Source: a virus. Taken from it: a stretch of 64,000 bases of DNA. Both the position numbers and the translations under genes were made by a program. How positions within the stretch are numbered: position 1 is the stretch's first letter; each line of letters opens with the position of its first letter. Shown here one piece after another: positions 1 through 64,000 of this stretch. The notes beneath the pieces were generated by a model. It did no database searches and had not been told where the DNA came from. It saw only the letters and a program-made list of their open reading frames with translations. Where the stretch lies: IMG/VR virus record IMGVR_UViG_3300013113_000534, positions 3,440-67,439 of that record. One strand, given 5' to 3'.

Positions 1-168
1 ACGACGAATTAAGCCATTATTTCGGTCGAATACCTGAATATAGCTCCCAGTTTCTCCACGGAACTGAGCGTTCAAAGTTTCTCCTTGAGTGGTATGAAGA
101 CCAAAGAAACGACCACGAGTTCCACGAATACGACTTAATGCAGTTTTCTGCTTTCGATTTAATTTCAT
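1..168 (-). CDS. small hypothetical protein, possible WYL/Sm-like SH3 fold (runs off window start)
   Basis: Not in ORF track. My translation from ATG at 168: MKLNRKQKTALSRIRGTRGRFFGLHTTQGETLNAQFRGETGSYIQVFDRNNGLIRR...; preceded by its own promoter. Confidence 0.7.
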   Translation of the reverse strand, partial: MKLNRKQKTALSRIRGTRGRFFGLHTTQGETLNAQFRGETGSYIQVFDRNNGLIRR

Positions 169-176
169 AACACGTT

Positions 177-204
177 ATTCTAAGTGCAATTAGAACTTTA
201 TCAA
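177..204 (-). promoter_or_regulatory. sigma70-type promoter
   Basis: TTGATA-N16-TAGAAT, 8 nt upstream of the ATG at 168. Confidence 0.6.
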
Positions 205-211
205 GTAAAAA

Positions 212-268
212 GTCGAACAAAGTCGTGGATACGAACTGCTTCGCAGTCGCATCACTCAGCCGTTCGAC
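212..268 (+). mobile_element. integron-type attC site 1
   Basis: R'' GTCGAAC, AAAGTC, L'' GTGGATAC, central hairpin ACTGC-TTC-GCAGT, L' GCATCAC, TCAGCC, R' GTTCGAC; L'' has one extra base versus L'. Confidence 0.75.
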
Positions 269-453
269 AAGAGATCATCAAAGTCCTCGATGGTCTTGTG
301 GATTTTCTCGCACACGGGGCATGGTTCTGTGCTGTTGTGGTATTCGGTGGGGTGGTGGTGGACTTCCCCGCAATCAATGGAGAACCTGTTCAGGTCTTTG
401 GCTAGGCGGATTGCCATAGCTTTCCATTTTTGAGCCTTTTGCTTATCTGTCAT
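256..453 (-). CDS. hypothetical Cys/His-rich protein (cassette gene between attC sites)
   Basis: 65 aa, C-x3-HHH-x4-H-x5-CPxC; stop codon lies within attC1, start 8 nt from attC2. Confidence 0.65.
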   Translation of the reverse strand: MTDKQKAQKWKAMAIRLAKDLNRFSIDCGEVHHHPTEYHNSTEPCPVCEKIHKTIEDFDDLLSNG

Positions 454-460
454 TGCAAAT

Positions 461-520
461 GTCGAACAATTTGTGGGAGGTCAACTGGCTTCGCCAGTGC
501 CTCCACGGTGGGCGTTCTCC
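461..520 (+). mobile_element. integron-type attC site 2
   Basis: R'' GTCGAAC, AATTT, L'' GTGGGAGG, hairpin ACTGGC-TTC-GCCAGT, L' CCTCCAC, GGTGGGC, R' GTTCTCC. Confidence 0.75.
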
Positions 521-660
521 TTACAAAAAATAGGGTTAGCATCTGGCTCAATATCAAGCGTGTCATCTGCAAACTCGCAATGAAAAACCCTTGTGTATCC
601 GTCCCCCTCCATATTACCCCCACAGTTAGGGCAGCAGAAGGATATTAGTTGTTCGTTCAT
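481..660 (-). CDS. small Cys-rich hypothetical protein (59 aa)
   Basis: Below ORF-track cut-off: MNEQLISFCCPNCGGNMEGDGYTRVFHCEFADDTLDIEPDANPIFCKENAHRGGTGEAS; ATG overlaps the Clp stop (ATGA). Confidence 0.7.
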   Translation of the reverse strand: MNEQLISFCCPNCGGNMEGDGYTRVFHCEFADDTLDIEPDANPIFCKENAHRGGTGEAS

Positions 661-2939
661 ACTTTAATTTTGTTAAGGTTTATTTCGGAGCAGTTTTCCG
701 TGATTTTCTCGCAAATGAACTTATTAATATAAGTATCAAACCTTTCCTCAAAGTCAACTAGATTTTTAGAGGAACGAGCGAACTTCTTTAAGAAGTCCAA
801 GGTGAATGTCACTTCAATGTTGTTTAAACGTAGATCATTATTGATCTTTCGGAGCTTGTTGTAAAGGATTCTAAAAATATCCTTCTTTTTAACCTTCTGC
901 AATAATACATTGCAGTCAACCAGAGATAATAATTCTTTAAAAATCGATGAGGTTGGAGACTCTTTGTCAGAATTAAAGCCCATTGATGAAGAATTCTCTA
1001 CTCCGCTAGTTACAAAAATTTTGACGTTGGAAAAATCAGCTATGTCTCCATTGGACATTTGTAGCTTCCCGTCTTTGAGTATTTGAGCAAATAGGCTCTT
1101 AACAGACGGGTGTAGTTTGTGGAAGTCATCAATAATAATGACGCTATTAGGATGAATATTAATCTTCTCACATAAAGAAGTGTTGTTCATGATTTCTGGT
1201 AAGATTTTAAACTTAGCGAACTCATCTGAGAAATGAACTCCACTGTAGTCTAAGACATTCACCCCACTCTTTTCCAAAGAATCCTTCAAGGTAGAGCAGA
1301 AAAAACTTTTGCCCGTAGACTCTTCACCAGTAATGCAATAAATACTTGGGACTGAACTTTTTTTATGTATCCCGTAGCTTGAAAGTGATATTGATTCAAT
1401 AAGAGAATCGATAATTTTATTATTACCCACAAACTTTTCTTTTAAGCTGAGAGATAGGTCTGATAGAATATTCGGCTTCCGTAAAGGGTTTTCCTTCTTG
1501 GAGAAGAACTCCTTCAAGTGTTTTACTGTAACATCCGGCAATGATTCTTCTTTTTCGCTTACCCAAGAAGATAGTTGATCTGTAACGAAAGAAAGAACAG
1601 AGTCTGCGTCATTAAGGTCGATATCTTTTTCTTTGATATTTTCTTTAATTTCTTTAAGAGAGGAATCTTGACCCCAATGAGAAACTTTTGCTTGTGCTCC
1701 ACAATGATCAATAACATCAATAGCTTTGTCTGGATAAAACTTATTTGGGAGGTATTTCTCACAAAAGTTAATGACGTTATTTAAGAAGTTCTCCGTGTAA
1801 CGAACGTAATGAAACTCTTCGTAATACGAGGCGATAACGGGTAATATCTCCTGCATCTGAAACTTGGAAGGCTCCTTAATAATAACCCTTTCAAAACGAC
1901 GATCTAGAGCAGTGTCTTTTTTAATCGTCTTGGTATATTCATTAATTGTAGTCGCCCCAATACAACTTATAGTGCCTCTTGCTAATTCTGGCTTGAGTAT
2001 ATTTGAAGCTTCCAAAGAGTTCTCTGTTGTCCCTCCTGCTCCCACCAAAGTGTGAATTTCGTCTATGAAAAGGATAATGTTATCGTATTTTTTAACCTCA
2101 TCTACAAACTTTTCTAGCCTCTCTTCGAACTGTCCCCTGTATTGAGTTCCAGCGACCATGCTTGATAAACTCAAAGAGTAAATCACCTTATTGGCAATAA
2201 GTTCTGGAGCTTCCCCATTAACAATCTTAGAAGCTAACCCCTCAATCAAAGAGGTTTTGCCTGTTCCTGCTGGCCCTACTAAAATCGCGTTAGGCTTTTT
2301 CTTCCTACAGAGGATCGTGGCTATCTCTGATATTTTATCATCAAAGTCAACAACCTTGTCAAACTCATCACGGGAAGCTTTTAAGTTTAAGTTCTCCGCA
2401 AATTCATCTAGGATCTTATTTTCGTCAAACATCCCGATCCAGTTTCCCATAGGGGGATTGGGATCATCGCTTTCGAAATCAAATTCCATTTTTGGCTCTT
2501 CCTCATCTTTCAAGAAAAAAGAAATATCAGTAATTAGATGATTACGATCATCTGCGTTAAAAACTTCTGCTAAAGCCTTTGGAGTGTAATCATCGCTCAA
2601 CATGCATAAAAGCATTGACTCCATGCTTATGTAATCTAACCCAAAAAGCTCTTTCTGGATAAACTCGCAATGATCGATAAGCTGAGATAGTTTGTTTGAA
2701 TACTGTCTAGAAACCTCCTTATTTGGTTTTTTATTTTTAATAACATTTTTTGCAGCTATATCAAGTGCCTTAATGCTATCATATCTTCCTAAAATGGTTT
2801 CACATGACAAGCTTATGTCATCCATGAAGCAGGAAAAGAAAATATCTAAATCGACTTTGTTTCTCCCAAGATGTTCAGTTAAGTCTTGGGAGTTTTTTAA
2901 TATAGAGGTTAGTTGAGGAGTAAAGGGCAAGTCATTCAT
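657..2939 (-). CDS. ClpA/ClpC-family AAA+ chaperone/unfoldase
   Basis: Clp N-domain-like start, GPAGTGKT, AGTQYRGQFEERL, LFIDEIHTLVGAG, IGATT, DTALDRRF, PDKAIDVID; degenerate second NBD; MGF loop. Confidence 0.93.
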   Translation of the reverse strand: MNDLPFTPQLTSILKNSQDLTEHLGRNKVDLDIFFSCFMDDISLSCETILGRYDSIKALDIAAKNVIKNKKPNKEVSRQYSNKLSQLIDHCEFIQKELFGLDYISMESMLLCMLSDDYTPKALAEVFNADDRNHLITDISFFLKDEEEPKMEFDFESDDPNPPMGNWIGMFDENKILDEFAENLNLKASRDEFDKVVDFDDKISEIATILCRKKKPNAILVGPAGTGKTSLIEGLASKIVNGEAPELIANKVIYSLSLSSMVAGTQYRGQFEERLEKFVDEVKKYDNIILFIDEIHTLVGAGGTTENSLEASNILKPELARGTISCIGATTINEYTKTIKKDTALDRRFERVIIKEPSKFQMQEILPVIASYYEEFHYVRYTENFLNNVINFCEKYLPNKFYPDKAIDVIDHCGAQAKVSHWGQDSSLKEIKENIKEKDIDLNDADSVLSFVTDQLSSWVSEKEESLPDVTVKHLKEFFSKKENPLRKPNILSDLSLSLKEKFVGNNKIIDSLIESISLSSYGIHKKSSVPSIYCITGEESTGKSFFCSTLKDSLEKSGVNVLDYSGVHFSDEFAKFKILPEIMNNTSLCEKINIHPNSVIIIDDFHKLHPSVKSLFAQILKDGKLQMSNGDIADFSNVKIFVTSGVENSSSMGFNSDKESPTSSIFKELLSLVDCNVLLQKVKKKDIFRILYNKLRKINNDLRLNNIEVTFTLDFLKKFARSSKNLVDFEERFDTYINKFICEKITENCSEINLNKIKV

Positions 2940-5500
2940 TTTTTCTTAAGATCCATTAGTTTCATCATGATTTTAGTATCTACAACCCTTGCTGAGTCTA
3001 CGAAATTACTACCACGACCTTTGCTTGCGTTCAAGATCAAAATACAGTCTTTTGAAACTTTATATTGATCAAGGAAGTCTGAAAGAGTCTCAGACCTTGA
3101 GTTATCCATCATTAGAAAGCTAGCTGAAGCAGTATTATCTGAACCCTCAATAAGCATATACTTATTCCCATTTTGGGATATTCTTATGAAGAAATCTTTA
3201 ACTTGACAAACGGTTTTGAACTTAGAGTTCTCTGGGATCTCATCCAATTCTTTTAGGCAACTCATTGAGCCAAACTCGTCTTCAAAGCAGTCCTTCAAAT
3301 CAAAAGAATAACTGTAGCCTAATAAACTGTTTTCATACCACCAGTTAGAGAACTTACGATATGGTTTATTCTTGTCAAAAATTTCTTTATAATTCTTGAA
3401 CTTCTTTTTAAACGTCTCAAACCTAGACTCCTTCATTATTGGGCGACCATCATCGGCAATGGCCTTAGCTTCAATGACTTTAGATATTGCATGTAAAATA
3501 TCGTCACCAAACCTGTCTTTAAAAAGAATAAAATTCCTCTTCTCTCTATCGGTCAAGATATTGAATGCTTGAGCCTCTAGAACCAAACGACTCCTTTTGT
3601 CTGTAGCCTCTCCCATAGCTCCAGCTTGGATTAGGGCCACTAAGACAGAAATGTTAATGCCACAACTTTTCGCAGCGGAGAAAACATCATACTTGCTAGA
3701 AAACCCATCAGAACCTTTGAAATATATAAGGCTCTCAATCGACTTCGCTGAAATGCCTTTAATGCTGTTCAGACCATATCTGATATTGTCCCCTTCAATA
3801 GAAAAATTCATTTCTGATTTAAACAAGTTAGGCGGCAGAAGTTTAATGCCGAAATGATCTAATTCTTGGTGGACAGAAGCGACAACCGCCAAGGGATCTG
3901 GATCAAACTCAGATGACTCAAGGACAGACAAGAAGAACTCTCTAGGATACTTATACTTCAGGTAAACCGTCTTGGCTGCTAACTCAGCGTAAGCAAAACT
4001 GTGAGACTTGTTAAAAGAGTAATCTGCTGAAGCTTGGAGAGCACTCCAATAGAAATCACTAATCTGACTATCTAATCCCAAATCTTCTGCGGCTTGATAA
4101 ATCCTATCCCTCCACTTAGGCATCTCATCAGCCTTCTTTTTACCAACAATTCGACGAAGAGTTTCTGCCTCTTCTAGGGTCAAACCGAAAACCTTATTAG
4201 CAATCTGCATCAACTGCTCTTGATACAAGATAACGTTTTTAGACCAAGATAGAATTTCATCTAGCTCCTCATGAAGGTCGCTTGATTGAGGAGCTTGTTT
4301 TTGTCGAATATATTCATCAACAAATTGCAAAGCCCCCGGTCTAGCAAGAGCTACAACGTCAGAAAGTTCATTTAAATTGTCTGGCTTAACGTCTTGGCAA
4401 ACCCTAAAGTTTGTATTAGCAGAAATCTGAAATAAGCCCTCTGGATGGTTGTAATCCTGAAGCTTCTCGTATATGAACCCATCATTGGGGTCAACGTCAT
4501 CTATATTGATTCCAATTTTGTCGCAAGTCCTGTGAGCAATAGTTAGAGTTCTAAGACCAAGGATATCGAACTTAACCATAAGGTCAGCGACATCGTGCAT
4601 ATTGTAACCTGTTATCAGGTCTCCATCTTTAGTTTTTTGTAGAGGTACAACATCTCCTATTGATTGGGAGCAAATAGCAATGCCAGATGGATGGACTCCC
4701 GTGTTTTTGATTAAATTTTCTATCTTCTTAGCGTTGATAAAAGTCCTGTTATGTTTTTTCACCCAATGATCAAACTTCTCATTCTCTTCTCTCGCGTTCT
4801 CCAAAGAAGATACTTTGCCATGAAGCTTTGGAATCATATCGCTAACCGCATTGGCTTGATCCTCCTTAGCCTCATCAAAATACTTGGTTGCCTCCCTAAT
4901 GCAAAGTTTAGAGCTGAAAGTATTGAAGGTTAGAATCTTCGCCGTCCTGCCCTCATGTTTTTCTTCAATATATTGAATAACTTTCTGCCTTTGCTCATAA
5001 CTAATGTCTGAATCAACATCAGGGAGAAGGCTACCAACAAGAAACTCTTTGTTCCTCTTATCGTAAACTTTTTTAGCACGACTCTTAGAAACAAAACGCT
5101 CAAAGAATAAGTTGTGAGGGATGGGATCAATATTGGTTACCCCAAGTAAATACAAAACTAAAGAACCAGCAGCGGAGCCACGACCAGCTCCAGTAGGAAT
5201 ATTGTTTTCGTGACAGAAGTTTAGAACATCCCAGTTCAACAAAATATAATCTGTGAATCCAAGCTCTTCAAAAGTTTCTAGCTCTTGTTTAGCGCGATCA
5301 AAATATTCTTTTTTGTTCTCATATTTAGTAATCCCCTTATCCCGTAAGCCTTTACGGGTAAGCTCATACATAATCTCTTTGGTTGAGCTTTCTTTATCAA
5401 GACCAATGCTGTTCAAAACAGCTTCGCTAACCGAAGTTTTTGGCAGCTCCACACCAAGTGGCTCACAATCATCGTAAACAGAAAAGTCTTCAAACATCAC
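2936..5500 (-). CDS. dnaE: DNA polymerase III alpha, catalytic core lacking the PHP domain
   Basis: GAGRGSAAGSL, LFFERF, PDVDSD, GVHPSG, KFDILGL, RPG, YQEQ, YSFNKSH, IRYGLNSIKG; C-terminal OB-like region. Confidence 0.95.
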   Translation of the reverse strand: MMFEDFSVYDDCEPLGVELPKTSVSEAVLNSIGLDKESSTKEIMYELTRKGLRDKGITKYENKKEYFDRAKQELETFEELGFTDYILLNWDVLNFCHENNIPTGAGRGSAAGSLVLYLLGVTNIDPIPHNLFFERFVSKSRAKKVYDKRNKEFLVGSLLPDVDSDISYEQRQKVIQYIEEKHEGRTAKILTFNTFSSKLCIREATKYFDEAKEDQANAVSDMIPKLHGKVSSLENAREENEKFDHWVKKHNRTFINAKKIENLIKNTGVHPSGIAICSQSIGDVVPLQKTKDGDLITGYNMHDVADLMVKFDILGLRTLTIAHRTCDKIGINIDDVDPNDGFIYEKLQDYNHPEGLFQISANTNFRVCQDVKPDNLNELSDVVALARPGALQFVDEYIRQKQAPQSSDLHEELDEILSWSKNVILYQEQLMQIANKVFGLTLEEAETLRRIVGKKKADEMPKWRDRIYQAAEDLGLDSQISDFYWSALQASADYSFNKSHSFAYAELAAKTVYLKYKYPREFFLSVLESSEFDPDPLAVVASVHQELDHFGIKLLPPNLFKSEMNFSIEGDNIRYGLNSIKGISAKSIESLIYFKGSDGFSSKYDVFSAAKSCGINISVLVALIQAGAMGEATDKRSRLVLEAQAFNILTDREKRNFILFKDRFGDDILHAISKVIEAKAIADDGRPIMKESRFETFKKKFKNYKEIFDKNKPYRKFSNWWYENSLLGYSYSFDLKDCFEDEFGSMSCLKELDEIPENSKFKTVCQVKDFFIRISQNGNKYMLIEGSDNTASASFLMMDNSRSETLSDFLDQYKVSKDCILILNASKGRGSNFVDSARVVDTKIMMKLMDLKKK

Positions 5501-6111
5501 AAATTCATTTCTTTTTTAAGTGCAGAAAAAACCTTAAAGCACATCTTATTATCATACAAGGCATCATGTAATTTATCTTCCTCAAACTCAATGCCAAAGA
5601 ATTTAAGTAGCTGGTTTTGAGACACTCTTGCCTTGAGGGATCGGTCATGGATTATTTTATACTGCCAACTCAACAAATCTTTCTTGGGCTTGTCCAAATC
5701 CTCTCTGTAAGCCTTGCCAAAAGCTCTAGTGTCATAAATTCTATTGAGATACGAATAATCAGGAGTTTCTCCCAATAACCTTTGCATCCCAGCTACCATG
5801 TAGACATCGAATCCTAGAAGGTTCTGGCCAACAATTTTATATTCTGGGTTAAATAAATCAGCCTTGAAGTCGGCCCAAACTTTCTTCAAAGGTTCTTTTC
5901 TTTCGTTATACTCATCCCAAGTAAAACCAGTAAGGCGCTCTACTATTTTATTTATTTGTAGATCCTTGTGACTAATATACCTATCATTCTCTTTAATTAC
6001 CCTGTTGCCTTGGCAGATCAACCATGAAACCTGCCAAGTGCGAGAAGAATGTAGATTAAGACCTTCAGTTTCCGTATCGAAAACTAAATATTTTTGATTA
6101 TGTGGTAGCAT
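5497..6111 (-). CDS. DEDDh 3'-5' exonuclease (DnaQ/epsilon-like)
   Basis: VFDTETEG, GQNLLGFD, YDT, LHDALYD. Confidence 0.9.
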   Translation of the reverse strand: MLPHNQKYLVFDTETEGLNLHSSRTWQVSWLICQGNRVIKENDRYISHKDLQINKIVERLTGFTWDEYNERKEPLKKVWADFKADLFNPEYKIVGQNLLGFDVYMVAGMQRLLGETPDYSYLNRIYDTRAFGKAYREDLDKPKKDLLSWQYKIIHDRSLKARVSQNQLLKFFGIEFEEDKLHDALYDNKMCFKVFSALKKEMNL

Positions 6112-6799
6112 CTTTGTAGGACTCCCAGCAGAACTCGTCTGAGCAGAAGTGATTTATGTTTGGGTTTTGGAAAGTTGGAGATTTGCCTCCAGATCTATTA
6201 CAAGTCGCTTTATACATTTGTAAAGCGGCAAATTCATCTTTATTGTGATGTACGATTGTCTTGACTGCTTGCGTCTTAACTCCAAGATCATCAATAACAG
6301 ATTTGATTTGAAAATCAAAGGGGTGGTTATTATCTTCAATGAAGTAAACTGGGTCTAAGTGCTCAATATCTATATGGGATAGCCCAAAATTAAATAAATT
6401 ATTAAAAACGTACGAGTCATAAAAGGGGACGCACACTTTAAGATTCTTGAAATCTTCTTTTTTATATTCAGATAGAATTAAAGATTTGCAGTCATTCAAG
6501 GATGCGCTTGAATACATCTTCTTTAAATCCTTTATGCCCTGATTATTTTTTGCAAAGAGAACTAATTTGCTAGCCTTTTCATTTTCATCAACTCCATTAT
6601 TAATAACGGGAATCCTAAGACCAAATACTAAATCAATATTTTCCTCTTGAAAGAGGTTGTTAAATATTCTAAAGCCATAAAAGCTATCTTCAACTAAGAT
6701 AACGCGATCCAAAGAGTTGAGCTTTGCAATATCCAATATTTTCTCTGCGGTCAGAATAGATTTACCTATACTAAACTGGCTCTTAAAGAGAGGTATCAT
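6098..6799 (-). CDS. stand-alone PHP domain of DNA polymerase III alpha (probably inactive)
   Basis: PLFKSQFSIGKSIL, VFGLRI and LVLFAKNNQGIKDLKK match the DnaE N-terminus; metal-binding His residues are replaced. Confidence 0.85.
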   Translation of the reverse strand: MIPLFKSQFSIGKSILTAEKILDIAKLNSLDRVILVEDSFYGFRIFNNLFQEENIDLVFGLRIPVINNGVDENEKASKLVLFAKNNQGIKDLKKMYSSASLNDCKSLILSEYKKEDFKNLKVCVPFYDSYVFNNLFNFGLSHIDIEHLDPVYFIEDNNHPFDFQIKSVIDDLGVKTQAVKTIVHHNKDEFAALQMYKATCNRSGGKSPTFQNPNINHFCSDEFCWESYKDATT

Positions 6800-6808
6800 G
6801 CAGGAATC

Positions 6809-7855
6809 CTAAAGGAGGTCGCTTGGGCTGTCAAACGAAAAAGATGGGCAACCTGAATATTTTTTCTTCTCAATACGTGTTCCTACTCCTTCGTCAAGCA
6901 TAACTTGTAAATCTTCTTTATTGTAAGATGACTTGATGAACTTGTCCTTTTCTCCAAGCAAATGGTAGTAATCGAACGGGAACTTGAATGGGCAGTGCCA
7001 CATCAAATCTCCATTCTTTTTTAATTGGCCTACATGAGTAGCTCTACCGCAAACAATTTTACCAGCAAAACCATCTTCCTTTGCTGGATAACCTTTATCC
7101 CAAGCAAGGCCACTGACCGCAGTCTTTTCACTGAAATTGTTTATAACCTGCTGTACATCCGTCAAAAAATATTCAAAACCTTCTAGGTCTAATTCATCTA
7201 ACGGCTCCATCGCCATAAGCCCCTCCCCATTCAAATCAAACTTTAAGAATAAGAACTCCATGCGCCTCTTGAGGTATTCTGGATACAAATACTTAACAGC
7301 GAGGCAATACATATAATCCTGCATGTTGTCTGTATACTCCTTCCCTTCGAAAACATTTTTCGAGGTTTTAAAGTCTCGGATTATAGCTGTTTTTTTTCTT
7401 TTAAAAAGAAATAGCTTATCGATAAATCCAAGTATTCGATAATTCTTATCTCCTTCGTTTACGGATATGTCAAAATCTTTCTCAGAAATAGCTTCTGTCG
7501 GTTTTCCGTCTGTGTCTCCAAAAAAATCAAAATTAAGACCCTCAACTGTCATCTTGTTGATTAGATCCATATTTTCAAAATCGTCTATCTCATACTTTTT
7601 GGCGTAAGCTTCCACCATCCTCTTAATTGGAAGACTAGCGTTTATATCTTGAGCTTTAATGATAGCTCTATAATGCTTCCTATGCCTAGGATTACCCAAG
7701 TTCTCGAAAACAGCATGGCAGATTGTCCCACGCAAAGACCCATGATTAGATTTGTCTGGTAGACGCAAATGATACTTGGCCCAATATTGCCAAGTGCAAG
7801 TTTGCATTGTTTTTATGCGTGATGCTGAGAGAGGTTTGTTTTCAGATTTCTCCAT
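6809..7855 (-). CDS. PD-(D/E)XK exonuclease, Cas4/RecB-like
   Basis: LSASRIK..C, GTICHAVFE, GFIDKL, IRDFKTS, Q..MY, C-terminal Cys residues; start moved to the Met at 7855. Confidence 0.85.
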   Translation of the reverse strand: MEKSENKPLSASRIKTMQTCTWQYWAKYHLRLPDKSNHGSLRGTICHAVFENLGNPRHRKHYRAIIKAQDINASLPIKRMVEAYAKKYEIDDFENMDLINKMTVEGLNFDFFGDTDGKPTEAISEKDFDISVNEGDKNYRILGFIDKLFLFKRKKTAIIRDFKTSKNVFEGKEYTDNMQDYMYCLAVKYLYPEYLKRRMEFLFLKFDLNGEGLMAMEPLDELDLEGFEYFLTDVQQVINNFSEKTAVSGLAWDKGYPAKEDGFAGKIVCGRATHVGQLKKNGDLMWHCPFKFPFDYYHLLGEKDKFIKSSYNKEDLQVMLDEGVGTRIEKKKYSGCPSFSFDSPSDLL

Positions 7856-8891
7856 AATGGAAGTCGTATTTTTTTTCGAACTTCCGTAAATTAGAAGTAA
7901 ATGTTTTATTGACTCCACGTTTATTCATCTCTTTAGCGAAATCAATAACGTTAGTCATTGTTTCATTATGCTTGATTGACGCACAATATTCAACATATTT
8001 ATTTATTTGTTCTTTATCCATGTCTCCGAAATCATTTTCTGGAGGTGGAGAAAAAAATACTTTATCGAAATCAATTTGATCGCAGAGTTTAAATATAGAC
8101 TTAATTGAACCTTCAAATCCCCTATTGGAACCTGAATTAAAATCATTATTAAATGCAACAAAAATTTTATCTAAAGGCAAGCCATGTAGCTTAGATATAA
8201 ATTTAGGTGAAATGTTAAGGCCAAAAGAAACAAGAACATTTTTAACTCCAGCATCGAACAATGAGATGCAATCTCCAATCGACTCTACAATATAGACACT
8301 GCGACTCTCTTCAATAGCAGTACGAACTTCATCAATTGTATAATATGGATAGAACCAATCAGAACACCTCCCATTGTGCAACCATTTGGGTCTAGGGTCA
8401 TCTGTTACCTTTCGGCCTGAAAAGCCATGTATCCTCCCGTCAGGGCGGCAAATGGGGAATATGACTCGCTGATACATTTTTCCAGACATCGCCAAGCCGC
8501 ACTTGAACTTCTTCAAAGTGTCTTCTGATATCCCCCTATTCAAATAAAAGTCATAATGAGGTAGCAAGCGATTTAAACAAGAATCTGGATATGTTTTTTC
8601 TTCATTCAAAAGGTTTTTTTGAGCAGAACGTTCATATATGTTTACACTATTACTCTTCAAGTAAGAGCTTAAAATACTCTTGTCATTAGTATTCAAAGTT
8701 TTCTGAAGCAAAGCTTCAAAGGGAAGAAACATGGAGTCTTCCACATAATCCTTCCAGACTCCCGTGTCTTTATAAATCTGTAGTGCTGTAGAATTATCAC
8801 CAGACCTGTACACGGCACTGGTTCTCCAATAAGAGCCATGATCTTTTAGGCGATAGCCAAGGTCTTCTAAAACAGACTTGTAATCGGTCAT
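7842..8891 (-). CDS. DNA primase (DnaG-like, TOPRIM)
   Basis: RVIFPI, GFSGR, PKW, IVESIGDCISL, AFNND. Confidence 0.88.
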   Translation of the reverse strand: MTDYKSVLEDLGYRLKDHGSYWRTSAVYRSGDNSTALQIYKDTGVWKDYVEDSMFLPFEALLQKTLNTNDKSILSSYLKSNSVNIYERSAQKNLLNEEKTYPDSCLNRLLPHYDFYLNRGISEDTLKKFKCGLAMSGKMYQRVIFPICRPDGRIHGFSGRKVTDDPRPKWLHNGRCSDWFYPYYTIDEVRTAIEESRSVYIVESIGDCISLFDAGVKNVLVSFGLNISPKFISKLHGLPLDKIFVAFNNDFNSGSNRGFEGSIKSIFKLCDQIDFDKVFFSPPPENDFGDMDKEQINKYVEYCASIKHNETMTNVIDFAKEMNKRGVNKTFTSNLRKFEKKYDFHYGEI

Positions 8892-10435
8892 TCTGAAAGA
8901 GTGATTGGGATGTCATCGCTTTCGCTACTCGACTCCAAATTAACATCGACATTATTAACAGAATTAACAATATCTTGCAAGTCTCCTCGTTCTTCGATCC
9001 TGAAGTTTTGAATATTCAAGTTTATGAAATTCTTGCGATTAGAGCCATCTGGCATTTCTATAGGATTAATGTCACGAAGAGGGTTTTTGCCTAGGTGACG
9101 AGCTTTAAGATTCACTAATTTATGCGTTCCAAACCTATCTCCATCTTCATGGATTTCATCTGCAACCTTCCTCCTCAACAAAAACAAATGAGAGCAGAAT
9201 TGAGTAATACCATCAGAAAGAGAAACCACACTTTCATCATCGATTATGGAATCTGCTCCCCTGTTGCCTGTAATCCCAAGCCTATTTGCCTGAACAGAAG
9301 TCATCATTGAAACGCAAGGCTTGCCATCAAAACACAAATCCCTATGAATCGTTTGTTTGAACAAATGAACCATTGAAGCAACTTGTTGCCAACCATCGTT
9401 TTTTCCAAGGTTGTTGAAGTCCGTTTTAATGTAATCAAAGCTAAAAATCATTCTATTCCCCCTGCCAACTTTAGAATAGTAATACCTCTTTAGGTAAGAG
9501 CACATTTCTTCAGCAGACATTCCAGCGACATTCACATAATAAAACTGCATATTGCCAGACTTTATCTTCTTCCAAGTGTCGCGTACCCTCGCCACGACTT
9601 CTTCGACAGACCAATTCTTGTAACTAGAAGTCCTCCACTTTCCACTCTGCAATAGATAAACGGGTATACCGCTCATCGCAGAACATTGACGAAAAGTAAG
9701 CTCTTCTTCGCTCATCTCACCATTATCAAAGTGTAAGACGGGGATATTATATTTAGCTCCAGTTCTTGTTGTATAATCCATGCAGAACTGAGTCTTTCCT
9801 ACGCCAGAACGAGCAACAATAACAGAGATGTTACCCTCTAGAAGTAGAGATCCGTAAATCTCGTTTATTCTTTCATGTGGCCCCATTAATCCAGATTCTT
9901 CAACAGGGTTATTCCCTCTGTCTTCAACCAAATCTTCCATCATGTCAAAAAGATTAATTGGCCCGTCATCAGTAAACTCAAACTCTTTAATATTTTTGTT
10001 ATAAATCTCGTCAGCTTTATCTATAATTTCTGAATATTTTGCATCAGGATCGACTTTTTTGACGTAAGCAGCTACATCCCTTGCGGAAAGATAAATCTCT
10101 CTACGAGCAGAAAACTTTTTCAACTCCTTTACTGAAGAAATAAAGATATCTTCTGTTATCTTATGGTAAACAAGAGAGCGGATATATTCTGGTAGGTCGA
10201 TGCTGTCTGGAAAACTTACCTTTAGTTGCTCCAATCTTGGAATGAGAATAGTGTCATCAATTGACTCTGCGTTATTCAATGCATTCCGAATCAATTTGAA
10301 AATAGAAAGATGAACCTGAGAGTCATCACTAAAGAAATCCTTCTCATTGAGAAATACTGAAACTTCAGCCCACTTGTGAGGGTGCTGTAGAAGACCCTTC
10401 AATACAGTCTTCTCTAAATCCATGCTAGATATCAT
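8888..10435 (-). CDS. dnaB: replicative DNA helicase (DnaB-like)
   Basis: EKTVLKGLL N-domain, ARSGVGKT, NGEMS, FDYI, SVQANR, KARH. Confidence 0.9.
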   Translation of the reverse strand: MISSMDLEKTVLKGLLQHPHKWAEVSVFLNEKDFFSDDSQVHLSIFKLIRNALNNAESIDDTILIPRLEQLKVSFPDSIDLPEYIRSLVYHKITEDIFISSVKELKKFSARREIYLSARDVAAYVKKVDPDAKYSEIIDKADEIYNKNIKEFEFTDDGPINLFDMMEDLVEDRGNNPVEESGLMGPHERINEIYGSLLLEGNISVIVARSGVGKTQFCMDYTTRTGAKYNIPVLHFDNGEMSEEELTFRQCSAMSGIPVYLLQSGKWRTSSYKNWSVEEVVARVRDTWKKIKSGNMQFYYVNVAGMSAEEMCSYLKRYYYSKVGRGNRMIFSFDYIKTDFNNLGKNDGWQQVASMVHLFKQTIHRDLCFDGKPCVSMMTSVQANRLGITGNRGADSIIDDESVVSLSDGITQFCSHLFLLRRKVADEIHEDGDRFGTHKLVNLKARHLGKNPLRDINPIEMPDGSNRKNFINLNIQNFRIEERGDLQDIVNSVNNVDVNLESSSESDDIPITLSE

Positions 10436-10653
10436 CGATTACCCCCCTCATCCAAAGAAATTTCTACCAACTTACTCAAAGCCATATCAACACAAGTATT
10501 TTCTGTCTTGGTTGCAAAAGTGGGTTGACCCACATCATTAATATAATATAAGAAAAATCCTTTATTCCCTCCACCTACAGAACCCGTGCAATCAAAAAGC
10601 TTTGTTAGAATGCTATGAGGTAAAGTATTGTCTGTTTTGTCAAAATGATTCAT
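10432..10653 (-). CDS. hypothetical protein
   Basis: 73 aa, ATGA-coupled on both sides. Confidence 0.7.
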   Translation of the reverse strand: MNHFDKTDNTLPHSILTKLFDCTGSVGGGNKGFFLYYINDVGQPTFATKTENTCVDMALSKLVEISLDEGGNR

Positions 10654-11057
10654 ATAATATCCAGTGTTCTTAGAAGCTCCTCGTCAATAGTATCCCTTTC
10701 CAGTATTCTGACAAGCTTAATTTGATTAATTTCGCAAAAATACTCTTTTTTCTCATCTCTCTGTAATTGAGAAAGGAAATTTTGCCTAGAGTTTGAGTGG
10801 AAAAACTTGTTGTATTTGTAATGTTGATTGCCATCCACCTCTACTGCAAGTTTTTTATTTGCATTGTAAAAGTCTAAAGTCATTCTTGTCCCAAGAACGG
10901 GAAGCTCCTCAAAAACAACATCAGAAACCCAATTTGAGTACAAAAGATCTTTAACTTTTTTTTGAAGCTTGCTGCGACACTTTTTGTCCCAATCAATTAA
11001 ATACTTTGTAGAGTTTTTGAGCTTTTGTTCTCGACCAGTTGTCGTTAAAAAGATCAT
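10650..11057 (-). CDS. DUF559/Vsr-like endonuclease
   Basis: LDFY..KLAVEVDGNQH..QRDEKK..IKLVRI. Confidence 0.8.
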   Translation of the reverse strand: MIFLTTTGREQKLKNSTKYLIDWDKKCRSKLQKKVKDLLYSNWVSDVVFEELPVLGTRMTLDFYNANKKLAVEVDGNQHYKYNKFFHSNSRQNFLSQLQRDEKKEYFCEINQIKLVRILERDTIDEELLRTLDII

Positions 11058-12181
11058 GCAAAAACGTTTTCAGCAATAAATAAGTGCATGGCCTTTGTAA
11101 TCTCTTCATTATTCTCTAAAAGATCATACAAAGCTTTCATTCCTTGATACTTCTCCTGAAGTTCAATACCTCTATCGTCAAGATATTTGATCAACTCCTC
11201 ATCAAACTTAAACCAAGAAGCTGACTTCTCAATAAAGTTCCACATTAGCAGCATTTCAATAATCTCACGCTCAATCCAAATAGACTTTCCATCAGATCGA
11301 CCATGCTTAATTGGATAGCGAATACGCATCCCCGTACTCTCATTCGTAGACTTTTGGATATGAACCTTGGCGTAATGACCAATTATTGGGTTCTCTGGGC
11401 TTGGCCTTGCTTTTTGGTCTTGCAAGATTAAGTCAGCCTGATTTCTCCTTTCGAAGTTAATAATCCAGTCTGGATAGTGAAGGGCTGCATTGCCACCGCT
11501 AGAATTGGTTTGGTTGTTTGGGTCACTAGCTGCATACTGACTCGTCTTAATAGTTGACCGAACCTGAGAGATCATAATGCACATATGACCAAATTTACCC
11601 ATCCCAAGACTAACTCGCTTTAAGAAATCCGAAGTAAGAGACGCACCCGCTGCAACTTTTGCTGCATCACTGGTAGTCTTCTCTAGATCAGATTTAGGAA
11701 GCAAGCCATCCATGCTGTCGATGACAATGCAAAATCTTTCTTTGTCTGGATTATTCCTTAGTAATTCTCTAAGGCCATCAAAAACTGTATCATAAATGTG
11801 GCACTCCCAAACAAGGCAAGTCCCTAACTCCCAATCTTCTGGGTCAGTCACAAACTTTAACCCAGAGCGCTTTTGAATATCTTCTGATAGGCGACCCTCT
11901 GCTTTAATATAAAGACCTTTAGTTTTCTCTACTGTCTCCAGCATGTTCTTCATAACATGTAGAGCTTCGTTTGTTTTGCCTCCTTCATTGCAACCAATGA
12001 AACGCTGCAACCCAGCTCCAAGACCACCACCAATAAACTGATCTAAAATTAAAGAACCAGTTGAAACTATATAAGGCTTTGCAGTCTCTTCGTAATTGTA
12101 ATGGAAATCTTTATTGCTCTTAAAAAACTTCGACATAAATTTCGAAGTGCCAATTGTTTCTTTTGCGTTTTTCTTACTCAT
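11054..12181 (-). CDS. RecA/UvsX-like recombinase
   Basis: STGSLILD..GGG, GCNEGGKT, IVIDSMDGL, ISQVR, SGGNAALHY. Confidence 0.9.
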   Translation of the reverse strand: MSKKNAKETIGTSKFMSKFFKSNKDFHYNYEETAKPYIVSTGSLILDQFIGGGLGAGLQRFIGCNEGGKTNEALHVMKNMLETVEKTKGLYIKAEGRLSEDIQKRSGLKFVTDPEDWELGTCLVWECHIYDTVFDGLRELLRNNPDKERFCIVIDSMDGLLPKSDLEKTTSDAAKVAAGASLTSDFLKRVSLGMGKFGHMCIMISQVRSTIKTSQYAASDPNNQTNSSGGNAALHYPDWIINFERRNQADLILQDQKARPSPENPIIGHYAKVHIQKSTNESTGMRIRYPIKHGRSDGKSIWIEREIIEMLLMWNFIEKSASWFKFDEELIKYLDDRGIELQEKYQGMKALYDLLENNEEITKAMHLFIAENVFA

Positions 12182-12620
12182 CTAAAAAATCTCTCAGGGT
12201 TTTTCTTTTTTCGATCAATCTATCTTCTCCGAATTTGAGCCTGTGGTCAACCATTTTTTCGGAGTTTTTTGGCTTGTAGTAAAATTCTTTTCGCTTCTTG
12301 TCTAGGTATTCTAGTCCATCTTTAGTTAAAAAATATTTTATTGAACCATCGAACTTAAACGGAGGCTTAACCTTCAGCAAAAAATCAGCATCATTTTCAA
12401 AGCGCTTGAACAATTTAGTAGCTGTGACCATGTCCAGCTTGTAATTCGTTGAAGGCTGATTATTCAGCATCTTCTTTATAAACTGCTGTCTCTCTTTGAA
12501 ATAAGTGGGCTTTTTGGGTGTCTTTTTTTGATTTTTAAATAAAAACCCGCACTCGCACTCTAAAGCACGACTAGAACACAAAGTAGAGCAATTTGGACAT
12601 TCCTTTTTACCCCTTGGCAT
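12174..12620 (-). CDS. hypothetical protein with N-terminal zinc ribbon
   Basis: CPNC..CECG; coupled to the RecA-like gene. Confidence 0.7.
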   Translation of the reverse strand: MPRGKKECPNCSTLCSSRALECECGFLFKNQKKTPKKPTYFKERQQFIKKMLNNQPSTNYKLDMVTATKLFKRFENDADFLLKVKPPFKFDGSIKYFLTKDGLEYLDKKRKEFYYKPKNSEKMVDHRLKFGEDRLIEKRKTLRDFLDE

Positions 12621-12640
12621 GAAGGCATCCTAATCTAGTT

Positions 12641-13630
12641 TTAATTCTTGTCAACAGATAATTCATTAATCCAGTAAGAAACCATATCTGCAACCAAGCC
12701 TTTGAAGTCAAATTCTGGCTCCCAATTAAGAGCTTTTCTAGCTCTAGACGAGTCGCCCTTTAGTTTTTTCAACTCTTCTGGCCTATAAAACTTCGGATCG
12801 CTCTTAACAAAATCCTTGTAATCTAGGTCAACAAAACCAAATGCTTCCTCGCAGAAGTCCCTAACAGAATGAGTCTGCATTGAAGAAATAACAAAATCTT
12901 CTGGTTCGTGGTGCTGCAAGATAGAGTGCATTGCTTTTACATAATCTTTAGAATGACCCCAGTCCCTATAAGATTCTAAATTTCCTAGAACCAAATCCTC
13001 CTGTAATCCCAAGTGGATTGCTGCTACAGCTTTAGCTATTTTTGCAGTAACAAAGTTTTCTCCCCTACGAGGGGACTCGTGATTAAATAAAATGCCGTTA
13101 GAAGCAAACAAATTATAAGAATTACGATAATTTCTTACGATACAATGAGCAGCTAACTTAGAACACCCATAAGGACTAACAGGCTTCATTTGGGTAGTTT
13201 CTCTTTGAAACCCATCTTCATCGATCTCATTACCGAACATCTCAGAAGAACTCGCTTGATAAAATTTAGCTTCTGGGCAACAGAAACGATATGCTTCAAG
13301 CATGTTCAGAGTTCCTATCATATTTGTTTGCAAAGTAAATTGAGGAACATCAAAGCTGACTCTAACGTGGCTTTGAGCTGCAAGATTGTAAATCTCATCT
13401 GGTCGAATGAGACCCATCAAACGATTTATAGAGGAGTTATCTAAAAGATCAGCATAATCAGTTTTAACTAGACCTTTGCTGACTAGATGATCAACCCTAG
13501 TTTCTTGAGTGCTAGCTAGAGAATGCCGCCTAATAAATCCATAAACTTCGTAATCTTTTTCTAAGAGTAACTCTGCCAAGTAACTTCCGTCTTGACCTGA
13601 GATGCCAGTAATAAGAGCTTTTTTCTTCAT
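12641..13630 (-). CDS. gmd: GDP-mannose 4,6-dehydratase
   Basis: ITGISGQDGSYLAE, NLAAQSHV, QASSSE, SPYGCSK, NHESPRRG, RDWGH. Confidence 0.97.
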   Translation of the reverse strand: MKKKALITGISGQDGSYLAELLLEKDYEVYGFIRRHSLASTQETRVDHLVSKGLVKTDYADLLDNSSINRLMGLIRPDEIYNLAAQSHVRVSFDVPQFTLQTNMIGTLNMLEAYRFCCPEAKFYQASSSEMFGNEIDEDGFQRETTQMKPVSPYGCSKLAAHCIVRNYRNSYNLFASNGILFNHESPRRGENFVTAKIAKAVAAIHLGLQEDLVLGNLESYRDWGHSKDYVKAMHSILQHHEPEDFVISSMQTHSVRDFCEEAFGFVDLDYKDFVKSDPKFYRPEELKKLKGDSSRARKALNWEPEFDFKGLVADMVSYWINELSVDKN

Positions 13631-13636
13631 GCCTTA

Positions 13637-14221
13637 TTATAGAAAAACTTTCATCTTTGTCAAGTCTGGCCAATCATTTATAACCCATTTTTTGGGTTTA
13701 GTATTAATAGCGTCCTCTAATTTATCTAACCCTATTTGAGCTGTCTCTGGGGTCATGTAATAATGATACCCAAAACTAGATATGTCCTGATCTCTCCAAG
13801 GGACATCTGGCAACCTTCCATCATAAGACATTTTCTTTAAATCTTCGGAGGCTTGTTTGTTGTCGGTTAGAATCATACCACCTCTCCCAAGACTAAGATG
13901 TTTTTGAAATTGGAAGCTCAAACACATAAATGTGTTTGGGACATAACTACCCTTGCGCCAAAGAACTGCTGCATCAGCAATATTTGTCCCTTCAATAAAA
14001 TAGTAATCTTGCCATGACTCTTCCTTCCATTTGAGTGGAATACCTAATTTATTTGCTAAAAAAGGAACTGAAATATATGTTCTCTTAGGAACGCAAAGCT
14101 CTTTAATTTTTTGCATTCTCAAACAAAGTTCCAAGCCATGTGTGCAGCTATCTACAGCTACAGCATACTTAGCTCCGAAAAACTTAGCCACCTTATCCTC
14201 AAAGTCTTTTACTTGCTTCAT
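13637..14221 (-). CDS. DegT/DnrJ/EryC1/StrS sugar aminotransferase, unusually short
   Basis: FEDKVAKFFGAKYAVAVDSCTHGL, DAA, SFQFQKHLSLGRGG. Confidence 0.85.
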   Translation of the reverse strand: MKQVKDFEDKVAKFFGAKYAVAVDSCTHGLELCLRMQKIKELCVPKRTYISVPFLANKLGIPLKWKEESWQDYYFIEGTNIADAAVLWRKGSYVPNTFMCLSFQFQKHLSLGRGGMILTDNKQASEDLKKMSYDGRLPDVPWRDQDISSFGYHYYMTPETAQIGLDKLEDAINTKPKKWVINDWPDLTKMKVFL

Positions 14222-14853
14222 TCTAAGGTTTTATTTTTAAGAAGAATATTATGGCCATACTTTCCAAGGAACTCAAAATTATCTAAAGTTTCAAGAATCC
14301 ATTTGGTATTTACTTGCCCTTCCCAAAGTTCTGTATCAAAACACTCTGTGTAAAAGTATCTTGTTTTGTTTTGAAGGGTTTCGATAGCCCCCAGAATCAT
14401 TTCTTCTTCCGCTCCATTCACATCACACCAGATAAAATCTATAATACTTTCTCCAATATTTTCTTGAGACCAAGAGTCTAATTTAACACACTCTACTTTA
14501 TCTGGATCTGTTTTAAATGAAACAGTTGGGTAGTTTCTCAAATGATTTAATGGTTTTTTAAGAGAGCTTGATAAAGACCAACGTTTCCCGCTATTGGTTT
14601 GGCTAGGATACCAATCAATATAACCATCTTCTTTACCTACCGCCTTTTCTACTAAAACAATTTTTTCTGGATGATCTAAATCTTTAAAATGTTGAATTGA
14701 TGTCGGATCAGCTTCAAAGGCATAAATTTCCGCTTGAGGCATTAACTTTAACATTTCAAGACTATCTTCACCATCATAAGACCCAACCTCCAATATGATA
14801 GGATCATTCTTGCCAATAAGATCTTTTATTAAATTTTTCGTTAACTTGTCCAT
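14218..14853 (-). CDS. FkbM-family SAM methyltransferase
   Basis: ILEVGSYDG, AFEADP, IDFIWCDVNGAE. Confidence 0.88.
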   Translation of the reverse strand: MDKLTKNLIKDLIGKNDPIILEVGSYDGEDSLEMLKLMPQAEIYAFEADPTSIQHFKDLDHPEKIVLVEKAVGKEDGYIDWYPSQTNSGKRWSLSSSLKKPLNHLRNYPTVSFKTDPDKVECVKLDSWSQENIGESIIDFIWCDVNGAEEEMILGAIETLQNKTRYFYTECFDTELWEGQVNTKWILETLDNFEFLGKYGHNILLKNKTLE

Positions 14854-15398
14854 TTTTTACATTCTACATTTAAACTTATTAAGGTTCCATTATCTTTGTC
14901 CATATGGGGCAAATACGCTTGAGAGCAATCATCAATATGAGAATGATCCGTATCCCTCCAATTATAACGCTTAACAGAATTAAATCCAATTTCCTCACTA
15001 AGAATCTTACTTATTGAATCAAAGTCGTAGACTGTCTTGTGATAAATTATTTTATCTGACATTACCATCTTGCCATACAAAGGCCCAAGAAATCTATCTA
15101 ATGGATACTCTCCATCTTGATACAGTCTAGACATAACATCGAAATCTGGAACAGCTAATCGAAGAGTCCCCCCTTTTTTAAGAACCCTTTTCCATTCAGA
15201 TAAAATCTCTAAAGCTTCTTGTCTATCGAAATATTCTAAAACGTGGGAAGCGTAAATAACATCTACAGAATTTGATTCCCAACGTAAATTAGTAATAGAG
15301 TTAAATTTCAAATCCAAGTGATCGTAGTCACCAGAATCAATATGAATCCATTCATCTCCAAAGTTGGTAGGGCCGCAGCCTAAATTTAACTTAATCAT
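14841..15398 (-). CDS. class I SAM-dependent methyltransferase
   Basis: KLNLGCG, VDVIYASHVLEY, RVLKKGGTLRLAVPD. Confidence 0.88.
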   Translation of the reverse strand: MIKLNLGCGPTNFGDEWIHIDSGDYDHLDLKFNSITNLRWESNSVDVIYASHVLEYFDRQEALEILSEWKRVLKKGGTLRLAVPDFDVMSRLYQDGEYPLDRFLGPLYGKMVMSDKIIYHKTVYDFDSISKILSEEIGFNSVKRYNWRDTDHSHIDDCSQAYLPHMDKDNGTLISLNVECKKWTS

Positions 15399-15804
15399 TA
15401 ATAAATGTTTTATCTTTTGCTTGCCCCATATAAGGGCCAGTTTTTATTTCGTAAACTAGCGCACCTTCTTCAAGAGCCTGATAATTATGACCTCCTCTAA
15501 AAGTTATAGTCGCGTCACCAACCTCTAAAATGTTTTCTTCTAAGAGATTATCGTCTTCATCATAATGGAATGTTTTGACTTTACCTTTAACAACCACCCA
15601 ACATTCTTGGGTGATGTTTGTTTCTCTAGGAAGAGTTAGGTGTTTGTGTCCCCGAAATTTATGGTTATCTGGGATTTTAATTGCAGCAAGTTGCAAGAAT
15701 TCAGACTCATCCGAAATATCCTCTCTAAAATCTAGGTCTTCTAGTTCTGATAATCTGTAGATGATGTGCAATACATCCCCATTTTTATTTTTTATTTTTT
15801 TCAT
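15391..15804 (-). CDS. cupin-fold sugar-modifying protein (WbuC-like)
   Basis: HKH..TQECW..GGH..EIKTGPY. Confidence 0.75.
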   Translation of the reverse strand: MKKIKNKNGDVLHIIYRLSELEDLDFREDISDESEFLQLAAIKIPDNHKFRGHKHLTLPRETNITQECWVVVKGKVKTFHYDEDDNLLEENILEVGDATITFRGGHNYQALEEGALVYEIKTGPYMGQAKDKTFIND

Positions 15805-16583
15805 ATCCTTATCCAGTCCTCTGGGAATATTTCCGCGCTTTTGCTCTTAAACCAATTATCAGGGTAAACAATTGCCTTGTCCACATTTTTATTTAAAAAA
15901 GCCCCCCACCAAGAGAATGTAGAATTCGCTATTATATTGTCAGAACAAGCCGACATGCAATACAAATCTATGAACGCATCCTCTTGAGTTGGGAAACATA
16001 CAAATCTTTCTGAATCGAAATTGTCTTTAATCCATTCATAGTCATCAGAAAATACCAAAAATTTACGATTTGGGAATTGATCGACAGCTTTATTATAATA
16101 GTCCATTGTTTGAACGGGGTGCTGGTCTATTTTTAGATAATCTCCCCTCCTTACATGAATAGAAACAAAATCTTTAGCTTCTACTCCAAGTTTTTCTAGA
16201 ACTAAAAGTGATTGTTCAATTATGGAGTCCTTGAATTCAATATTTTTTTTATCGTCCAAATTAAAGAATCTTCGATTCTGAAAATACCCAGTAAAATTAG
16301 TGTCATCTTTGATATTAAAAACATCTTCATCGAAAACATTATCCTGATGTTCTCTGTAAATATACTTCAAATGCTTGCTAATCTCATCTACTGGCATCTT
16401 ATCTATATCAATATTAAAGCCAGATTCTAATTGTTGTATCCTTTGGCCAGAGTGATGCATAAACTCCTGAGAAACTGGATAAATAGGCTTGTAACCAGTC
16501 TTATCTGCAACCGTAAGTAAGAAATAATAATTAAAAAGAGCGTTTCCAATAGCTCTATTCGAAATATCTAAACAAGTAATCAT
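15801..16583 (-). CDS. GT11 alpha-1,2-fucosyltransferase-like
   Basis: GNALF, GYFQ, SIHVRRGDY, FSDD, IIANSTFSWWGA. Confidence 0.92.
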   Translation of the reverse strand: MITCLDISNRAIGNALFNYYFLLTVADKTGYKPIYPVSQEFMHHSGQRIQQLESGFNIDIDKMPVDEISKHLKYIYREHQDNVFDEDVFNIKDDTNFTGYFQNRRFFNLDDKKNIEFKDSIIEQSLLVLEKLGVEAKDFVSIHVRRGDYLKIDQHPVQTMDYYNKAVDQFPNRKFLVFSDDYEWIKDNFDSERFVCFPTQEDAFIDLYCMSACSDNIIANSTFSWWGAFLNKNVDKAIVYPDNWFKSKSAEIFPEDWIRI

Positions 16584-16584
16584 A

Positions 16585-17265
16585 CTAAATATCTAAAAAT
16601 GAATTTTTAATTACAACATCTCTATTAGAAAATTTTCCATCTATATCTGAATGATTATCATATTGAGATGCATAAATAAATTTTGGGCTAAAAAAATTAA
16701 AATTAAAACCTTGAAACTTCAACCAATGATCATAACAAATGTTCTCTTTTTGCCATTCAACCCATGATGTCATATCATAGCTTTTAGGGAAAAGATTTTC
16801 ATCCAAAAATTTAGCAAACTCTAAAGAATAAGTAATTGCATGAGCAGAACCCGCAGAATTCACTTTATACAAAGTGTCTGAATGATTTTCTGCACCTCTC
16901 TTGTTTTTATCTGGGATGTAGACGGAACCGCTTTTTTGTAAAACACAACCCCAATAAAATAAATCAAAATTTTCTGGCAGAGAATCGTGAGATATAATAA
17001 AATCTTCTGTTTTTGATTCGTCAAAAACTACATCATCTTCAAAAATAGTGAATTTGGTAGAGCCATGTTGTATTGCTTTTCTGATTGCTTTAGCATGGGA
17101 AGCGGAACAGGCAGCTTTATTATAAGAAACATTGTCTTTACTAAATTTTATAGCTTCTATTCTATCGCAACCATCGACGAATAAACTTCGAACTTTTTTA
17201 AACTCACTTGAAAAACTTTCCAGCCTGTCTTTTCTAGATTCAAGGTTAATGTAATAGGATTTCAT
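16585..17265 (-). CDS. GT25-like glycosyltransferase
   Basis: YINLESRKDR, ACSASH, IFEDD. Confidence 0.82.
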   Translation of the reverse strand: MKSYYINLESRKDRLESFSSEFKKVRSLFVDGCDRIEAIKFSKDNVSYNKAACSASHAKAIRKAIQHGSTKFTIFEDDVVFDESKTEDFIISHDSLPENFDLFYWGCVLQKSGSVYIPDKNKRGAENHSDTLYKVNSAGSAHAITYSLEFAKFLDENLFPKSYDMTSWVEWQKENICYDHWLKFQGFNFNFFSPKFIYASQYDNHSDIDGKFSNRDVVIKNSFLDI

Positions 17266-18007
17266 TTACTTGCCCACAGTTTTTAATTTTTATGCTTTCG
17301 ATATATTTTTTTGATTTAAAGTCAAAAACCACTACCTCCCCATCAACGCTGTCATGCCGATCTGCTCTTGAAGCTTTTTCAGATAAACCAACATAAAGCT
17401 TGTTATCTTGCAGTGCCATCCCCCTAACCAGCCGACTTGAATCAATCTCAATACTGTCTCCGTCAACAGAGGCAACTCTAGAGTTAAAAGAGTCGCAATA
17501 CCAAAAAGTGCTATTGTAATATTTGATTGTATGACAGTGCTCACCAAGATCATTAAAAAATCTGAATGCTCTATTTATTTCAGGACTAAATAAATGAATA
17601 CAAGAGGAGTTCGTAAAGTTATCCCTATGAGACATTATAAATAAAAGCTCCCCAATCTTTTCAATACTATTCATATGTGGGTTTTTATTGCCCACGGTAT
17701 TTCTAAAAATCTTTTCTACCATCCTTGATTGCAAATCGGCTTGAATAATATCATTGCTTTTTGTTGATAAAATATAAACTTTATTATTATAAATTTCTAA
17801 GCCGTGTGCATCCACGCAAGTTGGAGTATCAATTGAGCCAGCCTTTTTATAATTTTTATCTAAAATTATTACATCGCTTGTCCCCCTTCTAGCTGCATAG
17901 ATACAATTATTACTATCTTTAGCTACGCCAAAATATGGGCCATTATCTTCTATAATGAATTTTTTTTCTTTTAAGTCATAGAGACCTCTTGAAGTTGAAA
18001 CGATCAT
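17246..18007 (-). CDS. beta-propeller protein
   Basis: repeated H-G/N blade motifs, LVRGMAL..LYVGLS. Confidence 0.6.
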   Translation of the reverse strand: MIVSTSRGLYDLKEKKFIIEDNGPYFGVAKDSNNCIYAARRGTSDVIILDKNYKKAGSIDTPTCVDAHGLEIYNNKVYILSTKSNDIIQADLQSRMVEKIFRNTVGNKNPHMNSIEKIGELLFIMSHRDNFTNSSCIHLFSPEINRAFRFFNDLGEHCHTIKYYNSTFWYCDSFNSRVASVDGDSIEIDSSRLVRGMALQDNKLYVGLSEKASRADRHDSVDGEVVVFDFKSKKYIESIKIKNCGQVNEILLH

Positions 18008-18828
18008 AATTTGAAGACTTTCTTGTTTGAATTGTTATATGGAAATATTGAAGAAATTTTATTTTCTAAAACATTTTTTAAGCCGACTGAAAAATATTGA
18101 GGATCAGAGTAAAGGGGTAAGCCTCTCTCTTGGAATGGCAACCATCTCGCTTTAATCATTGGATTAGTTACCCCCACTTGTGAATAGTAGTCAGCAGTTT
18201 CTATTGTAGGAACTCCATTCGCATAAGCTATATACTTGAAACCAGAATCAATAGTTACAAAAACCTTGGCTGACATTACTGTAATACATGCATCTTGAAT
18301 GCTAGAACAAACTATTTGCACTTTATCCAAAACATCAGAGTAACGCTCTTTTTCCTTTTCTGTGCAAATAGCTACAAGTTTGTTTCCTGTCTCATGTAGG
18401 CAGTTCACTAACTGAGTTACATAATCTTTTTTAAGGTTTTTTGGTTCCCATAAATTATGAGTCAAGTGCAAGCAGACATAGTCTCCTTTTTCAATTGCTA
18501 GCTCTGGTTTGGGAAAATAATAGAAACGGCTCAACCAATCAAAATCATAAGTAGTCCATTCCATTTTATCGATATGGAGATCATAAAAGAAATCGTAATT
18601 ATTTTTATCGACCTCACTCCAAAAACAATACCTGTCAGACATGCTTGGGTAAAAATCCTGTAAAACATCTAGCTGATAGGTTTCTCCTCTGTCATTATCG
18701 AAAGCAAAAGTAATATGGCAATCAGAGTGGTATTCTCTAATCGCTGGAATAAATCTATTAGAAAGCAAGCAATCCCCCAACCCTCCCTCTGCTCTAACCA
18801 ATATTTCAGATTGTATCGTAGAGGTCAT
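18004..18828 (-). CDS. GT9/heptosyltransferase-like glycosyltransferase
   Basis: GGLGDCL, FVTIDSGFKYIAYANGVPTI; start moved to the Met at 18828. Confidence 0.75.
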   Translation of the reverse strand: MTSTIQSEILVRAEGGLGDCLLSNRFIPAIREYHSDCHITFAFDNDRGETYQLDVLQDFYPSMSDRYCFWSEVDKNNYDFFYDLHIDKMEWTTYDFDWLSRFYYFPKPELAIEKGDYVCLHLTHNLWEPKNLKKDYVTQLVNCLHETGNKLVAICTEKEKERYSDVLDKVQIVCSSIQDACITVMSAKVFVTIDSGFKYIAYANGVPTIETADYYSQVGVTNPMIKARWLPFQERGLPLYSDPQYFSVGLKNVLENKISSIFPYNNSNKKVFKL

Positions 18829-19417
18829 TTTGTTTTTCTTGTTTCTGAATATCCTTAACGTGAAGGATACAGAAATTTTCAATAGGATTAAGATAAAGTT
18901 TACCTTGATCATTTCCTCCTGCTAAAACCTCATGGACTTTATTTTGCCACCTAATATGACCTTTGGTAGAAGCAAAGCGAGATTGAAAATCAGGAAATCC
19001 TTCCCAACCCATATCGTTTATTTTCCAGTTGTATTTTTTGATATGCTCTCCTGTCGCCCCGCGAACAACGTTAATTCTTGGAATCCAAAGCATGTCAAAG
19101 TTCCCCTCTTTGGCGACCTCCCTCAAAGCATTTATTAGAGAAGGAGGTATCTGTTCATCTGCATCTATCTGCATCAAATAGCGCTTTGTAGATAGATCAA
19201 ATAATGTGTTCTTAAACTCAGAAAAATCTTTCTGAAAGTCAAAGTAGTTTACTTTTAACCCGCAAAGCTCACAAAACTCTTCAATCTCTTTGGTTACTTT
19301 GTTTTTGTCTGCCAAGATGACAATTTCTTCATTTGGAAGAATATAAGGCTCAAGTGAATTAATTAATCTTTTAAATTCAAAAAACTCGTCTGCAACTGTT
19401 ATACCGTAAGTGATCAT
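18806..19417 (-). CDS. GT2 glycosyltransferase
   Basis: DFSEFKN, QIDADE, PRIN, PDFQSR, VHE. Confidence 0.85.
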   Translation of the reverse strand: MITYGITVADEFFEFKRLINSLEPYILPNEEIVILADKNKVTKEIEEFCELCGLKVNYFDFQKDFSEFKNTLFDLSTKRYLMQIDADEQIPPSLINALREVAKEGNFDMLWIPRINVVRGATGEHIKKYNWKINDMGWEGFPDFQSRFASTKGHIRWQNKVHEVLAGGNDQGKLYLNPIENFCILHVKDIQKQEKQNDLYDTI

Positions 19418-19454
19418 AAAAAACTCCTTCTAGGTAAGCACGACCTAGAAGGAG
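19418..19454 (-). terminator. intrinsic terminator after hsp20
   Basis: 12-bp stem CTCCTTCTAGGT/ACCTAGAAGGAG followed by a T-run on the minus strand. Confidence 0.7.
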
Positions 19455-19476
19455 CGATATAAGTCACTTCAAAGTT

Positions 19477-19902
19477 TTACTTAACTTCAATCATTATGTC
19501 TTTTTTCTCCTCTTTTTCAAGAGGTATTTTGACTCTCAGTAGGCCATTTTTATATTCTGCCTGAATGGAGTCCTTATCAACGTTCTGATGCAAGGTAAAG
19601 TGCTTCTTGACAGATCGTCGAGATATTTTTTTATGGTAGAATTCAGCATCATCATCTTTTTGCTGAGATCCCGCCTCAATCTTTAAGGTTTGGCCAGATA
19701 CAGATACGGAAATATCTTCCTGATCTAATCCGACTAATGCAAACTCAAGAATAAAATTATCATCCTTGTCTTTATAAGCATCGTAAGGCTCTGAGCCTGA
19801 ATACAGTGGAGCATTAGCTTGATTGGCTAACGACTGCATACGCTTAAAGATATCTCCCTCGAAAACCAAGGGAGCCAACATTTTGTTTATCATCATTGTC
19901 AT
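19477..19902 (-). CDS. small heat shock protein (Hsp20/IbpA family)
   Basis: PYD..FILEFALVG..ISRRS..FTL..AEYKNGLLRVKIP; start moved to 19902. Confidence 0.92.
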   Translation of the reverse strand: MTMMINKMLAPLVFEGDIFKRMQSLANQANAPLYSGSEPYDAYKDKDDNFILEFALVGLDQEDISVSVSGQTLKIEAGSQQKDDDAEFYHKKISRRSVKKHFTLHQNVDKDSIQAEYKNGLLRVKIPLEKEEKKDIMIEVK

Positions 19903-19982
19903 ACTACTATTTTTAGTTAGTGTTTGTTTTTCTAGCCCCATTTTGGGTGCTGGAAATTCTCAGACAATGCAGATATACTAAA

Positions 19983-20084
19983 TCAATCCTCTTCTAATTG
20001 AGCTTCGTCGATGCGATCTAGTATAAATGCTATTGTTTCGTCGAGTTCTACCTCGTCTGTAAAATTAATTTCTGGTTCGGTCAT
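19983..20084 (-). CDS. 33-aa acidic peptide
   Basis: MTEPEINFTDEVELDETIAFILDRIDEAQLEED; preceded by the GTGTA motif. Confidence 0.55.
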   Translation of the reverse strand: MTEPEINFTDEVELDETIAFILDRIDEAQLEED

Positions 20085-20122
20085 AGTGCATGTATATACA
20101 CAATTCAAAACCTTGGGGAAAT

Positions 20123-21769
20123 TTACCCCTCACAAGACTTACATTCCATCATAGATCTTGCCAATTCTTGGCTAGGATTGGCACTTCTCTGGTAATAAAA
20201 GCCTTTAACGCCATTCTGCCACCCATAAATCAGAAGCTGATTAACATCTTTGGCAGGAGCTTTTGGAGCGACCATGATATTAAGGGATTGCCCTTGGTCA
20301 ATATACTTTTGCCTTTGAGCTGCTTGAATAACAATTTCTTTCTGACTGATTTCTCCAAAAGTTTTAAATACTTCTTTTTCTTTGTCCGTGAGAAAGAGTA
20401 AGTGCTGAACAGAGCCACCAGTTTCAAGGATGCTCATCCAAGTGTCTTGGTTATCCTGACCCTTTTCAGATAGGAGTTTTTTGAGGTAAGGGTTTCTGAA
20501 GGTGAATTTACCTTTAGCAAGATCTTTAGTAAAGTAATTACCGTTGAGAGGTTCGATAGATGGAGAAACCTGACCCAAGATAAAGGAGCTACTTGTAGTT
20601 GGAGCGATAGCTAGGGTGGTGGTATTTCGACGACCATACCCCTCACAATACATAGGCTCTCCTAAACCTAGAGCCAATTCTTCTGTAGCTTCGTCTGCAC
20701 GATTACGGATAGTCTTCCAAATAGAGCTATTCTCCATTTTAGCCTCCATGCTTTCAAAGCCAATCATCTTACTTTGTAGGTAAGAGTGCCAACCAAGAAC
20801 CCCCATCCCCAAAGCCCTATGACGCTTGGCAAAGTTGTGGGAGGACTCCATGAATGGCATATTGCTGGTTTTTAAGATGTATTCCTCCATTACTGCGTCC
20901 AGAAACGCAACTAATGTCTCAATAGCGTCCGTCTTTACAATTTCATCCCATCTAACTAGATTCAAAGAGGACAAGCAGCAAACGAAAGACTCATCTTCTT
21001 TGGACGGCAAGCTAATCTCGTTGCAAAGATTAGAAGCATAAATCTTCATGTCTTTATCTTTATAGCAGTCTGGCGCATTCTTATTTGCTGTGTCTTGGAA
21101 AAAGATATATGGGTATCCAGTCTCAAAACGCTTTCTAATTACAGAAGCCCAAAGCTGACGTTTTTCTGAGTCGCCGTCAATCATGCTTTGCATCCAACCA
21201 TCAGTTACAGTGACAGCGAAAGACATATCTTGAATAGCGTTGCCCTCACTCTTAATCCGTAGAAACTCTTTTACATCAGGGTGTTCGATAGGGAGATAGG
21301 CAGCGAAAGAACCACGACGAACATTCCCCTGAGAAACAACAGCAGCAACCTTATCAAACAATTCCATAAAATGAACTGCTCCAGATGATTCACCACCAGA
21401 ATTAATTGGTGCTCCACGCTCGCGGAGATCACCAAAGTAAGCAGAAGTTCCTGAGCCATGCTTGGTCTGCATACCGACCTCAGACTGTTTAGCTAGAATG
21501 CCGTCCATTCTGTCAGGAACGTAGACTCCGTTGCAGGATATGGGTAGACCACGATCACGACCAAAATTAGACCAGACAGGAGAAGCCAAGGAATAAAATC
21601 CCTGCTTCATATAACTCTCAAACTTGTCAGCAAACCCGTCCATACTGAGATATGCTTCAGCAGTCTCTGCAATATCACGAATCCTCTGTTCTGGAGTTTC
21701 ACCCTTCTTCAGATATCCCCTCTCAAGAAATAACCTTGAGTCATCATTTAGCCAATAGTAATCAGTCAT
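20123..21769 (-). CDS. nrdA: ribonucleotide reductase class I alpha (no ATP cone)
   Basis: PISC, QGNVRRG, SNLCNEI, AIAPTTSSS, DQGQS, C-terminal CKSCEG. Confidence 0.96.
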   Translation of the reverse strand: MTDYYWLNDDSRLFLERGYLKKGETPEQRIRDIAETAEAYLSMDGFADKFESYMKQGFYSLASPVWSNFGRDRGLPISCNGVYVPDRMDGILAKQSEVGMQTKHGSGTSAYFGDLRERGAPINSGGESSGAVHFMELFDKVAAVVSQGNVRRGSFAAYLPIEHPDVKEFLRIKSEGNAIQDMSFAVTVTDGWMQSMIDGDSEKRQLWASVIRKRFETGYPYIFFQDTANKNAPDCYKDKDMKIYASNLCNEISLPSKEDESFVCCLSSLNLVRWDEIVKTDAIETLVAFLDAVMEEYILKTSNMPFMESSHNFAKRHRALGMGVLGWHSYLQSKMIGFESMEAKMENSSIWKTIRNRADEATEELALGLGEPMYCEGYGRRNTTTLAIAPTTSSSFILGQVSPSIEPLNGNYFTKDLAKGKFTFRNPYLKKLLSEKGQDNQDTWMSILETGGSVQHLLFLTDKEKEVFKTFGEISQKEIVIQAAQRQKYIDQGQSLNIMVAPKAPAKDVNQLLIYGWQNGVKGFYYQRSANPSQELARSMMECKSCEG

Positions 21770-22741
21770 TTAAAACAAGTCGTCTGCGTTGAACGTCTGC
21801 GAATTTTTTGAATACTCGACTGGTCGAGCATAAAAGAAGTCGGTGGCATTATTACCAAGCAACTCCTCTTCAAACCAGATGGTATCTTTTAGCAGGTTTT
21901 TGTCAACATCAAAAGCTTGTTTAAAGCCAATTATTTTCAGAGAATCATTTATTCTGTTCTTGATGAACTCTTTAAGGACGACAGCGTTGAGTCCCTTCTC
22001 TCGGATTCCATTAATCATCCAATCAACAATCTTACTTTCAGCATTGAATGCTTGTTGAGCTTCGTCAAGAACTCGTTGCTCTAGCTCCTCGTCAAAAAGC
22101 TCAGGGTGCTCCTCACGGATAGTGTTAATGATCTTCATCCCAACAAGAGCGTGAACATTTTCCTCGTTCCTTGTGTATTTCACCTGTTGATCAGTGTCCT
22201 TCAAAACATTTTTGTTTCTAGCAAACCAGTTTATGACGTAAAATTGAGAAAACAGCGACACATTCTCCACAAAAAGGGTAAATAGGATTAAAGCATAAAC
22301 ATATTGCTTCTTACTATTCTTGTAAAATTTATGCGTATACTTACGAAGGTAGTTTACTCGACCCTCAATGAAATCCAGCTTAAGGTTTTCCTCAAATACA
22401 TCTTCTAAACCTAAAACCTCAAGTAAACGCTCATAGGCATTATTGTGAATAACTTCTACGTTAGCCATGACAAAACCCAAATCACTTAATGATGGGTGCG
22501 GCAAATTGTCTCCCAGCTTACTCCAGAATTTTTTAACGGCAACTTCGATCTGCCCGATAGCAGAAAGTGTTCTAACGATTATCTCTTTTTCCCTTTCATT
22601 AAGCACCACATTGAAGTCCTGAATATCGGAAGCAAAGCTGAATTCTTTATCAGTCCAGAACCCATTATGCATTGCCTCAATAAACTCTCCTGCCCAAGGG
22701 TAATGGTCAGGCTTCCTCGATATTTGTTCTTCAAAAATCAT
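21770..22741 (-). CDS. nrdB: ribonucleotide reductase class I beta
   Basis: FWT..E, EVIHNNAY, ENVSLFSQF, EENVH, DFF. Confidence 0.95.
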   Translation of the reverse strand: MIFEEQISRKPDHYPWAGEFIEAMHNGFWTDKEFSFASDIQDFNVVLNEREKEIIVRTLSAIGQIEVAVKKFWSKLGDNLPHPSLSDLGFVMANVEVIHNNAYERLLEVLGLEDVFEENLKLDFIEGRVNYLRKYTHKFYKNSKKQYVYALILFTLFVENVSLFSQFYVINWFARNKNVLKDTDQQVKYTRNEENVHALVGMKIINTIREEHPELFDEELEQRVLDEAQQAFNAESKIVDWMINGIREKGLNAVVLKEFIKNRINDSLKIIGFKQAFDVDKNLLKDTIWFEEELLGNNATDFFYARPVEYSKNSQTFNADDLF

Positions 22742-22795
22742 GTCTCATTTATTTACACGAACGGAGTTAATGGGCAAGGAAAAAATGAAAAAATC

Positions 22796-22942
22796 TGGCG
22801 AAGCCATTCTATTAATGCGAACGCAGTGAGTATTAATAGAATACGAATCCTAACAACGAATCCTAACTGCACTGCAAAGGTTCGTATCCTTGCTACTGCG
22901 GCTCCAATACGTCTATTATATCGATAAGAAAATATCCGTCAA
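22796..22942. other. structured intergenic element (hairpins, short direct repeats, leftward promoter)
   Basis: TGGC-GAA-GCCA; TTCTATTAAT-GCGAACGCAGTGAGT-ATTAATAGAA; ACGAATCCTAAC twice; TTGACG-N16-TATAAT on the minus strand. Confidence 0.5.
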
Positions 22943-22998
22943 GAAAAAAATTTTACTTGATATTTCGTTTATTAATGAGAGTATATTCGTATTGAATT

Positions 22999-23586
22999 AT
23001 GGATGTTGAGTCAACAGACCCTGAATTAACCGATTTAGTCAAACAGAGTGATCACGAAGAAGCTTTGGGTTTGCTGATAGAGAGGCATTCAGGAATTTAT
23101 GTCGATATGGTAAGGAGATACGCATCGAAATCTCTTCCTTCCAATGACGTTGTTGATATAATTGACGAAAAAGATTACATAATTTACAAGGCAGCTTTGG
23201 ATTATGACGAGAATAAAGCTAAGTTTTCTACTCATGTTGGTAATAAAGCAAAATATCTCTGCTTGAGTAAAAAAACAGCGAGAAAAAACGGTAAAATTAT
23301 CTTGCCATTCGACTCAATAGATTATTCCAAGGAATCTAACGAATTGCACCCAGATGAAAGTTGCGAAATGAAAGAAAGCATGTTTTCAATTGTTGAACTT
23401 ATAAATAACCATCGCGACGAAAGAGTAAAAATTATTTTTAAAGAACGCTACTTTGGAGGAGAAAAAGGCAAACTTCAAACTTGGAAAAATATTGGAGATC
23501 GAGTTGGCGTTTCTGCTCAGGGCTGCATAAATATTCATGACAGAACATTAAAAGAATTTAAAAAACAATTTAAAAAAAATGCATAA
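22999..23586 (+). CDS. phage sigma70-family RNA polymerase sigma factor
   Basis: region 2 (ALGLLIERH..KAALDYD..KFSTHV) and region 4 HTH (TWKNIGDRVGVS). Confidence 0.85.
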   Translation: MDVESTDPELTDLVKQSDHEEALGLLIERHSGIYVDMVRRYASKSLPSNDVVDIIDEKDYIIYKAALDYDENKAKFSTHVGNKAKYLCLSKKTARKNGKIILPFDSIDYSKESNELHPDESCEMKESMFSIVELINNHRDERVKIIFKERYFGGEKGKLQTWKNIGDRVGVSAQGCINIHDRTLKEFKKQFKKNA

Positions 23587-24661
23587 ACTCAATTTCGACG
23601 CTCCGTTCAATTCTCTAAGCTTGGGTAATGTTTCTTTAAACTTTCTTAGGGAATTAAAGAAAAAAAATATAGATCTCAATATTTTTCCAACGGGTAATTT
23701 AGACTTCTCAGCCTTTGACAAGTTATCAAAAGAAGATCAAGACTACATAAATGAAAATGCAGACAAAGCAATAAGTCGTTTAGATAGGTCTACCCCCACC
23801 CTAAAGGTTTGGCATATTAACGGGTCAGAGAAAAAGATCGGAGATAATCAATTTTTATATACTTTTTATGAAGTAGACTCTCCTACAGAAGAGGAGGTCA
23901 GCACCGTAAAAGCTCAGAATCATGTTTTCTTTTCTTGTTCTGAGGCTGCTGAATCATTTAAGGACAAAGGGTGTGACAATGTGTCCTATGTCCCTCTTGG
24001 TTTTGATCCAGATTTCCACAAGATAGATAAAGAATACCTTGGTGATGATGTGATTCACTTCGGCCTTATTGGGAAAATGGAAAGAAGAAAAAACACCCAA
24101 GCTCTCATCCAGCTATGGTCAAATAAATTTGGCAATAATCCAAGATATCAACTAACCTGCTTAGTTGGAAATCCGTTCTTAAAGCAAGAACAAATGAATC
24201 AAGCGATTACTCAAGCAATGAATAATCAAAAGTATTCTAATATTAACTTCCTACCTCGACTTAAAACAAATAGTGAAGTTAACGACCTAATCAATTCAAT
24301 TGATGTTGATATTTCTGGTTTATCTAATGGAGAGGGGTGGAATCTACCCGCATTTAATGCAACCGCTCTGGGTAAGTGGTCTATTGTGAGTAATTGTTCT
24401 TCACATAAAGATTGGGCTACTAAGGATAATGCTATCCTTGTAGATCCAGTAGGAAAACAACCTTGTTATGATGGTATGTTTTTTGTCAAGGGTCATAAAT
24501 ACAATCAAGGAGAGTATTACCGTCTCCACCAAGATGGCATCTCTAAGGCTCTGGATCAATCTGTTCAATTTGCTAAATCCGAAAACACCGAAGGGCTTAA
24601 GCTTCAAGAGAAATTCACATATGCGAAAACAGTTGAAAAAATACTAGAAAAAATTTATTAA
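23579..24661 (+). CDS. GT4-like glycosyltransferase
   Basis: VPLGFD, GKMERRKN, GEGWNLP. Confidence 0.85.
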   Translation: MHKLNFDAPFNSLSLGNVSLNFLRELKKKNIDLNIFPTGNLDFSAFDKLSKEDQDYINENADKAISRLDRSTPTLKVWHINGSEKKIGDNQFLYTFYEVDSPTEEEVSTVKAQNHVFFSCSEAAESFKDKGCDNVSYVPLGFDPDFHKIDKEYLGDDVIHFGLIGKMERRKNTQALIQLWSNKFGNNPRYQLTCLVGNPFLKQEQMNQAITQAMNNQKYSNINFLPRLKTNSEVNDLINSIDVDISGLSNGEGWNLPAFNATALGKWSIVSNCSSHKDWATKDNAILVDPVGKQPCYDGMFFVKGHKYNQGEYYRLHQDGISKALDQSVQFAKSENTEGLKLQEKFTYAKTVEKILEKIY

Positions 24662-25045
24662 ATGCCTATTTATATTTTTAAACACCCAGAAACAGAAGAA
24701 TACAAGGAAATCGTTCAAACTATGAACGAAGAGCATGTATATGTTGACGAGTTTGGATTGAAGTGGAAGAGAGTTTTTACAATACCAAATGCTAGCATTG
24801 ACACCAAAGATGACGCTTGGAGCCACAATGGATTTGTAGAGAAAACTGGCAAGATGAAAGGAACTGTTGGCGATGTTCTAGACTATTCCTCAGAGCTGTC
24901 TGCAAAAAGGGCAGAAGCTAATGGTGGAGAAGATCCAGTCAAAAGAAAGGCTTTCAACGACTACGAGAAGAGAGTGGGCAAAAAGCACATTTCGGATAAA
25001 AAGAAGACTATTGAAACTTCTAAGATCAAAATTGATCTTGATTAA
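24662..25045 (+). CDS. FmdB-like protein (Cys-less zinc-ribbon variant)
   Basis: MPIYIFKHPETEE..KRVF. Confidence 0.55.
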   Translation: MPIYIFKHPETEEYKEIVQTMNEEHVYVDEFGLKWKRVFTIPNASIDTKDDAWSHNGFVEKTGKMKGTVGDVLDYSSELSAKRAEANGGEDPVKRKAFNDYEKRVGKKHISDKKKTIETSKIKIDLD

Positions 25046-25980
25046 ACCGCTCTAAAAGCATCACCTGAGAACTGTAAAGCCCCTGTGAAATTAGCTCCTT
25101 GCAAAACAAAATAAGCTACACTGGTTCCAGTCAATACATGACCAGTAAATACATCTGATACTCCAACCGTAGTCCCAGTTAAAACATTTTCTAGATTGGT
25201 TACACCATTGACATATGAATAATCACTACCTTCAAGCTTACTAGTCAAGTTATTATCCACAGATTCTGTTAGCGAAAATCCAACCCTTTCATCAACATAA
25301 GCTTGAGAAGCCGCTTCTGAAGAGTCGCTCAAAATTAGACTAGCTTCTACTGATAAATTCCTAGTATTTACTTGCGACGAACTGCCAGTAAAATTAACGA
25401 TAGTATCAGGAAACTCACAATTCCCACTAAATATTCCAGAGTGACTTGAATCGACTTTTAGATGGGAATTAAAATCAACGTCACCACCTTCGATGGTCGT
25501 TCCACTCGCGAAAGAAACTAATAGAGAGTGATTAGTGCTATTGGTGGAAGATCCTTCGTGGTCTGCTAATATAACAGCTCCAGTGGTCTGGTCAGCGAAA
25601 GCCGCTAATCTTCCCGCTAAAATTGTATTTTGTTGTCCAGAAGCTCCAAAATTCGCTTGAGTCCCGTTTAAGAGGGTATTAAAGTTCCCAGACACATTAG
25701 TGTTAAGATTGCCGTTAATAATGACATTATTTAGTCCCGTTACCTCGTTATCTGACCCCCCTAAAACAAAACAATCATCAGCAATGGAATTAGTAGATGA
25801 TGTAGTTATAATCGGTCTAGTCTTAACTGTAGCACCATGAGTGAAGTTTACCGCTCCACCAAGTTCCCTGTCTAGGTTAATCTGAACCCCAGTTGAAAGG
25901 TCAGTAAATGAAAAATCACCACTAGGACTCGTAAAAGTAGGTAATTGTAATTGTTGTGGTTGAATTTTAGTAAATGCCAT
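25042..25980 (-). CDS. probable virion/fibre protein, S/T/G/N-rich
   Basis: beta-helix-like G/N repeats, many TG/SG dipeptides, own GTGTA motif; isolated among + strand genes. Confidence 0.55.
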   Translation of the reverse strand: MAFTKIQPQQLQLPTFTSPSGDFSFTDLSTGVQINLDRELGGAVNFTHGATVKTRPIITTSSTNSIADDCFVLGGSDNEVTGLNNVIINGNLNTNVSGNFNTLLNGTQANFGASGQQNTILAGRLAAFADQTTGAVILADHEGSSTNSTNHSLLVSFASGTTIEGGDVDFNSHLKVDSSHSGIFSGNCEFPDTIVNFTGSSSQVNTRNLSVEASLILSDSSEAASQAYVDERVGFSLTESVDNNLTSKLEGSDYSYVNGVTNLENVLTGTTVGVSDVFTGHVLTGTSVAYFVLQGANFTGALQFSGDAFRAV

Positions 25981-26018
25981 GTTACAATAGATTATCTAAA
26001 TAAGAATACACTTTTTCT

Positions 26019-26597
26019 ATGAAATTTACACTTTATAAGCCAAATGCGAAAAACACTGGATCAGCATTTACCTTTGACTGCACTAAAGACAGAAATGGGA
26101 ATCCAGTTCTTTTCGTTTCTATGATTCTTCAGCACAGCTGGAATAATGAGCGTAAAACGGGTTCTTTTAAGGAGAATGCCAAGAATCCAGATAAATCAAC
26201 CACTATTAAGCTCACAGACATCGAAGCTGGAGAGTTCCTGTCCTCAATGAAAACTAGGATTCCATTCGTAGGTTTTCACAAAACGGAAGAAAAAACAACA
26301 ATCATTAAATTCACCCCTTGGGATAAAAACCGCATCATCAAAAACAAAGATGGCCAAGAAACCTTTAAATCACCAGCTTGGGGTCTGACGGTTACAAAAA
26401 ATTCTTCTCAATTCTTTAAACTGCCAATCGAAGCTGGAGAGGCTGAATGCCTAGCTGTTTTGCTTGAAGGCTACATCAAAGAGAGTCTAACTGCTAAATC
26501 AGAAGCCTATAAGCAGGATCAGCCACAAAAAACTTACCAAAAATCCACACCCAAAGCGTCCGTAGTTGAGGATGACGATGACGATGTCCCATTCTAA
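26019..26597 (+). CDS. single-stranded DNA-binding protein-like
   Basis: acidic SSB-type C-terminus EDDDDDVPF. Confidence 0.6.
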   Translation: MKFTLYKPNAKNTGSAFTFDCTKDRNGNPVLFVSMILQHSWNNERKTGSFKENAKNPDKSTTIKLTDIEAGEFLSSMKTRIPFVGFHKTEEKTTIIKFTPWDKNRIIKNKDGQETFKSPAWGLTVTKNSSQFFKLPIEAGEAECLAVLLEGYIKESLTAKSEAYKQDQPQKTYQKSTPKASVVEDDDDDVPF

Positions 26598-28290
26598 AAT
26601 CAAAGTCCTAGTTCAGTCTAATTATTCCCGTATGGTAACGGGTTTCGGGAAGAATATGAAAAATATTCTTCTCGCTCTTTATAATGATCCAGATATTGAA
26701 GTCGTAGAAGCTGCCAACGGAGTTCCTTATGGTAGGGATGTAAGCACCCCTTGGGAGTCCTACGGCACTTACCCTTCTAATCCCAAGATCCTTAGTGCTA
26801 TAGAAAAAGAACCATCTAAAAAAAGAGCCGCGCAATATGGATTTTATGTAATTGATGAGATCGTAGAAAAAGTAAAACCAGATGTATTTTTGGGAATCGA
26901 AGATGTCTGGGCTTTCAGGGAATATGAAAATAAACCTTGGTGGAACAGAACAAAAAAAATCATTTGGACAACTTTAGATAGCTTACCTATTTTAGATCAA
27001 GCTATCGAAATGGAACCAAAATGTGACAAAATGTTGGTTTGGGCTAGCTTCGCTGAAAAGGCAATGAAGGAGCTTGGTCATGAGACAGTGGAGACTGTTC
27101 ACGGAGCTGTAGACTACAGTCACTTTAAGCCTCTTGATAACAGAGAAGAGTTACGAAAACTCCACGGTCTTCAAGATGATTTTGTAATTGGGTTTGTATT
27201 TAAAAACCAACTAAGAAAGTCTGTCCCGAATCTATTGGAAGGATTTAAAAAATTTAAAGAAAAAAACCCAAAAGTCTCTGCGAAGCTCCTCCTGCATACG
27301 GACTGGGGAGAAAAAGATCATGGATGGGATATTCCAAGATACCTAAAAGAAAAAGATCTTGAAGACGGAAGCGTATTGGCAACTTATGTGTGTCACAAGT
27401 GCGATAATTACTTTGTTCGACCATATTTTGGAGAAGACAAAAACTGTTCTGTGTGTAATTCTGAAAAATCTGTAAAAACCAAGAATAGCGGAAAGGGAGT
27501 AGGAGAGAAGGAGTTAAACGAGCTATACAACATGATGGATGTTTACTGCCATCCGTTTACTAGCGGTGGTCAAGAACTGCCTATTCAAGAAGCTAAATCT
27601 GCTGGGCTAATTACTCTCGTCACAGACTACTCTTGTGGGACTGACTCTGCATATGAGCATCAAGGTGGACTACCTCTAGCTTGGAATGAATATAGAGAAC
27701 CAAGCACTCAATTTATCAAAGCTACAACATGTCCAGATAGTATTTGTGAGAGGCTACAACAGGTTTATGAAATGGACGGAGAGTCTAAATCTAAACTTAT
27801 AGAAACGGGCAAGCGATATGTTGAAGAAAAATTTTCAGTACAGAACACTGTAGACAAATTAAAAGGCTATATCAAGTCAGTTAAAATAAGAACGAAGAAG
27901 GAAGAGGAAAAGGAGGATAAAAAACCTAGTATCTCAGTAGAGGATTTCTTAAAAGATGTCCCACTCAAAGAGAGGATTGCCGTAGTTCTTCCTAGATCGG
28001 CAGGTGATGTCTTAATGGCTAACTCACTTATGGAAAACCTACAAAACCTCTACCCCGACAAAAAAATATTCTTTGTTACTCAACCAGAATTTTACGACCT
28101 TATTAACGACAATCCTTTTGTTCATAAAGTTATTCCTTATTCAAACTCATTTGAAGACTTGCACGTTCTTGAAGGCAGGGGGGATCATCAGGGTCTTTTT
28201 GATATAGCCTTTCTTCCTCACTGCATGACACAAAAAACATACAGCTACAACCACAACGGGAAAGATAAAACTCAATTTAAATTAAGATGA
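26584..28290 (+). CDS. GT4 glycosyltransferase fused to a GT9-like domain
   Basis: TGFG, NQLRKSVP, CxxC/CxxC insert, GGQELPIQEA; C-terminal RSAGDVLM..NPFV; start moved to 26584. Confidence 0.85.
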   Translation: MSHSKIKVLVQSNYSRMVTGFGKNMKNILLALYNDPDIEVVEAANGVPYGRDVSTPWESYGTYPSNPKILSAIEKEPSKKRAAQYGFYVIDEIVEKVKPDVFLGIEDVWAFREYENKPWWNRTKKIIWTTLDSLPILDQAIEMEPKCDKMLVWASFAEKAMKELGHETVETVHGAVDYSHFKPLDNREELRKLHGLQDDFVIGFVFKNQLRKSVPNLLEGFKKFKEKNPKVSAKLLLHTDWGEKDHGWDIPRYLKEKDLEDGSVLATYVCHKCDNYFVRPYFGEDKNCSVCNSEKSVKTKNSGKGVGEKELNELYNMMDVYCHPFTSGGQELPIQEAKSAGLITLVTDYSCGTDSAYEHQGGLPLAWNEYREPSTQFIKATTCPDSICERLQQVYEMDGESKSKLIETGKRYVEEKFSVQNTVDKLKGYIKSVKIRTKKEEEKEDKKPSISVEDFLKDVPLKERIAVVLPRSAGDVLMANSLMENLQNLYPDKKIFFVTQPEFYDLINDNPFVHKVIPYSNSFEDLHVLEGRGDHQGLFDIAFLPHCMTQKTYSYNHNGKDKTQFKLR

Positions 28291-29396
28291 GCCACTTAGT
28301 AGAAGTTTACGCAAAAGACTTGGGAGTTAAAATTGGCGAACCCCATTTTAAACCTCATTTTTTTCCTCTTCTTGAAGATAATTATATCACCATCCATAAT
28401 GATAATAAAGTTCAATCTAAAGAATACGATTATTGGGAAGAGGTTATTTGCTTAGTTAAAGAGCAAGCTCCAGATATTAAGTTTATTCAAATAGGCTCTG
28501 GAGAAGAACCAAAAATAAAAAATGCTACAAAGTTTCTTGCTACTACCAGTATCAAGCAATCTGCTTATATTATCAAGAATGGGCTTATGCATGTTGGCAC
28601 AGATAGTTTGCCAGTTCATATTGCCTCCTCCTTTGATAAACCTATTGTTGCGATATACGCACACACATACGCCTCTACTTGCAGTCCAGTCTGGGGTTCG
28701 AAAAAGAACCATACAATAATTGAATCTCATAGGAACGGCAAGAAACCATCTTACTCTTTAAAAGAGGAGCCTAAGCAAATCAACTTGATTAAACCAGAGG
28801 AAATAGCTAACGCTATTCTAAAAAAGTTAGGCAAAAACAAGAGTTCTAGAAAAACAATTTTTATTGGCGACAGATATAAAGAACAATTTATCCATATCAT
28901 ACCAGATAAGAAATATGGGGTATCATCTAAACAAACGGTTCTTAGGTTTGACTTACATCATGATGAAGAAAACACTCTGCACTTATTCGAAAATAATAAT
29001 ATTTCTATTGTGACAAACAAGCCATTAGGGGATAAAATTTTAAGTCAAAAAAATATTAATTGCATTAACTATTTCTGTGATCGATTCGACTCAGAGTTTA
29101 TCGAAAGAGCAAAAAAGAAAGGGGTAACTTTGCGCTTATTTTGCACAGATGAGAAAACCATTAATGAAGAAAGGTATAAGTTTTTCGACAAACAAATCTC
29201 TTTGATCAACGACTCTAAAAAAGTAGAGGAAGCAAAAAAAATGGTCGAACTCCCGAAAGAGGATTTAAAGATAAAATCTTACACAATTTATTTTAAAAAT
29301 GGGCAAGCATATCACTCTCTCTTTGAGGCAAATAACAAAGAAAATTTAGACGATATTTTCATTGACTTGGATAAACTCATGCTTTATACTGATTGA
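28287..29396 (+). CDS. GT9-like glycosyltransferase
   Basis: IQIG, HVGTDSLPVHIASSFDKPIVAIY. Confidence 0.75.
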   Translation: MSHLVEVYAKDLGVKIGEPHFKPHFFPLLEDNYITIHNDNKVQSKEYDYWEEVICLVKEQAPDIKFIQIGSGEEPKIKNATKFLATTSIKQSAYIIKNGLMHVGTDSLPVHIASSFDKPIVAIYAHTYASTCSPVWGSKKNHTIIESHRNGKKPSYSLKEEPKQINLIKPEEIANAILKKLGKNKSSRKTIFIGDRYKEQFIHIIPDKKYGVSSKQTVLRFDLHHDEENTLHLFENNNISIVTNKPLGDKILSQKNINCINYFCDRFDSEFIERAKKKGVTLRLFCTDEKTINEERYKFFDKQISLINDSKKVEEAKKMVELPKEDLKIKSYTIYFKNGQAYHSLFEANNKENLDDIFIDLDKLMLYTD

Positions 29397-29397
29397 A

Positions 29398-30174
29398 ATG
29401 AGTGATAAAAAGATTTACGGCCCCGACCTTTACAAGCGTAATGATCACGGGCTTTTAGAAAATACAGAATACGAATTTAATGAGGACGGCTCTGTAAATT
29501 GGAGGGCCATGATTAAGCCAGAGTTTCTTTACCCAAATAAAGATTGGTTTGAAGCTCGCAAAAAGGATGTTCCTACTTCACCAGAGGGCTTGGATGACAA
29601 GCAGCTTTTAATCATGCTGGGTGGTATTAAGGAGTTAGCTCGACTCAGAGGATTTCAGAGTGTTTCATTCAAAACCGACCACCTTAGTGATACTTATGTT
29701 GTGGCTAGTTGTGAGATTGTTTGGTCTCCTAATTACGAAAGTCATGATCAAGGGGTTGTTTACCAAGATGTCGCAAATGCAACACTACAAAATACAGGTT
29801 CTTTCGCAGCAAAGTTCCTAGAAACTATCGCTTGCAATAGAGCTTTTGTGAGATGTGTTCGTAATTTTCTAAACATTCACATCGTGGGAGCTGATGAGAT
29901 TGATAAATCAAAAGGAGCTGTAAATTCTCAATCAGTTGAATCTTCTGACGATGAAACTATAGGAAGCATTCTTTCTCCTCACACAAGACTATTTCAAGAC
30001 TGGCAAGAATATACTGGTGGGGGTAACAATTTTGAAGACTTCAAAAGGGGAACCTTGCGCTCTCTATGGAAGCAAGAAATTTATCAAAATAAAGACGCTC
30101 AAAACTGGAATAACTTTGACGAAATACCAGTCAAAGAGGTTCGCAAAATTAGGGCTGCTATTAGAAAATTATAG
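29398..30174 (+). CDS. Rad52/Sak-like single-strand annealing protein (tentative)
   Basis: GGIKELA..VVASC..ETIACNRAFVRCVR..GADEI; start moved to 29398. Confidence 0.5.
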   Translation: MSDKKIYGPDLYKRNDHGLLENTEYEFNEDGSVNWRAMIKPEFLYPNKDWFEARKKDVPTSPEGLDDKQLLIMLGGIKELARLRGFQSVSFKTDHLSDTYVVASCEIVWSPNYESHDQGVVYQDVANATLQNTGSFAAKFLETIACNRAFVRCVRNFLNIHIVGADEIDKSKGAVNSQSVESSDDETIGSILSPHTRLFQDWQEYTGGGNNFEDFKRGTLRSLWKQEIYQNKDAQNWNNFDEIPVKEVRKIRAAIRKL

Positions 30175-32535
30175 TCTTAAGAAATTCTTTTGAGCGGCTC
30201 TGAAATTAGTTTGATTCCTAGTTGCCAAAAATGCATTTAAATTCTTGTCAATAATCAATTGCTCGTCTGGTCTAAGGAGTTTAACAGTAGATTCATCAAT
30301 CGTTGTGGTTACTCCAGATCCACCTAACTTAAGAGAAATTCCAGATATCGTTGGTTGAAATGTCGTGGGCAAACTGATCCCGACTATAGTTCTACTGGAT
30401 TGAGACGTAGGATTACGCAGGGATTGAATAGCGGATAACTGGCTATTTTCCAATGCTTTTATATCTGCAATTTTACCGCTCTTAATATCTAATCTAATTG
30501 GATTGTAAACCGATCCAGTAGATCCGTTATTCTTCACGTTATAATATCTAATATCATATCTCTCAGCTAATTCCGCTAACTTCTGTGCTGCTTCATCAAG
30601 CTGTGCCTGTTTTTCAGCTCTCTCCTCCTCATCTTCCCTTGATGCATCGTCAGCTACCTCATCAGTTGGCCTTTTCGATCTAGTGAAGTAAGCCCTTGCA
30701 GTGTTTGGCCCACTCACCTTTTTATCTTGATCAGCAAATATCTTTGGTGATGAGTCGATAATACTTTTTATCTTATTATTTAGATCTTCGGTATATCCTA
30801 AATGTTCATTAACTGCATTAACATATCGATATTCACCATTATTAAATAGACCAAAATTAAGATCTTCTAGCCCAAGTCCTCGACTAGCTCTATTTGATCC
30901 ATTAAGTATTCCAACAAAACCATAGTCTCCACCCCCAGTAGAGCCAGCGAATTCCATTATCTCCTCAAGTGTAACTTCGTCTTTGCCTTGATCAAGAGCA
31001 GCATGAAGATCAGCGAGAGCTTCTATCTGTGAGATTTTAGTTGTCTTAAGGAAAGGCCCACTTATGCTCATTTCAGAACCTGTCCAGTTTGTCCTCCTAG
31101 CTGAATACTGTCTATAAAAATTGGAAACATAAATTTTATTATGCAGCAATTCAAAAGCTAATTCTATTTTTGAAAAAGCTTCCCCTTGTGATGGTCTTTC
31201 TATTTTTACAATACTGCTTTTGTTTGCTAAAGATATAAATTTTGCTTTTCGGAGATCCATGATTCCATCTTTATTCAAGGAATCTATCATCCTGCTGCTT
31301 TTCAACAGTGTTGAAATATCTCCTGCTCTTGAAGACTTTACCGCAGCACTACCATTCCACTCCTCCTCCCTCCAAGTAATGCTTTCGGATAGTCTTGTTG
31401 CTACAATCCCCAAAACATCAAAATTGTCTTTGTTATAAGCTCCAGCGAGCCACATTGTATAATACAATTTAAGTAAATTTTCCGTAATTTTTAATTTGTT
31501 TATAACTTCTCCAACTGGGAGTTTTCTAAATCTAGTCAATCTCTCTCCTTGATCAAATTCAAAGGTTTGTTTTTGTTTCTCTATATTGCCAGAAAAAGCA
31601 TTAACAAATACAGGAGACATCTTATCTGTTGTAAAGGAAGCATCAACGTATGATTTTTGTATCTCTTGGGATTGTGTCAATGGATTTGTGATTGCTATGG
31701 TTGATGCCGCAATAGAATTTATAAACTTAACTACATTACTAAACGGATCAATAAACCAATAATACCCAAATTTTGAAGCTATATTAGAAACAATTCCGTC
31801 TAAAGTTCCAGACTCCTCAAATAACACATTTGGATTGGAGTTTGGAATATCAAGTATGATTCCGCACAGCCCAAATCCTTGTATTGCCTCTTTCAACGTG
31901 TACCCAAAACGTAAATCATAATTAGCGTAATCTGGGTTATTTGTGTAGTAAGAGCTAACGCCACCGCCGGGCGTTGGAGTCGTTAAATTATGACACAAAC
32001 CCTCTTGAAGAATCTGGTCTTGATAAACTAAAGATGTTTTAACGCCATCTGAGTCAACAGAACTTTCTTCATTATAAATATTCCCTATTCTTACAATACC
32101 ATTTTTATAAGATGGGCCTCTTCGCGGGAACCTTTGATTTACGTCTACAGGAGTATTTGTGCATTCACTAAAGTAAGGTACTGTAATTTCTCCTTGCCCA
32201 TCTCTAGGATGACCTTGACTACCTCTGACAAGAAAACAATTAGACTTTAACAAAAGTGCCGTTCTATTAGCGTATTCTCTGCTTACTTTTGTTGAAGTTC
32301 CATCTTTACTAATAGTCTCTTTAGTAACTACAAAGTTTTGCATCGCCTGTTGGATCTTCCCATTAGAAGACGTGATCCGTCCAGACTCAGAGCCTATAAT
32401 TGTCCCAAGATTATTCCCATCTTGCGCTAAGTCTTTAGCACCCCTAACGCTTTCAGTGGTCATTGAGTGATCTCCTCCAGAGCTTGAAAAATTAAAATTC
32501 AAGGATGTCAGTGTTTCTGGGGGGTTTAAGGCCAT
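30169..32535 (-). CDS. tail/baseplate hub-like virion protein
   Basis: 788 aa at the distal end of the tail operon; NIASKFGYYWFIDP and ISLKLG..GVTTT hub-like motifs. Confidence 0.55.
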   Translation of the reverse strand: MALNPPETLTSLNFNFSSSGGDHSMTTESVRGAKDLAQDGNNLGTIIGSESGRITSSNGKIQQAMQNFVVTKETISKDGTSTKVSREYANRTALLLKSNCFLVRGSQGHPRDGQGEITVPYFSECTNTPVDVNQRFPRRGPSYKNGIVRIGNIYNEESSVDSDGVKTSLVYQDQILQEGLCHNLTTPTPGGGVSSYYTNNPDYANYDLRFGYTLKEAIQGFGLCGIILDIPNSNPNVLFEESGTLDGIVSNIASKFGYYWFIDPFSNVVKFINSIAASTIAITNPLTQSQEIQKSYVDASFTTDKMSPVFVNAFSGNIEKQKQTFEFDQGERLTRFRKLPVGEVINKLKITENLLKLYYTMWLAGAYNKDNFDVLGIVATRLSESITWREEEWNGSAAVKSSRAGDISTLLKSSRMIDSLNKDGIMDLRKAKFISLANKSSIVKIERPSQGEAFSKIELAFELLHNKIYVSNFYRQYSARRTNWTGSEMSISGPFLKTTKISQIEALADLHAALDQGKDEVTLEEIMEFAGSTGGGDYGFVGILNGSNRASRGLGLEDLNFGLFNNGEYRYVNAVNEHLGYTEDLNNKIKSIIDSSPKIFADQDKKVSGPNTARAYFTRSKRPTDEVADDASREDEEERAEKQAQLDEAAQKLAELAERYDIRYYNVKNNGSTGSVYNPIRLDIKSGKIADIKALENSQLSAIQSLRNPTSQSSRTIVGISLPTTFQPTISGISLKLGGSGVTTTIDESTVKLLRPDEQLIIDKNLNAFLATRNQTNFRAAQKNFLRL

Positions 32536-32539
32536 TTAA

Positions 32540-33358
32540 TTAATAATTTTCTACTTGTTGGTTAATCAAGTAAACGGAAGAATCTATTCCTGTTTCTATC
32601 ATATACACTCCAGTATGAATTTGAAGAAAATCTTCGGTGGTTTGCTCCATTCCATTTATGTAAAAATCAACGTGATTTTCTATAAATTTAGGCCCATAAG
32701 AATCTGAAACTCCAGTAATTTCGTCAGTATTATTCTGCTTCTTTATAGCAAATAAAACCCCAGTAACACTATCTAACTCTGTATTTGAAGCGAAATCTTT
32801 AAGCTTTTGCCCATTAAAAAATAAAAAATAATTCTCTTCCAATTCTGCTTTGGAAGACGAGACAGCTCCAGCATCGATAGCAGCGTGAATGTTATCTAAT
32901 TCTGTATTCCAAGACCCAGCTGATGTGCTAGTTTTGCCTTGGGAAAAGTGAGAAAGTAAATCTCTTTTGTCATAATAAATGACATCTTGCTGATCTAAGT
33001 TTAAAACTGGGTCAAACATAATTTCGCCCTCACCATTATTGAAATCAATAATGTAATCTCCTAAGTCTGTAGCTGATTGTATATAATAATTTTTGTTACG
33101 GGTGCTTGTGGTTGTAATGCCAGTAGCTTCAAGCATAGTTTGAGAATTAAGTGAAATCAAAGAGGTTTTCTCCCCAGTGATGACATTAATATCAACACTA
33201 AAGGGATACTCTTTATCTTTCCCATCTGCATCTAATCTAAAATGCGTTTTATCAAGCACATTTGCACCAAAATAAGCATCTTGATTTTTACCTGATATGT
33301 TCAACTGACTACCCGTTATAGTAGTATTACCAGTAGCTATTACATAGTTATATGTCAT
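32540..33358 (-). CDS. virion tail protein
   Basis: FFNGQKL and FYINGMEQ repeats, TG-rich; gene order. Confidence 0.55.
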   Translation of the reverse strand: MTYNYVIATGNTTITGSQLNISGKNQDAYFGANVLDKTHFRLDADGKDKEYPFSVDINVITGEKTSLISLNSQTMLEATGITTTSTRNKNYYIQSATDLGDYIIDFNNGEGEIMFDPVLNLDQQDVIYYDKRDLLSHFSQGKTSTSAGSWNTELDNIHAAIDAGAVSSSKAELEENYFLFFNGQKLKDFASNTELDSVTGVLFAIKKQNNTDEITGVSDSYGPKFIENHVDFYINGMEQTTEDFLQIHTGVYMIETGIDSSVYLINQQVENY

Positions 33359-34743
33359 GATTTACCTCCCATATAATAAATATAATTCTTTTTAAAGCTA
33401 TCAGAGCTTGATGATAAAATTGCTCCAGATGATTCTGGTTCTACAGATGCAATATAAGATTCTTTGAGAGGCGTTTGAGTTACACCACTAACCTCAGACA
33501 AAACGCCAGTAAGAGGGGTTTTACCGTATAGATCAATTGTTATTCTATCTTGAGTTATTCCAGTAAACTCTTGATAAGTTTGTATTGATTCTGATATATC
33601 ATTTAATCCTAAAGTATCGTAAGCGCCTTCTCCAGTGGGATAATAAATGTATCCAGAATTTGAATGAAGTTTGCCCAACTCTTCTTTATAGAATGTCTTA
33701 ACACTACCATTATTCAAAGTATAATACTTGTAGAAGCGCTCACCCTCTTCTTTACTTTCTGACGAAGTCAGTGAGACACTACCAGTAAATTCTTCTCTTC
33801 CAGTCATAATCTCTAATGTCCCTGTAGAGTTATAATTGTATCCTGTAATTCCAGTTTTGAAAACAATGGTCTCAGAATAACCTGTGACCCTTTCTGCTGA
33901 TGTTTCAACGGCAGCATTATAAGAATAATTACCAACAAGACCCTCTCCCAACTCTTTTAAAAATGATGGATCTACAAATCCAGAGAAGATGGCTAAACCA
34001 TGCAATGCCCCACTAAAAGTTGCAGTCTTATTATCGGTTGCCCTAAAGTAAGTGTCGCTCCCTCCAAAATTTAGTGATGTATTCGAATCCTTTGTAATAA
34101 AATTTTTAGATACAGGAAAATCTGCGCTTTGAACCAAACTGTTAAAATAATCAAAATGGCTAACAGTGATGAAACTTTCACCCAAGGACACTCCAATAAC
34201 ATTTCTTTTGGATAATTCTATAGAACTAATTACCTCGATTGAATCACCAAGACTGCTATACGTTTGACAAAATAAGTGTCCTCTGTCAGTAACCCCAATG
34301 TTATATCCTTGTGAATTCCTTACTTCACTACCTCCTATAGTATCAACTCCAGTTTCAAAACACCCGAGTATAACGCCATCATCAATATTTCCATCTTGAA
34401 ACTCAAAATCAATTATGGCAGAAATGTTGGAAGCGTCAAGTCCCTCTAGAGGAACTTGAAAATTACCATAGGTTAAGTCTAATGTATCTCCCGCTAAAAT
34501 ATCAGAAGCTTTATTTGTAACAGCTGTTTCATCGCTACCTGTTGCTCCAAGTAAGAACCCAGTGTGCAAAGCAGGTAGGTTAGAATAAATTGAGTTTGAA
34601 AATGACCCAGTAACATTTCCATCTGGCCCAGTCACAAACCCTACGCTCAGAGCAGATGCCCCGAGAAAATCATAAAGAGCAGATAGTCTTTGGTTTGAAC
34701 CAAGACCATCCAATAAAATAGCATTTAACGCTTTCTCACTCAT
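33355..34743 (-). CDS. virion tail protein, LamG-like N-terminal half
   Basis: GYNIGV..LNFGG..FSGAL; TG/SG-rich. Confidence 0.55.
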   Translation of the reverse strand: MSEKALNAILLDGLGSNQRLSALYDFLGASALSVGFVTGPDGNVTGSFSNSIYSNLPALHTGFLLGATGSDETAVTNKASDILAGDTLDLTYGNFQVPLEGLDASNISAIIDFEFQDGNIDDGVILGCFETGVDTIGGSEVRNSQGYNIGVTDRGHLFCQTYSSLGDSIEVISSIELSKRNVIGVSLGESFITVSHFDYFNSLVQSADFPVSKNFITKDSNTSLNFGGSDTYFRATDNKTATFSGALHGLAIFSGFVDPSFLKELGEGLVGNYSYNAAVETSAERVTGYSETIVFKTGITGYNYNSTGTLEIMTGREEFTGSVSLTSSESKEEGERFYKYYTLNNGSVKTFYKEELGKLHSNSGYIYYPTGEGAYDTLGLNDISESIQTYQEFTGITQDRITIDLYGKTPLTGVLSEVSGVTQTPLKESYIASVEPESSGAILSSSSDSFKKNYIYYMGGKS

Positions 34744-36356
34744 TAATAATACTTGGATAAGTTATAAGATATTGTGTTTTGTCCCGTGGAATAAGAGTCC
34801 TCTATGACAAAATCACCGCTACATAACCCAGAAGTAAATTCTTTGAGGTTTTGCAGTTTAGATCCGTCATTACTAGCACTAGCTGAAACGGAATAATTAC
34901 CCAAGCTGCGCGAAATAATCTGAGAAGCCTTAAATCCCCCAATAGTTTCTTGAACATTGTTAATTGCAAGCGGTTTTTTATCCTGTATCGTTAAAGTTAA
35001 ATCTTTTAAATTTCCTGACGAAAAGTCTACTTGGTTAGAGTAATTATAATTGTAAGAGATGGTATTTTCAACAGGATTTTTTGATATAGATAAGCTTCGC
35101 GGCTCTTCATTTATATAAGATGAGTTAATTTCATATCCAGTAGCAACGCCAGAAAATTTCTGCAAAGCAGATGTCGCTATTGCCTGTTGATCAACTTGCC
35201 CAAAAGCAGTTTCCACAGCTTGAAACCTAGGATTAGATTCAAACTCTCCTGTGGAGTCAATAAACAAAGATCCCAAAAATTTTAAGTTACCCTGAACTGC
35301 GACAGAAGAGACTGAAGAATCTTTAGATATACTTATCGACGAAGTATAAGAGTGCAAAACATTATTATTAATAACATCAACTTTGTCTGGGTCAGCGAAA
35401 GTGAAAGAAAAATTAAGAAGATTAGCTCCAGTATTTAAATCATAATTAAATGCTGTTGGGCCATCTTGGACAAAACTGTAAACCCCTGATTCATAATCAG
35501 AGTAAGAATTAACTAATGCATTAGTCGCTACATCTGTAGCTTGCTCTGGAGTAAAGTTACCAGTTGATAATAAACCAACCTGACTCCCTGTATTTGCGTC
35601 TATACTTCCCTGAAGGCTACCATTAACACTAATAGAGAGTTCAGAGTTGTTGCTAAATGAAATCGACGTAGAGAGGCTTAAAACGCCACTATCGGAGTAA
35701 GACTTGTCAGAATTATCTCTGTCTCCAGCGGAGTAAGAGTAAACTTCTGTAACCCCATAAATATTTTCTTTTCTATCTACGTTTTCTGTCCTAGAAGTTA
35801 AGAAGGCGTTATCTCCGCTATTGAATAAAGCTATATTTTCAAATCCATTAATAACCTTGCCACTAACAAACTCACGAGCGTTATCAAAAGGATCTTTAGA
35901 ACCAACTTTTAATCCTTTAGCTGAAACAGTATGGGTAGCAGTAATTATTTTATTATCCCCCTCCTCATAAGACCAAGAGTTCTGTGGGTCTGTAACACCA
36001 AAATATTCTGAAAACGTTTCTCCAGAATAATACAACGCAGTTAAACTATAAGGAAGGACTGTAGTTGAGTCGCTCTCATTAAAATCAATGGTTTCTATAA
36101 AGGAACAAGGACAGGTTTTAGCCTCATTTTCGATGGTTATTGTTAGGTCTTGATATTCATTAAGGAAGCCACTAATCATTTGCATTTTTTGCAAATCTAG
36201 CCCACTCAAATCGCTACCAGTCAAAAAGCCCACTATATTAACTCTAATAGAGCTATGATCTAGCAAGCCGCCAAGCTTAACCGCCTCATCCTCTTCAGAA
36301 AAAAGGGGGATTGGCTCAGGGAAAGAGTAGCTTCCGTATGTAATAGAAGTCGCCAT
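34743..36356 (-). CDS. distal tail protein with internal repeats
   Basis: repeated unit ending in I/V-S-Y-N-Y-like strands; two genes downstream of the tape measure gene. Confidence 0.55.
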   Translation of the reverse strand: MATSITYGSYSFPEPIPLFSEEDEAVKLGGLLDHSSIRVNIVGFLTGSDLSGLDLQKMQMISGFLNEYQDLTITIENEAKTCPCSFIETIDFNESDSTTVLPYSLTALYYSGETFSEYFGVTDPQNSWSYEEGDNKIITATHTVSAKGLKVGSKDPFDNAREFVSGKVINGFENIALFNSGDNAFLTSRTENVDRKENIYGVTEVYSYSAGDRDNSDKSYSDSGVLSLSTSISFSNNSELSISVNGSLQGSIDANTGSQVGLLSTGNFTPEQATDVATNALVNSYSDYESGVYSFVQDGPTAFNYDLNTGANLLNFSFTFADPDKVDVINNNVLHSYTSSISISKDSSVSSVAVQGNLKFLGSLFIDSTGEFESNPRFQAVETAFGQVDQQAIATSALQKFSGVATGYEINSSYINEEPRSLSISKNPVENTISYNYNYSNQVDFSSGNLKDLTLTIQDKKPLAINNVQETIGGFKASQIISRSLGNYSVSASASNDGSKLQNLKEFTSGLCSGDFVIEDSYSTGQNTISYNLSKYY

Positions 36357-36357
36357 A

Positions 36358-37902
36358 TTAAGCTATTATATACTCTATTACACGAGTTGTTGTTCCATCA
36401 ACTAAATTAGATGTAACCACATCGCTTGTTCCGTGGAAATCTGTTTCTTCTAAAGCTGCATTCATTTCTGTGGTTTTGCCATTTAAGAAATTTTTACCAT
36501 GATTAATTCCATATGCTGGGTCTGCTGTAACAGTAGCAGTCACAGTAGCTGAACCCAACGCATTTAAATCAGAAACAACAAGTTTTTGCTTTAGGTCTTT
36601 TACACTTAGCACTACCTCATTTCTCTTTACCTTATCTTTCTTTTGAATAGAAATGTTAAATTTTAAAATCCCTTTCGGCAAAGGCCCAGAATCATAAGAA
36701 TCATTTGTAGTGTATTTTATATTCTCTGTTACCGATCCTTTTGGTTTATCAATCGTGGCAGATCTTGATTGTTCGTATATTTCTGTAGCTTCTGAAAATA
36801 AACCTACAACTTTGCTCTCATTGTTATCTTTATTGGAAGTCCATAAAGCTATGACACTATCATATCTTGTTTGTGAATTTTTGTCTTTAGCTTTGTATGT
36901 CACACTCAAATTGTATTCAAAATACGCACCTGTTTTATTTTTAGTGCAATTATAAGAAATGCTATTTTCTTGAGACAGCTCTGGGTCAGTAGAGAAACTA
37001 ATAGATAGTGATGCTTTTCTAGAGTCTTTTGTTATGCCTTTTTCTATAGCGAATGGCTTTCCAAACTGGCTTTCTTCATCGGAAATTATACTATCTATAG
37101 TCGATCCTATAGCGTCCCCTAAAACTTCAGACGAGTGATGCTTTAATGACGTTAACTCAACACTAATAACTTTGGTGAGATATCCTTTTTCATCAACTGA
37201 GTTAGAAGTGGTTATCTTTTTAGAAACGTTTTCTGAATCAACAATAAAAGAAGAATCAAAACTTTCTTGTAGATCAACAGATAAGTTTACTAAATCTATT
37301 GTCTGGTTGAGAGTTCCATTATAATTTTTATTGAATCTAGCATTTTCAGATATACCATCTTCATAGTACCCTAAGCTGGGTCTATTAGCATAGTAGTAAT
37401 TAGTGAGGAAGGCTTTTGCGTTTGTCAAAAACTGATTTCCCGCATCTTGAGAATATTTTATAGATATACTCCTATTGTAAGAGTAGTCTGCATCTGATCT
37501 TGTAAAATCGTAGCTTTCAGAGAAGTCTTCTAATAAATGAGGGCTTGGGATGTATTTAGCAAAAGTTTTTGAACTGTAATCATCTAACCTCCTTCTTTCT
37601 TCAATTGTTATGTCTACAGTATCTTCTCCGTTTAGGGAGCCTTCTGCAAAAGATACCCTAGTAAGTAGCCCGTTTAATATTTCGTCTCCAGCTATACGAG
37701 CCGTTATATTTTGCCTCTTGTAAGCTGATCTAATGGCAGCTCTCCCAGACAGTAGAACACCGTCATTATTGTCGAACTGTATGTCTTCTACTTTTAGAGT
37801 ATAATTTAAAGTAACCAAATACCCAAAAACTTCCTGACTCCCCAAATAAGAGTAGGAAATTTGAGAATTAGAGTTGATTACATTATTAACTAATAAACTC
37901 AT
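36358..37902 (-). CDS. distal tail protein, probable paralogue of 34743-36356
   Basis: similar length and repeat rhythm; directly downstream of the tape measure gene. Confidence 0.55.
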   Translation of the reverse strand: MSLLVNNVINSNSQISYSYLGSQEVFGYLVTLNYTLKVEDIQFDNNDGVLLSGRAAIRSAYKRQNITARIAGDEILNGLLTRVSFAEGSLNGEDTVDITIEERRRLDDYSSKTFAKYIPSPHLLEDFSESYDFTRSDADYSYNRSISIKYSQDAGNQFLTNAKAFLTNYYYANRPSLGYYEDGISENARFNKNYNGTLNQTIDLVNLSVDLQESFDSSFIVDSENVSKKITTSNSVDEKGYLTKVISVELTSLKHHSSEVLGDAIGSTIDSIISDEESQFGKPFAIEKGITKDSRKASLSISFSTDPELSQENSISYNCTKNKTGAYFEYNLSVTYKAKDKNSQTRYDSVIALWTSNKDNNESKVVGLFSEATEIYEQSRSATIDKPKGSVTENIKYTTNDSYDSGPLPKGILKFNISIQKKDKVKRNEVVLSVKDLKQKLVVSDLNALGSATVTATVTADPAYGINHGKNFLNGKTTEMNAALEETDFHGTSDVVTSNLVDGTTTRVIEYIIA

Positions 37903-37903
37903 A

Positions 37904-40900
37904 TTAATTTTCTCCAGTCAGTATCTTTAGTTCCCCTTTGAGAGTTGTTACGTCTCCACTCAACTCTTGCAGTTGAGTGGTTTGATCATCTATTGCTTTA
38001 TTCGCAGTTTGCCCTAATTTTATAATCTTTGCTGATATTGCTCCTATCTCTTTTGAAGCGTCTACATATCCTTCAAGAGAGGTGGCAGCTGCTCTCAGTT
38101 TTGCACTCGTTTTATTGATTCCATCTTGAATATCCTTAGCATCAAAAGCTACGGCGAAGTTTTCCATTTGAGTTTTTATTGCTTCTCCTTGTGCTTTCAA
38201 AGCATCCATCATTGCTTGATTATCTTTCAACTGCTGGGCAAATTTTTCTTCCGCCTCTTTCGTTGCAGCATCGATGAATTTCTGCATAACTTCTTTACTC
38301 TCGCCAACTACAGATAATCCCGCAGCGGCTGTTCTTTCGTCTTTCTCAAACTGTCCAGTTGTGAGTCCTCTTACAAAGTCCTGCCTTCCGGTATTTTGAA
38401 TTTTAGAGATATTCTCTTCAGCAAAATTTGCTAATCGAGCAAGGTCAGCATCTTTTTCTTCTTGAGTTGATGTATTAAAGCGGCTTCTAATCCTGTCTAA
38501 TTCTTTATTGAAAATTCCAATAAAACTAAGATCGGTCACTTCCCCTCGACCAGCTTTAGCCATATCAGATATTTGTTGCCCAGACCTCATTTTATCACGA
38601 GCAGCTATGATTTTTGCTCTTTCAGCTTCTGCCTTTGTAAGCTCACTTGCAGTTTCCATTTGCTTTTTGTGCATGAAAATAGCAGATTCTACTACCGTTG
38701 ATTTAAAGTCTGCGGAAGCTTGATCTAATTCTTTTTGGATGGCATCTTTTTCTTCTATCGTTTTTGCTCCAGCTAAATCAGCTTCAAGCTCTTGAACTAA
38801 AGCTTTTGCTTGACCCGTATCTCCGATTGCTTGAGACATTGCAAGATCTCTGCTGATAAGATTACTAAATTGGCCTTGTGTTGCTGGATTTCCCTCCATC
38901 AAACGCTGACCGACCTCTAGTCTTTGCCTCTGTTTAGAAATGTCGTCTCCTAATTTAGCGGCGATGTTGTTTTTTCTTTCTTCATCTATTAAAAGTTCTT
39001 TCTTTTTGATGTCGTTTAAAGTTTTCTGAATCCTTGCTGAATTTTTCATCAACATGCCAGTCTTTTTGGCAACTTTTTTATATTCTTCTTCAGCTCTCAA
39101 TCGCTCAGTTGAACCTTCTTTTGTGGAGGCTAATGCTTTGCCAAGCTGCTCTAGCTGCTGCGAAGTATCAAAAGCCGCAACTCCAGTCTCTTTGGCCAAG
39201 TTGCTTAACACGCTCTGAATATTTTTGTTCCCCACGTTCATACCGCCACTGGCATCGCCAACAAATTCTCTTTTCAAGGCCATCGCACGATTCTTGCCTC
39301 TCATCTCTGCGGTGGGTTTTGCTGCTTCCTCTGCAATCTTCCTAGCTTCTTCCTGCATTTTCGAAGCGTCCAAATATGCTTTTCCAGCGCCTAACGCAGC
39401 ACCAGCCGCTGCACCCATTGGCCCAGCAACCATTGCTCCAGCGGCAGCGAATTGTGTGATTTGGCTAGCTGCATCTGTAAAAGCTGCATCTTCAAGATTT
39501 CCCTTAGCTTCTTGACTTGCTGATATAGAACCAAGAGCTTGCCCAGCAATAGTAAGCCCTATGCCCCCTCTCATAGTGGGGGTTCTATTTGTAGCAACTC
39601 CCTTAACTCCCGCCGCTGCACCTCTAACGAATCTGTTTTGACCAAATCTTGAATTAGCAACACGAGAACCTGCGCTTCGAGTTGTTCGAACAGTCCTATT
39701 TATAAATTTTCCAGTCCTTGAATTGTTGAAACGTTGCCTACGTTGCTTCTTAGCGAGATCCCTAACTATTTTTTGATTATCTGCTTTGATTTTTTTAATC
39801 GGGTCTTTTTCTTTTCCGTCGCCTTCGTCTTTTTCACCCCCCATAGTTCCTGCCATTCCTCCCATCATCAAAAGCATCATAGGATCGTCCATTATTCCAC
39901 CCATAGACCCCTCATTGTATCTTTTGATTTTGAGGTTGGGCAATGAGCCTTTCGCGAAATTTAAACTATCAATTTGACTTGGCTTGGGTAGCTTACCTTG
40001 TGAGTTCCGCTTCCCGAATAGCTTTGATTGCACTGCTGCGAATTTCAGTTTATTTTTCCCAACACCATCTGGGTATCTTTTTTTAAACTCTGATTTAGTT
40101 AACCCTGATTCTTTCCTCTTAGAATGAACAGCTTCACTCATGTTTGAAACTCGAAATATCTTTCGAGCGGTATCTCCTGCCAAACTATTATTCCCTGATG
40201 CTTTCACCTCACCAGTCTTAGCTACATGCCTCCTAACATTATATAAACCTTTGAGTTTGCTTTGTCCCTCTAAATTTAAGTCGAAGGTAGATCCAGTGCC
40301 TTGTGAAACGAAATCGTCGAATGCTGAATCTGTCAATAAACTTCCTAACGCCAATTCTTGGATATTTCCCGCGAAAGCCTTATGGGTTCCTTTGTTAATT
40401 TGCGAAGAGAGCGCGGCTTTTATAGCAGATTTCTTCTTATCTGGCATGTCACCACCAGAAAGCCTTTTTGCTATTCTCAGTGCCTGATCGAGACTTGAAT
40501 CTCTTAGCCCGCTTAGTATACTATTAATATCCCCAATTCCTTTTTTATTTTTAGGAATTCCATATGTAGGAACATTGACTAAGGTTTTATTGGTTTCAGT
40601 CGGGCCTAGAGTTGGCTTACCAGCTTTTGATGGATCTTTCGGACTTCGACCCATATAAAACTTGTTTAGTTTATAGCCCGTTCGTGCGCCATGCAGCATG
40701 ATGAATCTTCCATCTCTGTTTAAAGCACCACGGCGTTGCCTTCTTGTTGGGCCAGAGCCTCTGTTAAATCTAGGGATTTGATCTTCGCGTAAAATCTCTT
40801 CTCTTCCATTAATGCGAACTTGCATTTCGGAAGTATTCATGACAGCAGGTTTGCCTCTAAAATTAGTAACATAAGGCGTTGCTCCTCTAGGAGCATCTCT

Positions 40901-42541
40901 AGCCTCATTCATCATGGCAGTCATCAAGTCTGGCTCCATTTCTCCTGCTCCTCCAGCAGCGAAGCGCTTGCCTCGCTTACCAGTGAAACCAGCTGCTCCA
41001 CTAAATCCTGTAACGCCTTTCGCAGCAGCTTGTTTAGCTATACTCCTTACTAGCTGCTCTTGCTGTGTAAGTAAGGTATTTTCTCTTTGAATGGCCGCGA
41101 TTACAGCTTGTTCTTTTTGAGCCTGTGTTGCTGTGGTGCTTGCAAGTGTCTTTCTTAAGTTAGCGTCTTTTTGTAATAACCCAACAATACCACCTTCAAT
41201 ATTCTTAATTCTTTCGGCAGCGGAACCCATCTGCATAACAGTCTTAAATCCTTCTTTAGCAAATTTAAAAACCGTTCCAAAAATTTTAGCAAAAGCAACT
41301 GTAAAGAGGGCTAACCCCGGCCCAGATAAGAATCCTCCAATAAATTTAAATAATCCCTGTATAAACTTATTACCTTTTTCTGGATCTAAGGCTCCATCAA
41401 GCATATCTGATAATTTAGTGGCAAGCCCGACTAAATTTTGTAAAAGAGGCCCAAAAGTAATGCCACCTAGTTTCGCCCCTAAGCTTGTAACAGAGACAAC
41501 AAGGGAATTAAGTTGAGCTGAAAGCTGCTCATTAAGTGCAATGTTTTTACTTGTAGCTTCATTAGTAGCATTAAAAGATTTTTCTGTAGCTTGTCCAAAA
41601 ACAGAAGCATCACTACCAATGTCTTTTAACGCAGCACTAACAACGTTAATCTGGAAAACTCCACCAGCGAGTTCTTTAATTTGACTTGCTACAGTGGGAT
41701 CTGTTATATTTTCTAAAGCTTTAGAAAGCGCTTGGAGTTTTTGAACCCCAGTCTGGGCAGCATTAATCTCAACTCCCAATGATTTAAGATCTTCAATAGT
41801 AGTTCCCCTGCTCAAGCGAGTAAAAATTGATTTAAAAGCGTTACCGATAACAGCTCCACCTCGCGCAGTTCTCTGCTCAACAGCAGTAATTAGCCCCAGA
41901 AGTTCATCAAAACTAACTCCAGCATCTTCAGCTGTAGACCCAGCTCGACTAAAACCCTCGGCAAGATCTTGAGCGGAAACAGCGAAAGCGGTATCAACAG
42001 CAACAATTTTGTTGACCACTTGCTCCGCACTAAGTCCAGCAGAGGTGAAACCATTCATAGCTGCTGTCAAAGCCTTTACAGACTGCTCTGCTCCCAGTCC
42101 AGAGATTCTGGTTAATATAAGGGCAGCTTCTAACCTTTTGGCACTTTCTGTAGCGCTCAAACCCTGCCTTGCAAGTTCAGCAGCGCCTTCAGCTACGGTA
42201 TTAAATGACTGCCCTGTAACTTTGGCTACTTGAAAAATTGAGTTTCTATATTTGTTAAACTCTTTCGCGCCAGCTCCCAAAATCGAATTAATTTCAACTA
42301 ATTTAGATTGAACGGTTATTGTAGTAGAGAGGAGGGCTTTAAACGATTGGTTTACCCCATTAATAACAGCAGTCGTTGCTCCGAACGCAAAAACACGGGC
42401 AGTAGAGGCATCTAGCGATTTTTGAAACTCAGAAGCTTGACCTGTAATCCTGCCTAAAGCTTGCTGCACCTGCTTTGCAGAGGCATTGATACTAGCTGGG
42501 TTTAGGTTTAAATTAGCATTAATATTTAGTGGAGCAGCCAT
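37904..42541 (-). CDS. tail tape measure protein (TP901-type) with internal cargo region
   Basis: AELARQG, AVDTAFAVS..AGSTA..GAVIGNAFKSIFTRL; long helical C-terminus; start moved to the Met at 42541. Confidence 0.9.
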   Translation of the reverse strand: MAAPLNINANLNLNPASINASAKQVQQALGRITGQASEFQKSLDASTARVFAFGATTAVINGVNQSFKALLSTTITVQSKLVEINSILGAGAKEFNKYRNSIFQVAKVTGQSFNTVAEGAAELARQGLSATESAKRLEAALILTRISGLGAEQSVKALTAAMNGFTSAGLSAEQVVNKIVAVDTAFAVSAQDLAEGFSRAGSTAEDAGVSFDELLGLITAVEQRTARGGAVIGNAFKSIFTRLSRGTTIEDLKSLGVEINAAQTGVQKLQALSKALENITDPTVASQIKELAGGVFQINVVSAALKDIGSDASVFGQATEKSFNATNEATSKNIALNEQLSAQLNSLVVSVTSLGAKLGGITFGPLLQNLVGLATKLSDMLDGALDPEKGNKFIQGLFKFIGGFLSGPGLALFTVAFAKIFGTVFKFAKEGFKTVMQMGSAAERIKNIEGGIVGLLQKDANLRKTLASTTATQAQKEQAVIAAIQRENTLLTQQEQLVRSIAKQAAAKGVTGFSGAAGFTGKRGKRFAAGGAGEMEPDLMTAMMNEARDAPRGATPYVTNFRGKPAVMNTSEMQVRINGREEILREDQIPRFNRGSGPTRRQRRGALNRDGRFIMLHGARTGYKLNKFYMGRSPKDPSKAGKPTLGPTETNKTLVNVPTYGIPKNKKGIGDINSILSGLRDSSLDQALRIAKRLSGGDMPDKKKSAIKAALSSQINKGTHKAFAGNIQELALGSLLTDSAFDDFVSQGTGSTFDLNLEGQSKLKGLYNVRRHVAKTGEVKASGNNSLAGDTARKIFRVSNMSEAVHSKRKESGLTKSEFKKRYPDGVGKNKLKFAAVQSKLFGKRNSQGKLPKPSQIDSLNFAKGSLPNLKIKRYNEGSMGGIMDDPMMLLMMGGMAGTMGGEKDEGDGKEKDPIKKIKADNQKIVRDLAKKQRRQRFNNSRTGKFINRTVRTTRSAGSRVANSRFGQNRFVRGAAAGVKGVATNRTPTMRGGIGLTIAGQALGSISASQEAKGNLEDAAFTDAASQITQFAAAGAMVAGPMGAAAGAALGAGKAYLDASKMQEEARKIAEEAAKPTAEMRGKNRAMALKREFVGDASGGMNVGNKNIQSVLSNLAKETGVAAFDTSQQLEQLGKALASTKEGSTERLRAEEEYKKVAKKTGMLMKNSARIQKTLNDIKKKELLIDEERKNNIAAKLGDDISKQRQRLEVGQRLMEGNPATQGQFSNLISRDLAMSQAIGDTGQAKALVQELEADLAGAKTIEEKDAIQKELDQASADFKSTVVESAIFMHKKQMETASELTKAEAERAKIIAARDKMRSGQQISDMAKAGRGEVTDLSFIGIFNKELDRIRSRFNTSTQEEKDADLARLANFAEENISKIQNTGRQDFVRGLTTGQFEKDERTAAAGLSVVGESKEVMQKFIDAATKEAEEKFAQQLKDNQAMMDALKAQGEAIKTQMENFAVAFDAKDIQDGINKTSAKLRAAATSLEGYVDASKEIGAISAKIIKLGQTANKAIDDQTTQLQELSGDVTTLKGELKILTGEN

Positions 42542-42555
42542 TGTAATTAAATACA

Positions 42556-43413
42556 CTAAAAGTCATCAGCAGTCAGCTTTCCTCCTTTTTGTGACATTTT
42601 AGCTCTAAGGTCAGAGATTCCTTCTGTTACTTTATCTTCCTTAGCTCCATCTTCTTTTGGCTGGAAGTTATACACCTTTACGGCATCTTCCCTAATATCA
42701 TCAGGAATATCAAGATTTTTAAGTTTATTTAAAAGGACGGAGGCGTAAGATAATAAACTTTTTTGCCAGATTGTTATTTTGTAAATATTTGTGTCAAGAA
42801 TCTGATTTGGGTTCCTATAATTCAAACAATATACATCAAAAAAGTAAGATTCATAAGCAAGTTTTAATAAATTCTCAACACTTGTTAGTTCTTGTATCCT
42901 TGAGTTAACCTCCGAAATTAAAAAAAATAAATCTTCCTCACTCACATTTCTCGTCATCTCCTTATCGTAAAAGAGGCTGAGACTTATTTCCTTATTAGCC
43001 CTTTTTCTTTTCCCAAGATTTTCAGCACTATGATTAGTGAACTGATTCTTTTTGGCTTCTAATTGAGCAAGCTGATCTACTTGTTTCTTAATAGAATCTT
43101 CAAAAGCTTTTCGAGCGTTGTTGTCTGATATTTTTGCAGAAGCTTTTTTTGACTTTTCAATCATCCATTTTAAGTCCTTCATTAAAGACTCTTCCTCTTT
43201 TGACCACCCTCCCCTTTTTATCGCTAACTCTAGAAGCTCATCCTTTCCTTTGATACCTTTTTTCTTGGCTTCAGTAATACAATCTAACTCAAACTCTTGA
43301 AGCTTCAAGCTATCATATACTCCAAAATGCTTGAAGTAATAATCTTTATACTTGTGATTTATTTTGCTATAACCACGCAGTATATCTAAAAGTAGTGAAC
43401 TTTCCTTGTTCAT
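42556..43413 (-). CDS. probable tail assembly chaperone
   Basis: immediately upstream of the tape measure gene, helical. Confidence 0.5.
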   Translation of the reverse strand: MNKESSLLLDILRGYSKINHKYKDYYFKHFGVYDSLKLQEFELDCITEAKKKGIKGKDELLELAIKRGGWSKEEESLMKDLKWMIEKSKKASAKISDNNARKAFEDSIKKQVDQLAQLEAKKNQFTNHSAENLGKRKRANKEISLSLFYDKEMTRNVSEEDLFFLISEVNSRIQELTSVENLLKLAYESYFFDVYCLNYRNPNQILDTNIYKITIWQKSLLSYASVLLNKLKNLDIPDDIREDAVKVYNFQPKEDGAKEDKVTEGISDLRAKMSQKGGKLTADDF

Positions 43414-44192
43414 TCATCACCGAAGACCTCTTTCATTTTCTCTTCGATCTCTTTTTGATTCGCTCCTAGCTTGTTATACCACAAATTAGCAACTCTAGCC
43501 AAAGTCTGAAAGGATAAATCAAAAATAGCTTTGTTGTCTAAAAGAGAAATGTCTTCAATATCTTCCTCCTCTTCACACAACTGTAAATAATGCTCTCTCT
43601 TCTCATTAAAATCGTCGCCCAAGAATAAAGGGAAAAGCTCTGTAGAATCATTTACTTTGTCTTCGTAATAAGAAAAGTTAAAGATGAACCACTCAATAAG
43701 CTTCTGTTCTGCTTTTGCTTCTGCCGTCTGGTTATATTGAATTTGATAGAACTGTTCAAATTCCGCTACAGTTCTTTGAGTTTCAGCAAACATCTCCTTT
43801 GCTTCTTCAAGCTTCTTTTTTTGCTCTTCATTCAGATCTTTCTGACCCTCATAAAATTCAATAACCTTTGCTGCTTCCATATTATCAACAAAAGCTTTAT
43901 TGATTATCTCACTACTCAGCTTAGAAGAAGAACCTCCTGAGTCGCCAATTTTGTTATTAAGCAGGAATCTTGTTAAATATCCAGCATTGATAAAATCATT
44001 GTACTGCTGTCCATAAAAGAACTCTGCATTTTCAATGTCAGCAAAAGAGGGTTTAGCGAAAACAACCCTATTAGAAACAGTTTTGGTCTTTGTTTTAAAG
44101 GTTTCTACGATTTCGCCTTTAGAATTTTCCTTATCTACGGAAACTTTTTGCTTTACTTTTCTCTTAATTGGGAATGAATACAGCTCTTTCAT
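43410..44192 (-). CDS. probable tail assembly chaperone
   Basis: between tail tube and tape measure genes; ATGA-coupled to the next gene. Confidence 0.5.
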   Translation of the reverse strand: MKELYSFPIKRKVKQKVSVDKENSKGEIVETFKTKTKTVSNRVVFAKPSFADIENAEFFYGQQYNDFINAGYLTRFLLNNKIGDSGGSSSKLSSEIINKAFVDNMEAAKVIEFYEGQKDLNEEQKKKLEEAKEMFAETQRTVAEFEQFYQIQYNQTAEAKAEQKLIEWFIFNFSYYEDKVNDSTELFPLFLGDDFNEKREHYLQLCEEEEDIEDISLLDNKAIFDLSFQTLARVANLWYNKLGANQKEIEEKMKEVFGDE

Positions 44193-44242
44193 AGACTTTT
44201 TACAAAACATTATCGTAAAAAAAACAAATATATCAACAAATA

Positions 44243-44629
44243 CTAGAAAATATATTCGATCCCAAGACTGGAATCTCCATGTTTTTCGAACTCAATGTAA
44301 TCAAAGCCAGTCGAACCAGTAATATTATTCGCGATCAAAACATCATTAATGAAATACGAATAAGTATCATTTCTTTTCATGTGAACTGAAATATCAAAGG
44401 GGACATTGGGAGAATAACCCCCAACAAACCTACCTGATTGATCAAAAATATACCCCACACTTCCAGAAAAAACAAAGCCACTGTTAAGTAATCCTGTGCT
44501 GCCTCCTTCTCCAGCAACAACATCTCCAGTCCCAGCAGCTACGGAGAAACCAGAGAAAGTGTCATCAATAGAAATATTTAAATTTGTAATTGATTCTTCG
44601 TAACCCGTAACTTGTTGGTAAACCTTCAT
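44243..44629 (-). CDS. small virion protein, TG/SG-rich
   Basis: 128 aa, GTGTA motif upstream. Confidence 0.55.
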   Translation of the reverse strand: MKVYQQVTGYEESITNLNISIDDTFSGFSVAAGTGDVVAGEGGSTGLLNSGFVFSGSVGYIFDQSGRFVGGYSPNVPFDISVHMKRNDTYSYFINDVLIANNITGSTGFDYIEFEKHGDSSLGIEYIF

Positions 44630-44645
44630 TCTTTATATATTACAC

Positions 44646-44680
44646 AAAAAAACAGCCCCACCTTTCGGTGAGGCTGCTTT
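44646..44680 (-). terminator. intrinsic terminator after the tail tube gene
   Basis: CAGCCCCACC-TTTC-GGTGAGGCTG flanked by A7 (T-run on minus). Confidence 0.75.
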
Positions 44681-44698
44681 GTGAGTTTTTTAGTGGGA

Positions 44699-45961
44699 TT
44701 AATCGCCAGCCCCGTTGAGGACTTTGATTGGCTGATCACTCTCTTTGTTTCCACCAGCTTTGCCACTGAAAGGTGTAAAGGTAGGAACAGCTCTACTCTC
44801 CTGTGGGAAGAAGAACAATCCTTGGGAAGTGGTATCAGCACCTCCAATTTGAGCAGAGAAGGTTAGATCAACAGTTTCGTTGTCATCAAGTCCTTGTGAG
44901 AAAGACTGATTATCAAGAACTGCTCCCTTAAGGACATACCTGAGCTGACTTCCCTTGCCGGGTTCTGTAATATCTAACGCAATATCAGTTTTATTGTTTT
45001 CAGCCGCTCCAGTCAAAGCATATTCAAGTGCGCCTGAAGCAAAGTCCCTAGTAAGAGAGCTGATATTCATAGTTACGTCAATTGGGAATTCAAGTAGTTT
45101 AGCGTAAGCTAACTCATTACCAAGAGCCTGAATAACTTCGCGAGCTAGTGGAAGTTCAATAGAAGCACTTTGAATAGGCAGAGCACTAAAGGCAGGGCCA
45201 CCAACTGGAGCGACACCATCTTCTTCGTCAGAGAAAGTAACGCTTACATCTTGAGGACGAAGAACAAGAGGAACGTCAGCTCCAGTGCTAGGAGCAGGAA
45301 GTTGAGTCGTTCCACTATGCGTTCTTACCCCCTCTAGATTCAATGATGGATTAAGGAGTCCAGAGTTAACTCCAGTATAGAAAACGATATTAGAAGCTTG
45401 CATTTCGACATCAGCCCTTGGGATTTCTCCAACGCTGAAGTTCGCACTGTAGCTAGAAAGGAAACAGTTTCCAAATCCAACAACATCATGAACATTTTCA
45501 TTGGCGACCATATCTGCGTTATCTGCCATTGCAAAAGCATCTTTTCCCTCTTCAACCGTTAAAAGATAAACGTTCCGCTCACTAAGAATAGGATCTTCTG
45601 ATAATTGACCAGAACACATTTGACCACTTGAAGCTGCTGCGTCTCGTTCTGATTTATGGAAACCAAGAGCTAATTCATTTTCTCCATCTCCCAAAAAGTA
45701 ACCAAAACTTAAAGTTGGATTGATTTCTTCAAGGTTGATGGTTCCGATTCGTGCTAATTGACCAAATTCTCTAACGTCTTGACGCGTTCCAGCAAGATCC
45801 ATTTCGAAGGAAAAGGTATCAAGACGATGAAGTTGATGAGCTGTAATCATACTTCTTCCAGTTACTGTGGTTCCAGCGGTGTGGTCATCATATATGCCCC
45901 ATCCAGTGGGAGATACATAAACTGCTTTATTTTGTGAAATTACTCTAGTTCTTGTAGCCAT
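44699..45961 (-). CDS. major tail tube protein
   Basis: RQDVREFGQL, IQSASIELPLAREVIQALG..FPIDVT, VDLTFSAQIG; followed by a terminator. Confidence 0.75.
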   Translation of the reverse strand: MATRTRVISQNKAVYVSPTGWGIYDDHTAGTTVTGRSMITAHQLHRLDTFSFEMDLAGTRQDVREFGQLARIGTINLEEINPTLSFGYFLGDGENELALGFHKSERDAAASSGQMCSGQLSEDPILSERNVYLLTVEEGKDAFAMADNADMVANENVHDVVGFGNCFLSSYSANFSVGEIPRADVEMQASNIVFYTGVNSGLLNPSLNLEGVRTHSGTTQLPAPSTGADVPLVLRPQDVSVTFSDEEDGVAPVGGPAFSALPIQSASIELPLAREVIQALGNELAYAKLLEFPIDVTMNISSLTRDFASGALEYALTGAAENNKTDIALDITEPGKGSQLRYVLKGAVLDNQSFSQGLDDNETVDLTFSAQIGGADTTSQGLFFFPQESRAVPTFTPFSGKAGGNKESDQPIKVLNGAGD

Positions 45962-45994
45962 TTTTGTAAAAAGGTTTACTTTAAATACACCGAT

Positions 45995-46873
45995 TTAAGA
46001 CCTTGGGAAACGATAGGTTAATAAATCGAAGTCCAAGAAAGCGATTGAGAAGTCCTTGTTTAGTTTTTCTCGCAGAGCTTCCGAAACAACTTTTGAAGCT
46101 GTAACACGATCAATATAAGAGCATAGAGGGTTACTCCCTTGATCTCCTACAATACCAGTATAGGTATAAGGAAAATCCTTTACAGAATAAGAATAAGCAT
46201 ATGGGAAGCTTTCATAAGGAATATGAGTTACCTTTTCTCTTACGGTATCTCTAAGTCTAGAAATAACAGAATCTAAAATATAAGAATCTTTAGTTAAAAT
46301 CATGACACGAACCCTACTTTCAGTGCTTTCCTCCCCACCAAATGCGAACTCTTCATTCTCAGAAGAAGCTAGAGAAACGAAACAAGCTGGAAGGAAATAA
46401 GCTCCTTTGTCTATAATTCCTGTCTCATTGTAAAAGTAAGGCGAATCTTGTCCATTTTCTAAAAAATCAGAATATACCAAAAATTCTACATCATCATCGT
46501 GAGAGATGTAAGTATTTACTTCTTTTACGGAATAGGTTCCAGATATGTTTAAATCAGTTCCAGAGGCTGCGGGGAACAAAAGTCTTCCATTTTGGTAATC
46601 AGTATAGACTCCTCCATTTGCGCTAGAATCTCCAGTAACAAAACCCCCGTCCACCATAAACCCAGAGTTTACAGTATCAATATCATAATCAGCGACCAGT
46701 TGACGATACTCGCCCTGATAACCAACCATATCAGCGGGAATATCATCAAAATCTACATAACGAAAATTATTGTCTAGCCCAGTAATATAAGCCTTAGTGT
46801 CAGACTTCAACAAACGGTTCTCTAACCATAAGTAAAAGCTGGATAATAAATTTTGATCAAATTGAGCTTTCAT
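45995..46873 (-). CDS. tail terminator/completion protein
   Basis: LPACFV..EFAFGG motif; gene order. Confidence 0.55.
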   Translation of the reverse strand: MKAQFDQNLLSSFYLWLENRLLKSDTKAYITGLDNNFRYVDFDDIPADMVGYQGEYRQLVADYDIDTVNSGFMVDGGFVTGDSSANGGVYTDYQNGRLLFPAASGTDLNISGTYSVKEVNTYISHDDDVEFLVYSDFLENGQDSPYFYNETGIIDKGAYFLPACFVSLASSENEEFAFGGEESTESRVRVMILTKDSYILDSVISRLRDTVREKVTHIPYESFPYAYSYSVKDFPYTYTGIVGDQGSNPLCSYIDRVTASKVVSEALREKLNKDFSIAFLDFDLLTYRFPRS

Positions 46874-46876
46874 TTT

Positions 46877-47503
46877 TTAAAATTTTATAATGTTTTTGTA
46901 AAACTTATCTACAAGTTTAGAGATGTAGGGTTGAGTTTGGAAGCTGGTGGATCTTAAATTCTTTAACACTTGTATCCCCGTTCCAGCTCTAGAATTGCCA
47001 ACACCTTTGCTTCTATACAAAAAAGAGCCAAGGTTAGACATTCCTTTTTCTATACCCTCTGCCCAGCTAGATCCACTAGCCCAAGGTAACTGGGAAACAC
47101 TAAAAAGCTCGTCTTGAGAAGGGGGGTTTGCGATAGATATCTTAAACCTACCACTAGATATCGCCCGAACTGTAATTACAAGTTTTTGTTTTAATATCTT
47201 TTCAATTCCTGCTGTTGGGTCAGACCCCTTATTAAAACCAATAAAAGAAAAAAGGTTGCCATAACCACCCAAGGAGCCAGAGCTATTTGATGCATTTGGC
47301 CCAGCTTTAATTTCTTTCGTAACAGAATGATTAAAAAAATCTTTAATTAAAGTTTTTTGTGCATCTTCAATAATAGGAACAACATATTTTCTTACTTCTC
47401 GCCCAGTGACCTTACCATTGTTACCAGCAGTCACTTCTTTGAGAAGTGCGGCCTTATCTATAGTTACTTGAAACCTCGTTGCTGATATAAATGCCTTAGC
47501 CAT
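46877..47503 (-). CDS. neck/tail completion protein
   Basis: gene order; GNLFSFIGF, QPYIS. Confidence 0.5.
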   Translation of the reverse strand: MAKAFISATRFQVTIDKAALLKEVTAGNNGKVTGREVRKYVVPIIEDAQKTLIKDFFNHSVTKEIKAGPNASNSSGSLGGYGNLFSFIGFNKGSDPTAGIEKILKQKLVITVRAISSGRFKISIANPPSQDELFSVSQLPWASGSSWAEGIEKGMSNLGSFLYRSKGVGNSRAGTGIQVLKNLRSTSFQTQPYISKLVDKFYKNIIKF

Positions 47504-47952
47504 TAGTTTTCTCGTTTAAGGAATACAGTATAGTATTGAGTCGAGAATGGCCCCACATTTTTAGCATCAGTATCCACGGTAAATAAAACATCATCAATTT
47601 CAATCCTAGTAGAATCCTTTACCTTATCGTAACCATCTGAATCAACTTTGATTCTCACCTTACCATGAGAAGCAGTTAAATTAAATTGCGCTCCACCATC
47701 TACTACAGACTCACCCTGATTTGGCGCGTAGCTGACCCTAGCTTGCACTGTATGCTTAACTAGCGTAGTTTGCGAACTCAACCTAGAGTCGTCCTTGGCC
47801 CTACCATACAGCGGGTTGTAGTTCAAATTAGCGGGTCTTGTAGTTACCTTCTTCTCAATGTAGACATAAATATCTCTAGCAAAAGTGTCGTGGACTTCGC
47901 CTAATGCACTTTGGATTGCTGACTTTTGAGTAGATGTAAGTAATGAAGCCAT
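47503..47952 (-). CDS. head closure/stopper-like protein
   Basis: 149 aa beta-rich, ends YYTVFLKR; gene order. Confidence 0.55.
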   Translation of the reverse strand: MASLLTSTQKSAIQSALGEVHDTFARDIYVYIEKKVTTRPANLNYNPLYGRAKDDSRLSSQTTLVKHTVQARVSYAPNQGESVVDGGAQFNLTASHGKVRIKVDSDGYDKVKDSTRIEIDDVLFTVDTDAKNVGPFSTQYYTVFLKREN

Positions 47953-48473
47953 TAAAATGTTCTGTAAGAGCTTGTAGATTGGTATGCGTCAATATCGTCA
48001 ACAGGATCAATCCCATCTCGGCCAAACACCTGCAAAGGAGAAGACTTATATTGATTATAGCGGCCAACTAAGTCATTTAAACGATCAGAAGTATCAACCT
48101 TCAATTCCCTATATGTTTTGGCAACAGAGTTTTTATTCTGTCTTTGAATGGTAGTGTCGCCCTCTTTTAGAGTTATCCAGTCTGTATCTCCTCCATAAGT
48201 GAACTCACGAAGAGAATCCCTAGAAGCTTTTTCGTAATAGTGGATTTCATAAAGGGTTGAAAAAATGTTTTCTTCAATCGGCAATAAACCTGAGCCAGTA
48301 GCAATTTCTATAGCCCCCGTATCATTAACATAAAACTCTTCATTAGTTAGGCCGTTAAGCTCGCCAATATTGGCCTCAAGCCAACCAGAAACATAAGACA
48401 CGGGAAATCTTCCAGTGTCATCTGGAAACTCGTAATTTACTATTTTTGTTGCTAGTGAGCCAAGATCATTCAT
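47952..48473 (-). CDS. head-tail adaptor-like protein
   Basis: gene order; LKEGDTTIQR. Confidence 0.5.
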   Translation of the reverse strand: MNDLGSLATKIVNYEFPDDTGRFPVSYVSGWLEANIGELNGLTNEEFYVNDTGAIEIATGSGLLPIEENIFSTLYEIHYYEKASRDSLREFTYGGDTDWITLKEGDTTIQRQNKNSVAKTYRELKVDTSDRLNDLVGRYNQYKSSPLQVFGRDGIDPVDDIDAYQSTSSYRTF

Positions 48474-48510
48474 TAAATAATCTTACAGCAAAACCAGCCT
48501 TTAGGGAATT

Positions 48511-48894
48511 CTATAGCTCAAACAGCTTTTTTACTTCATCGTAATTTTCAGCCTTTGGGTCAACAACAGGTTGTGCTTGTCCCGCTACTGTTACGTTATT
48601 TTGTTGGACATAAATATCAAAGGACTTGAGTAAATTCTTCTTTAATACTGATGGAGTGTCAATAGAGGAAGCTGGTAGACCAACCCTTTGAGCAAGGGTC
48701 GTCATTTCTCCGACAGACATGCTACCAAGATTACTAGCGAAAACATCTTTGTTATTTGTACCATATGGATTAACATCCTTAATCCCCAAAAGATCTTCTA
48801 ATTCTTTTGTTTTTTGAATCTTGTCTTCTCGCTCAGAACGCTCTTTACCATCAATAACGTTGAACTCTTCTAAAAATTCTTTCTTATTTGCCAT
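48511..48894 (-). CDS. hypothetical protein
   Basis: 127 aa, GTGTA motif upstream. Confidence 0.65.
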   Translation of the reverse strand: MANKKEFLEEFNVIDGKERSEREDKIQKTKELEDLLGIKDVNPYGTNNKDVFASNLGSMSVGEMTTLAQRVGLPASSIDTPSVLKKNLLKSFDIYVQQNNVTVAGQAQPVVDPKAENYDEVKKLFEL

Positions 48895-48926
48895 ACCTTA
48901 TCATAATAGATTACACTAAAAAAATC

Positions 48927-48959
48927 AAAAAAAAAGAGCCGCCCCGTAGGGCGACCCTT
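48927..48959 (-). terminator. intrinsic terminator after the major capsid gene
   Basis: AAGGGTCGCCC-TACG-GGGCGGCTC followed by T9 on minus. Confidence 0.75.
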
Positions 48960-48977
48960 AAATTTAGGAAACCTCGA

Positions 48978-50072
48978 TTAGAGGATAATTCCACAAAGAG
49001 CGCGGTCGTCGATACAAACGCGACCCTCTTCGACTTTACCGTAGTAACCAATCTTGTTCTGGCGAACGGAGAACTGGTCATCAACGAGAACGTTGAGTTC
49101 ACCAGTAGAACCTTCATCAAGAACGACAGGACGAAGCAGAGCGTCACGAGAACGATCAACACCGATAAGGATCTGCTCAGAGCCTTCAGTAAAGCTCACG
49201 CCACCTTTAACAGCATCAAAGATCTTGTTGAAACGTTGTCCACTACCCATTTCAAGCACTTCGACGATATTGATACCGTAGAAGCTTGGGAGTCCAGCAG
49301 CGCTGTAAAGCTGAGAGCGAAGCTCTTCAGGAGCGGTGATACTGGTAGTTCCAGAAGTTGCTTGACGAGTGTTGACAGGGTTGTAAGCCATAGCGCGAAT
49401 ATCTTCAACAACTTCAGGAGAAACGAGAAGATCGGTAACGCCAGCCTTAGAACCACCAACAGGAGTTCCACCAACAAACGAGCTATTGATACGCTTGGAC
49501 TTAGTGATGAGGTTATTCAAATCATCAAGGACAAGGTTAGTTCCAGCAGCAGCGATGATGTGATCACCAGCAGAAGCAGAGATGCTATCTCCAGCAACAA
49601 GAGCGGAAGCAAGCACGTTAAATGCAGTGCGCTCCTGCTTAAGCATAACTTCCTGAGCCATACGAGTGAAGGTCTTGGAAACAACGTCAACGCGAGCCTT
49701 CTTAGCATACTTACGGTCGAAAGCGAGTGCGCTATCAAGAGTGTAAGTGCTAAACTTCAGCTCGTTATGAGCTGGGAAGACTTGGTTGTAAGGGAGTCCT
49801 CCAGCAACTTGCTGGGAGTAAACCTGCACATAATCTTCATCAGTGATGTCATGAAAGAGATCAAGAGGAAGGGAAGGATTGTCATCAGACTGATAGGTCA
49901 GAGTGGTGAAAAGATTTCCAACGGTCACAGCGTTGTTGATAACTTCAGTGACCACAGGCCCGAGAAGTTCTGCAACAGCGGCCTGAGCCTCGTAAGCTTC
50001 TTCACGATTATTTGAACCCATTGCGCGAACAAGGGCTAACTGATCTTCAGTTCTTTTAATAGTAATTTTCAT
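48978..50072 (-). CDS. major capsid protein (HK97 fold inferred)
   Basis: 364 aa, strongly biased codons, follows scaffold and decoration genes; DLLVSPE, KIGYYG..EEG. Confidence 0.85.
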   Translation of the reverse strand: MKITIKRTEDQLALVRAMGSNNREEAYEAQAAVAELLGPVVTEVINNAVTVGNLFTTLTYQSDDNPSLPLDLFHDITDEDYVQVYSQQVAGGLPYNQVFPAHNELKFSTYTLDSALAFDRKYAKKARVDVVSKTFTRMAQEVMLKQERTAFNVLASALVAGDSISASAGDHIIAAAGTNLVLDDLNNLITKSKRINSSFVGGTPVGGSKAGVTDLLVSPEVVEDIRAMAYNPVNTRQATSGTTSITAPEELRSQLYSAAGLPSFYGINIVEVLEMGSGQRFNKIFDAVKGGVSFTEGSEQILIGVDRSRDALLRPVVLDEGSTGELNVLVDDQFSVRQNKIGYYGKVEEGRVCIDDRALCGIIL

Positions 50073-50087
50073 AATCTGTGAGTAAAA

Positions 50088-50666
50088 TTAGAAGTTAATG
50101 TTAACAATTGCGTATCCTCCTGCGTGGGTATCACCAGCAGGACGAGTTCCAGTAGCAAGCACTTTACCGACAACAGTGTCAGCAGCAAGAGCAGTAGCAA
50201 GCGTTCCACCAGCACGAAGTCCAAGCTCAGTATTAGGAGCAGGAATAAGTGAGCCAGAGAAAGCTCCTTCCATAAAGGTGAATACACCCTTAGTAGCTAC
50301 AGGAACAGATTCTCCAGAAGCAACAGCCTGAAGCTCTTCCTTCTTCTGAGGGTAAAAGCGGAGCTTCTCTCCATTCTCATCAGTGTCGCGAACGTCACGG
50401 ACGATAATTCCAAGAGCAGCATCGCCAGAACCAGCAGCAGCAACTTTAAGAGGGTTAACAGCGAGAGGGGAGTAAGCATTTCCTTGAGTAGTAAGGAAAG
50501 CAGTCCCAGCGTCTACGAGATCAGTAAGATCGTCGTTGAGATTGGCGGCAGAAACCTTTACAATGGTTCCGGCCCCGACATCAGTACCTTCGTAAGCAAA
50601 CATGTTGATAACATCGTTATCGTCATATTGCCGGAAAGGTAATAGTTTAGTAATTTCACTAGCCAT
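50088..50666 (-). CDS. capsid decoration/cement protein
   Basis: 192 aa A/G-rich, VPVATKG; between scaffold and capsid genes. Confidence 0.7.
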   Translation of the reverse strand: MASEITKLLPFRQYDDNDVINMFAYEGTDVGAGTIVKVSAANLNDDLTDLVDAGTAFLTTQGNAYSPLAVNPLKVAAAGSGDAALGIIVRDVRDTDENGEKLRFYPQKKEELQAVASGESVPVATKGVFTFMEGAFSGSLIPAPNTELGLRAGGTLATALAADTVVGKVLATGTRPAGDTHAGGYAIVNINF

Positions 50667-50691
50667 AATATTATAATTTAGTTAGAATTTT

Positions 50692-52215
50692 TTATTTTGT
50701 AACTTCTACAGAGAAGTTCTCCTTAAGTTTTTCAACCAAAGAAATTTGTTCAGAAGCTTCTGCGTTGTTGTTTGGAACAGGAGCGGCCTCGACCTCTTCA
50801 ACTTCCAACTCATCTTCGCTAGCTTTAACTTCTTCTTGCTGCTCAGGAGCCTCTTCTGCCATCTTAGAAGCAATAGCCTCTTCGATTTTAGCTTTGACTG
50901 CCTCTTCTTGAGCTGCAATAGACTCTTTGGTCTTGCTTGCAAAAAGAATAGAAAGTTTTTCTTTGAAGGTATCAAAAGCCTCGGGAGAAGCTTCAACAGC
51001 CTTCAACTCATCTACGACCAACTTAAGCTCTGCTTCAGTAAGTTCGTATGTGGAATCGATAAAGTTCATACGAGAGTTAAATAACTCAACAGCAGCTTGA
51101 GCTTCAATCTCAGATTTGAGAGAGGAGAGTTCTGCCTGAACAGCATCAAAAGAAGCTTTCATTTCAGTCAGGTCTGCTTCTGCTTTCTCACGAGCTTCGG
51201 CTTCAAGTTGAACTTTAGATTTCCAGTTTTCGGAATGCTCAGTAAGAGCATCACGCATAATCTCACCAACAGAGCTGGCTTGATCGTCCTTCTTGACTAC
51301 GGAAGCTACGCTTTCCGCAACTTGTGTCATTAATGTTTCGAATTGTTCCTTATCCATATCAAAAATATCGAATTTGTTGTTTGTTACAGTGTTTTTCCCG
51401 TTTAGGGAATTTTTAATAATATTATTATCTTCTTTCGCTAAAGAATTATCAACAGGCTTTTCGTTTTTCTGCGGTTCTGATGTATAAACTCCTTTAACTC
51501 TAGCAGCAGGTTTATATGTTAGTGCAGCTCCTAAAGGATAAGTTTCACCATGTATCAATCGGTGAACTGGTGTCCCATTTTTATCCATGCCTTTACCACC
51601 AAAACCTTTTACATACTGCTTAAGTTCTTGCTTCTTTGAACCTTCGGCAACTTCGCACTCGTCCAATCTATTAGATCCATAGACGACTTTATAGTTCTTA
51701 AATGCAAGCTCCCAGCTAGTAGCAATGCTCTGATATTCTTCATTCTCTTCTTTCGCGGCTGTTTCAATAGCTTCCGCTAACTCTGGAAAAATATTTTTAT
51801 AAATTAAACCAGCAGCGTTAATATAAAATGGTTCTTTTTTATCAGCATATGATTCAATCGCGTTATCCTTAAAATCATATTCGTCCATAGAGAAAGAAGC
51901 ATTGATCATGTGGCCTACGATCTTATGCTTCTTGTGTTCAATGTTGATTGGCTTATTGATAAATCTTTTTACGGCAGCTACTGCTGTTTTAGAATCTATG
52001 CCATCACCGTTTTTGTTGAATTCGTTGACGAGAGCCAAGTTAAATACTACAGGCAATACATCTACATTTGCGGATGGGTCAAAGTCGTCAGGCAGTAAAG
52101 ATTTAGCTGCCTCCGCGATAGATCCTTCTGATACTCCAAACTTTTCGTAATCAGCTTCTTTGAGAGCCTTGATATTACAATCAAAGCTACTTACCTCAAA
52201 ATCTTTTAAATCCAT
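50692..52215 (-). CDS. prohead protease fused to scaffold
   Basis: NKNGD, KPINIEH, SWE, ALT..PA; acidic coiled-coil C-terminus. Confidence 0.8.
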   Translation of the reverse strand: MDLKDFEVSSFDCNIKALKEADYEKFGVSEGSIAEAAKSLLPDDFDPSANVDVLPVVFNLALVNEFNKNGDGIDSKTAVAAVKRFINKPINIEHKKHKIVGHMINASFSMDEYDFKDNAIESYADKKEPFYINAAGLIYKNIFPELAEAIETAAKEENEEYQSIATSWELAFKNYKVVYGSNRLDECEVAEGSKKQELKQYVKGFGGKGMDKNGTPVHRLIHGETYPLGAALTYKPAARVKGVYTSEPQKNEKPVDNSLAKEDNNIIKNSLNGKNTVTNNKFDIFDMDKEQFETLMTQVAESVASVVKKDDQASSVGEIMRDALTEHSENWKSKVQLEAEAREKAEADLTEMKASFDAVQAELSSLKSEIEAQAAVELFNSRMNFIDSTYELTEAELKLVVDELKAVEASPEAFDTFKEKLSILFASKTKESIAAQEEAVKAKIEEAIASKMAEEAPEQQEEVKASEDELEVEEVEAAPVPNNNAEASEQISLVEKLKENFSVEVTK

Positions 52216-52229
52216 AAAATGATATACAC

Positions 52230-54191
52230 TTAAATTTTAGTTGAGTGGTATAAAATTGCAGCAGACATGTCATCGAGCTGATGTTTAGAGCCTACGTCTA
52301 GCACATCTGGATCAACATTTAGTTCAGAAAGATTATCTAAATTTTCTACAACACTGGATAAAGTCTCGTCCCATTCACTTGTTGGTTTAGAAACAATGAT
52401 TGATTCGCAAGCGCGAGAAACTAAATCTTTTTTGTCGTCATCAAGTTCATCCAAGCCAAACTTAAGAGCAAAGTCACGATAAGCCCTAAGTTCAAACTCG
52501 CTAACCATTTGGGTAGCTTCAACAATATGTTTCTTCGAAAAGTTTGAGTTGGAAACTCCCATAGGGCGACCACCAGAAGGAGCTACAGGAGCAACTTCGG
52601 GTTTAGCTTCTGGAGTGGACTCTTCTTCATTTTGAAATAGGTTAATGCTATTTACTAAGGGCATGTAATAACCATCTTCCCTCTGCTCTTTGAACTTATC
52701 TTGAGCTGGCATTAATTCTTCTCCTTTGGGGAACATTCCATTGTGGACAACACTCATACCCTGTTCTGGAGTAAGAACTCCAAGCTCCATCATGCGAGTA
52801 GCAAGCTTAGTCATGTCAGAATTATCAAGAGTATCTGTTTTAACAAATTTAACCTCTGGCCAAGAACGCATACCCGCAGCTTTACAAATGCGGCGTATCT
52901 CTGGCTGTAGGAAATCTTTAATAAATTGACTGCGAGACTCTTCAAGACGCTGAATGAATATCTTCATCTTGAGTTGTCCATCTGCATATTTGTTATCTCC
53001 AAGGAGAACATTCTGAAGCCCTTCTTGAATGTCACGGTTCAAAATCTCATATTTTTCGGGGCCAATTACTTTGCGGAGATCAGGAATAACAAAGTCAGCT
53101 TTTGTGGTATAATCAGATACAAGAACACGCCCAACGCTTTGATTCTTGAAAATATTCTGCATTGCGGCCAATGCTTTATGATTAACGCCTCCCTTGTCAG
53201 GTTCTGCACCCATAGTAACCAACAAAACAACATTCTCAATAGAACGAGAAATGGCTTGGTCAATTTTCTTAAGTTCTAGCTTCTTGTTGATGTCATCAAG
53301 GACAGAGAAAGCATATGGAACAGAAAGTGGCTCATAGTCTTGCTTCTTGGCAAATACAACATGCAATAACTCCGAAGCTAATTTAATATACAAACGCTCA
53401 GTGGTAGTAGCAGTGTTGTTTTGGATTCTTACCTGAACATCTTCTGGTAAAGAATTATACATCTCAATCTCATGCTCTGTTTTAGGATCTTTAAGCCTAG
53501 AGATTTCATATGGAGTGAGGACTTTGAAATACTGAAAATCATTAAATGAAATAGAACCTTTTGTGGCAATGTCAGTTGGGTTCATGATCAAATACTTGAT
53601 TGGAATAGGCACGCTCTTAGTGGCTCCATAAGTTTCCAAGATCCTTCCAGTATCAGCGGTTTTAATTTTACCGTCTACACGATACATGAAAACGTTACCT
53701 GAGCGGTAGTATTCGCGAAAATATTGTGACTTGATATCATGAATTTTAATTCTTTTAAACCAAGCGTTCACAAAGTTTCTTGCTTTAGCAGATCCACCCT
53801 CTAAAAATAAATCAGAGTCAGCAAAGTCAGAGAGCATATCAATAGTACTCCTGAACGCAGGGACGTTGAAGTAAGCCTTTTGGCATAACTGGATAGCGTC
53901 ACGGACATTTACGGAGTCACGAGAGTAATCAAATGGAAGAAGACCATCATCAATATTTTTAAATCTATTTTTAGTATAGCTTTGAGTAACGCTATTAGTT
54001 CTTGAACTTGAACGATTTGTTGGGTCAGAAAGACGAGACGCAGTAGTTTCATATAAAGATTCCCCGACAAGTTCTGGAGAAAATTCCTCTGCTAAAGACT
54101 GATTCGCTATATCCTCTAAATTATGATTGGGAGTGTCGCTTTTGAACTTATTCCAATATTCAGACCGTTTTGTGTACTTACGCTTTGCCAT
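52230..54191 (-). CDS. portal protein
   Basis: 653 aa between TerL and protease; EYYRSGNVF, KKQDYEP. Confidence 0.8.
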   Translation of the reverse strand: MAKRKYTKRSEYWNKFKSDTPNHNLEDIANQSLAEEFSPELVGESLYETTASRLSDPTNRSSSRTNSVTQSYTKNRFKNIDDGLLPFDYSRDSVNVRDAIQLCQKAYFNVPAFRSTIDMLSDFADSDLFLEGGSAKARNFVNAWFKRIKIHDIKSQYFREYYRSGNVFMYRVDGKIKTADTGRILETYGATKSVPIPIKYLIMNPTDIATKGSISFNDFQYFKVLTPYEISRLKDPKTEHEIEMYNSLPEDVQVRIQNNTATTTERLYIKLASELLHVVFAKKQDYEPLSVPYAFSVLDDINKKLELKKIDQAISRSIENVVLLVTMGAEPDKGGVNHKALAAMQNIFKNQSVGRVLVSDYTTKADFVIPDLRKVIGPEKYEILNRDIQEGLQNVLLGDNKYADGQLKMKIFIQRLEESRSQFIKDFLQPEIRRICKAAGMRSWPEVKFVKTDTLDNSDMTKLATRMMELGVLTPEQGMSVVHNGMFPKGEELMPAQDKFKEQREDGYYMPLVNSINLFQNEEESTPEAKPEVAPVAPSGGRPMGVSNSNFSKKHIVEATQMVSEFELRAYRDFALKFGLDELDDDKKDLVSRACESIIVSKPTSEWDETLSSVVENLDNLSELNVDPDVLDVGSKHQLDDMSAAILYHSTKI

Positions 54192-54237
54192 GCTAACAAT
54201 TGTTACACTAAAGTTATAAAAGTTACTTTACAACTTT

Positions 54238-56127
54238 TCAAATAGTAAACGGTATAAATGTAGACTCAGGTTTTTTCTCAGCAGTTACATTAAGAGAATC
54301 AAAATATACTTTGGCGAACCAATTCCCTAGAATCAAAGCAGAATAAGAGTCTTTGCGTGCTCTATTCGGCCCCTTCTGTCTTCGGATGTTTTGGGGCAAG
54401 TTAAATGACTGTGAACCTTGGGGGTTTGTAGTAACCTCAATGTTAGCGCATTCTGACTTTGTAAGTTCAATGTTAGTTTTCTGTTGATCAATAAGATCAA
54501 TCATTTTAGCTCCTTTTGAAGTGGCTGTAATTTTATTATCCCACTTTATCTCATCAATCGGCAAATTCCCTTTTCTTTGTCGGTCAAAGTGATCGTCTAC
54601 CGCTCTGGAACCAAACAGTATTCTTTTATGGTCTATTGCTGCTTGCAACATTTCATTACCGCTTCTAATCCAGTTGACCGTAGGTTTTCTTAAGACACAG
54701 TATTTTCTCTCCTTTTGGTTATATTGGCTCTTAAATTGTGTGATGTCACTATGCCATTGATCAGGCTTTTCTAAATCTACTTCAATCACTCCAATATTCA
54801 CATTCGCCTTTTTAAACAACTCACTCTCATTACAAGAGTTAATGAACTGAACTCCTCCATTGTAGTCACCGCATATACCCACGATATTAAAGTATTCAAT
54901 AAGATACAGAAAATACCTCATATGCTCTTTTAAGGACACTCCAGCCACTGCGTAACTATGAACAAGGCAAATCTTCTGTTCGTCCCCCAGAACCTTAAAT
55001 ACGTGCATTGCGAAGTGGTCAGCACTTGTGTTACCAGCCCAGTTGGGGTCAAAAGCAAGAATATACTCGTCACTTGGATTCCCAATTACCTCAACAGCAG
55101 GAAACTCTCCATCAGCGATAGTGCAAGCTGCCATTTTAGATAATCTGAAATAACCATCACTCTCATCTACAAATTGTGCGCCGAACTCTCGTTTAAACTG
55201 CATCTCAGACATGGTAGCCTTCGCCTGTTTAAGCAGGTTCTGATCGTAAAGTCTTGTCGGAGCACAGTCGTAACTTAACTGCATAATTAATCTATATGCA
55301 TCATCAGCCGCTTGCTCTTCTTCATCATCTCTGTCGAACTCTCCGAATATAAGACCCTCATACTTTTTGTAGAGTTTATACATATATTCGAATTTGAATG
55401 ACGGAGATGAAAGTATTATCAGTTTGTTATTTGGCCATACATACCTATCTTCCTCTTTCAGCTCGCCCTTGTCGATAAGGCGGGATTCTAGTTTATGTAG
55501 TTCCTCCCTTTCAATAGGATTCTCTACAACTCCAAGGAATGGTATGATAACTTCATTGAATATCTTTTCTGGTATTGTTAAGAACTCATCTAACACTATC
55601 CTATTAAATCGAAATCCCCTCAATCGTTCTCCGTTAGCTAATGGCAAAGCTATTGCGCGGCTATTACCAATCTTTAAAGTCCACTGGTCAGTTCCTTTTG
55701 TTATTTTAACTCCGCATTCTTTTGCGAGCTTTGCCTCTGGCTTACTAAGGATATCTTCCATCTTCTGGAAGATTTGTTTTGATTGCCTAAAGCTACCTGC
55801 AATAACGCCTATATTTGCATTAGGGTTTAGTAGACATTCAAGTAACACATAAATAGCTGTAGAGAAAGTCTTAGACATACCACGGGAGAATACGAACATC
55901 GAATAGTCCGATACCATCATCCCCTTGATAGCCATAGCCTGAAATGGGAATAACTTTACCCCCAAAAATAATTCGGAGGTAAATGCTATATTAGCTCTTA
56001 AAAACTTATATAACAAATACTTAGCTTCCTCATCAGGCAAGTCGCCATCAAGTGTTTTTAAATATGTATTAAGTTCGTTCGCGGAATAATCATTTCGATA
56101 CCGCTGTTTTCCTTTCTGCCATGCCAT
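54238..56127 (-). CDS. terL: terminase large subunit
   Basis: LFPFQ, SRGMSKT, RGFRFNRIVLDE, LSS, AFDP, KDSYSA. Confidence 0.92.
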   Translation of the reverse strand: MAWQKGKQRYRNDYSANELNTYLKTLDGDLPDEEAKYLLYKFLRANIAFTSELFLGVKLFPFQAMAIKGMMVSDYSMFVFSRGMSKTFSTAIYVLLECLLNPNANIGVIAGSFRQSKQIFQKMEDILSKPEAKLAKECGVKITKGTDQWTLKIGNSRAIALPLANGERLRGFRFNRIVLDEFLTIPEKIFNEVIIPFLGVVENPIEREELHKLESRLIDKGELKEEDRYVWPNNKLIILSSPSFKFEYMYKLYKKYEGLIFGEFDRDDEEEQAADDAYRLIMQLSYDCAPTRLYDQNLLKQAKATMSEMQFKREFGAQFVDESDGYFRLSKMAACTIADGEFPAVEVIGNPSDEYILAFDPNWAGNTSADHFAMHVFKVLGDEQKICLVHSYAVAGVSLKEHMRYFLYLIEYFNIVGICGDYNGGVQFINSCNESELFKKANVNIGVIEVDLEKPDQWHSDITQFKSQYNQKERKYCVLRKPTVNWIRSGNEMLQAAIDHKRILFGSRAVDDHFDRQRKGNLPIDEIKWDNKITATSKGAKMIDLIDQQKTNIELTKSECANIEVTTNPQGSQSFNLPQNIRRQKGPNRARKDSYSALILGNWFAKVYFDSLNVTAEKKPESTFIPFTI

Positions 56128-57043
56128 GAACTTTTTTCTCTAAATGATATTGAACGTCAACGTGCCATAGACGTTGCCCGTGATGTAGTATCTTGGGGAT
56201 AATCTTCTTCGCCCCCGCTCTTGAGTAAGCAAAAACAAACTGTATATTTTCTGGATAGTCTATCATAAGACTACGCACATTATGCCATAAGTAACCTAAG
56301 TTCGATTTGAACTTCGATACCTTGTTTTCTTCCTCGATTTTTTCAATAGACGACTCGACAACAATGAACATGTAAGAATCAAACTGGACACAACGATCCA
56401 TTTCGCGCCTGAATCTTTTAATATCTTTTCCGAAAGTTTGTCTAAAATCATCTTGAGCTTTTCTATCTACAAAGGTTTTTGAATAATATTTTCCAGCAGC
56501 AGTATAGTCACCGAAGTCCAATTTATTCTTTACACTATTATCGAAATTAAGAGGCTTTTGTTCTCTAGTATCCACGAATATCTGCATGTCTTTGCTTTCT
56601 TGTTCCCAGAAGTTTTTGGGTAAATTCTTAGTAAACCAAGATTTTATTCCCAAGTCCTCAGAGAACTCAGAGTAAGACCTCCACATTTTGCGGTAGTAAT
56701 CGATATTAGGCATTTGAGCCAACATGTAGTATAAGTCTGGTGGAGTAAACTTTACATCTTTGTTTTTAAATCTTTCGCGAGTATATTTGATTAAGTGATT
56801 TTTTGCTTTGATAGGAGAGGTTGTCTTTAACCAAGATAAATAATTATCTACATTGTTAAAGTCTTCTGAAAAGTATTGGTCGTAGTTTTTGAATTGCAGT
56901 AATTCGTTTGTGTAAAGATCACGTTTACCATAGTATTCCACATAATACTCCCCAATGGAAGTGCTATGAGCTTTAAGGTGGGCGTGAAAGCTTCTACGAT
57001 TATCGAAGGACTTACCACATACTCTGCAAACAAATTCACTCAT
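56090..57043 (-). CDS. C2H2 zinc finger plus ERCC4-type nuclease
   Basis: CRVC..HLKAH; VDTREQKP, GDY, DRKAQDD. Confidence 0.8.
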   Translation of the reverse strand: MSEFVCRVCGKSFDNRRSFHAHLKAHSTSIGEYYVEYYGKRDLYTNELLQFKNYDQYFSEDFNNVDNYLSWLKTTSPIKAKNHLIKYTRERFKNKDVKFTPPDLYYMLAQMPNIDYYRKMWRSYSEFSEDLGIKSWFTKNLPKNFWEQESKDMQIFVDTREQKPLNFDNSVKNKLDFGDYTAAGKYYSKTFVDRKAQDDFRQTFGKDIKRFRREMDRCVQFDSYMFIVVESSIEKIEEENKVSKFKSNLGYLWHNVRSLMIDYPENIQFVFAYSRAGAKKIIPKILHHGQRLWHVDVQYHLEKKVHGMAERKTAVSK

Positions 57044-58098
57044 AACAACTCTTTTTTAGATATACCAAGCACTCGTGCTTTATAGTCATCCATATTCTCT
57101 AGTCTATCAGCTTCTTCTTCAATTAATTTATTTTGAAGTTCAGCCATCATGATCATACGGTCTCTTTCTTCACGCTCTTGGAACGCTTCGACCAGAGCAA
57201 AGATAGATCCGTTTTCTTCACCTTTAGCTTTCAGTCTTGCAGTTCTAGATCCATTCAAGTCTTTCGTTAGGGATTCGATCCGCTTCTCGCACTGGTTAAG
57301 CTCTTCACTGGTGGCCTTGATAATCTCCGTCAGACGCATTGTGATGTCCCTTTCGTTGTCTTGGTCGTCTAGTAGTGCATTAAGCTTGTCAATACGCATC
57401 TGGATGTGTTTCTGGCGCACATAGTTAGCACATACGGTCACATATAGATTCAATTCGTCGTTAGTGAGGTCAGGCTTGTCCCAAACAGCACGGACGAACT
57501 CACTTTCGAATAAGTTTCTGTCTGCTAGAGTTGCATACTGATTGATAAAATGATTGAAGCGAGGGCTTTTAAAATAAATAATTAATTGCTCGACTAGCTT
57601 CTTTTGTTTTGTTTGGAGGGTTAGCTCCTCTAGTGCGGCCCCACAGAAGTTGTTTATCTTAACAATCGCTCTGTTTATGGACTTGGGAGGAGTCCACTTC
57701 TCTTTTGTAACAATTTCGTTATCGTCTACAATCTCTGGCCTATAAGTTTTGAGGAAATCGACAATAACCCTGTGTTTCATACTCAAGGGCTGAACGTCAC
57801 GGTCTTTGAAAGTAAGTCGGGCGATCTCTAATGCATTCATCCCAACCTCAATATTGTCAGTCATCAAGAACTCTTTCTGCTCTTTGTTTAAATGAATCTG
57901 TTCTACTTTCGGGGCAAGTGATGTATTTGCTTTTTTATCCTGTTCTGCTAAGAACTTCCTCACCGCACGACCCTGTTTAGACCTCCCATCAATATCGTCA
58001 TCATTAAATACCTTGCGGGTAATAAACATTAAATCGGGGTTCTGTTTAAACAACTTAAGAATCTCCTCTTTCTGCTTCTCTGTTAAATCATATATCAT
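57040..58098 (-). CDS. hypothetical protein with HTH-like N-terminus and coiled coil (terminase small subunit candidate)
   Basis: 352 aa, two genes upstream of TerL; function inferred from position only. Confidence 0.4.
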   Translation of the reverse strand: MIYDLTEKQKEEILKLFKQNPDLMFITRKVFNDDDIDGRSKQGRAVRKFLAEQDKKANTSLAPKVEQIHLNKEQKEFLMTDNIEVGMNALEIARLTFKDRDVQPLSMKHRVIVDFLKTYRPEIVDDNEIVTKEKWTPPKSINRAIVKINNFCGAALEELTLQTKQKKLVEQLIIYFKSPRFNHFINQYATLADRNLFESEFVRAVWDKPDLTNDELNLYVTVCANYVRQKHIQMRIDKLNALLDDQDNERDITMRLTEIIKATSEELNQCEKRIESLTKDLNGSRTARLKAKGEENGSIFALVEAFQEREERDRMIMMAELQNKLIEEEADRLENMDDYKARVLGISKKELL

Positions 58099-58775
58099 TA
58101 TAAATCCTCCTCTTTTATTAACTTTGCGGCTATATTGTAAAACTTCTTCTTCAGGTTGTTTATTTGTTTGTATCTAGGTGTCTTTCTTTTACTTGTATCT
58201 CGCTTAAACCCAAACTTTTTAGCAACCTCTATTTCATCCATGTGATCTATAAACAAAAGCTTGTATATCTCTTTATGCTTGTCGTTTAACTCAGCCATAA
58301 CCAAAAGATGTATCTTGGCCGTTTTGTTTTCATAATCTAACTCATCTTCATTTATCCTATCTTTAATAGATATTAAAGAATCCAAAGAGACTGGCATCTT
58401 TAAATGAAACGCGCTTTGTTTCTTATTCTTCCATTTAGCGAAGTCCCCACACTCTTCATCCTGCTCCTTACTCTTAGTGAAACCGCACTCATCTCCACCC
58501 AAATAAAAAGAACACCGCAAACACGGTTTAGCGAAGTTTCCATAATGATTCCTTATCAGATTCTTTATCTGATTACTAATCAACATAGAAGCCCAAGGCT
58601 TAAATGCTCTCTTCTGATCCCACAAATGCCACTTTTTATAGATATGAGTACGGATTATTTGAGACACATCGTCATAATCCAACCAAGCTATTGAGTTAAG
58701 CTGCCACTTGGCTCTATACCTACTTAAAAGTTCTTCTATCTCTGGAATAAGGTCTTCATACCTTTTATCCATCAA
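58098..58775 (-). CDS. second sigma-factor-like protein with Cys insert
   Basis: DYDDVSQ..WD..FKPWASMLISNQIKN; CLRC..C..C; C-terminal EVAKKFG HTH. Confidence 0.7.
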   Translation of the reverse strand: MMDKRYEDLIPEIEELLSRYRAKWQLNSIAWLDYDDVSQIIRTHIYKKWHLWDQKRAFKPWASMLISNQIKNLIRNHYGNFAKPCLRCSFYLGGDECGFTKSKEQDEECGDFAKWKNKKQSAFHLKMPVSLDSLISIKDRINEDELDYENKTAKIHLLVMAELNDKHKEIYKLLFIDHMDEIEVAKKFGFKRDTSKRKTPRYKQINNLKKKFYNIAAKLIKEEDL

Positions 58776-59139
58776 TGTCTTGAATTCTAGATGAAGCGCA
58801 ATCAGCTTGGCTCTGTTTAATCATAGCTTCACCCTCGGGCAAATTTGCTGCTGGCCTAGAAGTCCTAGTCCTATTGGCATCTTCAGGAGTGGCCGATTTC
58901 CAAAGATCAGTTAATGTAGTATTTTGCGAGCTAGCTTCTGCTACAATATCTTTCTTCATTTTTTTCAAATCAAAGGAACGAGGACTTTCTTCCTCATAAT
59001 CAATTTCAGCAATAGCTTCTCGTCGAGCTGGCGCAGGAGCAGATGCTCCAATCGGTGAGCCGCAAGCCGAACAAAACTTGGGCTTGGTCACCTCGTACAC
59101 GTTTTTGTGGCCGCAGGAAGAACAGAAAACTTTATTCAT
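58765..59139 (-). CDS. zinc-ribbon protein
   Basis: FCSSCG..KFCSACG. Confidence 0.7.
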   Translation of the reverse strand: MNKVFCSSCGHKNVYEVTKPKFCSACGSPIGASAPAPARREAIAEIDYEEESPRSFDLKKMKKDIVAEASSQNTTLTDLWKSATPEDANRTRTSRPAANLPEGEAMIKQSQADCASSRIQDIDG

Positions 59140-59147
59140 ATGAAATT

Positions 59148-59822
59148 TTATTGATTTGGGGCTAATAATTCAATTTTTTCTACAAGATATGTAATAATTT
59201 TATCTCTTATCACATCTTCTTTGCTAAACTCTACACTATACACCCCTTTTTTGGAACTCTGCTCGTCTTTAAACAAATTAGCCAACTTAGTAAAACCACT
59301 ACTCCTAATGTCACTCTGCAAACTATCCCCGCATATAAATAACTTACTACCACGACCTATCCTTGTAAGCACAGTAGTCAATTCCCTCACACTCATATTC
59401 TGAGCCTCATCCACAATCACAACCTTATCACGCCATGTACATCCGCGCAAAAAGTTTATCGGCTCCGCTTCTAGTACTCTTTTGTTTTTTAATTGGTCTT
59501 TTTCGGGCTTATTCAATAACTCGTCAACCTTATCAAGTAACGGAGCCATATATGGCCCAAACTTATCATCCATATCTCCTTTCAGAAAACCTATCCCCCT
59601 ATCCGCACTCTCGACAACACTACGCAAATACAATATTTTTAAGTTTTTGTCGCTATTGTATAAATCTAAGGCACTATAAACAGAAAGAAATGTCTTAGCC
59701 GTTCCTGCTGGCCCACCCAGAAATACAATCCGAGTATTGTTGTCTGACATTATGTCATAGAATTCTTTTTGCTTTTTTGTTAATTCAATATGACCCAATA
59801 ACAAGCTGCTGTCTTTTATCAT
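59148..59822 (-). CDS. phoH: PhoH-family ATPase
   Basis: GPAGTAKT, GFLKG, FLRG, DEAQN, TRIG, GDSLQSD. Confidence 0.93.
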   Translation of the reverse strand: MIKDSSLLLGHIELTKKQKEFYDIMSDNNTRIVFLGGPAGTAKTFLSVYSALDLYNSDKNLKILYLRSVVESADRGIGFLKGDMDDKFGPYMAPLLDKVDELLNKPEKDQLKNKRVLEAEPINFLRGCTWRDKVVIVDEAQNMSVRELTTVLTRIGRGSKLFICGDSLQSDIRSSGFTKLANLFKDEQSSKKGVYSVEFSKEDVIRDKIITYLVEKIELLAPNQ

Positions 59823-59836
59823 TGCTTTTTATTTAT

Positions 59837-59841
59837 TACAC
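59837..59841 (-). promoter_or_regulatory. GTGTA promoter motif (one of 10 exact copies plus one CTGTA variant before minus-strand starts)
   Basis: other copies at 20097, 22754, 26007, 42552, 44641, 45986, 48912, 52225, 54204; variant at 48484. Confidence 0.65.
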
Positions 59842-60011
59842 GGGTTTAGCTTTTGTTTTGTTTTATTATGTGGCGCACCGCCACTTTTAATATAAAAATA
59901 ACTTCTTTATGGTGTTCACCACCCCCCGCGCTTTGTCTGCCGAATGCAAAACCCAAAACCTTTGAGAAAACCCCTCCCCTAAAAAAAAATGCATTATATA
60001 CAAAAAAAAGC

Positions 60012-60040
60012 TTTTAATTGTCAGGCATCTGTGCTATACT
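60012..60040 (+). promoter_or_regulatory. early promoter for a leaderless mRNA
   Basis: A-tract, TTTTAA-N17-TATACT, then ATGCCC-ATG. Confidence 0.65.
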
Positions 60041-60046
60041 ATGCCC

Positions 60047-60247
60047 ATGAAAGAAATCAAAACTTCCTTAGTCTCCGATCTAACATTCATTGAAATAGCT
60101 GATACTCTTCGCCCTGATCAGTGGGCTGATTGGTATGTCGAATTCTCTTACAAAGGAAAAGAGTATGAAGGCTCTTTACAGGCTGGAGTTCACAACGAAG
60201 AAGATTTTCACCACGATGTCATCGACAACATCGAAGAAAAAAAATAA
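60047..60247 (+). CDS. early hypothetical protein
   Basis: 66 aa acidic; ATG 6 nt after TATACT. Confidence 0.7.
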   Translation: MKEIKTSLVSDLTFIEIADTLRPDQWADWYVEFSYKGKEYEGSLQAGVHNEEDFHHDVIDNIEEKK

Positions 60248-60301
60248 AAATAATAGCAAAAAAAGCTTTTAATTCATTCTAATACCTGATAAAATACACG
60301 C

Positions 60302-60577
60302 ATGGCAACGATATACACCAACGGAGTAAAAACCAAACACGCAGACGAAATCAAGAGTTTCGTCATCATCTCGAAAACCGATCAAGGCGAAGAGTTTGTT
60401 TGGGGCGAGACCACCAACACAAAAACAGTTGAGAAATTGAACAGTGGTCAGCACTGGGCTTTCCCCGAAGGGAAGTTCGTTCGCGTCGAGGAGTTTGAGA
60501 ACAGAAAGGCTTCTTGGGCTTCCAAGTATGGAGAAAGACTGGAAGTTCTTTATGGTCGCAACTCCCGCCCCCGTTAA
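60302..60577 (+). CDS. early hypothetical protein
   Basis: 91 aa; TAAAAT-N6-ATG. Confidence 0.7.
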   Translation: MATIYTNGVKTKHADEIKSFVIISKTDQGEEFVWGETTNTKTVEKLNSGQHWAFPEGKFVRVEEFENRKASWASKYGERLEVLYGRNSRPR

Positions 60578-60641
60578 AAAAAGTTTTCTTTTTATACGAA
60601 AAGAGCTTGCACCAATCAGAAAAATAAAGTAGAATTCACAC

Positions 60642-60833
60642 ATGACAGCAACCGAAGAAGCACTAGCAGCAATGAAGAAAGCAGAACAAGCGTGGGACGA
60701 GATGGTCAATAGAACCGTTGAAGTCTCAGGCCAGTTCGTAAAAGAATGCCAAGAGTTCCAGAAAGAACAAAAGGAATGGTTCCTTAAAAATGTGCCTGAT
60801 CAGCCGAAGCAAGACCCTAGGTTTCTCGCCTAA
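60642..60833 (+). CDS. early hypothetical protein
   Basis: 63 aa; TTGCAC-N17-TAGAAT-N6-ATG. Confidence 0.7.
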   Translation: MTATEEALAAMKKAEQAWDEMVNRTVEVSGQFVKECQEFQKEQKEWFLKNVPDQPKQDPRFLA

Positions 60834-60860
60834 AAAACAACAAGTAAGAACACTAACACC

Positions 60861-61085
60861 ATGAATCTCCACAATTTTAAATATCAATCCCCAATGGGGA
60901 AAGCTATCTTGATTCTCACCTATCCCATTCTCTTCCCTCATCACATTGGGGAGTGGATGCGTGCGCGTGAGTTGAAGCGAATCATTCGCAAAGGTCTTCC
61001 CGAGGCGTGCAAGAATCCGCAGGGCGTGACTGCGGAAATCGTAGACGAAGCGAGTTGGGAGCTACGCTCGATTTACGGCAAGTAA
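60861..61085 (+). CDS. early hypothetical protein
   Basis: 74 aa, short hydrophobic stretch. Confidence 0.6.
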   Translation: MNLHNFKYQSPMGKAILILTYPILFPHHIGEWMRARELKRIIRKGLPEACKNPQGVTAEIVDEASWELRSIYGK

Positions 61086-61092
61086 AAAGTTT

Positions 61093-61158
61093 GGGTGGCC
61101 TATGGTTTCGACGAGACGCGAGTCTCGGACGGGGGTTCGATCCCCCCGCCATCCACCA
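61093..61158 (+). ncRNA. mini-tmRNA: tRNA-like domain only, no mRNA-like domain
   Basis: acceptor GGGTGGC/GCCATCC with G3:U70, A73, CCA; stemless D-loop ..GGTTTCGA; 6-bp helix closed by a GCGA tetraloop; GAC; T-arm GGGGG-TTCGATC-CCCCC. Confidence 0.85.
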
Positions 61159-61168
61159 AAAAAAATAC

Positions 61169-61321
61169 TTGACACGTTGAGTTTTTATGTTATAAAAAAA
61201 ATCGCTGTAACTCACTGAGTATCAACGAGTTACGGCGAAGCGCCCCGCCCCGCCCCGTAACTGACTGAGTATCAACGACTTACGAAGGTTTTTTCTATAT
61301 CAGAACGAGCCATCGTGTCAA
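61169..61321. repeat. symmetric element copy 1: convergent TTGACA promoters around two 27-bp palindromes
   Basis: palindromes 61207-61233 and 61257-61283; 23-bp GC spacer. Confidence 0.85.
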
Positions 61322-61400
61322 CACTTTTAATGAGAAAAAAAGTTTCTTTTTTATGCAGAAAAAGCTTTTCTTTTGTGAGATTCTCCTCTATACTATGCCC

Positions 61401-61643
61401 ATGTCCGACACCACATCACCTAACTTCCGCACTTACAGAACTAAGCACCTCATTCTCTCAGTCTACCGCACGGGGATGACTTACTTGCACATCTCTATAA
61501 AGAATAGTCAGTGGAGCAGATATAAATTCCAAGCTATCACCCGCGAGCAAGCAGCGAAAGCCCTCCTCGATATCCGCGCAGTCAAACGCGCAGCTAAGAG
61601 AGCAGAGGCCCAAGCCCTTGTTTCTGTCGCTTCTTACCTCTAA
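61401..61643 (+). CDS. early basic hypothetical protein
   Basis: 80 aa; TATACT-ATGCCC-ATG. Confidence 0.7.
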   Translation: MSDTTSPNFRTYRTKHLILSVYRTGMTYLHISIKNSQWSRYKFQAITREQAAKALLDIRAVKRAAKRAEAQALVSVASYL

Positions 61644-61699
61644 AAAAAATCAAAATAATCCTTGCATCAACCCCAAATCTAGAGTAAAATTACCTCGTT

Positions 61700-62032
61700 A
61701 TGAAAAACACCACTACCACCACCACCCGCTTCGATCACTCCCTCTATGGACTCAGCGACGAAGATCTCAAGAAAAAGCTCACCAATCGCGTGGTGACTTA
61801 CTTCAACAGCGACGAGTCCACTGTTAAGAGTGACGGCGTTCGTCAGTTCGTGATCAAGTCCATCGACTACACTGGTCACGCTAAAGGCTCGGGTCGTCGC
61901 TTTATCCAAGGCGAAGTCCAAGACCTCGACGATGGAGGCAAGTCCAAGTTCCGCACCCTGCACGTTGGCGGGATCGAAAAGGTGAAGGGTCGCGTGGCCA
62001 CCGCTTACCAGCTAGCCAAGTCAGTTTTCTAA
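61700..62032 (+). CDS. stand-alone WYL-like/SH3-fold protein
   Basis: TYFNS..GVRQFVI..FIQG..D..FRTLHVGGI; TTGCAT-N17-TAAAAT promoter; biased codons. Confidence 0.55.
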   Translation: MKNTTTTTTRFDHSLYGLSDEDLKKKLTNRVVTYFNSDESTVKSDGVRQFVIKSIDYTGHAKGSGRRFIQGEVQDLDDGGKSKFRTLHVGGIEKVKGRVATAYQLAKSVF

Positions 62033-62047
62033 TGGTGTTGTGTGTCA

Positions 62048-62084
62048 GCCCGTCAGTCTCTTCGGAGGCTGGCGGGTTTTTTTT
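62048..62084 (+). terminator. intrinsic terminator
   Basis: GCCCGTCAGTCTC-TTCG-GAGGCTGGCGGGT followed by a T-run. Confidence 0.85.
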
Positions 62085-62140
62085 GTGTTTTTATGCAAAA
62101 AGATCTTGTGTTTAATTCTTTTCTGGAGTATAATCTCGGC

Positions 62141-62374
62141 ATGGCAACAGTAACACAAGACCAGCTAGCAGAATTCGCATATAAGGCAGCACTCAACAAT
62201 CAGGAGAGCGAAGACTGCCCGACTTCCTACCTTGGGTATATCATACCTGATGAGTTCCCGAATGGAGAGGAATCATATGAGATCTGGGCGATGGCTTACA
62301 AGGAAGGGCTAGAGGACGCTGGGACATACATGGCGCAAGGCGCGGAGGATCGAGCGCGAGACTGGCAAGACTAA
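62141..62374 (+). CDS. early acidic hypothetical protein
   Basis: 77 aa; TTGTGT-N17-TATAAT-N6-ATG. Confidence 0.7.
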   Translation: MATVTQDQLAEFAYKAALNNQESEDCPTSYLGYIIPDEFPNGEESYEIWAMAYKEGLEDAGTYMAQGAEDRARDWQD

Positions 62375-62387
62375 CCACCCCGCGCAA

Positions 62388-62413
62388 GGCTCCCGAAAGG
62401 GAGCTTTTTTTTT
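62388..62413 (+). terminator. intrinsic terminator
   Basis: GGCTCCC-GAAA-GGGAGCT followed by a T-run. Confidence 0.85.
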
Positions 62414-62434
62414 GAATTAAATTAATCTTTTGGG

Positions 62435-62586
62435 TTGACAGCCGCGAGAAAACAACTAATAAGAAAACCCTCGTAACTCACTGAGTATCAAGGAGTTACG
62501 GGCGGGGCGGGGTCGCTCGCTCGTAACTCGTTGAGTATCAAGGACTTACAACGTTTTTTCTTTATAGTAAACGAGAGGAGAGTCAA
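62435..62586. repeat. symmetric element copy 2
   Basis: palindromes 62473-62499 and 62523-62549; TTGACA on +, TTGACT on -. Confidence 0.85.
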
Positions 62587-62665
62587 GCGTTTTTCTAAGA
62601 AAAAAAAATAAGAAAAGATGCAGAAAAAGCTTTTCTTTTTTAAGGTTTTCCTTTATACTATGCCC

Positions 62666-62914
62666 ATGTCCGACCAGAACCAAACCACACTTCCCTTCTC
62701 TGCTGCTAAACTCTTGATCAAAATCTGTCGCCCTGCTGCCAGAGTCGAAGGAACGGAAGATGAACTTTATCCCGATGAATGGGCATTGCATTGCCAGCCT
62801 AGCAACTCCAGAGATCTTCTGACTAAATTGGGCTTGATCACTTGCTTTGCTTGGGTAAACAAAAATCAATATCTTCCCACCGAAAAGGCTTTGAACCTTT
62901 ACTTCAAAGGATAA
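62666..62914 (+). CDS. early hypothetical protein (winged-helix-like end)
   Basis: 82 aa; TATACT-ATGCCC-ATG; LTKLGLI..YLPTEKA. Confidence 0.65.
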   Translation: MSDQNQTTLPFSAAKLLIKICRPAARVEGTEDELYPDEWALHCQPSNSRDLLTKLGLITCFAWVNKNQYLPTEKALNLYFKG

Positions 62915-62955
62915 AAAAATAAATTTAAAAAGGGCTTGCGCCCATCTAATTAGGT

Positions 62956-63165
62956 ATGACCACCGTTAAACAGCTAATCGAACACTTGCAAACCTTACCA
63001 CAAGAAGCGGAAGTTTACGCTCGAAACGAATGTGGCGAGAGTCGCGAATTAGATTTGGATAATTACAATGTTTACGTTTCAGACTTTCGTGAAGGTAAAA
63101 ACCAATTGGTAAAGGAAGGTCACCATCTTTTCGGTAGGGTAATTGTAGACATCGAAACCGAGTAA
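62956..63165 (+). CDS. early hypothetical protein
   Basis: 69 aa, TVKQLIEHLQTLPQEAEV N-terminal motif common in small phage proteins. Confidence 0.75.
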   Translation: MTTVKQLIEHLQTLPQEAEVYARNECGESRELDLDNYNVYVSDFREGKNQLVKEGHHLFGRVIVDIETE

Positions 63166-63185
63166 AAGGAACTCTAAATAAAAAC

Positions 63186-63338
63186 TTGACAAGCCCCGTT
63201 CTTACGCTAAGAAAAAAATCGCTGTAACTCACTGAGTATCAAGGAGTTACGGGCGGGGCGGGGTCGCTCGCTCGTAACTCGTTGAGTATCAAGGACTTAC
63301 GAAGAATTTTTCTTTATCATAATTCTGAAGCATGGCAA
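63186..63338. repeat. symmetric element copy 3
   Basis: palindromes 63224-63250 and 63274-63300; 77-bp core identical to copy 2; TTGACA on +, TTGCCA on -. Confidence 0.85.
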
Positions 63339-63407
63339 GCCCAAAAACAAAAATAAATCAACCTGTCTGACAGCTTAAAAAAAGATTAAAAAAAGATTAA
63401 AAAGGTG

Positions 63408-63436
63408 TTGTGCTGAACGCAAAAATCGTTTATACT
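63408..63436 (+). promoter_or_regulatory. sigma70-type promoter for the tRNA-like RNA
   Basis: A-tract repeats AAAAAAAGATT twice, then TTGTGC-N17-TATACT. Confidence 0.7.
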
Positions 63437-63451
63437 TCCCCCAGCAACAAA

Positions 63452-63567
63452 AGCTCTATAGTTTAAAAAGTAAAACATTCTCCACGACCTCTCGGTATGC
63501 CGAAGTCACTGTAACCCTAATGGTTCAGGCGAGAAAGACAAAGGTGCAATTCCTTTTAGAGCGACCA
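63452..63567 (+). ncRNA. tRNA-like RNA with a 48-nt two-hairpin insert in place of the anticodon loop
   Basis: acceptor (A)GCTCTA/TAGAGC(G)-A-CCA, D stem GTTT/AAAC, anticodon stem TTCTC/GAGAA, T-arm AAAGG-TGCAATT-CCTTT. Confidence 0.75.
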
Positions 63568-63605
63568 ATTTTCCAAACACAAGAACAAGAACTAAATAAT
63601 TAGAT

Positions 63606-63677
63606 ATGAAAGCTAAAGCAACTACTACCATCACGCACGTATTCGATTTTAAGACCCTTACTTGGTTGAAGCGATAA
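63606..63677 (+). CDS. 23-aa peptide
   Basis: MKAKATTTITHVFDFKTLTWLKR after TAATTAGATATG. Confidence 0.4.
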   Translation: MKAKATTTITHVFDFKTLTWLKR

Positions 63678-63716
63678 AGGAGCACTAATATAATTAGGTA
63701 TGAAAGAGAGAGCCGA

Positions 63717-63854
63717 GTGCTTTCTCAGACATCATAAGCCCCAAGGAGCTTGCCGCATGAGTGAAGTTGGGTTAGTCACCAATGTGATCATGTTAACTAC
63801 GGATGACTTCCGTTGGGTGGGTAGAAGGATTCCCACTGGTGTCTGAGAGAGCAT
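63717..63854 (+). ncRNA. candidate multibranch structured RNA
   Basis: 18-bp closing stem GTGCTTTCTCAGACATCA/TGGTGTCTGAGAGAGCAT with G-U pairs, enclosing four hairpins. Confidence 0.55.
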
Positions 63855-63877
63855 TAGGAACTCTAATATAATTAGGT

Positions 63878-64000
63878 ATGAAAGATGATTTTTACATTAC
63901 ACACGATGAAAGAGAGCTTATAATTGAGTGTATTGAAAAAGAAATAAAGGAGACAGAGCCGACAGAAAACGATAATCCGATGTTTGTCGTTCATGCAGAA
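63878..64000 (+). CDS. hypothetical protein (runs off window end)
   Basis: MKDDFYITHDERELIIECIEKEIKETEPTENDNPMFVVHAE.. after TATAATTAGGTATG. Confidence 0.6.
   Translation, partial: MKDDFYITHDERELIIECIEKEIKETEPTENDNPMFVVHAE

Follow-up and report, generated by a model that had tools for sequence, protein, structure and literature searches.

Trans-translation is the main ribosome-rescue and protein quality-control pathway of bacteria, and the effects of phages on this pathway are poorly known. A 66-nt RNA gene in a viral DNA fragment raises the question of whether a phage can encode a tmRNA reduced to its tRNA-like domain (TLD) and, if so, what such an RNA would do in an infected cell. The window (i.e., the whole 64,000-nt stretch of DNA that was analyzed) corresponds to bases 3440-67439 of a 67,439-nt IMG/VR virus record with a CheckV completeness of 49%, and its source is an uncultured marine phage lineage. 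The first-pass annotation had described the gene as a tmRNA reduced to its TLD with no tag frame, as neither an att remnant nor a permuted gene, and as a kind for which it knew of no described phage example.

Anatomy and Identity of the RNA Gene

A search with the Rfam tmRNA model (RF00023), as the first-pass annotation had proposed, matched positions 61093-61158 (+) from end to end (model positions 1 to 374) with 53.8 bits and an E value of 2.3e-18, against a gathering cut-off of 47 bits. In this alignment four nucleotides, GCGA, took the place of 312 model positions, those of the pseudoknots and the tag frame. Every structural element that had been claimed from the letters was present in the sequence, with the fold and RF00023 in agreement (Table 1). 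The D-loop analogue ended in GGTTTCGA, and the GNRA tetraloop GCGA (61118-61121) capped the helix-2 stub at the usual site of the pseudoknots and tag frame. The interior was only 16 nt long (6-bp stem plus GCGA) and contained no resume codon, tag frame, stop codon, or pseudoknots PK1-PK4; none of the triplets TAA, TAG, and TGA occurred in any frame of the 66 nt. The minimum-energy fold was exactly the expected structure (-31.5 kcal/mol, z -2.27), and 9 of 200 shuffled sequences folded equally well. Our own covariance model, R1, scored the gene at 79.5 bits, a value to be read with the sequence being part of the R1 training set.

On RF00023, no ordinary 76-nt tRNA of five bacterial genomes exceeded 41.4 bits, which does not reach the cut-off, so 53.8 bits is not the level of a plain tRNA. 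The mini-tmRNA was the one RF00023 match in the whole 67-kb record (49% complete), and ARAGORN called no tRNA or tmRNA in the whole window. Three other identities were considered and rejected. A tRNA-Ala, which would have a 7-nt anticodon loop with an NGC anticodon, was ruled out by the 4-nt loop on a 6-bp stem and the missing D-stem, the best model of the Rfam clan being tmRNA and not tRNA. An attP site carrying a tmRNA 3' end was ruled out by the presence of the 5' half and by no PF00589 integrase being found in the record (49% complete), and a permuted (two-piece) tmRNA was ruled out by the normal 5'-3' order. The features that define the tRNA-like domain of a full-length tmRNA were present, while the mRNA-like domain and the pseudoknots were absent. 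The gene had the features of the TLD-only tmRNA of Mycobacterium phage DS6A, namely a complete TLD, normal order, a short hairpin closing helix 2, and a length of about 60-90 nt. The window gene is a TLD-only tmRNA derivative.

Six RNA sequencing runs shared only 5-6% of sampled words with the window, and four of these were aligned to the region. The metatranscriptome contigs from the four runs contained pieces of relatives' neighboring genes. Over the RNA itself there was one 35-nt T-arm/acceptor piece (61127-61161), whose own flanks did not resemble those of the gene and which probably came from another organism's tmRNA or tRNA.

Table 1. Coordinates of the mini-tmRNA gene, its structural parts, and its immediate neighbors in the window.
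Feature	Positions	Strand	Remarks
ORF of 74 aa, function not assigned by PHROG (no match)	60861..61085	+	Ends 7 nt 5' of mini-tmRNA
Mini-tmRNA gene, tRNA-like domain (TLD) only, 66 nt	61093..61158	+	RF00023 match, fold
Acceptor stem 5' strand GGGTGGC	61093..61099	+	Pairs with 61148-61154; G61095·T61152 = G3·U70
D-loop analogue, stemless, CTATGGTTTCGA	61100..61111	+	Aligned to Rfam tmRNA consensus ..GGaUUCGA
Helix-2 stub, CGAGAC 61112-61117 / GTCTCG 61122-61127, 6 bp	61112..61127	+	RF00023 alignment, fold
Linker GAC	61128..61130	+	GAT in most window-family members
T-arm, GGGGG / loop TTCGATC / CCCCC	61131..61147	+	RF00023, fold, relatives
Acceptor 3' strand GCCATCC 61148-61154, discriminator A 61155, encoded CCA 61156-61158	61148..61158	+	Sequence
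Promoter-like site TTGACA, 16 nt, TATAAA	61169..61196	+	By eye; missing from consensus scan; downstream of RNA, putative start of next unit

Phage Record and Gene Neighborhood

The large terminase (TerL) was encoded at 54238-56127 on the minus strand. Besides terminase, the window encoded a DnaE-type polymerase, DnaB, ribonucleotide reductase, PhoH, a sigma-70-like protein, and a Clp/Hsp100-like AAA+ ATPase; this gene set is that of a large lytic-type phage. Cultured phages gave no nucleotide match to the window phage and no TerL match above 28% identity, while its DnaE shared approximately 31% identity with human-gut phage fragments and 131-kb Streptomyces phages. Searches of the 67-kb record (49% complete) detected neither an SmpB gene nor a tyrosine integrase (PF00589). 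The 5' end of the TLD, searched with up to three mismatches against 401 Actinomycetota and 401 Gammaproteobacteria genomes, gave only chance-like matches in coding-like sequence.

The Clp/Hsp100-like ATPase (760 aa; 657-2939, minus strand) contained the domains AAA, AAA_lid_9, and AAA_2. Proteins tagged with ssrA are degraded by Clp unfoldases, and a tie between the phage ATPase and the mini-tmRNA is at most conceivable.

The mini-tmRNA lay in a plus-strand block of small ORFs (60041-63165), none of which matched a PHROG of known function. The end of the 74-aa ORF immediately upstream was conserved ahead of the mini gene in most window-family contigs, and the 7-nt gap between the two makes co-transcription probable. 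Promoter-like sites of the form TTGACA/TATA(A/C)T dotted the block when it was inspected by eye; a consensus promoter scan gave them no support and was uninformative (7 sites vs. 5.3 expected). A promoter-plus-start block, AAAAAGCTTTT...TATACTATGCCCATG, recurred on the plus strand at approximately 60020-60050, 61353-61403, and 62618-62668. In this block an ATG follows the -10-like TATACT by about 7 nt, which suggests leaderless early mRNAs.

The same part of the window contained three copies of a palindrome module (61207-61283, 62473-62549, and 63224-63300, plus strand), each comprised of two 27-nt sites (GTAACTC, 13 nt, GAGTTAC) at 50-nt spacing with a G/C-rich run between them. Every copy had a TTGACA promoter-like site before it and a T-run at its end. 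The palindromic sites matched six times, with none expected by chance, and the RNA fold of the module had a z of -3.54 with no Rfam family. Many copies in both orientations occurred in TerL-related contigs. The module may serve a phage regulator as paired operators, or it may be a small RNA or a terminator. A tRNA-like RNA at 63452-63564 (+) scored 41.9 bits with the Rfam tRNA model and carried a 47-nt insertion in the anticodon arm. ARAGORN rejected it even with the intron search, and its fold had acceptor, D, and T arms with a branched middle arm.

Close Relatives of the Window Gene

The TerL search returned 202 related viral stretches, from which 80 loci were kept; approximately 22 of the 80 extended upstream to the region in question. 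BLAST and the covariance model placed the mini gene in four of the 80 loci (L012, L013, L017, and L078), and with about 22 loci showing the region the gene is thus a sporadic accessory element of the phage group. A full tmRNA in relatives, an outcome that the first-pass annotation had named as speaking against its reading, was found at the same place in none of the 80 TerL-related loci.

The looser pattern scan described below enlarged the family to at least 18 contigs other than the window, all from separate IMG/VR data sets and all with the full gene (65-66 nt). The family RNAs were 83-95.5% identical to the window copy, while the 100-nt flanks in several contigs were approximately 52-58% identical. 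At least three different upstream and at least three different downstream contexts were represented, and none of the window-family members was within 2 kb of a tRNA gene or in a tRNA array. Judged by this conservation, the window gene is a discrete gene under selection and not an artefact.

Within the family, helix-2 pair 2 was G-C in the window and A-U in L013, and acceptor pair 5 was G-C in the window and A-U in L078. Helix-2 pair 3 was A-U or G·U in the family, with a G·G mismatch in the L017 subfamily (at least nine contigs). The changes within the family respect the structure; the L017-type G·G counts against perfect pairing.

TLD-Only Genes in Viral Contigs

The first search pattern (TTCGACG, 8-38 nt, GGACGNGGGTTCGA) matched nine viral stretches. 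Five contained RF00023 matches of 70-82 nt above the cut-off (L005, L006, L007, L008, and L010), two were permuted tmRNAs matching RF04321 (L002 and L003), and two had no match at gathering (L004 and L009). A looser pattern, with 9-39 nt between the halves, matched 114 viral stretches, of which 80 were listed. Parts of the D-loop and T-arm are fixed in this pattern, which leaves the acceptor stem and helix 2 free. Covariance model R1, built from 11 sequences, was run on 69 of 72 new loci, the three omitted (L111, L128, and L146) being the same contigs as L013, L078, and L017. Among the matches listed, 54 of the 69 viral loci had a match at E<=1e-7.

In total, there were at least 67 TLD-only matches (E<=1e-7) from 66 sources, including the training sequences and DS6A. 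These represented at least 50 distinct sequences of 62-89 nt, 39 of the 50 having played no part in building R1. TLD-only homologues with compensatory changes, which the first-pass annotation had suggested seeking in phage sequences, were thereby found. Interior lengths between the halves clustered near 14 nt and near 28 nt among the matches listed, and the 66-nt window gene was the shortest form seen apart from a few of 62-65 nt. ARAGORN called none of the 67 minis a tmRNA and made one doubtful tRNA call, so TLD-only genes go unannotated. Fourteen of the 67 were within 2 kb of a tRNA gene, and five were inside tRNA arrays. Three mini-carrying phage genomes that were at least 92% complete (175, 112, and 106 kb) contained neither an SmpB gene nor a full tmRNA that could be found, and in each the mini was the sole RF00023 match above the cut-off.

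The looser pattern was also run on genomes of 185,579 species, where it matched at least 120 stretches, of which 80 were listed. Four of the 80 listed cellular stretches had an R1 match at E<=1e-5, and one had a match at E<=1e-7. Set against the viral proportion at E<=1e-7, and among the matches listed, these counts indicate that the TLD-only form is largely viral. Judging from the covariance-model matches, the TLD-only kind is far commoner in phages than one published case, and it is common in viral contigs.

One viral contig (L163) contained two different TLD-only genes 3.5 kb apart, at 1562-1638 (-) and 5108-5183 (-), with R1 scores of 63.8 and 49.4 bits. In L006, a Pistol ribozyme match at 5916-6012 (-) scored 50.7 bits (cut-off 34.5) and lay 2.2 kb from the mini-tmRNA of that phage. 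Weaker TLD-only-like matches of 84-91 nt (R1 38.9-48.4 bits) occurred in four bacterial genome contigs (L206, L208, L210, and L236), from two Planctomycetes MAGs, Microvirga lenta, and one unclassified MAG; these may be prophage copies or parts of permuted genes. A 3'-half match in Cellulophaga phage phi14:2 was rejected (R1 24.3 bits, no convincing acceptor stem).

Pairing, Covariation, and Alanine Identity Elements

Across the 50 distinct sequences, standard pairs filled 99.1% of cells; shuffled sequences gave 74.4%, and slid partners gave no more than 61.9%. Both-sided changes were present in 9 of the 16 pairs, and the covariation score was 0.595 vs. 0.113. The alignment behind these pair counts was fitted to R1 and therefore leans toward structure, and the D-loop and T-arm parts say little because the search pattern fixes part of each. 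Acceptor pairs 4-7 covaried, with both-sided changes in 13-22 of the 50 distinct sequences per pair, and the four basal helix-2 pairs covaried across relatives.

Among the matches listed, G1-C72, G2-C71, and G3·U70 were invariant in 50 of 50 distinct sequences, and the discriminator was an A in all 50. ACCA was encoded in 34 of the 50; in the other 16 CCA was not encoded. Alanyl-tRNA synthetase is known to recognize its substrates by the identity set G3·U70 plus A73. Charging would appear to be selected, since G3·U70 and the discriminator A are frozen beside acceptor pairs 4-7 that covary freely.

Relation to Described TLD-Only RNAs

The statement that no phage example had been described did not stand. 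Hudson, Lau and Williams (2014) list "Mycobacterium phage DS6A (TLD only)" (PMC4131195, in extract), and the DS6A case is cited again in a 2025 database paper (PMC11915505, in extract). Full-text searches on TLD-only, tag-less, minimal, truncated, and CDS-less tmRNA yielded no further phage cases; tabulated census and database entries may hold more. A census of phage tmRNAs relied on ARAGORN, according to the extract of PMC9004378, and on that basis would miss TLD-only genes.

The DS6A gene was located at 28478-28560 (+) of JN698994 (L092), between gp33 and gp34, where it is unannotated in GenBank. Rfam at gathering and a regular expression both missed it, while R1 found it with 48.9 bits. The DS6A RNA (tmRNA Website tmID 11587; Mao et al., 2009; Hudson et al., 2014) shares with the window gene its phage origin, its derivation from tmRNA, and the lack of a tag frame. 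In both, the acceptor stem includes G3·U70, the D-loop has no stem, helix 2 is short and capped, and a T-arm is present; the window gene aligns with DS6A and with 49 further distinct minis under the one model R1. The two genes differ in length (83 nt in DS6A vs. 66 nt in the window), DS6A being high-GC and its helix-2 stub longer; in the motifs GTCGAC and GCAC of DS6A vs. TTCGAC and GGAC of the window gene; in the encoded CCA, which DS6A lacks; and in the Rfam score, which is below the cut-off for DS6A and above it for the window gene. DS6A itself is a temperate actinophage with an integrase. The two phages are unrelated, given that the window TerL had no match above 28% to any cultured phage. 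The window gene is a DS6A-type TLD-only phage tmRNA, a kind already described.

Compared with standard tmRNA (RF00023; e.g., in cluster C mycobacteriophages and the 131-kb Streptomyces phages), the TLD of the window gene agrees position for position, and what it lacks is the resume codon, tag frame, stop codon, and pseudoknots. Organellar tmRNAs without a coding sequence (CDS) are known from jakobid mitochondria. CDS-less tmRNA genes of approximately 65 bp have also been described from Mallomonadaceae plastids (PMC11915505, in extract). Both organellar forms resemble the window gene in size and in having no tag frame; they are vertically inherited and served by a nucleus-encoded SmpB, whereas the window gene is a mobile viral accessory gene for which no SmpB of its own was found.

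Close parallels in design are laboratory TLD constructs used in SmpB co-crystals and in vitro trans-translation, in which the tmRNA ends are joined by a tetraloop as in the window gene. The crystallized Thermus construct (25 + UUCG + 34 nt) binds SmpB, and ribosomes lacking an mRNA make polyalanine when given a TLD fragment with SmpB (PMC3929946). A TLD-only tmRNA also accepts the peptide in peptidyl transfer (PMC3895274). These constructs were engineered, whereas the window gene is natural and under selection. In E. coli, a TLD-like RNA strongly inhibits tmRNA, irrespective of the chargeability of the RNA (Mao 2009, as cited in the extracts of PMC4131195 and PMC11915505).

Proposed Function of the TLD-Only Gene

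The reading that we favor, with a probability of roughly 0.5, is that the window gene is a functional phage TLD-only gene whose charged RNA would compete with host tmRNA at stalled ribosomes and give tag-free rescue. The RNA would be made from the early region of small ORFs, matured by the tRNA-processing enzymes of the host, and charged with alanine by host alanyl-tRNA synthetase via G3·U70 and A73. It would then bind host SmpB and EF-Tu and enter ribosomes stalled at the ends of broken mRNAs, against the full tmRNA of the host. The nascent chain would be transferred to the mini and alanine added with no ssrA degradation tag, since an RNA with no resume codon, tag frame, or stop codon could not add one. 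Ribosomes would in this way be rescued without tagging, and SmpB uptake would partly shut down the host system. Peptidyl-Ala-TLD might then be extended with more alanines, freed by ArfB or ArfA/RF2, or lost from the ribosome by drop-off. To our knowledge there is no known route that releases peptidyl-Ala-TLD from the ribosome without a stop codon, which counts against a charged competitor, as do the L017-type helix-2 G·G mismatch and the 16 of 50 sequences in which CCA is not encoded. In its favor, the behavior of the laboratory constructs and the inhibition reported in E. coli (extracts of PMC4131195 and PMC11915505) are taken together with the frozen alanine identity elements. Reliance on the host is suggested by the three near-complete mini-carrying genomes in which neither SmpB nor a full tmRNA was found. 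SmpB decoy and tag-free rescue, the two functions suggested at first pass, are both compatible with the literature and the conservation data.

A passive sponge, in which the RNA would titrate host SmpB and perhaps AlaRS and leave host tmRNA unstable or inactive, with no role for charging or ribosome entry, seems unlikely. Inhibition irrespective of chargeability (Mao 2009, as cited in PMC4131195 and PMC11915505, in extract) means that such a sponge would suffice, and since SmpB was found neither in the window record nor in the three near-complete mini-carrying genomes, host SmpB is the only partner available. If charging were irrelevant, however, G3·U70, the discriminator A, and the CCA end would be expected to drift, yet the first two are invariant in 50 of 50 sequences while neighboring acceptor pairs covary. 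Rather improbable is another tRNA-like role, either as an RNase P/Z cutting signal that ends or stabilizes the upstream mRNA or as a decoy or replacement substrate for a host defense nuclease directed at tRNA or tmRNA. Just 7 nt with nothing promoter-like in them lie between the stop codon of the upstream ORF and the gene, and the minis located near tRNA genes (14 of 67) or in tRNA arrays (5 of 67) would fit such a role. A processing signal needs neither the tmRNA-specific D-loop and helix-2 features nor an invariant alanine identity, however, and the sequence is kept across at least three different upstream contexts.

That the gene does not work at all, being left over from an att site, a tmRNA copy in decay, or the product of an assembly deletion, is very improbable. 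In favor of such a reading, the gene escapes ARAGORN, tmRNA 3' ends are a frequent component of phage attP sites, and only the 3' half was matched in phage records annotated with an integrase or attR. Against this, the two halves occur together in the usual order, with a stable GNRA loop closing them, and the same 65-66-nt form recurs in the 18 or more further contigs from separate IMG/VR data sets. The compensatory changes, the record in which no integrase was found, and the near-complete phage genomes (at least 92%) that hold the mini form only argue in the same direction. With no full-length tmRNA seen at this place in the 80 TerL-related loci, the remnant or artefact reading is close to refuted, and the first-pass view of the gene as neither att remnant nor permuted gene held up.

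Returning to the charged competitor of host tmRNA, a wider form of that reading is possible and is offered tentatively. TLD-only minis would be a widespread phage gene class of many unrelated lineages, with two size classes (approximately 62-66 and 80-83 nt), missed by standard annotation. They would have to be charged with alanine and, with host SmpB, would turn trans-translation into tag-free or alanine-tailing rescue, in which case they would actively rewire the host pathway for the virus instead of serving as simple decoys.

Implications for Phage Biology

DS6A, the one described TLD-only phage gene, has so far been treated as a curiosity, and the same design now appears in at least 50 distinct viral-contig sequences. 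The analysis adds that such genes are common and viral, have a well-supported structure, escape ARAGORN, and show a conservation that points to charging. As putative natural minimal SmpB ligands, the minis may be of use for structural and inhibitor work. TLD-only genes also give a straightforward experimental way to ask whether phages prevent tagging, contribute rescue capacity, or do both. If the charged reading is true, the minis would represent an active viral rewiring of bacterial translation quality control.

Follow-up and report, generated by a model that had tools for sequence, protein, structure and literature searches.

A phage gene for a tRNA-shaped RNA in which two hairpins take the place of the anticodon loop

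INTRODUCTION

What is made from a phage gene that keeps the body of a tRNA and carries a folded domain where the anticodon loop should be? Such a gene lies near the downstream end of the stretch of DNA analysed here (the window, 64,000 nt), which comprises bases 3440–67439 of a 67,439-base virus record whose completeness is estimated at about half. The source is an uncultured marine tailed phage. Its genes include those for the large terminase, a 1550-aa tape-measure protein, ribonucleotide reductase, PhoH, a Pol III-alpha-like polymerase, DnaB, primase, Hsp20, many glycosyltransferases and a sigma-70-region-2 protein, and its best cultured terminase relatives are less than 28% identical. The gene belongs to an early-type region of the plus strand (about 60000–64000) composed of small ORFs and RNA genes, among them a mini-tmRNA reduced to the tRNA-like domain (TLD). 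Of 61 ORFs, only 11 have a Shine-Dalgarno motif upstream. Fibrobacter and Akkermansia MAGs share a palindrome motif with the region, which is insufficient for naming a host.

Non-decoding tRNA-shaped RNAs of phages T5 and T4 have been annotated for decades without a function. The RNA described here is a further example of these long-known tRNA-like stable RNAs of phages, showing the design to be common also in abundant uncultured marine phages. The original prediction for this locus, made from the letters alone, offered two readings, a non-decoding tRNA mimic or a tRNA with an unusual intron. The account we prefer, with slightly better than even confidence, is that of a phage gene for a non-decoding tRNA-shaped RNA, in which the tRNA body would provide processing and stability and would display a small three-way junction.

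RESULTS AND DISCUSSION

A cloverleaf closed by a three-way junction

Run over the 64-kb window, the Rfam tRNA model RF00005 recognises the cloverleaf (acceptor, D and T arms) above its curated cut-off (gathering score 29, E = 1.6e-5; Table 1); its alignment places 47 nt where six loop positions are expected and marks pair 1:72 as non-standard. This score, together with the near-unchanged recurrence of the sequence in many contigs, makes the feature more than a product of chance.

The details from which the original prediction argued are all legible in the window. The acceptor strands AGCTCTA and TAGAGCG pair from G2-C71 to A7-U66 and leave A1 unpaired opposite G72. The D arm, GTTT-AAAAAGTA-AAAC, has a 4-bp stem and a loop (AAAAAGUA) with one G only and no GG, and the T arm, AAAGG-TGCAATT-CCTTT, has a UGCAAUU loop with G at position 55. 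The elbow signature of G18-G19 plus T-Psi-C is thus absent, and elbow contacts are still possible through one G19:C56 pair and U54:A58. U8, A14, A21 and U54/A58 can be read in the sequence, and A73 and an encoded CCA form the 3' end. With a variable region of 4 nt, the absence of a Leu-type variable arm, as first noted, is confirmed.

A canonical anticodon loop (7 nt, including U33, the anticodon triplet and a purine at 37) is missing; instead, 48 nt separate the two strands of the anticodon stem (TTCTC/GAGAA), whose pairs are invariant in all 30 of the distinct variants collected below. Minimum-free-energy and centroid folds agree on two hairpins for these 48 nt, just as had been drawn by eye, and RNAalifold supports the anticodon arm. 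The triplet CAG that might be taken for an anticodon is part of the 3' strand of hairpin 2, and the RNA is one without a usable anticodon loop. Its fold energy is unexceptional (z = -1.42; 19 of 200 shuffles fold equally well).

Table 1. Positions of the RNA, its parts and neighbouring features in the window
Feature	Position	Strand	Description
Mini-tmRNA	61093-61158		tRNA-like domain (TLD) only; same early region
Promoter-like site (candidate)	63408-63436	+	TTGTGC (63408-63413), 17-nt spacer, TATACT -10 (63431-63436)
15-nt stretch	63437-63451	+	TCCCCCAGCAACAAA; between -10 and RNA; partly conserved across contexts
tRNA-shaped RNA	63452-63567	+	116 nt; RF00005 41.9 bits, R1 139.6 bits
Anticodon arm	63478-63535	+	5-bp stem closing a three-way junction instead of a 7-nt loop
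Anticodon stem	63478-63482 with 63531-63535	+	TTCTC / GAGAA
Insert between stem strands	63483-63530	+	48 nt, two hairpins
Hairpin 1	63486-63507	+	3-bp base GAC/GTC, internal loop CTCT/AA, apical CGG-TATG-CCG (63493-63502)
Hairpin 2	63509-63528	+	CTG-(T)-AACC, loop CTAAT, GGTT-CAG
Supposed anticodon CAG	63526-63528	+	within hairpin-2 3' strand
Encoded CCA	63565-63567	+	3' end of RNA
3' trailer	63568-63574	+	ATTTTCC; directly after CCA; conserved

Other RNA classes were sought with Rfam 15, which holds no dedicated family for this RNA. A cmscan of 63445-63575 at E <= 10 returned tRNA and four chance-level matches only (mir-971, Plastid-ycf2, HTH-XRE and tmRNA_permuted), and none of the Rfam 15 self-cleaving ribozymes, riboswitch aptamers, CRISPR repeat families or Y RNA-like RNAs matches the RNA. 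Two ideas of our own ended here: (i) hairpin 2 together with GAGAAA has what we take to be a resemblance to CRISPR repeats, an idea dropped for want of an Rfam CRISPR-DR match; (ii) cores of hammerhead, twister, pistol and hatchet ribozymes were found neither by eye nor by Rfam.

A narrow RNA family that spreads as a cassette

Relatives were collected by scanning with seeds from different parts of the RNA. Among viral contigs, an exact T-arm seed led to the RNA in 7 of 7 stretches, a seed from hairpin 2 plus stem in 17 of 29 and a D-arm seed in 12 of 21, the remainder of the latter two being unrelated coding sequence. A 23-nt degenerate seed retrieved 51 metagenome stretches; R1, a covariance model built in this analysis, matches every one of them at full length with 127 bits or more. 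The same seed had no match in 185,579 bacterial and archaeal species (one genome each). The collected set amounts to 30 distinct RNA sequences in 53 distinct contexts on viral and metagenome contigs. Two of the four scans fixed 17–23 nt of hairpin 2 plus stem and the others the T arm or the D arm; the invariance of the RNA is therefore partly ascertainment, since the set was collected with exact-match seeds. The family is narrow. Cultured phages gave one 34-nt chance match in a coding gene, and the 1.2-kb region had no match among them. Among 20 related loci, 16 score 39.5–42.1 bits with RF00005; L156, L182, L187 and L188 have no RF00005 match at E <= 0.1, yet R1 finds the RNA in them. One contig carries two diverged copies, 835 nt apart.

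R1, run over the window plus 80 terminase-related loci (81–99% identical, 1.1 Mb), gave five strong matches and none of intermediate strength; with only five carriers in this set, the RNA is an accessory cassette rather than a core gene. A scan of 60 of the 80 loci with ARAGORN yielded one ordinary tRNA in total. Nor do the variants track the phage backbone: two phages with a terminase gene 96% identical to that of the window have RNAs only 87–89% identical to its RNA, and RNA identity is 85% for a phage whose terminase is 77% identical. Variants have therefore been exchanged, and their distribution is mosaic, with cassette-like spread.

When 47 contexts were aligned with 80-nt flanks, conservation stayed near 1.0 from the -10 box to the last base of the seven-base trailer, and dropped outside -21 to +13. 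In the 53 contexts, at least three types of promoter stand upstream of the RNA, and the small ORFs downstream fall into ten or more unrelated families. The conserved unit is the RNA itself, around which promoter types and downstream ORFs are swapped.

In the sequences collected, insert and RNA body occur together. No insert-free allele turned up among the matches to D-arm-only or T-arm-only seeds, and blastn-short of the insert against about 1.4 Mb of collected sequence matched inside this RNA only, a result on which we rejected the idea that the insert is a dispersed mobile element. Comparison of the RNA body with 26 phage tRNAs was uninformative for ancestry, as many tie at 45–46 of 75 positions and the alignment settings were poor.

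Covariation and variable parts

The 30 distinct variants allow each of the 29 proposed pairs to be followed, and 99.9% of the pair cells are paired. A search of homologues for covariation, proposed as a check on the original prediction, was rewarded with three doubly changed pairs, located in the D stem, in hairpin 1 and in hairpin 2, and for none of them was an intermediate seen. D-stem pair 12:23 is U-A in 22 variants and C-G in eight; at the base of hairpin 1, the middle pair is A-U in 23 and G-C in seven; the second pair of hairpin 2 is C-G in 18 and U-A in 12; the latter two are never mismatched. In 500 column shuffles the observed number of doubly changed cells was never reached, and sliding the partners by 1–3 columns leaves no pair with double changes. 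The D-stem and hairpin-1 states are found in all four combinations, so these states have recombined or arisen more than once; a safe minimum for the independent compensatory events is only three. The structure, a tRNA body with a three-way junction, is under selection at the RNA level.

Beyond this, almost no variation is seen in hairpin 2, in the nucleotides of the junction or in the tRNA body. The variable positions of hairpin 2 are the bulge and the second base of the loop, which reads CUAAU, CCAAU or CAAAU. It is the apex of hairpin 1 that diversifies: it may be a loop segment of 8 nt, of which several versions occur, a mini-hairpin of 10 nt capped by one of three tetraloops, or a 33-nt extension. 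At the acceptor end, position 72 is G in 19 variants, A in seven, C in four and U in none, and position 73 is A in 20 and G in 10. CCA is encoded in 29 of the 30; one variant type has CAA instead.

Some of these features could be signs of decay. A degenerating tRNA pseudogene, or a DNA element of tRNA origin (a site of recombination or attachment, for instance), functionless as RNA, would account for a D loop without GG, G55 in the T loop, the mismatch at 1:72, the replacement of CCA by CAA in one variant type, and the position in a recombination-prone cassette zone. A pseudogene with an unconserved insert had indeed been named at the outset as the finding in homologues that would speak against the prediction; what the homologues show instead is a conserved, covarying insert. 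Double changes that keep Watson-Crick pairing in three helices, in an alignment paired almost throughout, are also not what such a relic would leave; the sequence is much better kept than its flanks in the 47 contexts, a conserved -10 stands before each copy, and in the roughly 1.4 Mb compared the insert occurs inside this RNA only. Since the RNA is absent from the 185,579 species genomes, it is not a copy of a host attachment site. We regard this explanation as extremely improbable.

Flanking signals and the ORFs downstream

A dedicated promoter had been claimed for the RNA, and the claim holds in part. The -10 hexamer and the TTG of the promoter-like site are conserved across the 47 aligned contexts, at the spacing given in Table 1, but a simple sigma-70 consensus scan leaves the site below its thresholds, the first hexamer matching at only three of six positions. 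Judged by its sequence, the site is a candidate promoter. A 5' leader would presumably lie within the 15 nt that follow and be removed by RNase P; this processing is suggested because the acceptor and T arms are tRNA-like. On the other side, the columns of the trailer (ATTTYCC) have conservation values of 1.00, 1.00, 1.00, 1.00, 0.70, 0.98 and 0.98 in the 47 contexts, and the trailer is likely either where 3' processing makes its first cut or a piece of the mobile cassette. According to the account in PMC2190699, E. coli RNase E cuts tRNA transcripts 1–3 nt after an encoded CCA, a position that the conserved A/U-rich trailer would fit.

No terminator was found after the RNA within the window, where a small ORF starts 38 nt 3' of it. 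Most of the 53 contexts likewise have an ORF 14–70 nt after the CCA, often too near to have a promoter of its own. This arrangement raises the possibility that the RNA is a cis-acting leader, a tRNA-like fold in a 5' UTR that serves as processing signal ('tRNA punctuation') or stabiliser for the early ORF that follows; the fold would set the 5' end, stability or translation of the ORF, and the excised RNA would have no job. The spacing, the missing terminator, the conservation of the trailer along with the RNA, and the RNase E cut 1–3 nt past an encoded CCA described for E. coli (PMC2190699) all suit such a leader. Moreover, other early genes appear to be leaderless, so that ORFs behind the RNA would be exceptional in needing a defined 5' end. 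However, the RNA stands alone in at least six of the 53 contexts (L131, L171, L167, L030, L010 and L003), in which a promoter-like site separates it from the next ORF or the ORF has its own. Nor would a processing signal need a three-way junction that is conserved and covaries while one of its hairpins diversifies, and the downstream ORF families are unrelated to one another, with hairpin-1 types independent of ORF types; we had looked for a tie between the two and found no link. As the explanation of the gene, a leader is distinctly unlikely, and the RNA may nonetheless have a cis role toward a close downstream ORF. Pairing of the hairpin-2 loop with the AATTAGGT motif before early ATGs was considered and rejected, as the loop varies and the motif is constant.

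Does the RNA become a tRNA by splicing?

One challenge to a non-decoding RNA is visible in the sequence itself: next to the 3' strand of the anticodon stem lies a loop-like heptamer, UUCAGGC, with U33 and G37, and this remnant counts against our preferred reading. The gene could accordingly be held to encode a pre-tRNA with a short intron of a new kind, removed by an unknown enzyme or by cleavage and ligation, to leave a tRNA of 75 nt whose loop would be (C/U)UCAGGC, with G37 and either CAG or CGG as the anticodon. As the original prediction pointed out, excision of 41 nt from the window's RNA does give a canonical 7-nt loop with anticodon CAG; this loop has U33 and G36-G37. Among variants the length of this insert ranges over 39–64 nt (41 nt in the window, 39 or 64 nt elsewhere).

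Several observations can be read in the same sense. ARAGORN, one of the checks originally proposed, reports no tRNA at the locus in default mode, but at a relaxed threshold in intron mode it calls a tRNA-Leu(cag) with intron, i(32,41), in the window and a tRNA-Pro(cgg) in L005 and L002. The covarying pair of hairpin 2 may be seen as an intron segment pairing with the anticodon. In the neighbourhood of the relatives there is a second tRNA-like gene with a two-hairpin insert, and there a loop remnant of UAU or UCU type adjoins the insert; AUA is a common codon in the phage. Lak megaphages, finally, have tRNA genes interrupted by short, highly conserved sequences, introns called 'enigmatic' and left without an explained mechanism of removal in the account of Devoto et al. 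2019 (PMC6784885).

The comparative evidence runs the other way. The would-be anticodon is CAG in 12 of the 30 variants and CGG in 18, so one body would have two identities, and one that serves two amino acids unchanged, because the A/G difference is none other than the covarying hairpin-2 pair. Positions 72 and 73 vary independently of the CAG or CGG state, and a Leu-type variable arm is lacking. There is little call for either tRNA in the phage, whose rarest Leu codon is CUG (4.8 per 1000) and whose rarest Pro codon is CCG (2.1 per 1000; 18,100 phage codons counted). The insert has no recognisable intron core, and no intron, ribozyme or other Rfam family matches the RNA at E <= 10, which upholds the earlier judgement that it is not a group I intron. 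A bulge-helix-bulge is absent at the would-be splice points, the 3' one of which falls inside the hairpin-2 stem. The anticodon is not constant, and alleles with and without the insert, as an intron would have, were not both found, every allele recovered having it. ARAGORN's silence at its default threshold also weighs against a spliced tRNA, as does the T5 counterpart, which is annotated as a full-length stable RNA.

RNA libraries add a little. A run search for the RNA returned small shares of words only (0.06–0.08). Contigs from RNA libraries cover the RNA in three of four runs, always with the insert and with no joint; as evidence this is weak, because these assembled contigs carry no information on ends, strand or level, and because they include promoter DNA and DNA carry-over is possible.

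Taken with the codon usage and the missing family match, the anticodon exchange makes the predicted intron, with anticodon CAG, very unlikely. The other half of that prediction, the non-decoding mimic, is favoured: all 30 variants have the insert, whose structure covaries and is under selection, no allele free of it was found, and the design is that of the T5 RNAs discussed below. It also has other tRNA-derived RNAs for company, namely the mini-tmRNA and, in relatives, the second tRNA-like gene. Intron-tolerant tRNA finders would annotate these genes as tRNA-Leu(CAG) or tRNA-Pro(CGG) with an intron, an annotation with which the comparative data disagree.

Relation to known tRNA-like RNAs

The closest known RNAs are RNA1 and RNA2 of phage T5, in design; descent is not demonstrable. 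The T5 record AY543070 gives rna1 at 30501-30644 (144 nt) and rna2 at 32959-33083 (125 nt) and annotates both as 'tRNA-like stable RNA with unknown functions'; that they accumulate unspliced is known from this annotation only. Like the present RNA, they are phage-encoded, lie in an early region among tRNA-type genes, and fold so that the acceptor, D and T arms are kept while the anticodon domain is enlarged, a structured insert of roughly 40–60 nt taking the place of the loop. Rfam tRNA scores 24 bits on rna1. ARAGORN at default calls rna1 a tRNA-Leu(taa) whose insert, placed at position 33, is 40 nt long, to be compared with 41 nt at position 32 here, and in both RNAs a loop remnant is left 3' of the insert.

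The differences are as clear. With filters off, R1 gives T5 rna2 8.6 bits (E 1.9) and rna1 7.9 bits over an 18-nt piece only, whereas ordinary T5 tRNAs score up to 29.9 bits on the same model, so that homology is not indicated. T5 rna1 has a long Leu-type variable arm in place of our 4-nt region, CCA is encoded in neither T5 RNA although it is in 29 of our 30 variants, and the three-way junction with two hairpins is unlike the inserts of RNA1 and RNA2. Our literature searches found no paper that describes the present RNA family or explains the T5 RNAs.

T4 rnaC and rnaD (species 1 and 2; AF158101 70908-71171) are small stable RNAs beside phage tRNA genes. A canonical T arm and an acceptor-like stem at the end of rnaC are shared with our RNA, but neither T4 RNA has a full cloverleaf; the best Rfam match of rnaC is tRNA-Sec (17.5 bits, E 0.76), and rnaD folds without tRNA features. 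The interrupted Lak tRNA genes differ in another way: as they are described in PMC6784885, alleles occur with and without the insert and an assignable anticodon is kept, in contrast to the RNA studied here, for which we found no insert-free allele and whose 'anticodon' covaries inside a stem.

The TLD of tmRNA, and with it the mini-tmRNA of the window, is likewise tRNA-derived, with acceptor stem, T arm and CCA and no anticodon, and the mini-tmRNA shares the early region with our RNA. However, tmRNA has G3:U70, lacks a D stem, has a helix that leads to an mRNA-like domain and works with SmpB, whereas the RNA has C3:G70 and a full D arm; on the permuted tmRNA model it reaches only 9.7 bits (E 2.6). 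A tmRNA-like tag frame in the insert was sought and discarded, since the UAA triplets are not conserved among variants.

A man-made construct offers a likeness of principle only. In the 'tRNA scaffold' of Ponchon and Dardel, a structured RNA grafted onto the anticodon stem of a tRNA reportedly gains bacterial processing and stability, much as the design proposed here might. A later paper takes up the approach (PMC3753655).

A proposed mode of action

From the tRNA-like parts and their conservation we infer a course of events in which the RNA is processed, is stable and acts in trans on a target. Transcription would be early, from the RNA's own sigma-70-type promoter, and often joint with the following small ORF. 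The acceptor stem, T arm and elbow would make the transcript a substrate for host tRNA maturation and confer tRNA-like stability: RNase P would act at the 5' end, an endonuclease would cut in the A/U-rich trailer, and trimming to the encoded CCA would yield a stable RNA of 116 nt. Identity-specific aminoacylation is probably absent, being unlikely because positions 72 and 73 vary and 1:72 is never paired. The 48-nt three-way junction would be the working surface, with hairpin 2 and the junction as its conserved part and hairpin 1 as its variable part. It may act on a host or phage factor, perhaps as a decoy or competitor for a tRNA-binding protein.

Phage tRNAs are described as countering tRNA-cutting defences (PMC10264068, PMC11555353). 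As a hypothesis, a fixed hairpin 2, a diversifying hairpin 1 and a mini-tmRNA nearby together have the look expected of a decoy for a protein that handles or cuts tRNA. One could go further, and suppose that the tRNA body is a chassis for effector RNAs, that a decoy formed by hairpin 2, the junction and hairpin 1 blocks a tRNA-directed factor (a tRNA-cutting immune nuclease, for example, or a tRNA end-modifying toxin), that an arms race drives the shuffling of variants, and that the mini-tmRNA and the second tRNA-like gene are sister devices for RNA-only takeover or anti-defence. This extended scheme is speculative and, in our estimate, unlikely as a whole. For questions of binding the RNA is a tractable case, with its compact 116-nt form, encoded CCA, covariation support and a hairpin that diversifies.

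RNA genes and a micro-ORF around the tRNA-shaped RNA

A truncated tmRNA-like gene (mini-tmRNA) recurrently accompanies the tRNA-shaped RNA, at a distance of ~0.3-2.3 kb. It retains the acceptor stem of tmRNA together with the T arm and CCA, and 4 nt stand in for the 312-position middle of the model; copies were found in the window and in two contig stretches carrying relatives of the tRNA-shaped RNA, L008 and L139 (see table). On the 3' side of the tRNA-shaped RNA lies a conserved micro-ORF of 20-23 codons, whose product ends in ...F(V)FDFKTLTW(I/V/L).. and which occupies this downstream position in at least five different contexts (beyond the window: L177, L150, L009/L161 and L147/L162).

Three related contigs encode a second tRNA-like gene, unrelated to the tRNA-shaped RNA and ~0.5-1 kb downstream of it. 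This gene has a canonical T loop and a D loop with GG, lacks CCA, and holds ~55 nt with two hairpins inside a 9-bp anticodon-type stem. Comparison of the three copies shows compensatory changes in the T stem, in the long stem and in each of the two hairpins of the insert. Its Rfam tRNA score, 28.8 bits, is slightly below the cut-off, and an exact-match search of viral contigs with its T arm found none; UAU or UCU could be read from the loop remnants. Ordinary tRNA genes were absent from the 64-kb window (ARAGORN, default mode), and four are present in G001, the whole viral record that supplied stretch L004, a related phage that also has the tRNA-shaped RNA.

One 404-nt contig assembled from an RNA library (run X5, record 5) aligns to window positions 63475-63571, matching the tRNA-shaped RNA from the anticodon stem onward only; where the D arm and the 5' strand of the acceptor stem would lie, it has 59 unrelated letters. 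Either chimeric assembly or recombination may have produced this contig.

Coordinates of features in the window and in related contigs
Feature	Location	Strand	Remark
Micro-ORF	window 63606-63677	+	3' of tRNA-shaped RNA
Second tRNA-like gene	L158:88-215	-	related contig
Second tRNA-like gene	L165:84-216	-	related contig
Second tRNA-like gene	L003:926-1056	-	related contig
tRNA genes Thr-UGU, Asn-GUU, Leu-UAA, Met-CAU	G001 5792-5944 and 51691-52039		ordinary tRNAs
Mini-tmRNA, 66 nt	window 61093-61158	+	tmRNA model 53.8 bits (cut-off 47)
Mini-tmRNA copy	L008:2997-3062	-	tmRNA model 47.7 bits (cut-off 47)
Mini-tmRNA copy	L139:259-323	-	tmRNA model 43.9 bits (cut-off 47)
77-bp element, copy 1	window 61207-61283
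77-bp element, copy 2	window 62473-62549
77-bp element, copy 3	window 63224-63300
Early ATGs close behind TATAAT-like box, examples	window 60047, 60302, 60642, 62141, 62666	+
ORF starts preceded by GTGTAA(T/C), examples	window 44629, 48894, 54191, 59822, 22741, 36356	-
Phage sigma-like protein	window 58098-58775		Sigma70_r2

Palindromic elements and putative expression signals

Three copies of a 77-bp palindromic element lie between early cassettes, each preceded by a TTGACA-type promoter, and the third is ~150 nt upstream of the tRNA-shaped RNA. In each copy, a 23-bp G/C-rich spacer separates a 27-bp palindrome (GTAACTC-N13-GAGTTAC type) from a second palindrome. Single occurrences of the 27-nt motif were found between genes in six Fibrobacter MAGs and one Akkermansia MAG; in four of these MAGs, an Rfam search gave no match.

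Across 60020-62700 (+) of the early region, a TATAAT-like box stands ~6-7 nt before the start of many ORFs (for example TATACTATGCCCATG), a spacing so short that the mRNAs of many early ORFs look leaderless. Shine-Dalgarno-like motifs were found upstream of only 11 of the 61 ORFs in the window. On the minus strand, GTGTAA(T/C) recurs ~8-22 nt upstream of the starts of several structural and late ORFs, and may serve as a late promoter recognised by the sigma-like protein of the phage.
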